Source: a virus | Taxonomy: Duplodnaviria; Caudoviricetes | Strand: one strand, 5' to 3' | IMG/VR virus record: IMGVR_UViG_3300014508_000004 | Location: 1-36,897 of that record | Length of the DNA: 36,897 bases | In this document: positions 1-36,897 of the stretch, one piece after another | How positions within the stretch are numbered: position 1 is the stretch's first letter | Layout: every line of letters starts with the position of its first letter | Program-made: the position numbers and the translations under genes | The notes under the pieces: model-generated | Databases searched by the model: none | What the model saw: the letters and a program-made list of their open reading frames with translations, nothing else | Told to the model about the DNA's origin: nothing

Positions 1-398
1 CTTGCTTGAACATCGACTGTAAATGTTTCTGTATCAAGTAGTGTTACGGGTGAGCCTCTATCAAAGTAGCTTACTGTTAATCCACCTGCAGGAGTTGAAT
101 TATAGAATGCTACGTATTGAAATGGACCAATTGAACCACCTGAAGCAGTAAACACCACGTCAGCAGTAGGGACAACTGATAAGACTCCGCCCGTTTGAGT
201 TGAGCTAGTTATTGCCACTTGTGTTCCGCCAGTAGTATATCCATTGCCCGATGCAATTTCTGAAACTTCAGCAAGCGTATTATCTGCTACTGAAGGTAAT
301 GTGTTTGTTAGTGCGTATTTAAAGGTATCAGCACTAAAATCGTGCTTCTTGTTAAATACATCAGCGATTGTTTGATCGTACTTGTTATATATAGCCAT
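1..398 (-). CDS. Putative virion structural protein spanning the circular join (5' part; continues 36799 to 36780)
   Basis: Not in the ORF track. ATG at 398, MAIYNKYDQTIADVFNKKHDFSADTFKYALTN...GNGYTTGG...GGSIGPFQY..., reading through the terminal repeat to ...VQATLFTAS with stop at 36780-36782. Structural role is inferred from T/S/G-rich composition and neighbours. Confidence 0.75.
   Translation of the reverse strand, partial: MAIYNKYDQTIADVFNKKHDFSADTFKYALTNTLPSVADNTLAEVSEIASGNGYTTGGTQVAITSSTQTGGVLSVVPTADVVFTASGGSIGPFQYVAFYNSTPAGGLTVSYFDRGSPVTLLDTETFTVDVQA
2..99. repeat. 98-bp terminal direct repeat, left copy (circular assembly overlap)
   Basis: TTGCTTGAAC...GGAGTTGAA at 2-99 is identical to 36800-36897. 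Confidence 0.95.
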
Positions 399-400
399 TG

Positions 401-1825
401 TTATTCCTTAAAAGTAACTGTAATTGTATTTGGTTTATATCCTGCGCTGTATAAGTCAGGCGCAAAACCTGCCGTTACAGTTCCTATAACTTGATTGGTG
501 TCACCTGAGTATTTTAATGTTACAGATGTACCGATTAATGAGTAGCTATTGGATACAGCAATCATACCATAATTAGCAAATAAATTTAAATCTGTACCAA
601 CTAAAGAATAACTGCCGCTATCTGCAATTATAGATGCGTTGTATTTTATTGGTGTGGCTGTTCCTGCTACTGAGTAATTATCACTATTAGCAATTATGCT
701 TAAATCAGCCCTTAGTAGCACTTCATCACCAGCAAGAGAATAAACACCCGAATCAACGATAAGAGTTTCACCTCCTCCACCTGGAGTATAAATCAGGGTT
801 ACATCTGTGCCAGTTAAATTATAGCTACCAGTTTCAGTAATTAATTTCTTGGCAGATGTTAAATTTACATCTGAACCAGTTAATAGGTAGCTACCTGTTG
901 TGGTAGTTATATTTAATTGTGCATTTATTGTTGTTGGAGTACCTACTTGGGAATAGCTACCACTGTCTACTACTATAGATATACCGCTACTAACTTCTAA
1001 AGCGCCACCAATAAAAGTACCGCCTAGCCCTGATGTTTCTAGCGCTCCACCTAATGCAGACCTATAATCTAAACCAGCAAAATTAACAAAGTCGCCAGTA
1101 ACCATGGTGTCAAAACTATTAGCGCCTGGAACTCCTTCTCCTGATTTATTTATAGCGTTATAATCACCAGTGCACAAATAGTAATTAGTAAAGCTACCTG
1201 TGGACTTGTCAGTGTACAGCGCTACATTAGTGCAACTCGCGTTAGCAATGCCTATATCACCAGCGAAACCACCTTCGCTACCTAACTGTATACAGGTTAT
1301 ATTTAATAACGTACCACCGTTGTAGAATGTATTTGCAAAACCACCTTGTGAGGCGTAAGCGTAATTAATACAAAACTCAGCATCACCAAGAAACTGCCCT
1401 GAAAGAGGTATATCATGAACAAGGCAATCTTTTAGCGTTGCGTTTGCTGATGTATCAAATAGATTGCTTGTATTTAGGGTGTTGGCAATTTCAAAACCTT
1501 CAAGAGTTACATGTTTACTCCTGAATACTAAGCCAAATGATGTTGATATTGTGAATACAAACCCTGAACCAGCAGTAAAATCGTGCCTGTCAACGGGTTC
1601 AACTATAAACTCAACCATTCTGGTTGCGTCTGTTGTGTAGCCAGCAAAATCTATAAATGTTTCTGAAAGTGGTGTTGCACTATCCCAGCCAGTCCCCGTG
1701 ATTGTAAATCTTTGCAGTTCATCCGCTGCAACTAAATTTTTCGCTTGCGCCACTACTGCCGCTTTTATAGATGTGTAATCCCCTGATCCATCTTTCTTTA
1801 TCGTAAAATTAACTATAGTAGGCAT
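401..1825 (-). CDS. Putative virion appendage protein with N-terminal beta-rich domain and C-terminal repeats
   Basis: 474 aa. N-terminal DGSGDYTSI resembles the start of pectinesterase-like beta-helices; the C-half repeats (D/E/T)(S/T)GSYxLxG. Confidence 0.55.
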   Translation of the reverse strand: MPTIVNFTIKKDGSGDYTSIKAAVVAQAKNLVAADELQRFTITGTGWDSATPLSETFIDFAGYTTDATRMVEFIVEPVDRHDFTAGSGFVFTISTSFGLVFRSKHVTLEGFEIANTLNTSNLFDTSANATLKDCLVHDIPLSGQFLGDAEFCINYAYASQGGFANTFYNGGTLLNITCIQLGSEGGFAGDIGIANASCTNVALYTDKSTGSFTNYYLCTGDYNAINKSGEGVPGANSFDTMVTGDFVNFAGLDYRSALGGALETSGLGGTFIGGALEVSSGISIVVDSGSYSQVGTPTTINAQLNITTTTGSYLLTGSDVNLTSAKKLITETGSYNLTGTDVTLIYTPGGGGETLIVDSGVYSLAGDEVLLRADLSIIANSDNYSVAGTATPIKYNASIIADSGSYSLVGTDLNLFANYGMIAVSNSYSLIGTSVTLKYSGDTNQVIGTVTAGFAPDLYSAGYKPNTITVTFKE

Positions 1826-2175
1826 TAGATATGCTCACGTAAAAAAGTACTTATGATTGACTTGGTGGCTGTTACTTGCCCCGTTGAATATAAATCGATG
1901 TACTCTTGAGAGTTAACGTCAGGCTCTACGAAGTAATATTTTTGCGCTGCCCTATCCGTTAGTGAGCCCAACAAATAAAGGTTATCATTAAGACTCTCGT
2001 CAGTGCATACAGCTATTGAAAAGTTTCTGTGGTATTCAGTTACTGATTTATCAGGGTTTGCCACAATCCAAGCTTGCAGGCTTTCTTGTGCGCTGAATAT
2101 ATGATCATCATCAAATAACCCGACAATCTCACCTTTTACGCCGGCCTTGTTACTGACAAGAATTTGAAAAGCCAT
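1825..2175 (-). CDS. Hypothetical protein
   Basis: 116-aa ORF coupled to 401..1825, with AAGGG RBS. Confidence 0.6.
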   Translation of the reverse strand: MAFQILVSNKAGVKGEIVGLFDDDHIFSAQESLQAWIVANPDKSVTEYHRNFSIAVCTDESLNDNLYLLGSLTDRAAQKYYFVEPDVNSQEYIDLYSTGQVTATKSIISTFLREHI

Positions 2176-2188
2176 TACTTACCCTTGT

Positions 2189-2572
2189 TTATTTAAAGTT
2201 AAAGCCAAGTAGGACTAACAGCCCTATAGCTAATGCGCCGACAACCTTAGAAAAGGCACTATCCCAAATAGTATGAAACCTTTTAGATCTTACTATTGTG
2301 TCGTGTGCATCATTCCATTTTGCATTGTTGCCGATATTATACATTTCTTGTTTTGTATTTATTTCTTGCTGTTGCTTATCTTTTAAAACTCTTTCACGCT
2401 CAGTAGTCACAAGCTCTCTAACACTTACAGTTAATTCTTTTACTGTTTCATTAGTTGCTTTTACTGTCTCGCTATTTGCACGAACTGAATCACTGATTGA
2501 CTCGTTACTAGTTACCAATGCTTTATTACTATCTAGCAATGCATCAAGCATTTGCTGGTTCATGTCATTCAT
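2189..2572 (-). CDS. Coiled-coil protein with C-terminal transmembrane helix (holin/antiholin-like candidate)
   Basis: Heptad-like N-region and hydrophobic tail VVGALAIGLLVLLGF; function is inference. Confidence 0.5.
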   Translation of the reverse strand: MNDMNQQMLDALLDSNKALVTSNESISDSVRANSETVKATNETVKELTVSVRELVTTERERVLKDKQQQEINTKQEMYNIGNNAKWNDAHDTIVRSKRFHTIWDSAFSKVVGALAIGLLVLLGFNFK

Positions 2573-2575
2573 AGG

Positions 2576-3112
2576 TCAGGTTTGTTTGATTGTCTTTCCG
2601 CTATTATACCAACAAAACAACATATAATCACTATTGAGCGCGATACGACCAACAGAATTAAAAAAGTTGCGTATATCGTTTTGAATTCTTCCGATAGATA
2701 CAAATGAACTAATAAAGATAATATGAGCGCATGTAAAAATATACTCGATATTTTTATAAAGAATTGTTTGATACCCTTCATAACTCTCAGTAGCTCCGTA
2801 CTTATGTGCGTCATAGATAAAATAAAGAGCTATTGAAAATATTACTACACAAGCGCTTTTGCTTTTTAATGTATTTAATGTTGTAAAAACATAAGAGTAC
2901 ATAATACATTCAATTGCGAAAAGTTGCCACTCAAGCAAAGGATCGAATATAGATAGCTGGTAAAGCATCTCTGATAAAAGGTAGGCCAGCAATAATACTG
3001 GCCTATTAATAATTAATGATAAAACGACGTAAGCAATCAATAAACTATTTACGTTTTGTTCCGCCGCCACGTTTACGCTTTGAAGTTGCCATAAGCTTAA
3101 TAACTCAATCAT
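2576..3112 (-). CDS. Multi-pass membrane protein
   Basis: 178 aa with several hydrophobic segments; AAGGA RBS. Confidence 0.6.
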   Translation of the reverse strand: MIELLSLWQLQSVNVAAEQNVNSLLIAYVVLSLIINRPVLLLAYLLSEMLYQLSIFDPLLEWQLFAIECIMYSYVFTTLNTLKSKSACVVIFSIALYFIYDAHKYGATESYEGYQTILYKNIEYIFTCAHIIFISSFVSIGRIQNDIRNFFNSVGRIALNSDYMLFCWYNSGKTIKQT

Positions 3113-3138
3113 GATAAGGTTCCTTATTGTAACAAGTA

Positions 3139-3549
3139 TTACTCACCTATTCTTTCTTTGTGATATTTAATTAACTCGTTAAATCCTTTTAGCATATCAA
3201 CGTAATCAGCCTTATACATTTTTTTCATGTTCTTTTTTGTAGCTATCATGTTATCAACGAAGTCCTTCCCGTACATATCAATCATGAATAACGTATATTC
3301 TTGAGAAGCTGTACCAAACTTCATGCCAAAACTATTGCAGCCTTTGCATTGTGGGTGCACGTTCTCAACTTCTAAACTCCAGTAAGACGAATGGCCTTTA
3401 GCTATAAAATGACCTCCATCACCGTTTTTATAATGAAACTTTTCACCACACGATGCACAAGTACAATACCCGTTATCGTCTGCCCCTGCTACTCTTGATA
3501 ATAACTGTATCGCCAGTAAACATTTAGATCTTGGAGTTGCCTTAGCCAT
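3139..3549 (-). CDS. ninG: NinG/Rap-like recombination endonuclease
   Basis: CASC...DGGHFI...NVHPQCKGCN motif typical of the lambda NinG family. Confidence 0.85.
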   Translation of the reverse strand: MAKATPRSKCLLAIQLLSRVAGADDNGYCTCASCGEKFHYKNGDGGHFIAKGHSSYWSLEVENVHPQCKGCNSFGMKFGTASQEYTLFMIDMYGKDFVDNMIATKKNMKKMYKADYVDMLKGFNELIKYHKERIGE

Positions 3550-3623
3550 TACTCACCACCCTTATTTCGAGGGATCCAGCGCTTCTTTTGTTTCTGCTTT
3601 GTCTTTTTGTTATTTAGCATCAT

Positions 3624-3818
3624 CTAATCCCCTATCTTTTTATCAATGATAACAGCGAAGCACAATCCAACTGCAAAAAACCACACGAACAAAGTAACAA
3701 CCCCAGGAACAACAAACCATTCTCCGCTATCAATAAATATATTCCCAACCCAAAAACAAAAGAATAAATTTAATAGTAAAATCACTACCATTAATGCGCC
3801 AAATAAAATACTTTTCAT
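3624..3818 (-). CDS. Small two-TM membrane protein
   Basis: 64 aa, two hydrophobic stretches. Confidence 0.55.
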   Translation of the reverse strand: MKSILFGALMVVILLLNLFFCFWVGNIFIDSGEWFVVPGVVTLFVWFFAVGLCFAVIIDKKIGD

Positions 3819-3820
3819 AA

Positions 3821-3964
3821 TTACTTATCCTTACACTTATCACAAATAAATACAGGGCGATTAAATTCATCGTATCTCGCTCTGTATGCTGTTTGACCTG
3901 ACATGAATATATATCCACATTTACAGGACTTGTTACCGTCTTTAGAAACTTTCTGAATATTCAT
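3821..3964 (-). CDS. Small putative zinc-finger protein (47 aa)
   Basis: Not in the ORF track. GAGG RBS; MNIQKVSKDGNKSCKCGYIF...FICDKCKDK with CxC and CxxC. Confidence 0.6.
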   Translation of the reverse strand: MNIQKVSKDGNKSCKCGYIFMSGQTAYRARYDEFNRPVFICDKCKDK

Positions 3965-4043
3965 AATAACCTCTTTTTTAAGTATAAGTATCATTAGAAG
4001 CGTTAGTCATGGATGTAGAGACTAAGCTATCTTATCAATTAAA

Positions 4044-4151
4044 CAATACATACAAGTATCAACTAGCATTTCATATCCTTATTGGCTGACCAAACCATAT
4101 AACCATGACAAAACGTTGTTTATTCGCGCTTCTAGACGTTAGTATGTATTG
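4044..4151 (-). ncRNA. Candidate structured RNA domain 3
   Basis: 10-bp closing inverted repeat 4044-4053/4142-4151 with an internal hairpin; no convincing ORF. Confidence 0.35.
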
Positions 4152-4228
4152 AGTTATTCAATATTTGCTAATTATAGTTTAGCTAACTGCGGATTTGTTA
4201 CGATGATCCGAATTAAATCGGCAGTGTT

Positions 4229-4397
4229 AATCTGTATTGTTGAATTAACCTGTAACTGGAACCACCCAATAAGCACCTACGAGGTCAGCGCTCCGATACT
4301 ATATTAACGAGCTTTTAACTCTGGCTTAATAATTCTCGTTTATTACATCTAAAAGGTAATCACTCCGATTAGATTGGTTAACTCAACAATACAGACT
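4229..4397 (-). ncRNA. Candidate structured RNA domain 2
   Basis: ~22-bp closing stem (4229-4250/4376-4397) whose deviations are G-U pairs on the minus strand; encloses three hairpins. Confidence 0.55.
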
Positions 4398-4493
4398 AGA
4401 GGATGCTTTGAAAGGGGTTGCGCGTGGTTGTCAGATTCACATTTAACAGCTACTAGATTAGCTGACCAGTAATTATTGTTACTCTTTACGCAC

Positions 4494-4620
4494 AAAAAAA
4501 GGGTACTTAGATCATGTAACCTTCGTTGATGAAGGGGTGAAATCTGATAGAAAAACCCACCAAAGATCACATGTCTAAATACCCTTTACCAAATTTCTTT
4601 CAAGCAGTCATCACACTGCA
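4494..4620 (-). ncRNA. C4/CI-like antisense RNA candidate with upstream target sites
   Basis: Closing stem 4498-4519/4567-4587, two internal hairpins, 3' U-run; loop regions complementary to leader sequences at 4588-4597 and 4608-4613. Confidence 0.55.
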
Positions 4621-4626
4621 ATACTT

Positions 4627-4654
4627 ATTTTACACTAACCCTATTAACTTTCAA
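4627..4654 (-). promoter_or_regulatory. Sigma70-like promoter driving the non-coding RNA region
   Basis: TTGAAA-16 nt-TAAAAT immediately after the ninB stop. Confidence 0.55.
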
Positions 4655-4656
4655 GT

Positions 4657-5055
4657 TTATTCCTCTTGCTTATCTAATAATTGTTTATATTCACAGTTAT
4701 CAGGGATAGTTATTAAATAACCCCTGTCCATACAATACCTTTCAACCTTGTTTAAATAAAAGTGCATCTCACCTAAATCTAGCTTTTTTGTTGATTTAAT
4801 AGAAACGTGCTTATTAATAACTTTTTCAGGGCAATAATATTTTTTGAATATCTCGTGCCATATCTCAGGGTCCTCACTTACATTTTGTTGTTTAGATATT
4901 TCACCTAACCATTTCCAGTAAAGAGAGTTTTGATCATTACTTCTTTTCTCTCTCCACTGAACTATTGTTACACGATACGCCTTGGTTAAATCCAGCTTCC
5001 ACAACTCAGATATAAATAAACCGATTGAATTAGCTGTTAACCTGAAGTTTTTCAT
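4657..5055 (-). CDS. ninB: NinB/YbcN-like recombination protein
   Basis: KRSNDQNSLYWKWLGEI and STKKLDLGEMHFYL motifs. Confidence 0.8.
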   Translation of the reverse strand: MKNFRLTANSIGLFISELWKLDLTKAYRVTIVQWREKRSNDQNSLYWKWLGEISKQQNVSEDPEIWHEIFKKYYCPEKVINKHVSIKSTKKLDLGEMHFYLNKVERYCMDRGYLITIPDNCEYKQLLDKQEE

Positions 5056-5360
5056 TTTCTCGAACGCTTAACTAGTGAGATAGAGTTTTTAATATTAGAC
5101 TCGGTCATAAAAAATTTATCAGCCAAGTCTTTAGTTGATATATTCAAGCATTTATCTATATGTAATTCAGCAAGCATAATTGTTGAACGCTTATGTTTCG
5201 CTTTTAAATTATCTCTGTTTTTATTGGCTATTGCTGCTGTAGCTCTAAACTTTTCACACTTTGCCGATAGCTCGCTATTCTTTTTTGCCAGTTCGCTATT
5301 CTTTTTTATTAGTGAATCTATTTTGCTTTGCTGGTTATGATACTGCTTTATCGTGTCCAT
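5052..5360 (-). CDS. Hypothetical protein, coiled coil plus possible C-terminal HTH
   Basis: KKNSEL duplication; STKDLADKFFMTESNIK is HTH-like. Confidence 0.5.
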   Translation of the reverse strand: MDTIKQYHNQQSKIDSLIKKNSELAKKNSELSAKCEKFRATAAIANKNRDNLKAKHKRSTIMLAELHIDKCLNISTKDLADKFFMTESNIKNSISLVKRSRK

Positions 5361-5578
5361 TATACACCCGCTACTTTTGATAAGTGATATACAGAGCCGC
5401 TTGGTATGCCGTTATCTCTGCCAGCTTTAGCCTTTGCCTTTCCATTTCTAATATCACGAACAAAGTTTTCAACATCTTCTAGTTTGTAAGTTGTGTATGG
5501 CTGTATCTTGTGCTTTTTTGCTGGTGGAGTTCCTTTTAGCTCCAGTCGCCAATCTCTATACATCGCTGTTAAATTCAT
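5360..5578 (-). CDS. Small basic protein, possible HTH
   Basis: 72 aa, KAGRDNGIPSGSVY; coupled stop/start. Confidence 0.5.
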   Translation of the reverse strand: MNLTAMYRDWRLELKGTPPAKKHKIQPYTTYKLEDVENFVRDIRNGKAKAKAGRDNGIPSGSVYHLSKVAGV

Positions 5579-5691
5579 AATATAAACCTTATCGCTTGTG
5601 GGTAGTAAGTTGTTATCACGGCCAATGATATAGCCGTAATTGTTAGATAAATATGCAACCTTGTTATAAGACGATCAATAGACTTAGACAT
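5575..5691 (-). CDS. Small membrane peptide (38 aa)
   Basis: Not in the track. MSKSIDRLITRLHIYLTITAISLAVITTYYPQAIRFIL; ATGA overlap with next gene. Confidence 0.4.
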   Translation of the reverse strand: MSKSIDRLITRLHIYLTITAISLAVITTYYPQAIRFIL

Positions 5692-5786
5692 AAGCAAAGC
5701 GCTCCAATTAATATTGTAATAACACCTTTAGTTATAAAGTGGTTAAGCCTGTCGTGCTTTAATCTTACATCGTGCTTATTTAACAT
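5664..5786 (-). CDS. Small membrane peptide (40 aa)
   Basis: Not in the track. AAGGA RBS; MLNKHDVRLKHDRLNHFITKGVITILIGALCLCLSLLIVL. Confidence 0.45.
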   Translation of the reverse strand: MLNKHDVRLKHDRLNHFITKGVITILIGALCLCLSLLIVL

Positions 5787-5832
5787 GGTTACATATCCTT
5801 ATTAAGACGACTTCCTTGTCATGTTTGGTTGA

Positions 5833-6201
5833 TTAAAAAGCTGGACCGTTATTTTGTCCATTGTTCAAACCAGGGTTTTGGTTGTATTGCTGGTGATGGT
5901 TATTTTGCTGTTGGCTGTTGTTTTGTTGTGGTGCTTGCTTAAATCCGCTCTGTTGGTTGTTGTTTTGCTGCTGATTATCATCTTCAAATATTGAAACCAT
6001 TAACATATCACGCTGCTGACCTCCTGACTTTGCCGCTAATGAGTTTTGCTTGATTAATACGCCAGCTAATGAAACGCTTGGATCTAACAGCATGTATTCA
6101 CCGTTATCATTACTAAGCATTACGCCTAACTTTGTATACTCGCCTTTAGTTTGACCGTCTTTTTGATACTCGCCTGTTTTTGCTACAATACGTTTTGCCA
6201 T
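5833..6201 (-). CDS. Putative single-stranded DNA-binding protein
   Basis: Small beta-rich N-domain, Q/N-rich linker, C-terminal PAF; located in the recombination module. Confidence 0.55.
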   Translation of the reverse strand: MAKRIVAKTGEYQKDGQTKGEYTKLGVMLSNDNGEYMLLDPSVSLAGVLIKQNSLAAKSGGQQRDMLMVSIFEDDNQQQNNNQQSGFKQAPQQNNSQQQNNHHQQYNQNPGLNNGQNNGPAF

Positions 6202-6205
6202 TTTT

Positions 6206-6631
6206 CTATTCTCCGGTTGGTTGTTGGTTGTTTTCTAATGGTATTGGGTGCACTTGAAAATGTTGTTTAACACCTCTTCTTATTGATAATGATATCGTTG
6301 CCACGCTTGGTATGTGAGATACAGCGTTTACACGAATGCCGCCTATATTTTTTTGCTTTCCAAAGCTTACTGATTGATCAACAAATAGATTCATCCATTT
6401 ATCAGCCCATTGGCTACCATCAATACCCCACAACTTAATAAGTATACGACGAACTGTTAGGCATGGTTTAAATGGCTTACCTTCACAACCATAATAATAT
6501 ATATGAACTGGCTGCTGAGGGTCTTTAGTAAGATTTACGCCTTCAACTTGCACAAGTTTATCGCCTGATATAAAATCATCAGCGTTTAATTGATCAGACT
6601 TTGCTTTTATTGTTCCAGATAAATCAAGCAT
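6206..6631 (-). CDS. Hypothetical protein of the recombination module
   Basis: 141 aa between exonuclease and putative SSB; KSDQLNADD...GGIRV. Confidence 0.6.
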   Translation of the reverse strand: MLDLSGTIKAKSDQLNADDFISGDKLVQVEGVNLTKDPQQPVHIYYYGCEGKPFKPCLTVRRILIKLWGIDGSQWADKWMNLFVDQSVSFGKQKNIGGIRVNAVSHIPSVATISLSIRRGVKQHFQVHPIPLENNQQPTGE

Positions 6632-7496
6632 TGTTAACGTCCTCGAAAGTCACTTCAATATCATCTTCAATAACAAAATCATTATCACGACCGACAAAGT
6701 TAAATGTTTCTGTGTGAACCCAATCATTGCCACTTTTGCATCGACTGAACTCTGAAATATTTCCTCTATGTCTATCCCAAAAACCTAAGTCGATAAGTTC
6801 CTGTCTTGATATTTGAAATACTGCTACTGGGTAGCGACCAAGCTCAACGCTGTTTTGAATGACAAGAAACACAAAGCTATCAATCTCAGTTTTGTAATGC
6901 TGCTCTAAAACGTCAGTGTAGAAGCTTGCGCCATGACCGTAATTAAACTTATACAATGGGTTTATCCATTCTTTATCGCTGCGCCAATCGTCAATACTAG
7001 CCGTTGTTTTAACATCTATAACTATACCTGCGGATTCAACAGCGTCTTTATCAGGTCGGCATTTTAACTCTATACCTGTTTCTTTATCTTTAACGAATAC
7101 AGATGATTCACAATCACCAACTAAATCAAGCAAAGACTTAGCTGAAGGGTGACAAAATACAGATTTAGCCATTAAGTTAACTTGGTCGTATTCATCTTTA
7201 GTTAATACAACTTTGTTTACATTTTCTTTTTGCTCTGCTTCAAACCCTTTAGCTGTTCGCCCTTTGAATTCAGAAACAACAATGTGATCTTTGTATTTTT
7301 CTGGCTCAAGTATTGCGCAATGTAAAGCCGTTCCAATATCAGTTGTTTTCGACTTAGCTCCGTTTCTTGGCGCGCTCTTTGACCAAACAAAATCACCCGG
7401 ATTCTTTTCAATCATTTGTGCGTCACTATTTGCTAACCCATCGGCAGCTCTATAAATAACATCGTTTAAAAAATGCTTTCCGTTATATTTACTCAC
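6624..7496 (-). CDS. Exonuclease VIII / RecE-like PD-(D/E)XK nuclease (DUF3799-like)
   Basis: GTALHCAILEP, KCRPD and VIDVKTT motifs; GTG start with AAGGAG RBS. Confidence 0.88.
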   Translation of the reverse strand: MSKYNGKHFLNDVIYRAADGLANSDAQMIEKNPGDFVWSKSAPRNGAKSKTTDIGTALHCAILEPEKYKDHIVVSEFKGRTAKGFEAEQKENVNKVVLTKDEYDQVNLMAKSVFCHPSAKSLLDLVGDCESSVFVKDKETGIELKCRPDKDAVESAGIVIDVKTTASIDDWRSDKEWINPLYKFNYGHGASFYTDVLEQHYKTEIDSFVFLVIQNSVELGRYPVAVFQISRQELIDLGFWDRHRGNISEFSRCKSGNDWVHTETFNFVGRDNDFVIEDDIEVTFEDVNNA

Positions 7497-7653
7497 CGTA
7501 CTTCTCCTTTAACATTTCTAACGACTCAATACTTGAATGAATCGAACCTTTAACCTGTGCGATAGTTTTATAACCTTCTGCGTCAATCTCTGCTAGTAAG
7601 TCATTTAACACTTGAAGCTTTGCGTTTATATGTGTTGATGCAATCACAATCAT
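7489..7653 (-). CDS. Hypothetical protein (54 aa)
   Basis: Not in the track. AGGAG RBS; MIVIASTHINAKLQVLNDLLAEIDAEG... Confidence 0.55.
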   Translation of the reverse strand: MIVIASTHINAKLQVLNDLLAEIDAEGYKTIAQVKGSIHSSIESLEMLKEKYGE

Positions 7654-7746
7654 TCTCCTAAATTAGTCTGCTTTTCCTTAGCATTTTAGCTGGAGCGGTA
7701 TGAACGGGGAAAAGTAGTAAACTGCTTAACCGCTTTGATGTGATTA

Positions 7747-7798
7747 AATATACCCTAATTAAAAATGATTGCAAGCATTAATTGCATAAATATATATT
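7747..7798. promoter_or_regulatory. Divergent promoters sharing a palindromic TTGCAA -35
   Basis: TTGCAA at 7769-7774; TATATT 16 nt away on minus and 18 nt away on plus. Confidence 0.4.
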
Positions 7799-7853
7799 TT
7801 CTTTTATAGTTAACTTATCGAAATTACATTACATAAAACTAAAGGCGTTAAAT

Positions 7854-8048
7854 ATGAATATTGATAAAATAGTTAAAAAGGCGATGATTGATGCAGAAAT
7901 TAGCGGGGCAATGGGTTTAGCTGAGGCTACAGGGTTGTCAAAAGAGAAATGCTATAGATTGCTAAGCGGGGATAAAACATTACGCCTAGTTGATGTTATA
8001 ACAGCTCTTGGCGCTATAGGTTATGAATTAAAAGCTGAGGTTAAATAA
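7854..8048 (+). CDS. XRE/Cro-like HTH transcriptional regulator
   Basis: LAEATGLSKEKCYRLLSG HTH. ATG at 7854 preferred over the track's 7782 start. Confidence 0.75.
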   Translation: MNIDKIVKKAMIDAEISGAMGLAEATGLSKEKCYRLLSGDKTLRLVDVITALGAIGYELKAEVK

Positions 8049-8494
8049 TGAGAGAAATTAAATTTAGAGGCTGGAATAAGTCGGCAGCACACCCTTACAT
8101 GCTTGATATAGAGCAAGTAACATATGATGAATCAGGCAAATTATCTTGTATATCTGGCTTTCCTATTGATAGTGACAATGGGGGAGAGATTACACTACTA
8201 GATGGTCAGTTTGAAATAATGCAATTCACAGGATTACAGGATAAGAACGGTGTAGATATTTATGAAGGCGATGTAATTAAAACATATCATTTTACAAATA
8301 GAGCAAATGGTAAGTTTGAATATATTAATCACATAGTTAAATGGTCAGAAAAATTTCACGGCTGGTTTTTACTTAATTGCGACTCAATGAATGAAAATGA
8401 CGGTAGCATTCAATTTTTTGTGCATCTTCGTGCGAATAAAGACTTTGAAATTATTGGTGACACTCACTCTAACCCTGAATTACTGGAGAAATAA
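8048..8494 (+). CDS. YopX family protein
   Basis: MREIKFRGW...MQFTGLQDKNGVDIYEGDVI...IIGDTHSNPELL signature. Confidence 0.9.
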   Translation: MREIKFRGWNKSAAHPYMLDIEQVTYDESGKLSCISGFPIDSDNGGEITLLDGQFEIMQFTGLQDKNGVDIYEGDVIKTYHFTNRANGKFEYINHIVKWSEKFHGWFLLNCDSMNENDGSIQFFVHLRANKDFEIIGDTHSNPELLEK

Positions 8495-8495
8495 C

Positions 8496-8828
8496 ATGAG
8501 CGAATTAACAGATTTACAAATTTGTAAAAAGATAGCTGAGATTGAAAGGTTCAACCAAGTTGAGTTACATGGCTTAGTGTTTGTTTCGAAAGGTTTTGCC
8601 TGTGATAAAAAATACAACCCACTAACAAACGATGCACTTTGTTTTCAGTTAATGGTTAAGTACGCTATAGAGGTTAAACCCCCACTAAAAGGCGTACAGA
8701 AAAACACAAAGGTTGTATGGTCTGTTTTTAATGGTGTTGATGATTTTGATAATTACTACCTCTACAACGAAAGCACTAACAAAGCTATTTGCCTTGCAAT
8801 AATAGAAGCACATAAGGATCAATCATGA
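8496..8828 (+). CDS. NinX/DUF2591-like protein
   Basis: YNPLTNDALCFQLM and AICLAII motifs; ATG at 8496 with GGAG RBS. Confidence 0.65.
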   Translation: MSELTDLQICKKIAEIERFNQVELHGLVFVSKGFACDKKYNPLTNDALCFQLMVKYAIEVKPPLKGVQKNTKVVWSVFNGVDDFDNYYLYNESTNKAICLAIIEAHKDQS

Positions 8829-9004
8829 GCGAAATAGAATTCGAGAACGACAACAAAGAAGTGTTAGATCGTTGCTGTAAAATAATGGACAGAAAGCCAG
8901 CAGCTAAAAACATAAGCAATGCATTTAAGCGTGGTACTCGTTTATCAATAGAATCAATACTTGAGCAGAAGAAGTTGAGAAAAGATGCTGAATTGGATTG
9001 CTAA
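8825..9004 (+). CDS. Hypothetical protein (59 aa)
   Basis: Not in the track. AAGGA RBS, ATGA overlap; MSEIEFENDNKEVLDRCCK... Confidence 0.55.
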   Translation: MSEIEFENDNKEVLDRCCKIMDRKPAAKNISNAFKRGTRLSIESILEQKKLRKDAELDC

Positions 9005-9035
9005 CAAGGTAATAGATTTTATTGTAGATATAATT

Positions 9036-9059
9036 AGCCGCTGAGATGCGGCTTTTTTT
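9036..9059 (+). terminator. Rho-independent terminator
   Basis: AGCCGC-tgagat-GCGGCT followed by T-run, between convergent genes. Confidence 0.85.
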
Positions 9060-9125
9060 GCGTCCGATTTACACACAAAAAAACATCAATGAAGATGCTT
9101 ATTTGTTATTGCTGTTATGTGTTAT

Positions 9126-9323
9126 TTAATTAACTAATATTTGAAACGGTGAATACTCAATAAGAAGTGACCATAACCACCCAAGAAACACTAAAAGTAT
9201 AAACATTACCGTTAATGGTATATCTCTTTTGCCGAAAGCTCCATCATATAAAAACATGACAATCCAGCTACCAGTTAACCAAGCCACAATCAAACCTGAT
9301 AATATAAATCCTATAATTTCCAT
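9126..9323 (-). CDS. Small two-TM membrane protein
   Basis: 65 aa hydrophobic; GGAG RBS. Confidence 0.6.
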   Translation of the reverse strand: MEIIGFILSGLIVAWLTGSWIVMFLYDGAFGKRDIPLTVMFILLVFLGWLWSLLIEYSPFQILVN

Positions 9324-9522
9324 CTTTACTCTCCGCTCGTTAAATTATTCCACGCTCAATATCTATCTTTTCAAAGTCAGCTTTAGTAACTCCAAACCCC
9401 TTGTAATAAAATATAACTGAGTTCTGTGGAAATTTACCGGATAAAGCATCATAGGCGTTATATCTTAGGTAAGATTTATAATGTGACATTATTCATTCCC
9501 CTGTTTTGTTTGGTGTGGTTAG

Positions 9523-9789
9523 TTACTTATTCATTGTTTGTTCGTTAATTGCCAGTATTACTTCGGCATCTTCCCACCATCCAAAATCACACTCTTTTTT
9601 ATGTGACTTCTTTTTAAATGTGAATACGCGAACCTGACAATCCTTGCGCCTAATCTCTATGTATTGAAAAGCTGTATGCAAATCAATTGCCATAGCCTCA
9701 TAACCAAACTGAGAAATAGCAACAAAGTTATCTTGTGCATAATCACCGTAAATTCTAAATCTATCGTTAGCCTGTAGGTTTATTTCCAT
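9523..9789 (-). CDS. Hypothetical protein
   Basis: ATG at 9789 (MEINLQAND...) after a purine-rich RBS; the longer track ORF overlaps the promoter region. Confidence 0.55.
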   Translation of the reverse strand: MEINLQANDRFRIYGDYAQDNFVAISQFGYEAMAIDLHTAFQYIEIRRKDCQVRVFTFKKKSHKKECDFGWWEDAEVILAINEQTMNK

Positions 9790-9834
9790 TACTCTTTCCC
9801 TTCTTGCGGTTTGATTAGTTATTAACTGAGATAA

Positions 9835-9882
9835 ACAATAACGAAAATAATTCTTGACGTCAAGCGCAAATGCAATTATATT
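9835..9882. promoter_or_regulatory. Symmetric back-to-back sigma70 promoters
   Basis: Palindrome CTTGACGTCAAG (9853-9864) gives TTGACG on both strands, each 17 nt from a -10 (TATATT plus, TATTGT minus). Confidence 0.65.
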
Positions 9883-9913
9883 TGTAATCACATTAACGAA
9901 AGGTATTTATTAA

Positions 9914-10111
9914 ATGAAAGTATTAAATGTTAGATTTAGCGATACTCAGCAACTAAAGATAAAAGATGTATCTAGTGTTGTTGATATGGATTACAGCAAG
10001 GTAGCAAGAGCAGCAATGAAGCTTGGGTTAACTCAGATACAAGCATTAGCAGCTAGGGATTTAGATAAGGCTATTGATTTAGTTTTGATCAATGACGCTA
10101 GAGCGAAGTAG
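9914..10111 (+). CDS. Putative ribbon-helix-helix regulator
   Basis: VLNVRFSD strand, then helices with SKVARAAM; first gene after the promoter. Confidence 0.5.
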   Translation: MKVLNVRFSDTQQLKIKDVSSVVDMDYSKVARAAMKLGLTQIQALAARDLDKAIDLVLINDARAK

Positions 10112-10166
10112 AAATAAAAAAGCGCCCTATGAAAGCGCTGATTGATTCGACCGAGGATATTATAGC

Positions 10167-10820
10167 ATGAGTACAGGCTGGGTAAAACTACACCGCCAAC
10201 TTTTAGATTGGGAATGGTATAACGATGTAAACACTACCAGAGTATTTTTACATTTGTTATTAGTTGCCAACCATAAAGACAATAACTGGCGAGGAATTGA
10301 AATAAAAAGAGGTCAGCGATTAACTTCTATATCATCACTTGCAAGCGAGACTCACCTCTCAATAAAAAATATTCGTACTTCAATAAAGCGCTTAAAATCG
10401 ACAAACGAAGTGGCAAGCTATAGTACAGCGCAACACACTGTTTTTACTATGGTTAACTATGATTTGTACCAAGATGAGGCAAGCGAAGTGGCAAGCAAAG
10501 GGCAAACAAAGGGCAAACAAAGGGCAACTAACAATAATGTTAAGAATGACAACAATGAAAATAAAGAGATCTTGTCATTAGTAAATGACGTGTTCGCTCA
10601 TTGGTGGAATTTATATCCATCATCAAGAAGAAAAAATAAAGGTGGTTGTTTAACTAAGTTCAAAGCAAAGTGTAAAGGACTAACTGAAGATCAGATAATT
10701 GAGCTCGTTGATAAAATGTCAGCAGATGTTGCCAAGCGAGTAAAAGAAATTGACGACATAAAGTATTTACCGACAACTGAGCCCTATATAAATCAAGAAA
10801 GATGGATGGATGAAGAATGA
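10167..10820 (+). CDS. Phage replication initiator protein
   Basis: GWVKLHRQLLDWEWY N-terminus, winged HTH-like segment, internal iterons, directly upstream of DnaB. Confidence 0.8.
   Translation: MSTGWVKLHRQLLDWEWYNDVNTTRVFLHLLLVANHKDNNWRGIEIKRGQRLTSISSLASETHLSIKNIRTSIKRLKSTNEVASYSTAQHTVFTMVNYDLYQDEASEVASKGQTKGKQRATNNNVKNDNNENKEILSLVNDVFAHWWNLYPSSRRKNKGGCLTKFKAKCKGLTEDQIIELVDKMSADVAKRVKEIDDIKYLPTTEPYINQERWMDEE
10478..10565 (+). repeat. Iteron array / probable replication origin
   Basis: Five GGCAA(G/A)C-type units at 11-12 bp spacing (10478, 10490, 10501, 10512, 10523) followed by an A-rich tract. Confidence 0.7.
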
Positions 10821-12244
10821 TAGATTTTAATGAAGATAGTTTATTTGCAGAACAATCTGTAATTGGTGGACTGTTAAAGCTATGCTCTCCTGAATCAAAG
10901 TTAATGATCAGAACCATGAGCATGTTAAAGCCAACCAGTTTTTATAAGCTTTACCATAAGCAAATATTCTCAGCAATGCAGACTTTATTTGCTAAAAATG
11001 AAAACATTGATTTACTTGTTGTTGAAGAGCAATGCAAGCGCCAAGGCGTTAACGATGAAAGTTTATTTATGTACTTAGCTGACATCATGAGAAACACGCC
11101 AAGCGCTGAAAATATTGGCGCTTATGCAAAAGTTGTTCGAGAATACTCAATTGAACGATACACCAACCAAAAACTACAAGATTTAATTGGTTCATTCAAT
11201 GACAAGGCAGAAGGTGACGTATATCAACGCCTAGGGTTATTAGAATCAACTATAAACGATATTAGTAACATGGGCATGAGAAATGAAAAGAGTGGCTTAA
11301 AACACATTACAGAGAGCCTGTCGACATGGTTAGATAATATCGATCAGGTTCTTGATGATGGATATGATAAAAACGCTTTTAGCACTGGCATTGAATCACT
11401 TGATGATGTACTAGGTGTTAAAAAAATGCGCAGGGGCTCACTTGTTGGTGTTGGAGCTCGTCCGAAAATGGGTAAGTCTGCCTTTATGATGTTAATAGCT
11501 AATCATTTTGCACTTGAGCTTAACGAGCCCGTAGCTTTATTTTCAATGGAAATGCCTAGTGTTGAAATAGCAGAAAGGGCAATGACAAGCCGATCAACTG
11601 TTAACCCTGCTGAATTTTACCGACAAGGCATTAGTAATGAGTCTGGAGGTCGCAGAGACATGGCATTCAATGAACTCATGAACTCAAATATGTTTGTTGA
11701 TGATGGTGCAGCTCTGACTATCGGTCATATTCAACGAGAGTCAAGAAAGCTGCGAAAAGATAAAGGTAAGATTGGTTTAATTTGTGTCGATTATTTGACG
11801 CTTATGGAAGCAGAAAAAGCAGATAGAAATGATTTAGCTTACGGAATGATCACAAAGGCACTTAAAAACTTAGCTAAAGAATTAAATTGTGTTGTTTTGA
11901 TGCTTACCCAATTAAACCGCGGGCTCGAAAATAGACCAGATAAACGACCTATGCCAAGCGATAGCCGCGACACTGGACAGATTGAGCAAGATGTGGATTT
12001 ATGGATTGGGCTTTATAAAGAATCAGTATATGACGAGGAGATATCAGACGGTGGGCTCACTGAGTTAATAGTTAGGTTAAATCGTCATGGTGGCACTGGT
12101 ACTGGATTTGTAGAGATGAGAGAAGGTTTTCACGTTCCTGTAACGATGGAAAAGGGAGCGCTTATTCTTAACAATAGAACCCAAAGTAAAATTAAATCAG
12201 AAGAAGAGAAGAATCCTAAAACCAGTTACAAGAAACGTAATTAA
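10817..12244 (+). CDS. dnaB: Replicative DNA helicase, DnaB family
   Basis: GARPKMGKS, FSMEM, VDYLTL, QLNR and SDSRDTGQIEQDVD motifs. Confidence 0.96.
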   Translation: MIDFNEDSLFAEQSVIGGLLKLCSPESKLMIRTMSMLKPTSFYKLYHKQIFSAMQTLFAKNENIDLLVVEEQCKRQGVNDESLFMYLADIMRNTPSAENIGAYAKVVREYSIERYTNQKLQDLIGSFNDKAEGDVYQRLGLLESTINDISNMGMRNEKSGLKHITESLSTWLDNIDQVLDDGYDKNAFSTGIESLDDVLGVKKMRRGSLVGVGARPKMGKSAFMMLIANHFALELNEPVALFSMEMPSVEIAERAMTSRSTVNPAEFYRQGISNESGGRRDMAFNELMNSNMFVDDGAALTIGHIQRESRKLRKDKGKIGLICVDYLTLMEAEKADRNDLAYGMITKALKNLAKELNCVVLMLTQLNRGLENRPDKRPMPSDSRDTGQIEQDVDLWIGLYKESVYDEEISDGGLTELIVRLNRHGGTGTGFVEMREGFHVPVTMEKGALILNNRTQSKIKSEEEKNPKTSYKKRN

Positions 12245-12271
12245 TTAAAACATAAAACATAAGGGCATAAG

Positions 12272-12766
12272 ATGAATACAGAAAATAAAAGCTTTACACC
12301 AGTGAACATTAAAGATTTATGGCAAACACCTAAAGAGTTATTTAACACGATAGACAAAGAGTTTAATTTTGTTTGTGATGTTGCAGCTAGTTATAAAAAT
12401 ACATTTTGTAAGGCTTATCTTGATGAAGAACAAAACTCTTTATTGTGTAGTTGGGGATCCGTTAACTGGTGTAACCCTCCATATTCAAATATTACGCCTT
12501 GGGTTAATAAAACTATTGAGCAACATGAACTAGGCAAAACTATTGTGATGTTAGTTCCCGCTGATACATCAGTAAAGTGGTTTAAGCTTGCTTATGAGTC
12601 ATGTAATGAGGTTAGATTTATTAGTGGGCGTATATCGTTTATTAATGCCGACACTCAAAAGCCTGTTAACGGTAACAATAAAGGATCAGTACTTTTTATC
12701 TGGAGAGGTAACGCGCCAAAGAATAGCCATACGGTCACATTAATTGATCGTGATGATTTACTTTAA
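12272..12766 (+). CDS. Phage DNA N6-adenine methyltransferase (Dam family)
   Basis: DLWQTP, DVAAS, WCNPPYS and GRISF motifs. Confidence 0.92.
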   Translation: MNTENKSFTPVNIKDLWQTPKELFNTIDKEFNFVCDVAASYKNTFCKAYLDEEQNSLLCSWGSVNWCNPPYSNITPWVNKTIEQHELGKTIVMLVPADTSVKWFKLAYESCNEVRFISGRISFINADTQKPVNGNNKGSVLFIWRGNAPKNSHTVTLIDRDDLL

Positions 12767-12787
12767 ACACAACCAATAGGAATGATA

Positions 12788-12809
12788 AGCGCTAGAATTA
12801 ACTAGCGCT
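12788..12809. terminator. Hairpin between convergent genes
   Basis: AGCGCTAG-aattaa-CTAGCGCT; weak T-tails. Confidence 0.5.
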
Positions 12810-12816
12810 GAGCAGG

Positions 12817-13188
12817 TTAAAACATACCGTTGTCACGAGCCTTTCCGCCACCAAATAACCAAGTAGCAGCAAACCATGAGCGAGAGCGGAACCATCTGCC
12901 CTCGCTTTTTAATATATCGCTTAATATTTTAGATGCTTGCCAGTTAGTACAGGGAGTTCCATCGCTAAAGCACCCGTCACGGCAAGCGACATCATGAAAC
13001 AACCATCCGAAGCTGTCTATATCCATTGCACCAGAAGCACCGTCATAAGGCTTATCAGAGGCTTTAATCTTTAAGTGTTTTTGATGTCGCTTGCTAAAGT
13101 AATCCTTATCTCTCATTACTTGATAGCCTAAAACAACACCAGCCCCGCTTTTGATTGGCTCAATGTAATCGTAAATACTTTCTCGCAT
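12817..13188 (-). CDS. DUF1353-like protein
   Basis: YDGASG...WLFHDVAC...WLFGG pattern. Confidence 0.65.
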   Translation of the reverse strand: MRESIYDYIEPIKSGAGVVLGYQVMRDKDYFSKRHQKHLKIKASDKPYDGASGAMDIDSFGWLFHDVACRDGCFSDGTPCTNWQASKILSDILKSEGRWFRSRSWFAATWLFGGGKARDNGMF

Positions 13189-13229
13189 TTTGTTAACTCC
13201 AAAGCGGTAAGTTTAACATAAATAAAAAC

Positions 13230-13257
13230 TTGACGTATAACTATGGATAAACTATGG
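13230..13257 (+). promoter_or_regulatory. Promoter overlapped by a tandem 10-bp direct repeat (putative operator)
   Basis: TTGACG at 13230-13235; ATAACTATGG x2 at 13237-13256. Confidence 0.5.
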
Positions 13258-13289
13258 TTAGCATATTGATTAGCAAGCAAGGGTTTTAA

Positions 13290-13424
13290 ATGATTAAGAA
13301 AGAGTGCAGATTTCAGAAAGAGTTAAATAAAGCGATTCAAGAGTTCGCAGATTTATTTTGCGAAGGTAATTTCAATCTAGCTGTTCGTCAATTGTGTAAA
13401 AAGGGATTAGACAATGACAAGTAA
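13290..13424 (+). CDS. Small putative ribbon-helix-helix regulator (44 aa)
   Basis: Not in the track. MIKKECRFQKELNKAIQEFADLFCEGNFNLAVRQLCKKGLDNDK; AAGGG RBS. Confidence 0.5.
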   Translation: MIKKECRFQKELNKAIQEFADLFCEGNFNLAVRQLCKKGLDNDK

Positions 13425-13531
13425 GGAGGTAAACCCTAAACTTTAGAATAACGAACATAACTAAATAAAATAGAGATAGTTAACGGTGTTTGTCTCTATT
13501 TAATCAAAATTAAACTTTAACGGAATTTATT

Positions 13532-14353
13532 ATGAAAAATGTAGTCAGCTTTAGCGGAGGAAGAACTAGCGCAAAATTAACATTGTTAGCTATTGAAAAG
13601 TTTGGCGTAGAAAATACGGTTGTCATATATATGGACACAGGCGCAGAGCATCCGAAAACTTACGAGTTTATTAAAAGCCTCGTTGAGGTGTTTGGCGTTA
13701 ACTTGGTTTGTTTGCGCGGTGACTTTAGTAAGCCACTAGGTAAGGGTGTCGGGTATAGTGTTGTTGATTTGTCGGATTGTAAATTTGATTTAAAGCCTTT
13801 TTCTGAAATGATGGGTAAATATGGGGTTCCTTATATTGGCGGCATGTTTTGCACTGACAGAATGAAGTTGAAGCCATTTCAAAAGTACTGTAAAGACCAT
13901 GTAGGTAAGGATATTACAACTTGGCTTGGTATTAGAGTTGACGAGCCTAGGCGATTAACAGAGAAGAAAGGAATTAAGTATTTAGCTGAGATTTGCGAGG
14001 ATGAAAAACAAGATATTATTTCTTGGTGGTCTGAACAAGTATTTGATTTGAGCATTCCTGAATGGCTTGGTAATTGTGTTTTTTGCCCTAAAAAGTCAAA
14101 TTTAAAATTAGCAGCAGCCCAGCGCGATGAACCTGAGCTATATGAAGAATGGTTAAGTATGCTTTATTCTGATTCGGTTCGTATTGATGATAACACAGGG
14201 CATCACTCTAAAATGTATCGTGGTGAGCAGTCATTAGAAAGCTTAATAGCTACATTTGACGGCTCAACTGGTGAAGAAATAAAGGCACGTATTCGAGGTG
14301 GCAAGATGGTTGACACTAATTCTTGTTCTGAATCGTGCGAAGTATTTAATTGA
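13532..14353 (+). CDS. PAPS reductase-like adenine nucleotide alpha-hydrolase
   Basis: PP-loop SFSGGRTS, DTGAEHPKTY, GIRVDE, GNCVFC and C-terminal CSESCE. Confidence 0.85.
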   Translation: MKNVVSFSGGRTSAKLTLLAIEKFGVENTVVIYMDTGAEHPKTYEFIKSLVEVFGVNLVCLRGDFSKPLGKGVGYSVVDLSDCKFDLKPFSEMMGKYGVPYIGGMFCTDRMKLKPFQKYCKDHVGKDITTWLGIRVDEPRRLTEKKGIKYLAEICEDEKQDIISWWSEQVFDLSIPEWLGNCVFCPKKSNLKLAAAQRDEPELYEEWLSMLYSDSVRIDDNTGHHSKMYRGEQSLESLIATFDGSTGEEIKARIRGGKMVDTNSCSESCEVFN

Positions 14354-14377
14354 TTACACAAAAGTAGGATTTGAACT

Positions 14378-14584
14378 ATGTCAGGTTGGATAAGTGTTAA
14401 AGATGAACTACCCAATGAAAGCGAGGTGGTTAGAACTAAAAGTGGTGATGGTCGTATATTTAGAACTCAGTTGTTCAATCGACAAAACGGTTTTGAATTT
14501 AAAATTGTTGGCTATGTTTGGGATCACTCGAATGTCATTGAATGGACTAGAGAAGATGGAACGGTTAGCGGTTACGAGAATTAA
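14378..14584 (+). CDS. DUF551-like protein
   Basis: WISVKDELP N-terminus and VIEW near the C-terminus. Confidence 0.65.
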   Translation: MSGWISVKDELPNESEVVRTKSGDGRIFRTQLFNRQNGFEFKIVGYVWDHSNVIEWTREDGTVSGYEN

Positions 14585-14608
14585 TTTATTTTAAAGTAGG
14601 ATTTGAAC

Positions 14609-14815
14609 ATGCAAACAATAAGTTTTATGCAGCCTAACGGCAAGATGGTAGCTATAGTGACAAGTACAATAACAGGTGTTATTGAATATAAACCTCAAAG
14701 CACTTTTGTAGCTACGGGCGCTGATAGTGGTGACGGTGGTGAGAATGGCTTTTACGTTCTTGAGTCGTTCACTAAGACTTTAGCGAAAGTAAATAATATT
14801 AATCCACAAAAGTAG
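14609..14815 (+). CDS. Hypothetical protein
   Basis: AGGA RBS upstream of ATG at 14609. Confidence 0.55.
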   Translation: MQTISFMQPNGKMVAIVTSTITGVIEYKPQSTFVATGADSGDGGENGFYVLESFTKTLAKVNNINPQK

Positions 14816-14821
14816 AAACAA

Positions 14822-15025
14822 ATGCTATTTAAAGCTAGAGACGATGGATTAATAGAGTGTAATGACTGGTGCGATCTGGAAGATGATGAAACCTGCATAG
14901 GGTTGATAATTAAATCACCAGAGGATGGCTACTACAGATTAAAAGTGACAGCAAGTAAGCCTTTATCATGCAGACATTTAAAACTAACAGCGCAAAAAGT
15001 TAGCGAAATGAACAAGGCAATATAA
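14822..15025 (+). CDS. Hypothetical protein
   Basis: 67 aa; stop codon lies inside the attC-like core site. Confidence 0.55.
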   Translation: MLFKARDDGLIECNDWCDLEDDETCIGLIIKSPEDGYYRLKVTASKPLSCRHLKLTAQKVSEMNKAI

Positions 15026-15084
15026 CCGATTAATTATGCGGAAAATACGCAGTATTTTTCCGAACATGAATTAGGTTGTTATAC
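15020..15084 (-). mobile_element. Integron attC-like recombination site (65 bp)
   Basis: Minus strand: GTATAAC-aacct-AATTCATG ... central hairpin ... CATAATT-aatcg-GTTATAT, with the extra C in the L'' box. Confidence 0.72.
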
Positions 15085-15108
15085 AGATTAACGAAGAGGC
15101 AATAAATT

Positions 15109-15276
15109 ATGAAACTAAACAAACAGATGTTATTAAGCGCAACAATGGTAGCGCTAAATTGCAGTATGACGAGCGCAATACCAGCTACTAGCGGCATGTA
15201 TGATATGCGCCCCAAGAACCACTTTAGAGGCGGCAGTAAAGGCAAGGGCGGAAAAATAAAGTACCCAAGGCGTTAA
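15109..15276 (+). CDS. Cassette-borne 55-aa basic peptide
   Basis: Not in the track. GAAGAGG RBS; MKLNKQMLLSATMVALNCSMTSAIPATSGMYDMRPKNHFRGGSKGKGGKIKYPRR. Confidence 0.6.
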   Translation: MKLNKQMLLSATMVALNCSMTSAIPATSGMYDMRPKNHFRGGSKGKGGKIKYPRR

Positions 15277-15279
15277 TCT

Positions 15280-15404
15280 GTATAACACTAGCATTAAGCG
15301 GAAACGCACAAACACGGAACGGGTAGTAAGTTAAATCAATAACTTAACTTTTATTTATTCCGTATTAACGGTGGAAACACGGAAACCATTATAGGTGTTT
15401 CCGC
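15280..15404 (-). mobile_element. Degenerate long attC-like site (L'/R' half intact)
   Basis: Minus strand ends CTTAATG-ctagt-GTTATAC; nested stems GCGGAAACGC/GTGTTTCCGC, ACGGAA/TTCCGT, AAGTTAA/TTAACTT. Confidence 0.5.
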
Positions 15405-15561
15405 CTTTCACTCATCAACCAGAGGTAGTTATGCTAGAAGGTCAGATGTATTACTTAAAGCTATTTTATATACTTTGCGCTATTGCTGCTTGCATGATGC
15501 CAGCACAGATATATTTACTAAATCAATGAAGATAATAATACTAAATTTAAAAGGAAGATCT

Positions 15562-15936
15562 ATGAAGAAATTAATAATCCATTGTTCCGCGACTCCAAAC
15601 GGTCGCTATCATAATGCTGAAGATATTCACAGATGGCACTTAGAAAAAGGCTGGGATGGCATAGGTTATCATTGGGTGATAACAACTAAAGGAGAGCTTC
15701 AAGCTGGGCGTCCTGAATACTGGAAAGGCTCACACGCTAAAGGCCATAATAATGCTATTGGTGTTTGCATGATTGGGGCCGATGAGTTTAGCGATGAGCA
15801 ATGGGAGGTATTGACCAACTTGGTATTGAAGAAAAAGATCGAATATCCATTGCTTGAAGTTATTGGTCATAATGAAGTTTCAAATAAATTATGCCCTGGC
15901 TTTAATGTTCATTGGTGGTTAAATAAAATTAAATAG
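15562..15936 (+). CDS. N-acetylmuramoyl-L-alanine amidase endolysin (T7 lysozyme-like)
   Basis: IIHCSAT, GWDGIGYH, GSHAKGHN, GHNE and KLCPGF motifs; ATG at 15562 with AAGGA RBS. Confidence 0.93.
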   Translation: MKKLIIHCSATPNGRYHNAEDIHRWHLEKGWDGIGYHWVITTKGELQAGRPEYWKGSHAKGHNNAIGVCMIGADEFSDEQWEVLTNLVLKKKIEYPLLEVIGHNEVSNKLCPGFNVHWWLNKIK

Positions 15937-15953
15937 GTAACTGGTGAAATACA

Positions 15954-16610
15954 ATGTTAGATAAGACAATAGAATACCAAACAAGAAGCTTCGGAAAGTT
16001 AAGGGTTGTAAATATAATTAACTATAGAAAAGTTGAAGTTGAATTCGTTGATACTGGATATAGAGTAACAACAAAAACACAAAGTATATTAGCAGGAAGC
16101 GTAAAGGACAAGTTAAAGCCAACATCTTTTGGTGTTGGTTTTATTGGTGATGGCCCGTATAAGTCAAGGTCAGGAAAAGGATTTAGTAAGCAGTATCAAT
16201 CATGGCAAAGCATGCTTCACAGGTGTTACTGTCCAATATATCAAAAAAGAGCGCCAACGTACAAAGGGTGCTCTGTTGATAAGGGGTGGCATGACTTTCA
16301 GAGTTTTGCTAAGTGGTTTGATGAAAACCACATTAAAGGATATCAATTAGACAAAGACATAAAAATAAAAGGGAATAAAATTTATTCGCCAAAAACATGC
16401 TGCTTTGTTTCCCCGCAAAAGAACACAGAGGCATCTTGCGCCAAGACGTACAGGCTAACAAACCCAAAAGGAGTTATTGTTGATATATTTAATATGCGAA
16501 AGTTTTGTGAAAAAGAAGGCTTAACCAGAGTAAGCTTGATGAGAGTTTATAACGGGAAAAAACTAGAATACAAGGGCTGGATGGCTGCTCCAGATTGTAC
16601 GGTTAAGTAA
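15954..16610 (+). CDS. HNH-like homing endonuclease
   Basis: WQSMLHRCY, WHDFQSFAKW and LDKDI...YSPKTCCFV motifs. Confidence 0.8.
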   Translation: MLDKTIEYQTRSFGKLRVVNIINYRKVEVEFVDTGYRVTTKTQSILAGSVKDKLKPTSFGVGFIGDGPYKSRSGKGFSKQYQSWQSMLHRCYCPIYQKRAPTYKGCSVDKGWHDFQSFAKWFDENHIKGYQLDKDIKIKGNKIYSPKTCCFVSPQKNTEASCAKTYRLTNPKGVIVDIFNMRKFCEKEGLTRVSLMRVYNGKKLEYKGWMAAPDCTVK

Positions 16611-16708
16611 ATATGGTTTTAATGCTATAGCCATTAATTTAGAATTGGGATTTATCCATTTAGGATATAGGCCAGAGAATAACAAAATAGTTACTTGGGA
16701 GTATTAAC

Positions 16709-16831
16709 ATGACAGCATTTGAACAAGGTAAAGAAGCTAGAAAGAATGGTAAATCTGAAGAGTATAACCCTTACCGAAATAAGGGTTTGCCATCTGATTA
16801 TAAAGAGTGGGTTAAAGGTTGGAGGTTATAA
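16709..16831 (+). CDS. Rmf/CrpP-like 40-aa peptide
   Basis: Not in the track. GGGAG RBS; MTAFEQGKEARKNGKSEEYNPYRNKGLPSDYKEWVKGWRL. Confidence 0.65.
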   Translation: MTAFEQGKEARKNGKSEEYNPYRNKGLPSDYKEWVKGWRL

Positions 16832-16834
16832 AGT

Positions 16835-16856
16835 AAAGGGCGCAATGTCCTTTTTA
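16835..16856. terminator. Probable terminator between convergent modules
   Basis: AAAGGGC-gcaat-GTCCTTT followed by further Ts. Confidence 0.65.
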
Positions 16857-16857
16857 C

Positions 16858-18873
16858 TTAAACCATCAACATCCATACCGTACCATTGTAAAAAACTGGT
16901 CTTGGACTGCCTGTTACATTAACCCCTGACCAGTTGGCCCCATCATCAACAGCAACGACACCCGACACAGCCCCAAAAGCAGGAATACTAGACAATGGCG
17001 TGTACTTATGTGCGCCATCTTCAACAGAAACGTTCCTCAATGAATCTATAACTGATAAGTCTATATTTGCCGCTTCGGTAGATGTAAACACCGTCCGTCC
17101 TTTTATGATCCTCTCTAGGCTTGGCGTTTGCGAGATTATATCCCTAGAGCCTCCAACTGTGCCGGTCAGTGTGGCATCTGAAGATATAGACCTTCCATAT
17201 ACCTTTACTGAATTATCACTGTTAAAATTTGGTACCTTGTAATCACCAGTAAATTTAAATTGCGGTCTTGGCTGAAAAACACCGTTAGCAGGGATGGCTT
17301 GAAAGAATGAAATATCTATCTCGCCAATAATGTCAACAAGTAACGTCCCATCAGTATAAAATATTCTTCTGTCGGCTTGTGGGCCGTGGTCTATATACTT
17401 GAATCCGGGGATTTTTGTTGTAACTACTGCACCGCCCGTAGCGCCCCGTATAAATTTAAAGCACGATAGCAACCCTTGAGCCTCAAAGTGAGTATCAAAA
17501 GTCAAGTCGGTAAAAGAGTTTCCATCATCAGAAAGAACGACAGCATGGTCGTTTATACATGTTATATAATGATTTATAGTTTTTAACTGTTTTGCTTGTG
17601 TTATCCACATCGTCGGTCCACCAAGTAACTTTCTAAAGCTACCACCGATATATGTGTGTTGTATGTTTGACGCTATAGTGCCGATTGGTGCCGCTGTTAC
17701 AAAGTCGCTAACTATGCCCCATTCATGCCTACCGTCAACTATTACAGCGTAAGAGTTAACCCCTGCGTCATAATTGATATATGTTGGTGCGATATGTGTA
17801 TCAACTTCTCCAGCGTAATTATAAATACTTGTTCTTGTAAAGTAACCTGTGATAGTTACGTTATCAAAAACTAAGCTGTTAGCCGTCCCGCCTGTCACAT
17901 CACGACCATATTGCATACCCTGTAAAACATTATCAGCCGCCTCCGCTGTGACTGTTAGCTGTGAGATTGTCCCCCATCTACTAGCGGTCAAATCGAAAGC
18001 TGTCTTACTTGATGCTTTACTTAGTATTACTGCGCCATTTCCATTTATAGCCCAACCATGAGTTTTGAGCTCTGTTGCATTCAAAGAGCCATTACAGGTA
18101 TAAAAGCCACCGTTGAAATTCAACGTGACCGCTATAGAGCCAAGAATACCGAGAACAGGGGAAAACGTTCGGACTCTTAGTGCATTTAGTGCCGCGTTAA
18201 TGGCTAGGGTTGAGTCAATAACCCCTGTACTGTCTGCACCTAAAGACTCTACACTTAAAAAATTACTGTCAACCAAAGCCCACTGATTACCATTGCCGTC
18301 ATTAAGTAAAGCATCACCTAACTGTGCTGGTGATTTCGAAGGTGATTGGCCTGTTAATCCTGTTTGCTTCCATGAGCCATTACCCCCATCACCGCTAGTA
18401 GTAAATCCAGAGGTGGGAATATTTGTTGTTGCTGCGAAAGTTGCTGTACTAGCTATTAAGTCAGTAGTTGTTAATTGATAAGCAAATGCTTCCGCCGTGG
18501 TTGCTGCATTTTCTGCCGCTGCTTGAGCTGCGACACAATCAGCAAGTATAGCTTGAAACTCTATTAATTCAGCGCTTGATACTGGCACAAGTGCATTTAA
18601 TAACTCAGGTATGCTAGTTGCTGGATTGTCAGAGTTAACCGTTGCAACGCCTAAGTTTTTGAATTGCTGCTTCCGAACATCTTTATATTCGACCAGTACA
18701 AGTCCGTATTGCAATGGTAGAGAGTAAGTCCCGGCAGGGTTTACGGTAATAATTGAAACTGCGCTTTGTACAGTTTCTCCAGTTGTACTTTTATGCGTGA
18801 ACCTTATTTGATCGCCAACGGCTAAATCTCCATTTGGATCTAAAAGCGTTCCTGATAATGTAATAAATGCCAT
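16858..18873 (-). CDS. Tailspike / receptor-binding protein with beta-helix domain
   Basis: N-terminal anchor, Ala-rich linker, then SVESLGADSTGVIDSTLAINAA (pectate-lyase-3-like start); last tail gene. Confidence 0.8.
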   Translation of the reverse strand: MAFITLSGTLLDPNGDLAVGDQIRFTHKSTTGETVQSAVSIITVNPAGTYSLPLQYGLVLVEYKDVRKQQFKNLGVATVNSDNPATSIPELLNALVPVSSAELIEFQAILADCVAAQAAAENAATTAEAFAYQLTTTDLIASTATFAATTNIPTSGFTTSGDGGNGSWKQTGLTGQSPSKSPAQLGDALLNDGNGNQWALVDSNFLSVESLGADSTGVIDSTLAINAALNALRVRTFSPVLGILGSIAVTLNFNGGFYTCNGSLNATELKTHGWAINGNGAVILSKASSKTAFDLTASRWGTISQLTVTAEAADNVLQGMQYGRDVTGGTANSLVFDNVTITGYFTRTSIYNYAGEVDTHIAPTYINYDAGVNSYAVIVDGRHEWGIVSDFVTAAPIGTIASNIQHTYIGGSFRKLLGGPTMWITQAKQLKTINHYITCINDHAVVLSDDGNSFTDLTFDTHFEAQGLLSCFKFIRGATGGAVVTTKIPGFKYIDHGPQADRRIFYTDGTLLVDIIGEIDISFFQAIPANGVFQPRPQFKFTGDYKVPNFNSDNSVKVYGRSISSDATLTGTVGGSRDIISQTPSLERIIKGRTVFTSTEAANIDLSVIDSLRNVSVEDGAHKYTPLSSIPAFGAVSGVVAVDDGANWSGVNVTGSPRPVFYNGTVWMLMV

Positions 18874-18874
18874 G

Positions 18875-19213
18875 TTATTTGTTCCTATAAAGATTAGTTA
18901 CGTAAGCGATATTTACCACTTTTTCAACTTCTGATTTAATGTCGATATCTTGCTTTTTATTAATGCTCTGCCTTATTGCCAATATCTCGCTATTGATTAA
19001 AGATAGCTCTTTACTGTGATCAACATGCTTAACTTCTTTTTTAACCTCTACTTTAGATGTTATTAGTTTACTTAGCTCGTTAACCTTTGTATCAACCTTG
19101 GATATTTGAGCGCTGTAATCAACTTGCTTAATTGGCTTAGGTGGCTTTATTGATTGAATCTTTTTTAACTCAGACTCAATTCTATCTAACTTTTCTAATA
19201 ACGTTTCGCTCAT
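18875..19213 (-). CDS. Hypothetical coiled-coil protein
   Basis: 112 aa within the tail operon. Confidence 0.6.
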   Translation of the reverse strand: MSETLLEKLDRIESELKKIQSIKPPKPIKQVDYSAQISKVDTKVNELSKLITSKVEVKKEVKHVDHSKELSLINSEILAIRQSINKKQDIDIKSEVEKVVNIAYVTNLYRNK

Positions 19214-19252
19214 TGTGTGACCTTACTTTTTAATTTTGTTAATTGTAACATA

Positions 19253-21592
19253 TTAGTGATCGCCTCCGCCGTTGATGTATCTAGATGGTGTATCGCCAAA
19301 AAATGTAACGGTTGCGCCACTGTCTACAACGCCACTACCAGCAAGTCCGCCTGTTGCACCGTTGTTAGCTCCAGCTAACCCCCAGCCTGAACCCGAGCCG
19401 TCAATTTCCCCGTTAGAGCCAGCGCTACCAGGTAATGTCCCTCCATCAATAGCTCTACCAGCGTTACCACCAACACCAGCCGAACGACCATCTCCACCGT
19501 TACCACCGTTGCCAGATGTGTAATTTGGCGAAACACCAGTATGATTAAAACCACCATCGCCGCCACTAGGCGCGCGTATATAACCATCAGCAACAGGAAA
19601 AGCCACTGAAGGAGTTGCTCCGCTAAAGTATATGTCAGTATCAACACCATCAGCATTGTAAACTATACCGCCAGCAGTGCCGCTAACAGGAGGGAAAAAG
19701 CTATATATGTCTAAAGTGTCATTGTAAATAACATCTTCACCCCTTCCACCATTACCACCCGTTGCCTGACCGTCAAAACCATTAACAAGTATTATTGTTA
19801 ACTTAGAGCCAGCAGGGAAGCTACCAGCACTAATTGACGTATCACCAAATGAATAGCTGCCATCAAGTACAAATGTTAAATCTACAGCCTGTGAAGGTGC
19901 GCCGCCAAGTATAAATAAATTTACCTCTCCTAGCGGAGAATCTAAAACTATTTCTGAACCGCTATTAAATGCAGCCTCATACGACATGGTTTTTACATCG
20001 TAAGTCCTGCCAGCCTTTCCATACTTAGGGTTTATCTTTACTATTTGAGCGCGTATATTTCCTGATATTCCCCCGCTTGGCCCTTGGTCAACAGTTGTAA
20101 CTAAATCAACAACATCACCAGTGTTAAATTTTAAAGCTCTTTCTTCAACCTCAAAACTTCTGATGTAAGGCGTAAATTTAAACCTGCTAACGTACCTTTG
20201 AGTTAATAAATCAGCAGCATCTTTTGTCAAAAGAAAGTTATTATCAAATTGCTTATCTTTATGTTTACCGTAAAACGCTGGAGTTGCTAAAATATTATCG
20301 GCAAACTGACTTCCTTTTTTATAACTGCCTATATCATCACTACTGGTTAGGTTTCTTTTGTCATATAAAACCAAGGCCCTAGATGCTCTAATTGACTCAC
20401 TAGGCGCTTTACTTATAGTGTTTGAATTTATTTCCTTACCTTCAGTAAGCGTAGCTGTTGATTGTTTCCATACTGAAATAGCCGACAACTTAACTAAGTT
20501 TTCAGTAGCAGAAAACCATAGGTCCATTAAGAACCCTGTAAGTATTCTATTTAATACACTGTTAACGCTTCCTGACTCAGTGTGTAAAGTGTTAATCTTG
20601 TCTAATGGATGCCATTCCGCAACTTCTGCCGCCCATTCTGCCGCAGGTATCAAAGCAACATCAAGATCGCTATCAACTAAAACCTTAGTTATTAACTCGT
20701 CAATAGTTTCATCATCTGATAAGTCACATATAAATACTTCATCGCCTGCATCATGCTCGCTTGCTACTGTACGCGTCAATAAAACAGCAGATGTGGGCGC
20801 GTAAAATGCACCCCCTCTACTAGCGACGTTTAGTGTTGCGGTAGCAGTTAAATTATCAGACACACTTATAACCTGCATTATCTCGTCACCAATACGAACA
20901 AATACAGCCGCAGAGTAATCCGTTTCAGCGTCAACAGGTATACTAGTGACTGATATAGCGACATCTAAGCGAAGCACTCCGCCTGTGTTTATTGGCCATG
21001 ATTTATCATCTAGGTTAGCAACTGAAATAACATCTTTACATTCTAGCGACCAATTACCAGATTTAGCGTTTAATTTGAAAGCGCTTGAGTTGTAATATCT
21101 AGACTGTGCGCCATTAGCTAAATCTACTGAGCCATCTGGCTGCACTCGATAAAGTTTAAGCCTTACGTCTCTGTTTTCAAATATCTGTCTTTCTTCCCAC
21201 TTACCGAAAAATGTACCTTGGTTTTTTACCGCGTCAGTTACACCGGGAGCGCCAATATTTGGATCTTGCTTTGTAAAATCTTTAAAGGTTATTGATAAAC
21301 TACCCCTTGCAGATAACCCATTACCAGGCTTTAACTCTGTAGTATTTTCTCGTATTGCTGTAATGCAACGATAAATTGGCTCACCGTTTATGCTTGGCAA
21401 TATAGGCGCGTTCTCATTCGTAAAGTAATAAGTCTTGTACTCATTGGTCCATGCTTGATCACAAGTTAAAGGAGTACCAAAACCACCAGCACCCGAAACA
21501 GTACAAGCCCCCGTTATTACAGGCAAGTCTATTTCAAACACTTCAAAGTGCCGCTGGACTCTCATATCTTGAGTTGCTAAAAAAGTGCTCAT
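19253..21592 (-). CDS. Tail tip / baseplate hub protein with glycine-rich C-terminus
   Basis: 779 aa two genes after the tape measure; Gly-rich tail. Confidence 0.7.
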   Translation of the reverse strand: MSTFLATQDMRVQRHFEVFEIDLPVITGACTVSGAGGFGTPLTCDQAWTNEYKTYYFTNENAPILPSINGEPIYRCITAIRENTTELKPGNGLSARGSLSITFKDFTKQDPNIGAPGVTDAVKNQGTFFGKWEERQIFENRDVRLKLYRVQPDGSVDLANGAQSRYYNSSAFKLNAKSGNWSLECKDVISVANLDDKSWPINTGGVLRLDVAISVTSIPVDAETDYSAAVFVRIGDEIMQVISVSDNLTATATLNVASRGGAFYAPTSAVLLTRTVASEHDAGDEVFICDLSDDETIDELITKVLVDSDLDVALIPAAEWAAEVAEWHPLDKINTLHTESGSVNSVLNRILTGFLMDLWFSATENLVKLSAISVWKQSTATLTEGKEINSNTISKAPSESIRASRALVLYDKRNLTSSDDIGSYKKGSQFADNILATPAFYGKHKDKQFDNNFLLTKDAADLLTQRYVSRFKFTPYIRSFEVEERALKFNTGDVVDLVTTVDQGPSGGISGNIRAQIVKINPKYGKAGRTYDVKTMSYEAAFNSGSEIVLDSPLGEVNLFILGGAPSQAVDLTFVLDGSYSFGDTSISAGSFPAGSKLTIILVNGFDGQATGGNGGRGEDVIYNDTLDIYSFFPPVSGTAGGIVYNADGVDTDIYFSGATPSVAFPVADGYIRAPSGGDGGFNHTGVSPNYTSGNGGNGGDGRSAGVGGNAGRAIDGGTLPGSAGSNGEIDGSGSGWGLAGANNGATGGLAGSGVVDSGATVTFFGDTPSRYINGGGDH

Positions 21593-22342
21593 TTATAACC
21601 CGTTATATACTGTGAATTTTAAAGTGATTACATCTAGAGTCGGCGTTTGTGGGTGAGACTTTACGCCCGGTATTGGATCGTAACAAATATAACTAGACTC
21701 AGGCTTATCTTGAAACTCTTTTATAAAGAAAGGCTGTTCAAAACTAAAGTCTATGAAGTCTTGCCAAGTTCCCTTTGTGAATATAGCTAACTCATTAGGT
21801 AGTGAAAGCGTACCTTTTAAAGCTTTAGCTCTTTGTGTTGAAGATATTGGCCCAACTTCTAATGTGCTATTGCTTCTTTGTGTTACGTGCCTATTTAGCC
21901 AGTTACGAGCGTACCCCGCCTGCTGCCCTGTTTCGATAGCAAGGTACTGACCAGCTGCAATAAAACTAACGGTCATTTGGTAATTGTTCGGCACAGTAAT
22001 AAATTTAATAAATAAATTTGTAAAGTTCATTTCAGGGAACGTAAACATTATATTATTATTTCTATCTATCGTAACCGTATCAATTAAGGTGACGTTATCA
22101 TAAAGTTCTATAGTTGCTGATGTTGGCGTTGCTGCCGTATGACCCGAAATAGCTACGTAACTAATGTTACTTTGTGCGCCATAACTAACTTGAAAATCAC
22201 CAGTTGATGTACCGCAAGTGTAATTCAAGGAGTGATCAGGATCTGATATATTTGCCGCCACCTCACCCGTCCCAGCGTCAGATAATATTGTTGGGGTTAA
22301 TCCCAGCAATACATTTGATGTGGACATTGCTAATTCAGCCAT
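21593..22342 (-). CDS. Minor (distal) tail protein
   Basis: Directly follows the tape measure gene. Confidence 0.6.
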   Translation of the reverse strand: MAELAMSTSNVLLGLTPTILSDAGTGEVAANISDPDHSLNYTCGTSTGDFQVSYGAQSNISYVAISGHTAATPTSATIELYDNVTLIDTVTIDRNNNIMFTFPEMNFTNLFIKFITVPNNYQMTVSFIAAGQYLAIETGQQAGYARNWLNRHVTQRSNSTLEVGPISSTQRAKALKGTLSLPNELAIFTKGTWQDFIDFSFEQPFFIKEFQDKPESSYICYDPIPGVKSHPQTPTLDVITLKFTVYNGL

Positions 22343-23898
22343 TATGTAAACCTTCCTTCTGACATGCCTTTATTTAAAGCTTCAGCAATAGCGTTAACTA
22401 AATCATCGCCTGTATCTGAGCCAAATGTTATTGTTTGTTGATTTGAACCACCCGAACTTGAATCAGTTAATTCTAATGATGAAGTTTGCTCTTGGAAGTC
22501 TTGCTGTGATTGACTGCTAGAGCTAGATCCTGAACTCGAACTTTCAGAAACATTACCGCCACCTTTTGAGGCGCTTCTTAGGTTGGCAAGCTGCGCTATA
22601 CCTGTCGCGGCAACTACAGCTGCATTTGCGTATGCCTCGTATATATTTGATGATGTTGCAAAAGCTCGCATTATACCTGTGGCTGTATCGGCAACAATTA
22701 TACCTGCCTGTATTGCTTTGTTATCCTCAAGAAAAGCATTACCCAGTACGCTAGCAGCCTTAACATAACTACTCTGAACTGAAAGTTTTTCGCTTGCTTT
22801 TAACTTTTCCCAGCTAATATCATCTTTAGCGCCTTTTCTTATCATTATTTCTAGTGGTTTTATTCCGTCCTCGTAACCATCAGCTAAGGAATTTCCCAAC
22901 ACCTTCCCTGCGTCGTAACCGATATCCTCCATGCTAACGCCAAGTAATTCAGATAGCGCCTCAGCAGATGCTTGTTGTCTTTCGGCTAAAACACTATCAA
23001 ATGTGTCTAGGTCGTTAACAAAATCATTAAGCGCTGCTTGTGCTAGCTTTAACGGGTTTGCTAATGATGTTGCTATAACATTAAAAGTGTCAGCAGTTTT
23101 TTGACCAAGAAAAACAGTAGCATTTATAACTGCTATTAATTCTTCTGAGTAATCCGCGATCAGTTGCTTTGACTCTTGGCTAAATATATTTCCAGCCTTT
23201 TCAAGCTCCTTGTTTACCTTGTTTATTTTTTCTATGTCGGCACTTGATATTGTTATATTTAACAAATCAAACTCAGTTCTAAGGTCTTTTAAAGCTTCGC
23301 CATTACCCTTTAATAGTGGTATCAAGTCTGTCGCGTCACTCGCTACACCCTCTAAAGCGAACGACATCTTTCCGCCTGATATGCCAGCAGCTTCCATTCG
23401 GGTTACCATTGCCTGTAAAACCTCTGGACCACTTAAGCTTTCAAACTCACTAGCCGCATTTTTTGCCTCTATAGCGGTCAAGCCAAGAACATCAGCGAAG
23501 TCTTGAAATCCTCCTCCGCCAGTGGCTAAAAACTCAGAAACTTTCTCGTTAGTATCTTTTGATATATCACCTATTTTTTCAAGTGATATGCCGACAGTGT
23601 TAGTAGCAAACGCGAGAGATTGCATATTTTCAACGCTCTCACCCGCCCTGTTTGATGCTATAGTTAATTCCCTTGAAAACTTACCAGCCTGAGTAACAGC
23701 TATAGCTACTGAAGCGGCGATAGCCGTAACAGCCGTAGCCATAACTTTTGCAGATGTAGAGAATTTTTTTAAGGAGTTGTCGGCTTTTGATACAGAACCG
23801 TCGAGATGGTCTATTCTTCTGTTCGTTTCTTTAAGTTTTGCGTCAAGCTTTTGTGTTTTAGCGTCAAGCTCTATTATTAGTGATTCTGTGTTAGCCAT
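22342..23898 (-). CDS. Tail tape measure protein
   Basis: SLIIELDAKT N-terminus, Ala-rich helices, EFLATGGGGFQDF; position after the chaperones. Confidence 0.9.
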   Translation of the reverse strand: MANTESLIIELDAKTQKLDAKLKETNRRIDHLDGSVSKADNSLKKFSTSAKVMATAVTAIAASVAIAVTQAGKFSRELTIASNRAGESVENMQSLAFATNTVGISLEKIGDISKDTNEKVSEFLATGGGGFQDFADVLGLTAIEAKNAASEFESLSGPEVLQAMVTRMEAAGISGGKMSFALEGVASDATDLIPLLKGNGEALKDLRTEFDLLNITISSADIEKINKVNKELEKAGNIFSQESKQLIADYSEELIAVINATVFLGQKTADTFNVIATSLANPLKLAQAALNDFVNDLDTFDSVLAERQQASAEALSELLGVSMEDIGYDAGKVLGNSLADGYEDGIKPLEIMIRKGAKDDISWEKLKASEKLSVQSSYVKAASVLGNAFLEDNKAIQAGIIVADTATGIMRAFATSSNIYEAYANAAVVAATGIAQLANLRSASKGGGNVSESSSSGSSSSSQSQQDFQEQTSSLELTDSSSGGSNQQTITFGSDTGDDLVNAIAEALNKGMSEGRFT

Positions 23899-24125
23899 TC
23901 TTTAGACGCTCCGTTTTGAACTCTTTCAAAGTTTAACATTATGCTTGTGTCGTTTTCTTGCTTATCATTAAGATCAAAGAGGTTATATATCTCAACAAAA
24001 TCTAGCGACCAAGCATCATTAGTTGTTAGTTTTAATTGCTTTACTGCGGCATTAAACCAACTCCAGTAATTAAACTTGAACGGCTCAAAGTCAGAATTTA
24101 CCCCTCCTTTATAGCCTTTTTTTTT
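23877..24125 (-). CDS. Tail assembly chaperone -1 frameshift extension (gpGT-like)
   Basis: A9 run with A AAA AAG heptamer at 24116-24125; -1 frame open: GYKGGVNSDFEPFKFNYWSWF...EWLTQNH stop. Confidence 0.8.
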   Translation of the reverse strand, partial: KKKGYKGGVNSDFEPFKFNYWSWFNAAVKQLKLTTNDAWSLDFVEIYNLFDLNDKQENDTSIMLNFERVQNGASKEWLTQNH

Positions 24126-24499
24126 ACTGGCATATTTATTGAAAAGTAATCATTAATCTGCACGGCAATATCAAGCATAACCAAGGGCCACGGCTCACTC
24201 ATGTTATCGCTTCTGTCGCTAGGTAACCAGCTAACCCTATACATAGCATCTTGAATCTCTGCCATAGGTATTGAATCATCAGTTATCAAAGCGTGAATAG
24301 CATAAGAAGCAGTCTCAAATGTGCAAACATTATAAAATAACTTCATCCTTTCTAGATCATCAACGCCAGATGTTTTTTTACATTCATCTAGATACATTAA
24401 GAAAATGTATTGCAAATCCTGCCCTGTTTTATCAAAAAAGGACTTGCAAGCAGCGAGGCTGATCTTAAAAGGATATTCTTTATAGCAGAGCTTAATCAT
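24098..24499 (-). CDS. Tail assembly chaperone (gpG-like)
   Basis: Between tail tube and tape measure; ends VKKKAIKEG at the slippery site. Confidence 0.8.
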   Translation of the reverse strand: MIKLCYKEYPFKISLAACKSFFDKTGQDLQYIFLMYLDECKKTSGVDDLERMKLFYNVCTFETASYAIHALITDDSIPMAEIQDAMYRVSWLPSDRSDNMSEPWPLVMLDIAVQINDYFSINMPVKKKAIKEG

Positions 24500-24921
24500 T
24501 AAGCATCTGCCGCTTCAGTTATTGTAACAACGCCACTAGAGTTAAATGATAAATCAGTGGTTACTTTTGCCCCTTGAGGGATGCCGTCACTTAAACCAGT
24601 AGGAACAAACAAGCCAGTAAACGACTCATCAGTAACCACACCTGAACCAGTATAGGTCAAAGTATAAGTATCTTGAGTGCCAGAGAATGAATCCGATCTT
24701 ACCTTTCTAAATTGAGCGTCATTGTTATACGTAAACTGACCAGAAAAAACATGCTGCTTAGCTGATAGCTCTCCATCAAGATAAGTTACATTATCACCAT
24801 AAGACTTATTACCTATCTCGATAGGCGTGCCGCCAAACGTGTGAGTAAAATCACCCTGACCGACAATCTCACCAGTAGTGTTATTTAGTACGATAGCAGT
24901 ACCATTGAGTTCTTTAGCCAT
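24499..24921 (-). CDS. Major tail (tube) protein
   Basis: 140 aa beta-rich; synteny; LSFNSSGVV C-terminus. Confidence 0.75.
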   Translation of the reverse strand: MAKELNGTAIVLNNTTGEIVGQGDFTHTFGGTPIEIGNKSYGDNVTYLDGELSAKQHVFSGQFTYNNDAQFRKVRSDSFSGTQDTYTLTYTGSGVVTDESFTGLFVPTGLSDGIPQGAKVTTDLSFNSSGVVTITEAADA

Positions 24922-24933
24922 TTTTATTACCCT

Positions 24934-25347
24934 TTACTTTGTAGAAAATGTTAAATAGTTTATTGATATGTCACGTTTAAACCATGACTCCGATTCTGTG
25001 CCTGAGTTTACATTTGAATCAAGCGTACTTACTGTTTGGTTATTATACACTAATTGTTGATTATACCTAAACGCAGTTAGTACGCTGTCGATAGCCTGTA
25101 GTTGATCATTGTCATAAGTAGAGCTATTAGCACTACAGAAAACACTTACCTGAAATACACCTCGCTGCTCATCGCTTGATAGCAGGGTTTTTCCTGTTGC
25201 CTCTGTTGTTGCTGGTAGATAATAAGCCGCATACCACAAAGACTTACCTGAAGGATTAAAATTATTGTTTTCAAATGCAACATCAGACAAGTCAACTATT
25301 GTTGATAACTGATTAATAAATGCTTGTTTAGTATCAAAATGACTCAT
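24934..25347 (-). CDS. Tail terminator-like protein
   Basis: VAFENNNFNP and GVFQVSVF motifs; synteny. Confidence 0.7.
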   Translation of the reverse strand: MSHFDTKQAFINQLSTIVDLSDVAFENNNFNPSGKSLWYAAYYLPATTEATGKTLLSSDEQRGVFQVSVFCSANSSTYDNDQLQAIDSVLTAFRYNQQLVYNNQTVSTLDSNVNSGTESESWFKRDISINYLTFSTK

Positions 25348-25763
25348 AACGACCTTATTTTATTTTGCATTTGTATTAATGTTTTTCTTACCCACCCATT
25401 AGGAGCTTGCTTACTAAACCCCCCCGAAGTTAAATCACCACCCGGGACAGGAAATCCGCCATATTCAAGAACGCCAATGTAAGGCAGGTTATTTGTATAA
25501 AATATTTTTTTATTTAATACAAGCCTTGGCATTTGTGACAATTGACGAATAGCTGCCAACCCTTGAGCTTTACTGGTTGTAGTGTCCGAAGATGGAACAC
25601 CTAGTGATAAAAACCAATTATTCCTAGCTCTACCAGTGTCAGCGGGTGTTGCTTGCACTATATTTGTTAAACCTGAAAGATATACACCTCTAACATTATC
25701 GTTAACCCTAAGGTAAGCGTCCTCTGTCATTTTAGTGACTTTCTCTCGACCTAGTAACGGCAT
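25344..25763 (-). CDS. HK97 gp10-like neck/tail completion protein
   Basis: TPADTGRARNNW, NNLPYIGVLEYG and SKQAPNGWV motifs. Confidence 0.8.
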   Translation of the reverse strand: MPLLGREKVTKMTEDAYLRVNDNVRGVYLSGLTNIVQATPADTGRARNNWFLSLGVPSSDTTTSKAQGLAAIRQLSQMPRLVLNKKIFYTNNLPYIGVLEYGGFPVPGGDLTSGGFSKQAPNGWVRKTLIQMQNKIRSL

Positions 25764-26140
25764 TATTTTAACCTTACTTGCGGAATGTAAGCCAACGCAT
25801 CAGATGTTGGAGCTATCACGTTAATTGATACTACATAGTACGTTAATGCGCCTTGTGTGATTGTGTCGCCTTGCTTGACTACATTTACATTGTCACAAAT
25901 CAGCCTTCTATCGCCAGCAAGAATATTGATATCGAAATACTTAGCGTCGTAATCAATAAATATTGCGTTAAACAATTCAACTGTTGATGAAGTTGTTGTG
26001 CCGGGGTTTATCGGTGTACCCGGCGTAGTTGATTTTTTAACAAGGTACACTTTATCGCTAGTAGGCGAGCCAGTCTTAATCTGTGCTCGTTTCAAGCCAG
26101 CTTTAATTCTTTTTTGTATCTGTGCGCTACTCATGACCAC
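25763..26140 (-). CDS. Head closure / head-tail joining protein
   Basis: ILAGDRRL motif, C-terminal QVR; synteny. Start may be a downstream ATG. Confidence 0.6.
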   Translation of the reverse strand: MVMSSAQIQKRIKAGLKRAQIKTGSPTSDKVYLVKKSTTPGTPINPGTTTSSTVELFNAIFIDYDAKYFDINILAGDRRLICDNVNVVKQGDTITQGALTYYVVSINVIAPTSDALAYIPQVRLK

Positions 26141-26490
26141 TCCACGAAATTAGCAAAACCAGTGTTATTGATAGAAAATGATTTGGCGTTTATTATTTCA
26201 ATTCTATTTGGCTCTCTATTAAATACCTTAACCTTTCTTAATATTTTATTGTATCCGCACAAGGTCAGTGCGTCTTTACCGTCAATAAGAACTGAGCATG
26301 ATTTATTATCAATAAATTCTGGGGCTATATCTGACCAACTCACCCAGCCTTTATCTTCATCATTTACCCAATCTATAAGCCTTGATTTTAACGGCTCATG
26401 AATGCAATCCATATTATCAGCGAATAATTCAAATAGCGTTTTCATTTGATCTAGTTCGCTTAATTTAATTTCTACTGGTAGTTTAGCCAT
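26131..26490 (-). CDS. Hypothetical protein inserted in the head-tail module
   Basis: 119-aa ORF with coupled start. Confidence 0.55.
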   Translation of the reverse strand: MAKLPVEIKLSELDQMKTLFELFADNMDCIHEPLKSRLIDWVNDEDKGWVSWSDIAPEFIDNKSCSVLIDGKDALTLCGYNKILRKVKVFNREPNRIEIINAKSFSINNTGFANFVEWS

Positions 26491-27323
26491 TATCCTAAAA
26501 ATCCCATATTTTCTTTATACAACCCACCACCATTTAACCCTGCGTTGGTATATGGCTTTAATACCCTTGACACCGCTGGCATTTGTGCAAGTGTCGGAGT
26601 GCTTGAACCTGATTGATAACTCTCAGAATATGCACCATTACCAACACTAAAACCTGCTAGATTTGCGCTATCTTTTACAGCGTTAGTATCAACACCATCG
26701 TTAATAGAGAAAGACGCTAACATTTGAGCGTTTTTAAAGTCTTGTGGTATCTCGTTGTTGCCAACAGCAGCATCATAAGCAACCATATAGTTGCGAGGCA
26801 TAATGCCCGTTTGTGTTTGAGGTGTTACTCGTGAGCCTTGTAATCGCTGCTCATAAGTAAAGTTAAGGAAGTCATAAGCATTAGCAAGATTAGCCTCTCT
26901 ATCTGGCTGTGTAGCTGGTACAGAATAACCTTTAAGTTTAGCGTATGCTTTGTACTCATCATCAGTTACAAAAGAGTTAGCATTAGCAACCACTGAGCCA
27001 TCTTCGATAATTAATTGAGTGCCGATAGCTACAACGATTTGGTCACTATTTGCTAGTTCCTGAGATGTTATGTCAGTACCTAGTACACTAGCACCATCGA
27101 AGTATGTAACAGTTGAAAATACTTTTCCGACCTCTGCTGTCGCTGAAAGGTTTAATGATAACTCTGTAGCAGATGTAACGATCACAATTAAAGGATCGTT
27201 AATAAGCGAGTAAGACTCAGCACCGAACTGAACCTGAATATCAGTAGCTAGAGTTAAATCAATGCCACCGAATACATAAACAACTAAATTATCTTTATTA
27301 GCTATAACTAGATTTTGAGACAT
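26490..27323 (-). CDS. Head-tail adaptor (DnaT-like family domain) with N-terminal extension
   Basis: IIEDGSVVANANSFVT begins near residue 105; EIPQDFKNAQ motif. Confidence 0.7.
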   Translation of the reverse strand: MSQNLVIANKDNLVVYVFGGIDLTLATDIQVQFGAESYSLINDPLIVIVTSATELSLNLSATAEVGKVFSTVTYFDGASVLGTDITSQELANSDQIVVAIGTQLIIEDGSVVANANSFVTDDEYKAYAKLKGYSVPATQPDREANLANAYDFLNFTYEQRLQGSRVTPQTQTGIMPRNYMVAYDAAVGNNEIPQDFKNAQMLASFSINDGVDTNAVKDSANLAGFSVGNGAYSESYQSGSSTPTLAQMPAVSRVLKPYTNAGLNGGGLYKENMGFLG

Positions 27324-27382
27324 AAAAAAAAGCCTTATTAAATATATAAGGCTAGTTTAACATAAATTTTTATTAATGTAAT

Positions 27383-28657
27383 TTATGGCACGTCATTAAC
27401 TATTTCTGCACTGGTCATGCTGTTCATAGTAAAATCTGTTCCGTTTATATTATCTGATAATGTCGGATATGTATCTCCATCACCCATTCGCCACCAATGA
27501 GCAGGGGCAACCCCCAGCAAAGATAAATCAAAGGGCGAGCCTGAATTATATATACTGCTAACGTTTGTGCTTTGATCGCTACTCCAGATTGCTACTTCAT
27601 CAAGCTTTACATCTCTTAAGGATTGCGACTGTCCCGACTTACCAACCATAAACACACTACCAGTTATAGCGTTAGTATATCCGTAGTTGTTGTTAGTGCC
27701 TGTTTTTGCCTGTGAAACTCCGTTGATAAACATATTAAAACGATTGTAATAATCATTTATACTCCCTGAACCTGCGCCCGTAGTTCCTCCGTCGTATGTT
27801 ATAAGGCAATGCGCCCAAACACCCGCGGGCAGTGAATTATCAGGGGTTTGTAGTTGTAATCTATTTGAAGATGTACCGTATCTCATCCACAAGGAGTCTT
27901 TATTTCCAACTAGCCTTACATCAATAACAGCGCCGCCTGACGTATACACCCCGCCATATAGCATAACACCTTGATTGTTGCCGTTGGTTGATGGCTTTAC
28001 CCAGAATGATATTGACCAAGCATCGGGTGAGCCAGAGCCATTCCCCGCCCTTCCTAATGTATTTTGCAGTGCTCCAGCACTAGCCGATAAAAAATTATTT
28101 AAACCAAAGTTTACTGATTTAGTATTGGCAAATGCTGGCGTATCAACTGTTAGAACAATAGTTTCGCTATCCTCACCATTGTAATTAATAGCTTTTACGG
28201 GGATGTTGTACGTACCACTAACCAAGCCAGAACCGCCTATTAATTTCCTAGGATTTCCCTCAACTGTTGTAATACCCGTTACGGATGATAGGTCCCACTC
28301 ATAACCAACACCATAACTAGAGGTTAGCTCATAGTTTATTACTGCACCCTGAACACTGCTAATAGTTAACGGACTGGTTATTGAAGGCAGATTAGTTGTC
28401 GGGGTTCCTGAGCTAGAAAAAATAGCGTTTAAAGCATCGCAAGTTTCTACCGCGCTTTCTCCGTAAGTATTGCCTGACTCATCAACATATTCAGAAAATA
28501 ATATACCTGTGGTAACCTCTATGCTTCTAGCTGTATCCGTTATAGAGCACGATCCATTGTCAGCCGATGCCTGCAAGCTATTTAAAAACTGCGCCCCGTT
28601 TGCGTCCTCGATAAATATAGCGTTAGCTGAACTATCTTTATATATTGTAATACTCAT
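27383..28657 (-). CDS. LamG/concanavalin A-like lectin domain virion protein with Ig-like domain
   Basis: WSISFWVK, WAHCLITYDG, LDEVAIW and HWWRMGD motifs; preceding PSITSP...GTYNIPVKAIN Ig-like segment. Confidence 0.8.
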   Translation of the reverse strand: MSITIYKDSSANAIFIEDANGAQFLNSLQASADNGSCSITDTARSIEVTTGILFSEYVDESGNTYGESAVETCDALNAIFSSSGTPTTNLPSITSPLTISSVQGAVINYELTSSYGVGYEWDLSSVTGITTVEGNPRKLIGGSGLVSGTYNIPVKAINYNGEDSETIVLTVDTPAFANTKSVNFGLNNFLSASAGALQNTLGRAGNGSGSPDAWSISFWVKPSTNGNNQGVMLYGGVYTSGGAVIDVRLVGNKDSLWMRYGTSSNRLQLQTPDNSLPAGVWAHCLITYDGGTTGAGSGSINDYYNRFNMFINGVSQAKTGTNNNYGYTNAITGSVFMVGKSGQSQSLRDVKLDEVAIWSSDQSTNVSSIYNSGSPFDLSLLGVAPAHWWRMGDGDTYPTLSDNINGTDFTMNSMTSAEIVNDVP

Positions 28658-29193
28658 TGTTTTATCACCTGTATAGCTGAGCCCGCATTTACTAACGTAC
28701 CGCCAGCACTAAGCCTTACTTCTAACCCTATATGATAATCTCTGGTGTTAGTGTCTCCCATGTATATCATATCTGGAACCAATGAACGCCTATAGCCAAT
28801 ACCCGAGCCACTATCCAGCCTCCCTATGATTTTTTCTAGTGTGTAAGCGCCACCGCCATCACCTAAAGTATATCTAAACTCCAATAATGTATTATTAGTG
28901 TTTGGCGTGACAGTAAAGTCATTTCTTATAAGTATTGTAGATCCCAAAGGTAATTCAGTTGGATCTACTTTGCCCGTCGATACATCCATTAATTCAGTAA
29001 CGCCACTAGGCTTATAATCTTTGTTAGTAAATGCACCTAGCCCGTCATTTGGTAAGGCTGTCCATGTATCCGCAGAAAGTGTTACAGGCGATGCTGTCGT
29101 GGATGTGTCGTTATAATCAATAAAACCGTTAGCGCCGCCGCCGCCACCTGAAGCAGCGAGTATTTGCTCAAGCAATTCATTTCTAATGCTCAT
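28654..29193 (-). CDS. Putative virion appendage protein
   Basis: 179 aa; short N-helix, Gly linker, beta-rich domain. Confidence 0.55.
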   Translation of the reverse strand: MSIRNELLEQILAASGGGGGANGFIDYNDTSTTASPVTLSADTWTALPNDGLGAFTNKDYKPSGVTELMDVSTGKVDPTELPLGSTILIRNDFTVTPNTNNTLLEFRYTLGDGGGAYTLEKIIGRLDSGSGIGYRRSLVPDMIYMGDTNTRDYHIGLEVRLSAGGTLVNAGSAIQVIKQ

Positions 29194-29202
29194 AATTATT
29201 CC

Positions 29203-29310
29203 TTATAAGGCTAAAAGCCAGTCTTGTAATAGTTGATTTCTATTATTTGGATTTGTGACAGTGCCGCCAGCAGCGATAACTATCTGTGCGAGTAATTCAT
29301 TCATAGACAT
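29203..29310 (-). CDS. 35-aa peptide resembling the N-terminus of the downstream protein
   Basis: Not in the track. GAGGG RBS; MSMNELLAQIVIAAGGTVTNPNNRNQLLQDWLLAL. Confidence 0.6.
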   Translation of the reverse strand: MSMNELLAQIVIAAGGTVTNPNNRNQLLQDWLLAL

Positions 29311-29440
29311 GATTAGCCCTCAATTAATTAAAATGTGAGGGAATCATAAAACGAGGGAGGTTTTAGAGGGAGGTGTTAGGGTGGCTAGCTAGCCTAGAGA
29401 TCCCTCAATCTCTATTTGTATTATAGCTTATTGCGAGACA

Positions 29441-29473
29441 TAAAAAAGCACCCATTTAAGAGTGCTTTTATTT
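29441..29473 (-). terminator. Rho-independent terminator after the capsid operon
   Basis: AAAAGCAC...GTGCTTTT hairpin with T-tails on both strands. Confidence 0.75.
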
Positions 29474-29630
29474 AATCTTCTTTCTTAACTTTCGGCTTTC
29501 GCTTTATTTTAGGCTTTTCCTGCTCCACTGGAGCGAAACGACTATCTAATATTTTGTAGCCTTTATTGTTCCACTCTTTTTTATCAGCAGTAGAACATGG
29601 ATGATCTAAATACTTAATCTCCATGCTCAT
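29472..29630 (-). CDS. Small basic protein downstream of the major capsid gene (52 aa)
   Basis: Not in the track. MSMEIKYLDHPCSTADKKEWNNKGYKILDSRFAP...; AAGGTG RBS. Confidence 0.65.
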   Translation of the reverse strand: MSMEIKYLDHPCSTADKKEWNNKGYKILDSRFAPVEQEKPKIKRKPKVKKED

Positions 29631-29635
29631 TCACC

Positions 29636-30604
29636 TTATAAGTCTGCGTCAGCTACGGTTAACGTACCAAGAGAGTGCTTAGTGCTTGTAACTGCAATGT
29701 CCCAGTTAGTACCAGTAAATAATTCAGCATCTAATGGAGAAGCGCCGCCGTTAGCAACATCCCAAGCATAACCTTTAAGGCTAAGGCCAAATGTATAATC
29801 AGCTTGCCAAGTGGTCTCAATGCGAGTCTGTCCGTTAGTTGTGTCCATATTAGTGATAATATCACCAGAGTTAGAAACAACAATGCCGCCAGCTGTAATT
29901 GATAAAACCTTAGTCTTGTTCGGAGTGCCTGCAACATAAAGCGCTGGGATATCTGAAACAACAATGATTTTACCAAGGATACTAATGACAGTAACGTTAG
30001 ACGAAACAAATAATTGCTCACCGTTAGCTAGAGCTTTATCAGTTAACGACTCAGAACCGCTTGAGTGCATAACATCACAAATCAACATGCCTGACATATC
30101 GCCAAACTTGTAATGGCCTTTGTTAAGTGCTTGCTGAGATAAACCAGCAGAAGCCGAAACATCATTCACTAATGCAGCGATATTCTCAACAGCAGCAACA
30201 CCACAGCCAACAGCGGTATTTAATTGATCAGCAAGTAATGCATCTGAAAATCCTTCAGCGATAACCATAATTGCTGACGCTGGGTTTTCTAAAAGGTAAG
30301 ACATTTGACCAGGCTCAAAAGTAACCGGACCAAAACCGCCAGCGACTTTAACGCCTACGAATTCACCTTGAGAAAGCTGTGTAGCAGCTTGAGCACCGAT
30401 AGCAGCATTACGATCAACACGACGCTGTGCGCCTGAAATTGACTGAAAGAAAGCTTCTTTAGTATAGTTACCACGCCAAGCATTAGTATTTAATACAATT
30501 GCTCCACCTGATGCCGCGTTAAAAGCCTCTAATTTTTGACCTAAAAGCTCTATAGTAGTCGTGTAAATCTCTGTGTCGTACACTTGCATGTTTGCTAATG
30601 CCAT
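29636..30604 (-). CDS. Major capsid protein
   Basis: 322 aa after the scaffold; FNAASGGAIVL and KGYAWD motifs; strong RBS. Confidence 0.88.
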   Translation of the reverse strand: MALANMQVYDTEIYTTTIELLGQKLEAFNAASGGAIVLNTNAWRGNYTKEAFFQSISGAQRRVDRNAAIGAQAATQLSQGEFVGVKVAGGFGPVTFEPGQMSYLLENPASAIMVIAEGFSDALLADQLNTAVGCGVAAVENIAALVNDVSASAGLSQQALNKGHYKFGDMSGMLICDVMHSSGSESLTDKALANGEQLFVSSNVTVISILGKIIVVSDIPALYVAGTPNKTKVLSITAGGIVVSNSGDIITNMDTTNGQTRIETTWQADYTFGLSLKGYAWDVANGGASPLDAELFTGTNWDIAVTSTKHSLGTLTVADADL

Positions 30605-30625
30605 GATAATTCCTTAAATATTTTA

Positions 30626-31273
30626 TTAAAGCCCTTGCGCCTTTAAGCGTTGAGCAAGATTTGTTTGCGTATCATTGCCACTAGCAGCACTACCACCTTG
30701 GCTTTGTGTTGTATTCGCCCCAGACGAGTCAACACCTTTTAAAATTCTTTTAAATGAATCTTGCTCGCCAGCCCAGCTTTTGAACTCTTCAACATTGTTT
30801 GCTACAACTTCACCATTGCTTTTAAACTGTGTGGTTAGTTGCTGTTGGTCATTATAACCAATTTCTAGCATGTTTGACAACATAGCACTAGATACGTCTT
30901 TAAAGTCGTCATGAATAAGGTTAGATACCTTGCTTAGTACATCATTCTTATCACGAGACATTAGCGCGTCTTTAGCTGTTTTGGCTGTTGCTGTTAACTC
31001 TGCCGTAGTTGTTGCTAACTGCTCTTCGTAAAAAGCTTTTAACTCGTCGGTTTTCCCTGCTGCAATAAGTGTTTCCTCATGCGCCTTTGCTGCTGCCTTG
31101 CGCGCATCTTCGATAACCTGATCTTTCTCTTGTGACGATTGTTGGACATTGCGTTTTTCTCCAATCAATTCTTCGACTTTACTTTTTAATCCACCTATTT
31201 CTGAATCAAATAAAGCTGATAACTTAGCTGTTTGCTCTTCGTTAAGTCCGTCAATGCCTGTTAAATCTACCAT
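30626..31273 (-). CDS. Capsid scaffolding protein
   Basis: GLKSKVEELIGEK coiled coil, SSGA...GG tail; directly upstream of the capsid gene. Confidence 0.8.
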   Translation of the reverse strand: MVDLTGIDGLNEEQTAKLSALFDSEIGGLKSKVEELIGEKRNVQQSSQEKDQVIEDARKAAAKAHEETLIAAGKTDELKAFYEEQLATTTAELTATAKTAKDALMSRDKNDVLSKVSNLIHDDFKDVSSAMLSNMLEIGYNDQQQLTTQFKSNGEVVANNVEEFKSWAGEQDSFKRILKGVDSSGANTTQSQGGSAASGNDTQTNLAQRLKAQGL

Positions 31274-31316
31274 TTTTATAATCCCCCAAGGATCGTTGTT
31301 GTGAGTCTCAGACTCG

Positions 31317-32441
31317 TTATGTATTCGGTTTGTTTTGTGCGCGTAATATGCGACCTAGTTCATTATTCTTTTGCTTCATCTGCTTAATGGTTAACGGGTT
31401 ATTCATGCTATCACCTGTCATTTTAGCAAACTTTGCCGCATCCATCTGCCTTAATGCTTTGCCTAATGTTGGGCCAATTGCTGCATCTTGATCACGCGCA
31501 CTTAGCTTTTTAAGATTCTCGTAATAAATAGAGTCACTATCAATAGGTTTTGGATCACGCTTACCATCTACATTAAAACTTGATGCTTTTTGAGTTTCGC
31601 TACTATCAAGTTTAAATCTATCATCTACCTCATATGTTAAAGCACTTCTACAATTAGGATGTAAAGGTGGTGTAACACTACTTAACTTAGGAGAATTAGC
31701 AGGCCAAACAGTCTGATCTAACCTTGCACATGTTCTTGATGTCTTTGAGTCGTTAACAGCTAAGAACCTATAACCCTTTAATATGTCGTCATTCTCATCA
31801 ACGAAAGCTATTCTTGCAGTATTAGCATAATGATTAGTGCCAGTTACAGCTAATTGCCTTGCTGCTCTTGTTGCTCTATCCAATACACTTTTAGTCGTGC
31901 CTGATTTTGATAAATCCATTTGTGCTGTAATAGCCTTTGTTATTTCTGGAATAGTTTGCCCTTCCAAAAATCCAGCCTGTACAATGCCGTCAATCTCATT
32001 CGTCCACTTCTGCCAATAATTTGACATCATAGAAGAATAAGCAGAATAACTATTAGCCCCCAATTTAACAGGTGTGATAGTAGCAACGCTATTAACAGCA
32101 GCCGCACTCGGAACCGTTGAGTTAAAATCTTCGTTTTGCACCAACCCGTTTAATGTAGTCGCTGCGAACTCTGCTTCGTAAGCTCCTAGTGCCCTATTCT
32201 CAACTTTAAGCGCCGATGTATAATCTTGTAGGTGTTTACGTGTAGCCTCGTTTATTTGCTTCTGTATATCCAGTTGTAAAGCGATAGTTACTTTACGCTT
32301 ACGATACTTATTAAGGATGGATACAACGTCATTCTCTATAGACTCAAGATATGGAATAACCTTCAAGCCCTCAGTAGCGCCTAGCCTTTGTAAGTAGATC
32401 GTGTGCTGAGAATATATGGTTGTTAGCTGCTCAACTGGCAT
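31317..32441 (-). CDS. Minor head protein, SPP1 gp7 / Mu gpF family
   Basis: DSKTSRTC and PPLHPNCRS motifs. Confidence 0.9.
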   Translation of the reverse strand: MPVEQLTTIYSQHTIYLQRLGATEGLKVIPYLESIENDVVSILNKYRKRKVTIALQLDIQKQINEATRKHLQDYTSALKVENRALGAYEAEFAATTLNGLVQNEDFNSTVPSAAAVNSVATITPVKLGANSYSAYSSMMSNYWQKWTNEIDGIVQAGFLEGQTIPEITKAITAQMDLSKSGTTKSVLDRATRAARQLAVTGTNHYANTARIAFVDENDDILKGYRFLAVNDSKTSRTCARLDQTVWPANSPKLSSVTPPLHPNCRSALTYEVDDRFKLDSSETQKASSFNVDGKRDPKPIDSDSIYYENLKKLSARDQDAAIGPTLGKALRQMDAAKFAKMTGDSMNNPLTIKQMKQKNNELGRILRAQNKPNT

Positions 32442-33964
32442 TATTCACTAGCCTGTGAAGTTGCTAACTTTTCTAAAGCGTCATCTAACTGAGCTTGTAA
32501 CGCCGCCATTTCTTCAGGGCCACCACCAGTTAGTAAGTTTTGATCCGTTAAAGCCTGTGCAATTTCATCATCATCTAAATCAGTTAACTCGGCTTTACGC
32601 GCCACCTCATTCAATGTAATAGCTGGTAAGATGCCACCTTGAACTAATGCCATGTGAGCGTTAATCATCTCAGGCGTTAAATCATCAGTAATAAAATCAG
32701 AGTTTAGTTTGTATATTGAGGTGCTTTCTTCACCTAAGAATTGCGCGGTCCATGTAAATAATTGCTTGAAGCCGTCACTGATATTATATGAGATTCTCTT
32801 AAGTGCCGACATTGAGGCGTTTGCATCTATACGTTTAGCACCTAAAGTTTCATTAGCTGAATTATCAGTAACTAATTGAGCGCCTGACATTACCATTCTA
32901 TCTTCATCACGAAGCATTTCAGTAGGTATTGCGCCAGTAGCACCTAATTGTAATATTTCAACCCTATCATTAATGCCAAATTGATTCTTACCCTTTGCTC
33001 CAACATCTAAGCCATTAGGATTATCTTGCGTAAAAGTATCACCATCTTCAACAAATACATTAGTCATGCCTTGACCGTGAAAATGTAAGTTATCCCGGTT
33101 ATCACAATCTAAAACAAAGTGACCTAGATTGGAGTTTGCTAAATCGTACAAAGGAAGTTTAGAGTATTCAGGGCTATTATCATCAGCACCGAAGAACTGA
33201 AAAGGTATTTCTTTTAGGGTTGAGCCATTAGCAACAGGGACAAAATCAGAAACAATCTCGTCCTTATCACTCCACAGTTGATTATGGTAAACACCATCCT
33301 GCATAACTAAGCGTCGAATATATGTTTTGTCTTCCCACTCGAATTCGCTTTTCTGTTCACTATGAACTTCGGTTAATCGTATTTCATCAATTGAATTAGA
33401 TTTACCATTGTTACGGGTGTATACAATCTGCTCGGCTTTATACTTAATCCACTTAGGCAAAAAATCACCGTTTTCATTTTGAGCGCGAGTTAATTGTACC
33501 CGCTCACCGCTTTCATTAACTGGTGATGCTGGCATATCAACTAAGACGCCATAACGAGCAACAGCTATAACTTCAGCAGTAACTTTCTGCGCTACTTCAC
33601 GCAAGCCACAGCCTGCACCGTCAGCATTATCAATTAAGTATTCAAGTTTAGGTTGAATATCTGACTCAGGCTCTTTACTCCACACCATACCGCCAAGTGT
33701 TTCATATGTTCGACCAGTAGCAGGAAACCAGCGACCACGTGACCAATAAGAGTTAACACGTAAAGCGTTTTGAGCATTACACCGTTGAGCTTGGGCTAGT
33801 GCTTGCTCATTCATACCCTGAAATGATGCGAATGTTTTATATTGCGGCCCAGGTAGGCAAGTAATTATCTTTAATACTTCATACTTACCAGCAATAGCCG
33901 CGCGAGTTTGAGCGCGCAATTCTTCTTGCTCGATATATTCTTTGTCTAATGTGTTTAATGCCAT
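32441..33964 (-). CDS. Portal protein (DUF4055-like)
   Basis: DNADGAG, RYGVLVD, EIPFQF and PLYDLA..NLGHF motifs. Start ATG 33964 or GTG 33970. Confidence 0.88.
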   Translation of the reverse strand: MALNTLDKEYIEQEELRAQTRAAIAGKYEVLKIITCLPGPQYKTFASFQGMNEQALAQAQRCNAQNALRVNSYWSRGRWFPATGRTYETLGGMVWSKEPESDIQPKLEYLIDNADGAGCGLREVAQKVTAEVIAVARYGVLVDMPASPVNESGERVQLTRAQNENGDFLPKWIKYKAEQIVYTRNNGKSNSIDEIRLTEVHSEQKSEFEWEDKTYIRRLVMQDGVYHNQLWSDKDEIVSDFVPVANGSTLKEIPFQFFGADDNSPEYSKLPLYDLANSNLGHFVLDCDNRDNLHFHGQGMTNVFVEDGDTFTQDNPNGLDVGAKGKNQFGINDRVEILQLGATGAIPTEMLRDEDRMVMSGAQLVTDNSANETLGAKRIDANASMSALKRISYNISDGFKQLFTWTAQFLGEESTSIYKLNSDFITDDLTPEMINAHMALVQGGILPAITLNEVARKAELTDLDDDEIAQALTDQNLLTGGGPEEMAALQAQLDDALEKLATSQASE

Positions 33965-34026
33965 CGTCACAGCCTTGTATAATTTTCTTTATTATATCAC
34001 TAATAGGTAAATAATTTAAACTTACC

Positions 34027-34062
34027 TTTACACACTCAATTAAATGTACTATTGTTTGTACA
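34027..34062 (+). promoter_or_regulatory. Promoter with YefM-type operator
   Basis: TTTACA-17 nt-TATTGT overlapped by TGTACT (34045-34050) and TGTACA (34057-34062), 12 bp apart. Confidence 0.6.
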
Positions 34063-34086
34063 GTTAATTAATTAAAAGGGAATACA

Positions 34087-34275
34087 ATGCAAAAAACAAT
34101 AAAACTAATCAAGTCCACTGATTTCAGAAAGAATATGTCAGCCTCTATGGAAGAGCTAAACAAGACATCTGAAGCTATTTGTATATTGTCTCCCTATGGT
34201 CACGGGGTGTTAATTACTAAAGCGCAGTACGACAAAATGATAGATTCAATTAACGAGCTGGAGAATAAACAATGA
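34087..34275 (+). CDS. Phd/YefM-family antitoxin-like protein
   Basis: IKSTDFRKNM...AICI...GVLITKAQYDKM follows the Phd/YefM N-terminal pattern. Confidence 0.7.
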   Translation: MQKTIKLIKSTDFRKNMSASMEELNKTSEAICILSPYGHGVLITKAQYDKMIDSINELENKQ

Positions 34276-34427
34276 TCAAATTACCAGAAACAGAAGAAGA
34301 AATGATCGCTATCATCAATGAATGGATTGAAGATGCTGAAGGACATGACTCTGCCGATAGAGGCGAGATGTTACACCATGCTTTCGATGTGTGGTCGATA
34401 TTAGATTTTATGGAGAATAAACAATGA
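34272..34427 (+). CDS. Small acidic protein (51 aa)
   Basis: Not in the track. GGAG RBS; MIKLPETEEEMIAIINEWIEDAEGHDSADRGEMLHHAFDVWSILDFMENKQ. Confidence 0.65.
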   Translation: MIKLPETEEEMIAIINEWIEDAEGHDSADRGEMLHHAFDVWSILDFMENKQ

Positions 34428-34663
34428 CTATAGCAAGCGGCAATTGCACCATAACAGCGACAGGCGATGCCTTGAGTTTCTTGAAAAAAGAAATTGAATC
34501 ATTTAACAGTCATAAAGTAGAAGTTGAGTTAGATGATATTGGCTCAATAGTTGTTGGTAATAAATTAAATTTTGGCGAAATACATTTTAAAGTTGATAAA
34601 ATAAAGGGAAATAAAGTATACGGGCACACCATTATTCAACCATTAACAGTAGAGGTTAAGTAG
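34424..34663 (+). CDS. Hypothetical protein
   Basis: GGAG RBS and ATGA overlap. Confidence 0.65.
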   Translation: MTIASGNCTITATGDALSFLKKEIESFNSHKVEVELDDIGSIVVGNKLNFGEIHFKVDKIKGNKVYGHTIIQPLTVEVK

Positions 34664-34789
34664 GTGCTTTTTACAACGATAGAGGAATGGATAGCTTTAT
34701 TGATAATGACACCGTTCTGTATATTTTGCGGCTGGTTGTCAGTTTACCTAGCAACCAAGTATAACAAGGGAAATAACAATGACACATGA
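34664..34789 (+). CDS. Small membrane peptide (41 aa)
   Basis: Not in the track. GAGG RBS, GTG start; one TM segment. Confidence 0.45.
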   Translation: MLFTTIEEWIALLIMTPFCIFCGWLSVYLATKYNKGNNNDT

Positions 34790-34946
34790 ACAAATAATAA
34801 ACACACTCCTAGTCTTTGCGATATGCCTTGCGGTATTCGCTGTTATACGAGAGTTAATATGCTGGTACTTTAAGATTAATAAGCGGGTAGAGTTGCAAGA
34901 AAAAATGCTTGTTGAGCTGGTGAAGCTCAACAAGGTGGAGCATTAG
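34779..34946 (+). CDS. Small membrane protein (55 aa)
   Basis: Not in the track. AAGGGA RBS; MTHEQIINTLLVFAICLAVFAVIRELICWYFKINKRVELQ... Confidence 0.6.
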   Translation: MTHEQIINTLLVFAICLAVFAVIRELICWYFKINKRVELQEKMLVELVKLNKVEH

Positions 34947-36328
34947 TCAATATTTAACCTTCCGCCTTGACGCTTAACTAAGTGTGGGCATGCTCCCATG
35001 ATGAAGCTATCGGCTAAATCATGGGACTTTTCAATTCTCTTTTTAACTTCCTTTTTAGACTCAACCATATCAAGGCCGCGCTTAGAATAATCAGCTCTTG
35101 GTGCTGACAGTTCACTCTTTAATTCTTCCAACCCTTTTAAGTCAGACGATATACTAATCAATTCGCTTAACTCGTACTTCATGCCCTTTGTAACTGCGTT
35201 AAATGTATTTCTCATTCTGTCGGCAACATCACGCCATGCCTGAGCTTTTAAGTTCTCAAACTTCTTCTTGTTCGTTATCTTAGGAGAGTATTCGCGCGTA
35301 GGATTAAATACTTCTGCTGCAGCATTGAATTTAGAATAGTTTTTATATCCTTTGCCTTTAAGTATCGAGCCAACGCCAGCACCGACACCGATAGAGTCAT
35401 AAGATAATATTCCGCCTGAATCACTAAGGTGCTTATATGCCCTTACTGATGAACGTTCTAACTCATCCTCTCCTGCTTTCCATGCGTCCATCGTAACAGC
35501 TAAAGCGCCATTAAATACAGTTACACAATTTCTGTCAGCGCCACTATCAGCAACATCGTAACCGGCGCAAATAGCGCCACTCATATCTAATTCAAGTTTA
35601 TGGTGAGCATCCACACAAGCGTTAACCCATGATCGTTTAATAATTGATTGATCATCATCAGCATAAGGAATACCATTATATACATGGTCGGCTAATTCGT
35701 AATCCTCTTCAAATTCTTCTGCAATATCCCTTAATGCTGAATCACTTAAGAATTGATTTTCATCATAGTTAATCTTACGAACCAATGCGCCTTTAGGTGG
35801 TGATTCAACTAATCGCTGCCAAGAGTAGTCCGAAACTATTTGCCCGTTCATAGTAAACCACATCTCAGCACCATCATTACGCATAATAGTCGGACGAATA
35901 GTGGTAAACATTTTCTTAGTTAAGCTCTGACTTTCTTCATTCCACCAAACAGTCGCGCCCTCGAATGACTTAATCTCTTCGATGTTTCTGGCGATACCGT
36001 AAAACTTAAACATTGAACCATTAGTTTTATGCTCGATAGAGTTAGCGAATATATTAAAATTATCGTCTAACCCGAAGTATGAGATCTTATCTTTAAGCAG
36101 TGTGTATACAGAATCTTCTATTTTGTTTTGATACATACGCGTACATAAGAATAATTCTTTATGATGATTGGCTCTAGCTATTGCCATGCCTGCCGCATCA
36201 TGAGACTTAGAAGACATTCTACCACCATGAAGAACACGCATACTAACGGGAGTTCCGTCATCTAATTTACGAGTAGTCCAAAATGGTTTTAATGCGGGGT
36301 TTAGTGTTGCTCTAGTAGAAGTCATCAA
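34943..36328 (-). CDS. terL: Terminase large subunit (PBSX family)
   Basis: HGGRMSSKSH Walker A, WWNEESQ Walker B, GYDVAD nuclease motif, SHDLADS. Confidence 0.95.
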   Translation of the reverse strand: MMTSTRATLNPALKPFWTTRKLDDGTPVSMRVLHGGRMSSKSHDAAGMAIARANHHKELFLCTRMYQNKIEDSVYTLLKDKISYFGLDDNFNIFANSIEHKTNGSMFKFYGIARNIEEIKSFEGATVWWNEESQSLTKKMFTTIRPTIMRNDGAEMWFTMNGQIVSDYSWQRLVESPPKGALVRKINYDENQFLSDSALRDIAEEFEEDYELADHVYNGIPYADDDQSIIKRSWVNACVDAHHKLELDMSGAICAGYDVADSGADRNCVTVFNGALAVTMDAWKAGEDELERSSVRAYKHLSDSGGILSYDSIGVGAGVGSILKGKGYKNYSKFNAAAEVFNPTREYSPKITNKKKFENLKAQAWRDVADRMRNTFNAVTKGMKYELSELISISSDLKGLEELKSELSAPRADYSKRGLDMVESKKEVKKRIEKSHDLADSFIMGACPHLVKRQGGRLNID

Positions 36329-36707
36329 GTGAGCTTCTTACCTTAACATTTGAATTTACTTCAACAACGTACTTGTCAAGACCAACTAACTTGGCTTTAC
36401 TCATTGTCGCTGTAATGGCCGCTGATGATTGCGGAGTATCTGCTGATAGTGCGGATTCCCTTGCTTCATTTAACTCAAGGATGAGGCTTTCAATCGTCAC
36501 ACCGTGAGCTTTAACGGTATCTTCTTGTAATTGTTCGTACCTAGCCAAAACCTGTGCCTGTCTTGATAATGCACTGGCTTTATTGTGAACGGTATCGTCT
36601 TTCCATTTTAAGCTGCTTGGGTGTGATACTCGATAGGCTTCTGACTTGTTTCCTGTCTCTAACCATACTTGACAGAATTGTTCGTGCTTACTATTTTCTA
36701 ATGCCAT
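36312..36707 (-). CDS. terS: Terminase small subunit
   Basis: KHEQFCQ...GNKSEAYR pattern; directly upstream of terL; ATG at 36707. Confidence 0.85.
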   Translation of the reverse strand: MALENSKHEQFCQVWLETGNKSEAYRVSHPSSLKWKDDTVHNKASALSRQAQVLARYEQLQEDTVKAHGVTIESLILELNEARESALSADTPQSSAAITATMSKAKLVGLDKYVVEVNSNVKVRSSLDDFY

Positions 36708-36779
36708 CTCAACCCCCAAGGTTTTAATGCTATCTCTCAGAGATAAGCGGCTTTTACACCGCGTTTATGCTTATGCTAA

Positions 36780-36897
36780 TTAACTAGCTGTGAATAATGT
36801 TGCTTGAACATCGACTGTAAATGTTTCTGTATCAAGTAGTGTTACGGGTGAGCCTCTATCAAAGTAGCTTACTGTTAATCCACCTGCAGGAGTTGAA
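36780..36897 (-). CDS. 3' end of the join-spanning structural gene
   Basis: In-frame continuation of the ORF starting at 398; stop TAA at 36782-36780. Confidence 0.75.
   Translation of the reverse strand, partial: STPAGGLTVSYFDRGSPVTLLDTETFTVDVQATLFTAS
36800..36897. repeat. 98-bp terminal direct repeat, right copy
   Basis: Identical to 2-99. Confidence 0.95.

Follow-up and report, generated by a model that had tools for sequence, protein, structure and literature searches.

A C4/CI-like antisense leader ahead of a variable RNA cassette in marine phages: a candidate feedback attenuator

The window analysed here is the whole 36,897-nt stretch of a siphovirus record, in which terminase, portal, capsid, tail, DnaB and recombination genes were recognized with PHROGs. 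On its minus strand, a 660-nt gap extends from a ninB-like gene (5055-4657) to the small ORFs preceding ninG. The start of this gap is occupied by an RNA element, which a sequence-only reading had described as a C4/CI-like antisense switch with target sites in P1-like order. The locus raises the question of whether the element is an immunity switch of the P1/P4 kind and what it would control. The gap folds with a z of -8.4, none of 20 shuffles being as good. The lack of a recognisable integrase or antirepressor, also proposed earlier, was borne out: the tyrosine integrase PF00589 was found in none of six genomes (the window and five cultured carrier phages), and no icd/kil/ant-like gene appeared among 59 window ORFs compared with PHROGs and 28 compared with Pfam.

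Homologs and anatomy of the leader

Homologs were collected by BLAST of cultured phages and by pattern scans of viral, genome and metagenome contigs, yielding 35 distinct modules of the window type, six of type A2 and seven of type A3. The window-type set comprises 16 sequences aligned first, 17 parsed later, and L095 and L097, which were seen and left unparsed; the automatic parser used for the held-out sequences dropped L031, L035, L095 and L097. Pattern matches were inspected by eye and those lacking the module set aside (L014, L017-L019, L021; L051, L053, L060, L064), as were 10 of 19 in one scan and 13 of 15 GTDB matches in another. Named carriers include the Pseudoalteromonas phages HS2, BS5, Pq0, HS5 and H105/1 and the Vibrio phages 1.085.O, 1.054.O and 1.131.O, while a plasmid search returned a single, chance match. 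The cassette is missing in the close relatives L001 (ninB 92% identical) and L010, where ninB joins the next ORF directly, and it is therefore insertable. Among the 12 loci recovered by a ninB search, it was found adjoining or nearby in L006 only.

The leader and its upstream flank consist of the following features:

4657-5055, minus strand: ninB-like gene, upstream flank of the RNA element (PHROG 72, E 1e-31)
4627-4654, minus strand: sigma70-type promoter TTGAAA-16-TAAAAT (10/12 match)
4604-4619, minus strand: leader hairpin with a 4-bp stem and the 8-nt loop b (4615-4608), shaped like the b hairpin of c4-a1b1
4597-4604, minus strand: segment c, partner of c' past the tRNA-like insert (minimum free energy fold of longer transcripts)
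4587-4597, minus strand: site a, directly abutting the long stem (a:a' covariation)
4498-4587, minus strand: long closing stem P1, enclosing a' and b' (z -7.65, 0 of 200 shuffles)
4549-4539, minus strand: a'
4532-4527, minus strand: b'
4494-4500, minus strand: U7 run after the stem, terminator-like
4408-4414, minus strand: c', partner of segment c

The promoter, leader hairpin, site a, long stem holding a' and b', and U-run, all proposed from the letters alone, were found in place on the minus strand. The promoter (4654-4627) is the best of 10 promoter-like sites between 3400 and 5500; shuffled sequence contains 8.8 such sites, so that the match alone is weak. A -10-like hexamer lies 4-12 nt ahead of the leader in 22 of 31 homologs. 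The stem of the leader hairpin is 100% paired in the homologs, with two-sided changes at two of its four pairs, and the lower stem of P1 is 99.4% paired. At least five U residues follow the stem in 28 of 31 homologs and are absent in three, and a simple scan for short-loop terminators did not call the long-looped stem.

In the window, a:a' amounts to 11 bp (-11.4 kcal/mol) and b:b' to 6 bp. The long-range c:c' pairing (cognate -8.7 vs -7.2 kcal/mol) had its own partner as the best one in just 5 of 28 cases, since c is mostly conserved. Regarding the interior of the stem, the three-way junction suggested earlier is one of two conserved folds: its b' hairpin carries two-sided changes at three of five pairs. 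The other fold, that of minimum free energy, extends the stem and places b' in a bulge on the 3' side; the five extension pairs of this fold show one-sided changes only.

The 5' strand of P1 also carries AGGG-N9-AUG-UGA, which brings in an alternative that we consider unlikely, namely translation-coupled attenuation. A ribosome on AGG(G/A)-N9-AUG in this strand would block the terminator, and binding of a'/b' at site a would block its loading, a scheme closer to the silencing of icd by C4. The b' of C4 is described as occluding ribosome sites (PMC5320573). A start codon follows AGG(G/A) by 7-12 nt in all 31 homologs, 16 of them with a start-stop; in L061 and L081, where the stem has changed in a compensatory manner, it persists as TTG, and the SD-like sequence adjoins site a. 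However, CATG was demanded by the search patterns for about two thirds of the set and the start triplet sits in a conserved stem, while the length of the ORF is unconserved (1-39 codons) and the A2 and most A3 variants lack the AGG(G/A)-start.

Covariation of the two-part pairing code

The pairings of upstream site a with a' and of leader loop b with b' exceed chance, because both covary across homologs. In the first set (n=16), the cognate a:a' energy was -10.9 vs -4.7 kcal/mol, with the own partner best in 11 of 16 homologs, and the respective values for b:b' were -7.4 vs -2.8 kcal/mol and 15 of 16; none of 100000 permutations reached the cognate value. The held-out set (n=17), found with patterns that excluded a and b, gave own-best partners in 16 of 17 (a:a') and 15 of 17 (b:b'), with 0 of 50000 permutations, counts which are in both sets inflated by related sequences. 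With wrongly placed alignment columns that cut site a short, the cognate was best in only 2 of 16 (a:a') and 5 of 16 (b:b'). The covariation called for by the sequence-only reading was therefore recovered in the first and again in the held-out set for both pairings.

The b:b' helix shows two-sided changes at five of six pairs, with 93.7% of cells paired, and is common to all three architectures. Both pairings are kept in all six A2 modules, in which b' precedes a' and the two share one apical loop about 30 bp from site a; the seven A3 modules all keep b:b' and none keeps a:a'. By eye, a fourth leader type was seen in Vibrio phage K30 (L027:2290-2400): its long stem lacks the U-run, and the loop region of this stem is complementary to a 12-nt 5' segment.

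Site a is distinct in 30 of 31 homologs, and its identity between homologs is 53%, against 83% for the stem. In 63 pairs of homologs the 20-nt stem strand is identical; one of these pairs shares a and 11 share b, and this contrast between a variable site a and a conserved stem is not inflated by kinship. The a and b codes were also seen to shuffle independently, the same a' occurring with a different b and the same b with a different a (L061 vs L081; L020, L081, L108).

The loci L054/HS5 and L093, which lack the U-run, differ by a compensatory a:a' change, and pairing is therefore kept without the terminator tail. This observation favours a reading of the locus as a fixed or oligomeric RNA structure, to which we accord a minor but real chance. 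It would also agree with the long-range c:c' pairing, which encloses the stem and slot 1 of the cassette described below, with the folding of the entire gap, and with modules B and C travelling alongside the element. On the other hand, formation of an 11-bp a:a' helix would require threading when a stem of 21-27 bp closes the loop around it, and the A2 partners, in their distant apical loop, would hardly reach site a in cis. Furthermore, modules are exchanged freely among the architectures, A1, A2 and A3 being combined with several B and C types, and the b loop is a known antisense-target motif.

The RNA cassette and the search for targets

Beyond the U-run, the transcript would continue into a series of further RNAs, as the sequence-only reading had anticipated; they comprise tRNAs or tRNA-like inserts, a second slot and modules B and C:

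4416-4493, minus strand: slot 1, cloverleaf-like element with an acceptor-like 7-bp stem plus A-ACC (fold z -1.79)
4228-4398, minus strand: slot 2, 23-bp stem around a variable multi-hairpin insert (z -6.83)
4155-4225, minus strand: module B, two conserved overlapping hairpins (z -3.29)
3990-4139, minus strand: module C, conserved structured RNA whose outer stem ends UCUAAUGA (28-sequence alignment)
3139-3549, minus strand: ninG/Rap-like gene, downstream in the window phage only (PHROG 171, Pfam PF05766)

Slot 1 is closed by the acceptor-like 7-bp stem plus A in 19 of 25 cases (L082 being doubtful), and its contents are distinct in all 31 homologs. In L024, L048 and L070, Rfam-grade tRNAs start in slot 1; as these true tRNAs begin right after the U-run, read-through must occur. 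The stem of slot 2 recurs with other inserts in L015, L059 and L110-L114, and slot 2 is a second variable RNA slot, which RNase III may cut. More broadly, a conserved stem of 20-25 bp was seen around inserts that measure 40-130 nt and are unrelated to one another, some of them containing T-loop-like hairpins (window 4398-4228; L015, L058, L059, L110-L114). Module B has no complementarity to its own a' or b'; the stretch with which it closes in L023 and L024 is similar to the 3' end of some c4-a1b1 rows. Module C presents two-sided changes at 10 of 19 predicted pairs in 28 sequences, its single-sequence z being only -0.17. It has no Rfam match and also occurs behind unrelated leaders, e.g., in Vibrio K-series phages (L027), and alone in L067. 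Elsewhere, its place is taken by at least two further kinds of 3' module (L031, L093; L043, L092, L098). Readings of modules B and C as ribozymes, riboswitches or CRISPR repeats had no Rfam support and were set aside.

With respect to expression, L056, a stretch identical to phage HS2, was present in 19 of 24 listed RNA runs, all in contig form, four runs having single contigs that span it; such contigs reveal neither where a transcript starts or ends nor its level. The promoter region of the HS2-type cassette (L056:1026-1044) recurs at two further places in the same genome.

Module C is followed by a ribosome site and ATG in 13 of 29 cases and by a new promoter-like element in 11 of 29; in the window phage, the first ORF comes directly after it. 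The downstream genes vary by phage (methyltransferases, HNH nuclease, phosphoesterase, hypotheticals) and often lie near head genes. This variety, together with the new promoters, suggests that the regulated output is chiefly RNA. Control of the ninG operon, put forward as the point of the switch, is thus not general, given also that the cassette is absent from L001 and L010. We found no description of the cassette in the literature, where the alignment archives of PMC10690425 and the supplements of PMC5737381 and PMC2864571 (text) may hold it as an anonymous motif.

A P1-like order of sites (b1 a1 a' b' b2 a2) had been proposed, with the downstream complement GUGAAUCUGA at 4440-4431 as second target. 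The sequence is present on the minus strand as a 10-nt complement of a' with one bulge, and falls inside the T-arm-like hairpin of the tRNA-like cloverleaf. Its energy of -8.3 kcal/mol ranks 12th of 16 when a' is laid on the downstream DNA of other phages. A homolog-specific downstream target was found in none of 16 homologs over 600 nt each, own regions being no better than foreign ones, and 17629 (a') and 16225 (b') of 20000 permutations reached the cognate mean. The site was rejected as a target, being at chance level and without conservation in homologs, and neither a2 nor b2 was found in these 16 regions or in five genomes. Also rejected was the 73-aa ORF at 4570-4349 as an analogue of icd/orf45, its frame not being conserved.

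We therefore regard as very improbable a classical P1/P4 immunity region, in which a downstream a2/b2 target would control ninG and the late genes. The one-bulge complement and the position of the window's first ORF behind module C would speak for it; the chance level of the match, the missing icd/kil/ant-like ORF, the unconserved 73-aa frame and the close relatives without a cassette speak against it.

The released RNA might instead act mainly on other molecules, a possibility that we hold to be quite unlikely: it could exert superinfection control over co-infecting relatives that share its a/b code, or target mRNAs of host or phage. The diversity of site a beside a conserved stem would fit specificity groups like those of P1/P7 heteroimmunity (PMC5320573). 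Against this, a joint b+a scan of five genomes put the leader first, or tied after a trivial opposite strand, in three of them, and gave only background elsewhere in the five genomes and chance level elsewhere in the window, so that no joint target stood out. Moreover, the six genomes lack an integrase, and of 15 GTDB pattern matches only two ~39-kb metagenome-bin contigs carry module C; there would therefore be no lysogen to protect.

Kinship with C4/CI and a proposed mechanism

Family membership was addressed with Rfam covariance models. At the gathering threshold, the window gave no C4 or c4-2 matches, and when the regions 2500-7500 and 3960-4680 were compared with all 4227 Rfam families there was no C4/c4-2 match at E<=10, RF01695 giving 0 candidates. 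The C4/c4-2 models had no match in 20 related loci either, and scans of the window and 25 related loci returned tRNAs and chance matches only. Similarly, isrK (RF01394) had no match at the locus at E<=10 or in five two-hairpin loci, and a 14.5-bit isrK match at 9014-9058 was rejected as a plain terminator. The Rfam comparison suggested in the sequence-only reading therefore yielded no C4, c4-2 or isrK match at the locus; of its C4/CI-like switch, the logic of the upstream sites and the likeness of the b hairpin to c4-a1b1 stood, and membership in the C4, c4-2 or isrK families did not.

In supplement 5 of PMC2864571, the c4-a1b1 motif ends in a 4-bp hairpin with 8-9-nt loops, and 80 alignment rows with, by our own count, 25 distinct loops were available for comparison. 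Six of 16 distinct leader loops proved identical to loops in these rows, where ~0.2 would be expected under a constrained loop pattern (rough Poisson 2e-7); the window's own b loop matches none of the 25. The first hairpin of c4-a1b1 (GUC...GAU) was found in 5 of 31 homologs (L096, L099, L103, L108, L111; three of the five folded) and is absent in the window. The likeness of the loops may reflect descent, or convergence on fast-kissing loops. As in the c4-a1b1, P4 seqA and IsrK leaders, a 4-bp stem with an 8-nt loop lies just past the promoter and the partner of the loop is a segment on the 3' side of the antisense domain; in contrast to them, the window and most homologs lack the first hairpin and have AT-rich stems.

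In the C4 alignment, too, the b loop pairs with a 3' junction segment, as b does with b' in the cassette; the rows with this pairing are those that we take to be P1 and P4. With C4 (P1/P7), CI (P4) and RF01695, the cassette shares a long closing stem, a variable a' loop of ~10 nt and b' on the 3' side, as well as upstream a and b sites that covary with a' and b' in a phage-specific code. It differs from C4/CI in lacking the tetraloop stem, having only an a' hairpin and a b' bulge or hairpin; in its site a, which abuts the stem, whereas that of C4/CI lies 70-150 nt upstream; in the absence of a downstream a2/b2 or seqC and of icd/kil/ant; and in an a'/b' order that swaps between variants. In addition, its phages have no integrase, its payload consists of tRNA-like and other RNAs, and its RNase P site is predicted 3', at the next tRNA, and not at the 5' end of the RNA. 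Taken together, sequence comparison points to an element that resembles the upstream half of C4/CI while standing outside those Rfam families, and the cassette RNA is likely related, in a stripped-down form, to the P1/P4 antisense immunity switch.

GOLLD and ROOL are large phage-borne RNAs near tRNAs, several hundred nt long and modular, with tRNA inserts in variable regions. The cassette is like them in size, modularity, tRNA inserts and carriage by phages, and unlike them in having no Rfam match, an internal terminator-like stem and an antisense-type leader.

Accounts of the known systems describe CI RNA as terminating transcription in trans by pairing with seqA and seqC (PMC4825925), and C4 as a three-stem RNA processed by RNase P, in which four changed nucleotides restrict cross-reaction between P1 and P7 (PMC5320573). 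According to PMC3632133, the role of the IsrK/seqA upstream sites is still unclear.

By analogy with these systems, we propose, with about even confidence, that the element could be a minimal C4/CI-type feedback attenuator, in which cis pairing would lead to read-through and the finished RNA would impose termination in trans. In a new transcript, b:b' and a:a' would form while the long stem still lacks its 3' strand, and would tie the 5' strand of the stem into a closed loop; the terminator would be delayed and the polymerase would read through. Host RNase P would then cut where the tRNA or tRNA-like element begins, directly behind the U-run, and release an RNA of ~125 nt. As the finished RNA accumulates, its exposed a' and b' would bind b and a of new leaders in trans; cis pairing would fail, the stem would close and transcription would stop, as with P4 CI acting via seqA. 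The direction and timing of the switch are modelled on P4. Such an attenuator would set the output of the downstream tRNA-like and small-RNA cassette, and the hypervariable a/b code would make the feedback phage-specific.

In nested equilibrium folding at the emergence of a', 1.0 a:a' pairs were expected in the window and a mean of 6.8 over 31 homologs, and every full-length RNA had 0 a:a' pairs. Since a:a' is not favoured by nested folding in the window, read-through would need a kinetic trap beyond the model of the program. The three of 31 homologs without a U-run, the A3 modules without a:a' and the silence of the terminator scan are also counted against the attenuator.

A broader reading, which we offer as a tentative idea, more doubtful than the attenuator itself, is that of an RNA-only, protein-free negative-feedback timer, reduced from P1/P4 immunity and re-used in lytic marine phages. 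A hypervariable code in two parts would keep the control private to each phage, and the timer would meter an operon whose small RNAs, carried on tRNA-like scaffolds, evolve fast and may be decoys or anti-defence RNAs.

In P1/P4, downstream targets, Rho and overlapping genes complicate the picture at the upstream a1/b1 (seqA) sites; the cassette offers only the b-hairpin motif with its own antisense loops and a terminator-like stem, within ~125 nt. About 30 natural code variants, including those of the cultured phages HS2, BS5, Pq0, HS5, H105/1, Vibrio 1.085.O and 1.054.O, make the role of the upstream sites directly testable and put natural orthogonal RNA switches on offer. Our results also point towards an unannotated RNA operon of marine phages, in which tRNA-like inserts are combined with conserved RNAs.

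Finally, some observations concern the remainder of the window. Its ends (1-100 and 36800-36897) overlap by ~90 nt. A complete circular assembly is therefore probable for this record, despite its classification as linear and 92% complete, and the nin operon would in that case continue into terS. A second hairpin shaped like the b hairpin, with the loop UGUAAAAG, lies at 36762-36747 on the minus strand; the loop has no match to the cassette b'. It stands just ahead of the small terminase gene, and similar hairpins are found in HS2 (14071) and BS5 (47). Among small ORFs in the interval between terminase and portal, a plus-strand ORF of 62 aa (34087-34275) has a sub-threshold match to a Phd/YefM antitoxin (E 5e-5).

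Follow-up and report, generated by a model that had tools for sequence, protein, structure and literature searches.

The window that we analysed, a stretch of 36,897 nucleotides comprising a 36.9-kb virus record, carries a compact locus upstream of an endolysin gene: a hairpin, a small gene enclosed by an inverted repeat, and a terminal element (Table 1). The record encodes terminase, capsid, DnaB, a replication initiator, exonuclease VIII, NinB, NinG, Dam and an amidase (domain scans of the window covered 29 ORFs for Pfam and 36 ORFs for PHROGs). Its two ends share a 98-nt identical overlap (2-99 / 36800-36897), and the record, which is classed as linear, is probably a closed circle. When the cassette region was compared by BLAST with annotated phages, the amidase gave the sole match, at 74-76% identity to amidases of Marinomonas and Thalassomonas phages, making it probable that the host is a marine gammaproteobacterium. 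The original prediction held that this phage has no integrase, and this was borne out: no tyrosine recombinase (PF00589) was found in the window or in 14 other virus records (0/15, of which 4 are at least 90% complete), so that the intI gene in cis that a complete integron would have was found in none of them. An Rfam search returned no match, while a promoter and terminator scan of 13-17 kb gave results at chance level.

Table 1. Features of the cassette locus and of the likely origin region (window coordinates).
Feature	Position	Strand	Description
Iteron-like repeats in replication initiator gene	10474..10528	+	Repeat search
67-aa ORF	14822..15025	+	R' box supplies its TAA stop codon
attC-type hairpin	15020..15084	+ (coding), the bottom strand	Folding, covariance model, box layout
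Hairpin boxes	R' 15020-15026; L' about 15033-15038; L'' 15065-15072; R'' 15078-15084	+	
Classical cassette unit (hairpin core and downstream gene)	15026..15285	+	Lies between two AA/C points
Gene body within 17-bp inverted repeat	15077..15287 (arms 15077-15093, 15271-15287)	.	Exchanged as a block
55-aa cargo gene	15109..15276	+	Hydrophobic N-half; basic Gly/Lys/Arg C-tail; no Pfam/PHROG family
Array-terminal half-site	15280..15430	+	R box, L-like box, two ACACGGAA at 15312 and 15377, TTCCG after each
IHF-type box	15334..15346	+	Exact match to the IHF consensus, WATCAANNNNTTR
Fixed right flank	15431..15936	+	32-aa membrane-like ORF 15431-15529; Amidase_2 endolysin 15562-15936

To the left of the hairpin, the 67-aa ORF has a terminus resembling a common cassette body, yet the upstream R'' is absent, and it is likely to be either a relic body or a fixed left flank; its region is swapped out up to 15023 in sibling contigs from two other runs (X2 and X3). 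The iteron-like repeats are likely to be the replication origin, lying left of the cassette locus, an assignment drawn from the lambda layout. Near the amidase there are also a Dam methylase, a PAPS-reductase-domain gene and an HNH endonuclease (12272-14353 and 15954-16610). A module, AAAGTAG, precedes three successive small ORFs at 14361, 14593 and 14809, twice in the form AAAGTAGGATTTGAAC; because sibling contigs break at 14360 and 14600, close to these modules, a second type of module border may be present.

The 55-aa ORF had been predicted to bear a ribosome-binding site, and we find both the ORF and AAGAGG at 15094. Since it has 10 homologues, we regard it on comparative grounds as a real, conserved gene. 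Profile searching gathered 16 representatives of the protein, some being repeat-rich chance matches; the ESM Atlas held nothing above 0.78, and a single-protein search of viral contigs gave no match. Three of the homologues (56-65%; L080, L082 and L083) are plain genes with neither hairpins nor repeats. The basic tail leads us to guess that the protein binds nucleic acid.

The hairpin and its cassette unit

The 65-nt hairpin and its boxes, which had been read from the sequence alone, were confirmed by sequence, box layout and DNA folding (z of -2.5 on the + strand and -2.9 on the - strand). Along the + strand the order is R', spacer, L', loop, L'', spacer, R''. An attC site has R'' and R' boxes with AAC/GTT, L boxes, and an imperfect hairpin of 57-141 nt, usually with spacers of five to six bases (PMC5027507), a description into which this structure fits at 65 nt. 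An attC's bottom strand is defined by bulges opposite AAC, of which the first is usually a G at position 16 and the last a T, 6 bp apart (PMC5027507). Here there are three bulges, all on the 3' arm of the + strand: G (15068), 3 bp, AA, 3 bp and T, the last being one of a run of Ts and its position therefore not fixed. Number, order and spacing thus agree with the two or three extra-helical bases of an attC, but the G lies at position 17, the 10th base from GTT, rather than at position 16, the 9th, a shift that the original prediction had not remarked. The 9th base carries the G in 20/21 bacterial sites; the phage hairpins keep this bulge in 28/40 cases and shift it to the 10th base in the other 12.

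A covariance model built from 10 bacterial attC bottom strands left the window hairpin unscored, and produced 21 matches across 11 related phage loci, 20 of them on the coding strand. Iterating the model by training on 20 of its phage matches gave the window site 34.3 bits (E 7e-5), on the + strand only, with the next match at 16.4 bits. By folding and box layout, then, the hairpin is an attC-type site. Copies 97-98% identical to it occur in a related array (G005), and no copy of its subtype was found in the bacterial genomes searched. The runner-up is a weak, short, attC-like match at 5580-5618, between two leftward early genes. With the iterated model, the window has a single attC, below the two-site minimum for a CALIN (PMC9892861); its relatives, with two or more attC sites and no integrase found, count as CALINs.

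The classical unit of hairpin core plus downstream gene has the extent originally proposed, which is supported by unit-end complementarity, by the iterated model and by sibling contigs. The perfect 17-bp inverted repeat noticed around the gene body is also present; the window contains one other perfect 17-bp pair (10613/11365), and therefore the repeat alone is weak evidence. Its 3' arm overlaps the last codon and the stop of the 55-aa gene, and in a homologous unit the arms remain paired, one base change being compensated and a one-base insertion having its partner.

Elsewhere in the window, within a 650-nt intergenic gap, we observed a 23-bp stem around 125 nt (4228-4250 / 4376-4398; RNA z -4.9). 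The stem and the cassette repeat have GTTAATCTGTAT in common (3 copies against 0.46 expected), and the stem is followed on the - strand by TAACACTGC, which resembles the end site; the related array G001 has an equivalent stem in other letters. It may be a stem of RNase III type, or else a second platform that is now dead.

Reversed polarity in related phage arrays

Ten further AT-rich arrays came from pattern and protein scans, giving 11 phage arrays with the window. Their sites were hand-picked, a generic hairpin scanner having proved too noisy. The pattern scans returned mostly chance matches (real loci 4/25, on 3 contigs, and 3/34); a further pattern scan gave at least one new end site. The counts exclude L089, whose sites are ambiguous, the high-GC family of L092 and L093, the final unit of G001, where R'' has decayed, and L133, an unpublished genome. 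The four variable R bases flanking a gene are complementary in 26/27 units and in 20/24 more (46/51 in total), the R bases across a hairpin in 2/26 and 2/23 (4/49 in total); shuffling for the first 27 units gave a mean of 5.1 and a maximum of 14 in 20,000 shuffles. Pairing of the unit ends continues past the R box (3.3 on average, 1.0 after shuffling), with compensatory changes, and the identity of hairpins before GTT averages only 3.4 nt. Unrelated genes have the first 25-58 nt of their units in common. Because of these common starts, the compensatory changes at unit ends and the plain homologues of the cargo gene, we think it likely that the cassettes derive from ordinary phage genes.

Cross-gene complementarity is symmetric and was hence left out of the assignment of polarity. 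On the coding strand, 40/49 phage hairpins have their extra base in the 3' arm (5' arm 6, tie 3), and 46/51 units have their longest ORF on the bottom strand; a control of 21 sites beside bacterial IntI (29 loci scanned) gave antisense in 12, sense in 2, both in 4 and none in 3. Since bulges and ORFs share a strand so regularly in the phages and the bacterial control is mostly antisense, we judge the reversed polarity of the phage cassette genes to be real. The prediction of a gene antisense to classical cassette polarity is likewise supported in the window, with the extra bases on the coding strand and the iterated model scoring the + strand only; where a gene cassette has its gene pointing towards its own attC, this one does not. 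In literature outside the subscription journals, we found no report of reversed phage cassettes.

Some arrays show further peculiarities. ORFs begin within long hairpin loops and read across the 3' arm in G001 (L065, 17843-17976) and G003 (L067, 2466-2577), and in G007 (L275, about 9480-9500) three bases separate R' and R'', the hairpin core being cleanly lost. The high-GC viral contigs L092 and L093 carry long arrays in an identical reversed layout.

The end site and exchange among sibling phages

The original prediction saw a second, long and partly decayed attC-like hairpin at 15280-15404. This did not hold: the region folds into separate small stems, lacks an R''/L'' arm and is matched by neither covariance model. 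Comparison across arrays indicates that 15280-15430 is a conserved half-site at the array end, not a decayed attC. It closes all 11 arrays with an invariant TAACACT (in 9/10 relatives, ACT was not part of the search pattern that first found the array), and its TTGTTA partner is missing in 10/11 copies, the G001 copy that has one being unscored by the covariance model. The IHF consensus is matched exactly, at the same place and with its middle four bases varying, in 5/11 copies, and a sixth copy departs from it at one base; chance would supply four matches per genome. A consensus RNA structure of the end site has a weak covariation term (+0.23).

The first element of an array, behind a fixed gene, is a complete hairpin, and the last is the half-site (G003 and G005 have the same upstream letters and different hairpins), which fits what insertion at AA/C leaves. 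The location of the end site in the array matches that of attI, with the partner arm absent, and a comparison of two sibling contigs (X2 record 5 and X3 record 14) is compatible with insertion there; the end site is likely to be a docking, attI-like site. We found no homology between it and bacterial attI: its core pattern had 2 matches in 401 Enterobacterales genomes, neither beside intI, and both are attributed to chance.

Assembled contigs from three other runs of one study (X2, X3 and X12) show how the units differ among siblings; a further run, X1, may be where the window comes from and does not count as independent. In X3 record 13 the hairpin and end site of the window flank a different 210-nt body, while in X3 record 14 the window body is unchanged, with another hairpin upstream and a hairpin directly after 15286 (AAC). 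In X2 record 5 the window body stands behind that same upstream hairpin and is followed by the end site, and further bodies terminate at 15281 in X2 and X12. A TARA contig contains the window body at 84% over its full length between unrelated hairpins (upstream 39%). The breaks fall inside 7-nt boxes. Among 18 pairs of near-identical hairpins the upstream R box is common to 1 and the downstream R box to 4 (background 0.13).

Cassette-precise differences among relatives, proposed originally as a check, are thus seen, with either gene or hairpin replaced at the R boxes. We read from these contigs that the cassette borders are precise and that both R boxes are used; because exchange takes place at the R'' box too, a hairpin is not bound to its gene. 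Across the 11 arrays and the sibling contigs we therefore have mobile units with complementary ends and precise borders, in which, unlike in a gene cassette, the gene does not keep its own attC core. New here are the exchange at both R boxes and the ordinary, non-cassette homologues of a cargo gene. We consider it very probable that this is the anatomy and exchange of a cassette, reversed and with a conserved end site. Bottom-strand recombination would explain AA/C, but cannot alone produce near-identical hairpins and bodies that change partners; swaps on the R'' side need either top-strand cleavage, which has been placed in R'' and is site-dependent (PMC5027507), or microhomology exchange by the phage. 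Top strands recombine about 1000-fold less (PMC5371416).

Comparison with known systems and candidate enzymes

CALINs in virulent phages have been published, and IntI1 was active on five of six sites (Qi et al. 2023, PMC9892861). Of these phages, Pseudoalteromonas phage H101 is similar to ours in being marine and in carrying attC sites without an integrase upstream of endolysin, and its tested bottom strands are on the coding strand, as in the window; by this comparison the H101 sites are reversed too. In the accessible text of that paper neither a reversed polarity nor an end site nor exchange on two sides is commented on, and phage TJE1 in the same work differs in having classical polarity. 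With classical integrons (IntI, attI, attC; class 1 and sedentary chromosomal) the locus shares the R'-L'...L''-R'' hairpin with bulges opposite AAC, the AA/C crossover, complementary cassette ends and one non-folding site ending the array. It differs in lacking intI and Pc, in its genes facing the end site, in the G at position 17 rather than 16, and in hairpins that swap partners at R''. Secondary attG sites are similar as double-stranded GWT targets that take cassettes outside integrons (10.1101/2022.09.11.507474), but each is a one-off insertion point, whereas the phage end site is a conserved 150-nt element reused in 11 arrays.

Our preferred reading, to which we give a probability of roughly 0.6, is that the locus is a one-cassette remnant of a phage array whose units are exchanged at R boxes through an integron integrase that the host supplies in trans. 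Because the inferred origin lies left of the locus, lagging-strand synthesis at 15 kb would have the + strand as its template, a position that favours attC folding (PMC5371416), and this strand would fold when single-stranded. The fixed end site would serve as attI, perhaps with IHF bending it: the enzyme would cut at AA/C and add hairpin and gene units at this site. With polarity reversed, transcription of the phage early operon would cover genes that lack promoters, and the recombining strand would meanwhile remain exposed. A second route at R'', through either recombination of top strands or microhomology exchange driven by the phage, would swap hairpins between genes. The cassettes themselves would probably be made from ordinary phage genes. 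We favour the host integrase, with moderate confidence, because IntI1 recombines the reversed H101 sites and IntI scores above cut-off in 148/401 Gammaproteobacteria (a tally that includes four unpublished genomes). Against it we count the miss by the bacterial model, the shifted G, the R''-side swaps, and the failure to find a bacterial copy of the attC subtype or end site.

The same cassettes could instead be moved by a tyrosine recombinase of relaxed or Xer-like type, which the host or a helper phage would provide, cutting either strand and using the end site as a small attP with core, repeated arm sites and IHF box. Such an enzyme would account for exchange at both boxes, for the shifted-G subtype, for the ACACGGAA/TTCCG repeats surrounding an IHF box (exact in 5/11 end sites) and for an end site not found beside bacterial intI. 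We nonetheless think it unlikely, given that IntI-type hairpin geometry is kept, with the 9th-base bulge in 28/40, that IntI1 accepts the similar H101 sites (PMC9892861), and that none of the 15 virus records was found to encode one. Less probable still is that attC-derived hairpins now serve as RNA-processing or spacer stems, with genes swapped at short GTT/AAC identities by the phage's own exonuclease VIII and annealing functions. RNA processing would have no need of bulges specific to one strand, of R boxes complementary across genes or of an end site that does not vary, the breaks fall in 7-nt boxes, and 3.4 nt is a short average identity for the hairpins before GTT; these points stand against the facts that the phage encodes exonuclease VIII and NinB, that unit ends pair past the R box with compensatory changes, and that the long stem at 4228-4398 has 12 bases of the repeat and no hairpin.

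It is very improbable that the 17-bp repeat bounds an invertible segment or miniature transposon, or that the gene has classical polarity with 15280-15434 as its attC, and we take these accounts to be largely refuted. The repeat is perfect with TGT...ACA ends, and the stop codon adjoins an RYYYAAC box, as the respective accounts would have it. However, no target duplication is present, none of four runs holds an inversion joint, and the repeat letters differ in the homologous unit; classical polarity is rejected on the strand of the bulges and on the lack of a partner arm for 15280-15434.

We also entertain, as a less likely proposal, that the phages make cassettes. Ordinary genes would gain complementary R-box ends and move independently of hairpins through a recombinase that cuts both strands, entering at an IHF-bent, phage-specific docking site. 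The question of how cassettes first arise is an old one, and if this proposal were true phages would be a birthplace of integron-type cassettes and offer a tractable system for cassette genesis.

On the preferred reading, phages would use integron-type recombination, reversed to suit their own transcription, in varying accessory genes at the strain level. A locus such as this would escape detection tools that require two canonical attC sites. Here a single gene occurs in cassette form and also as an ordinary phage gene, and genes and hairpins swap partners.
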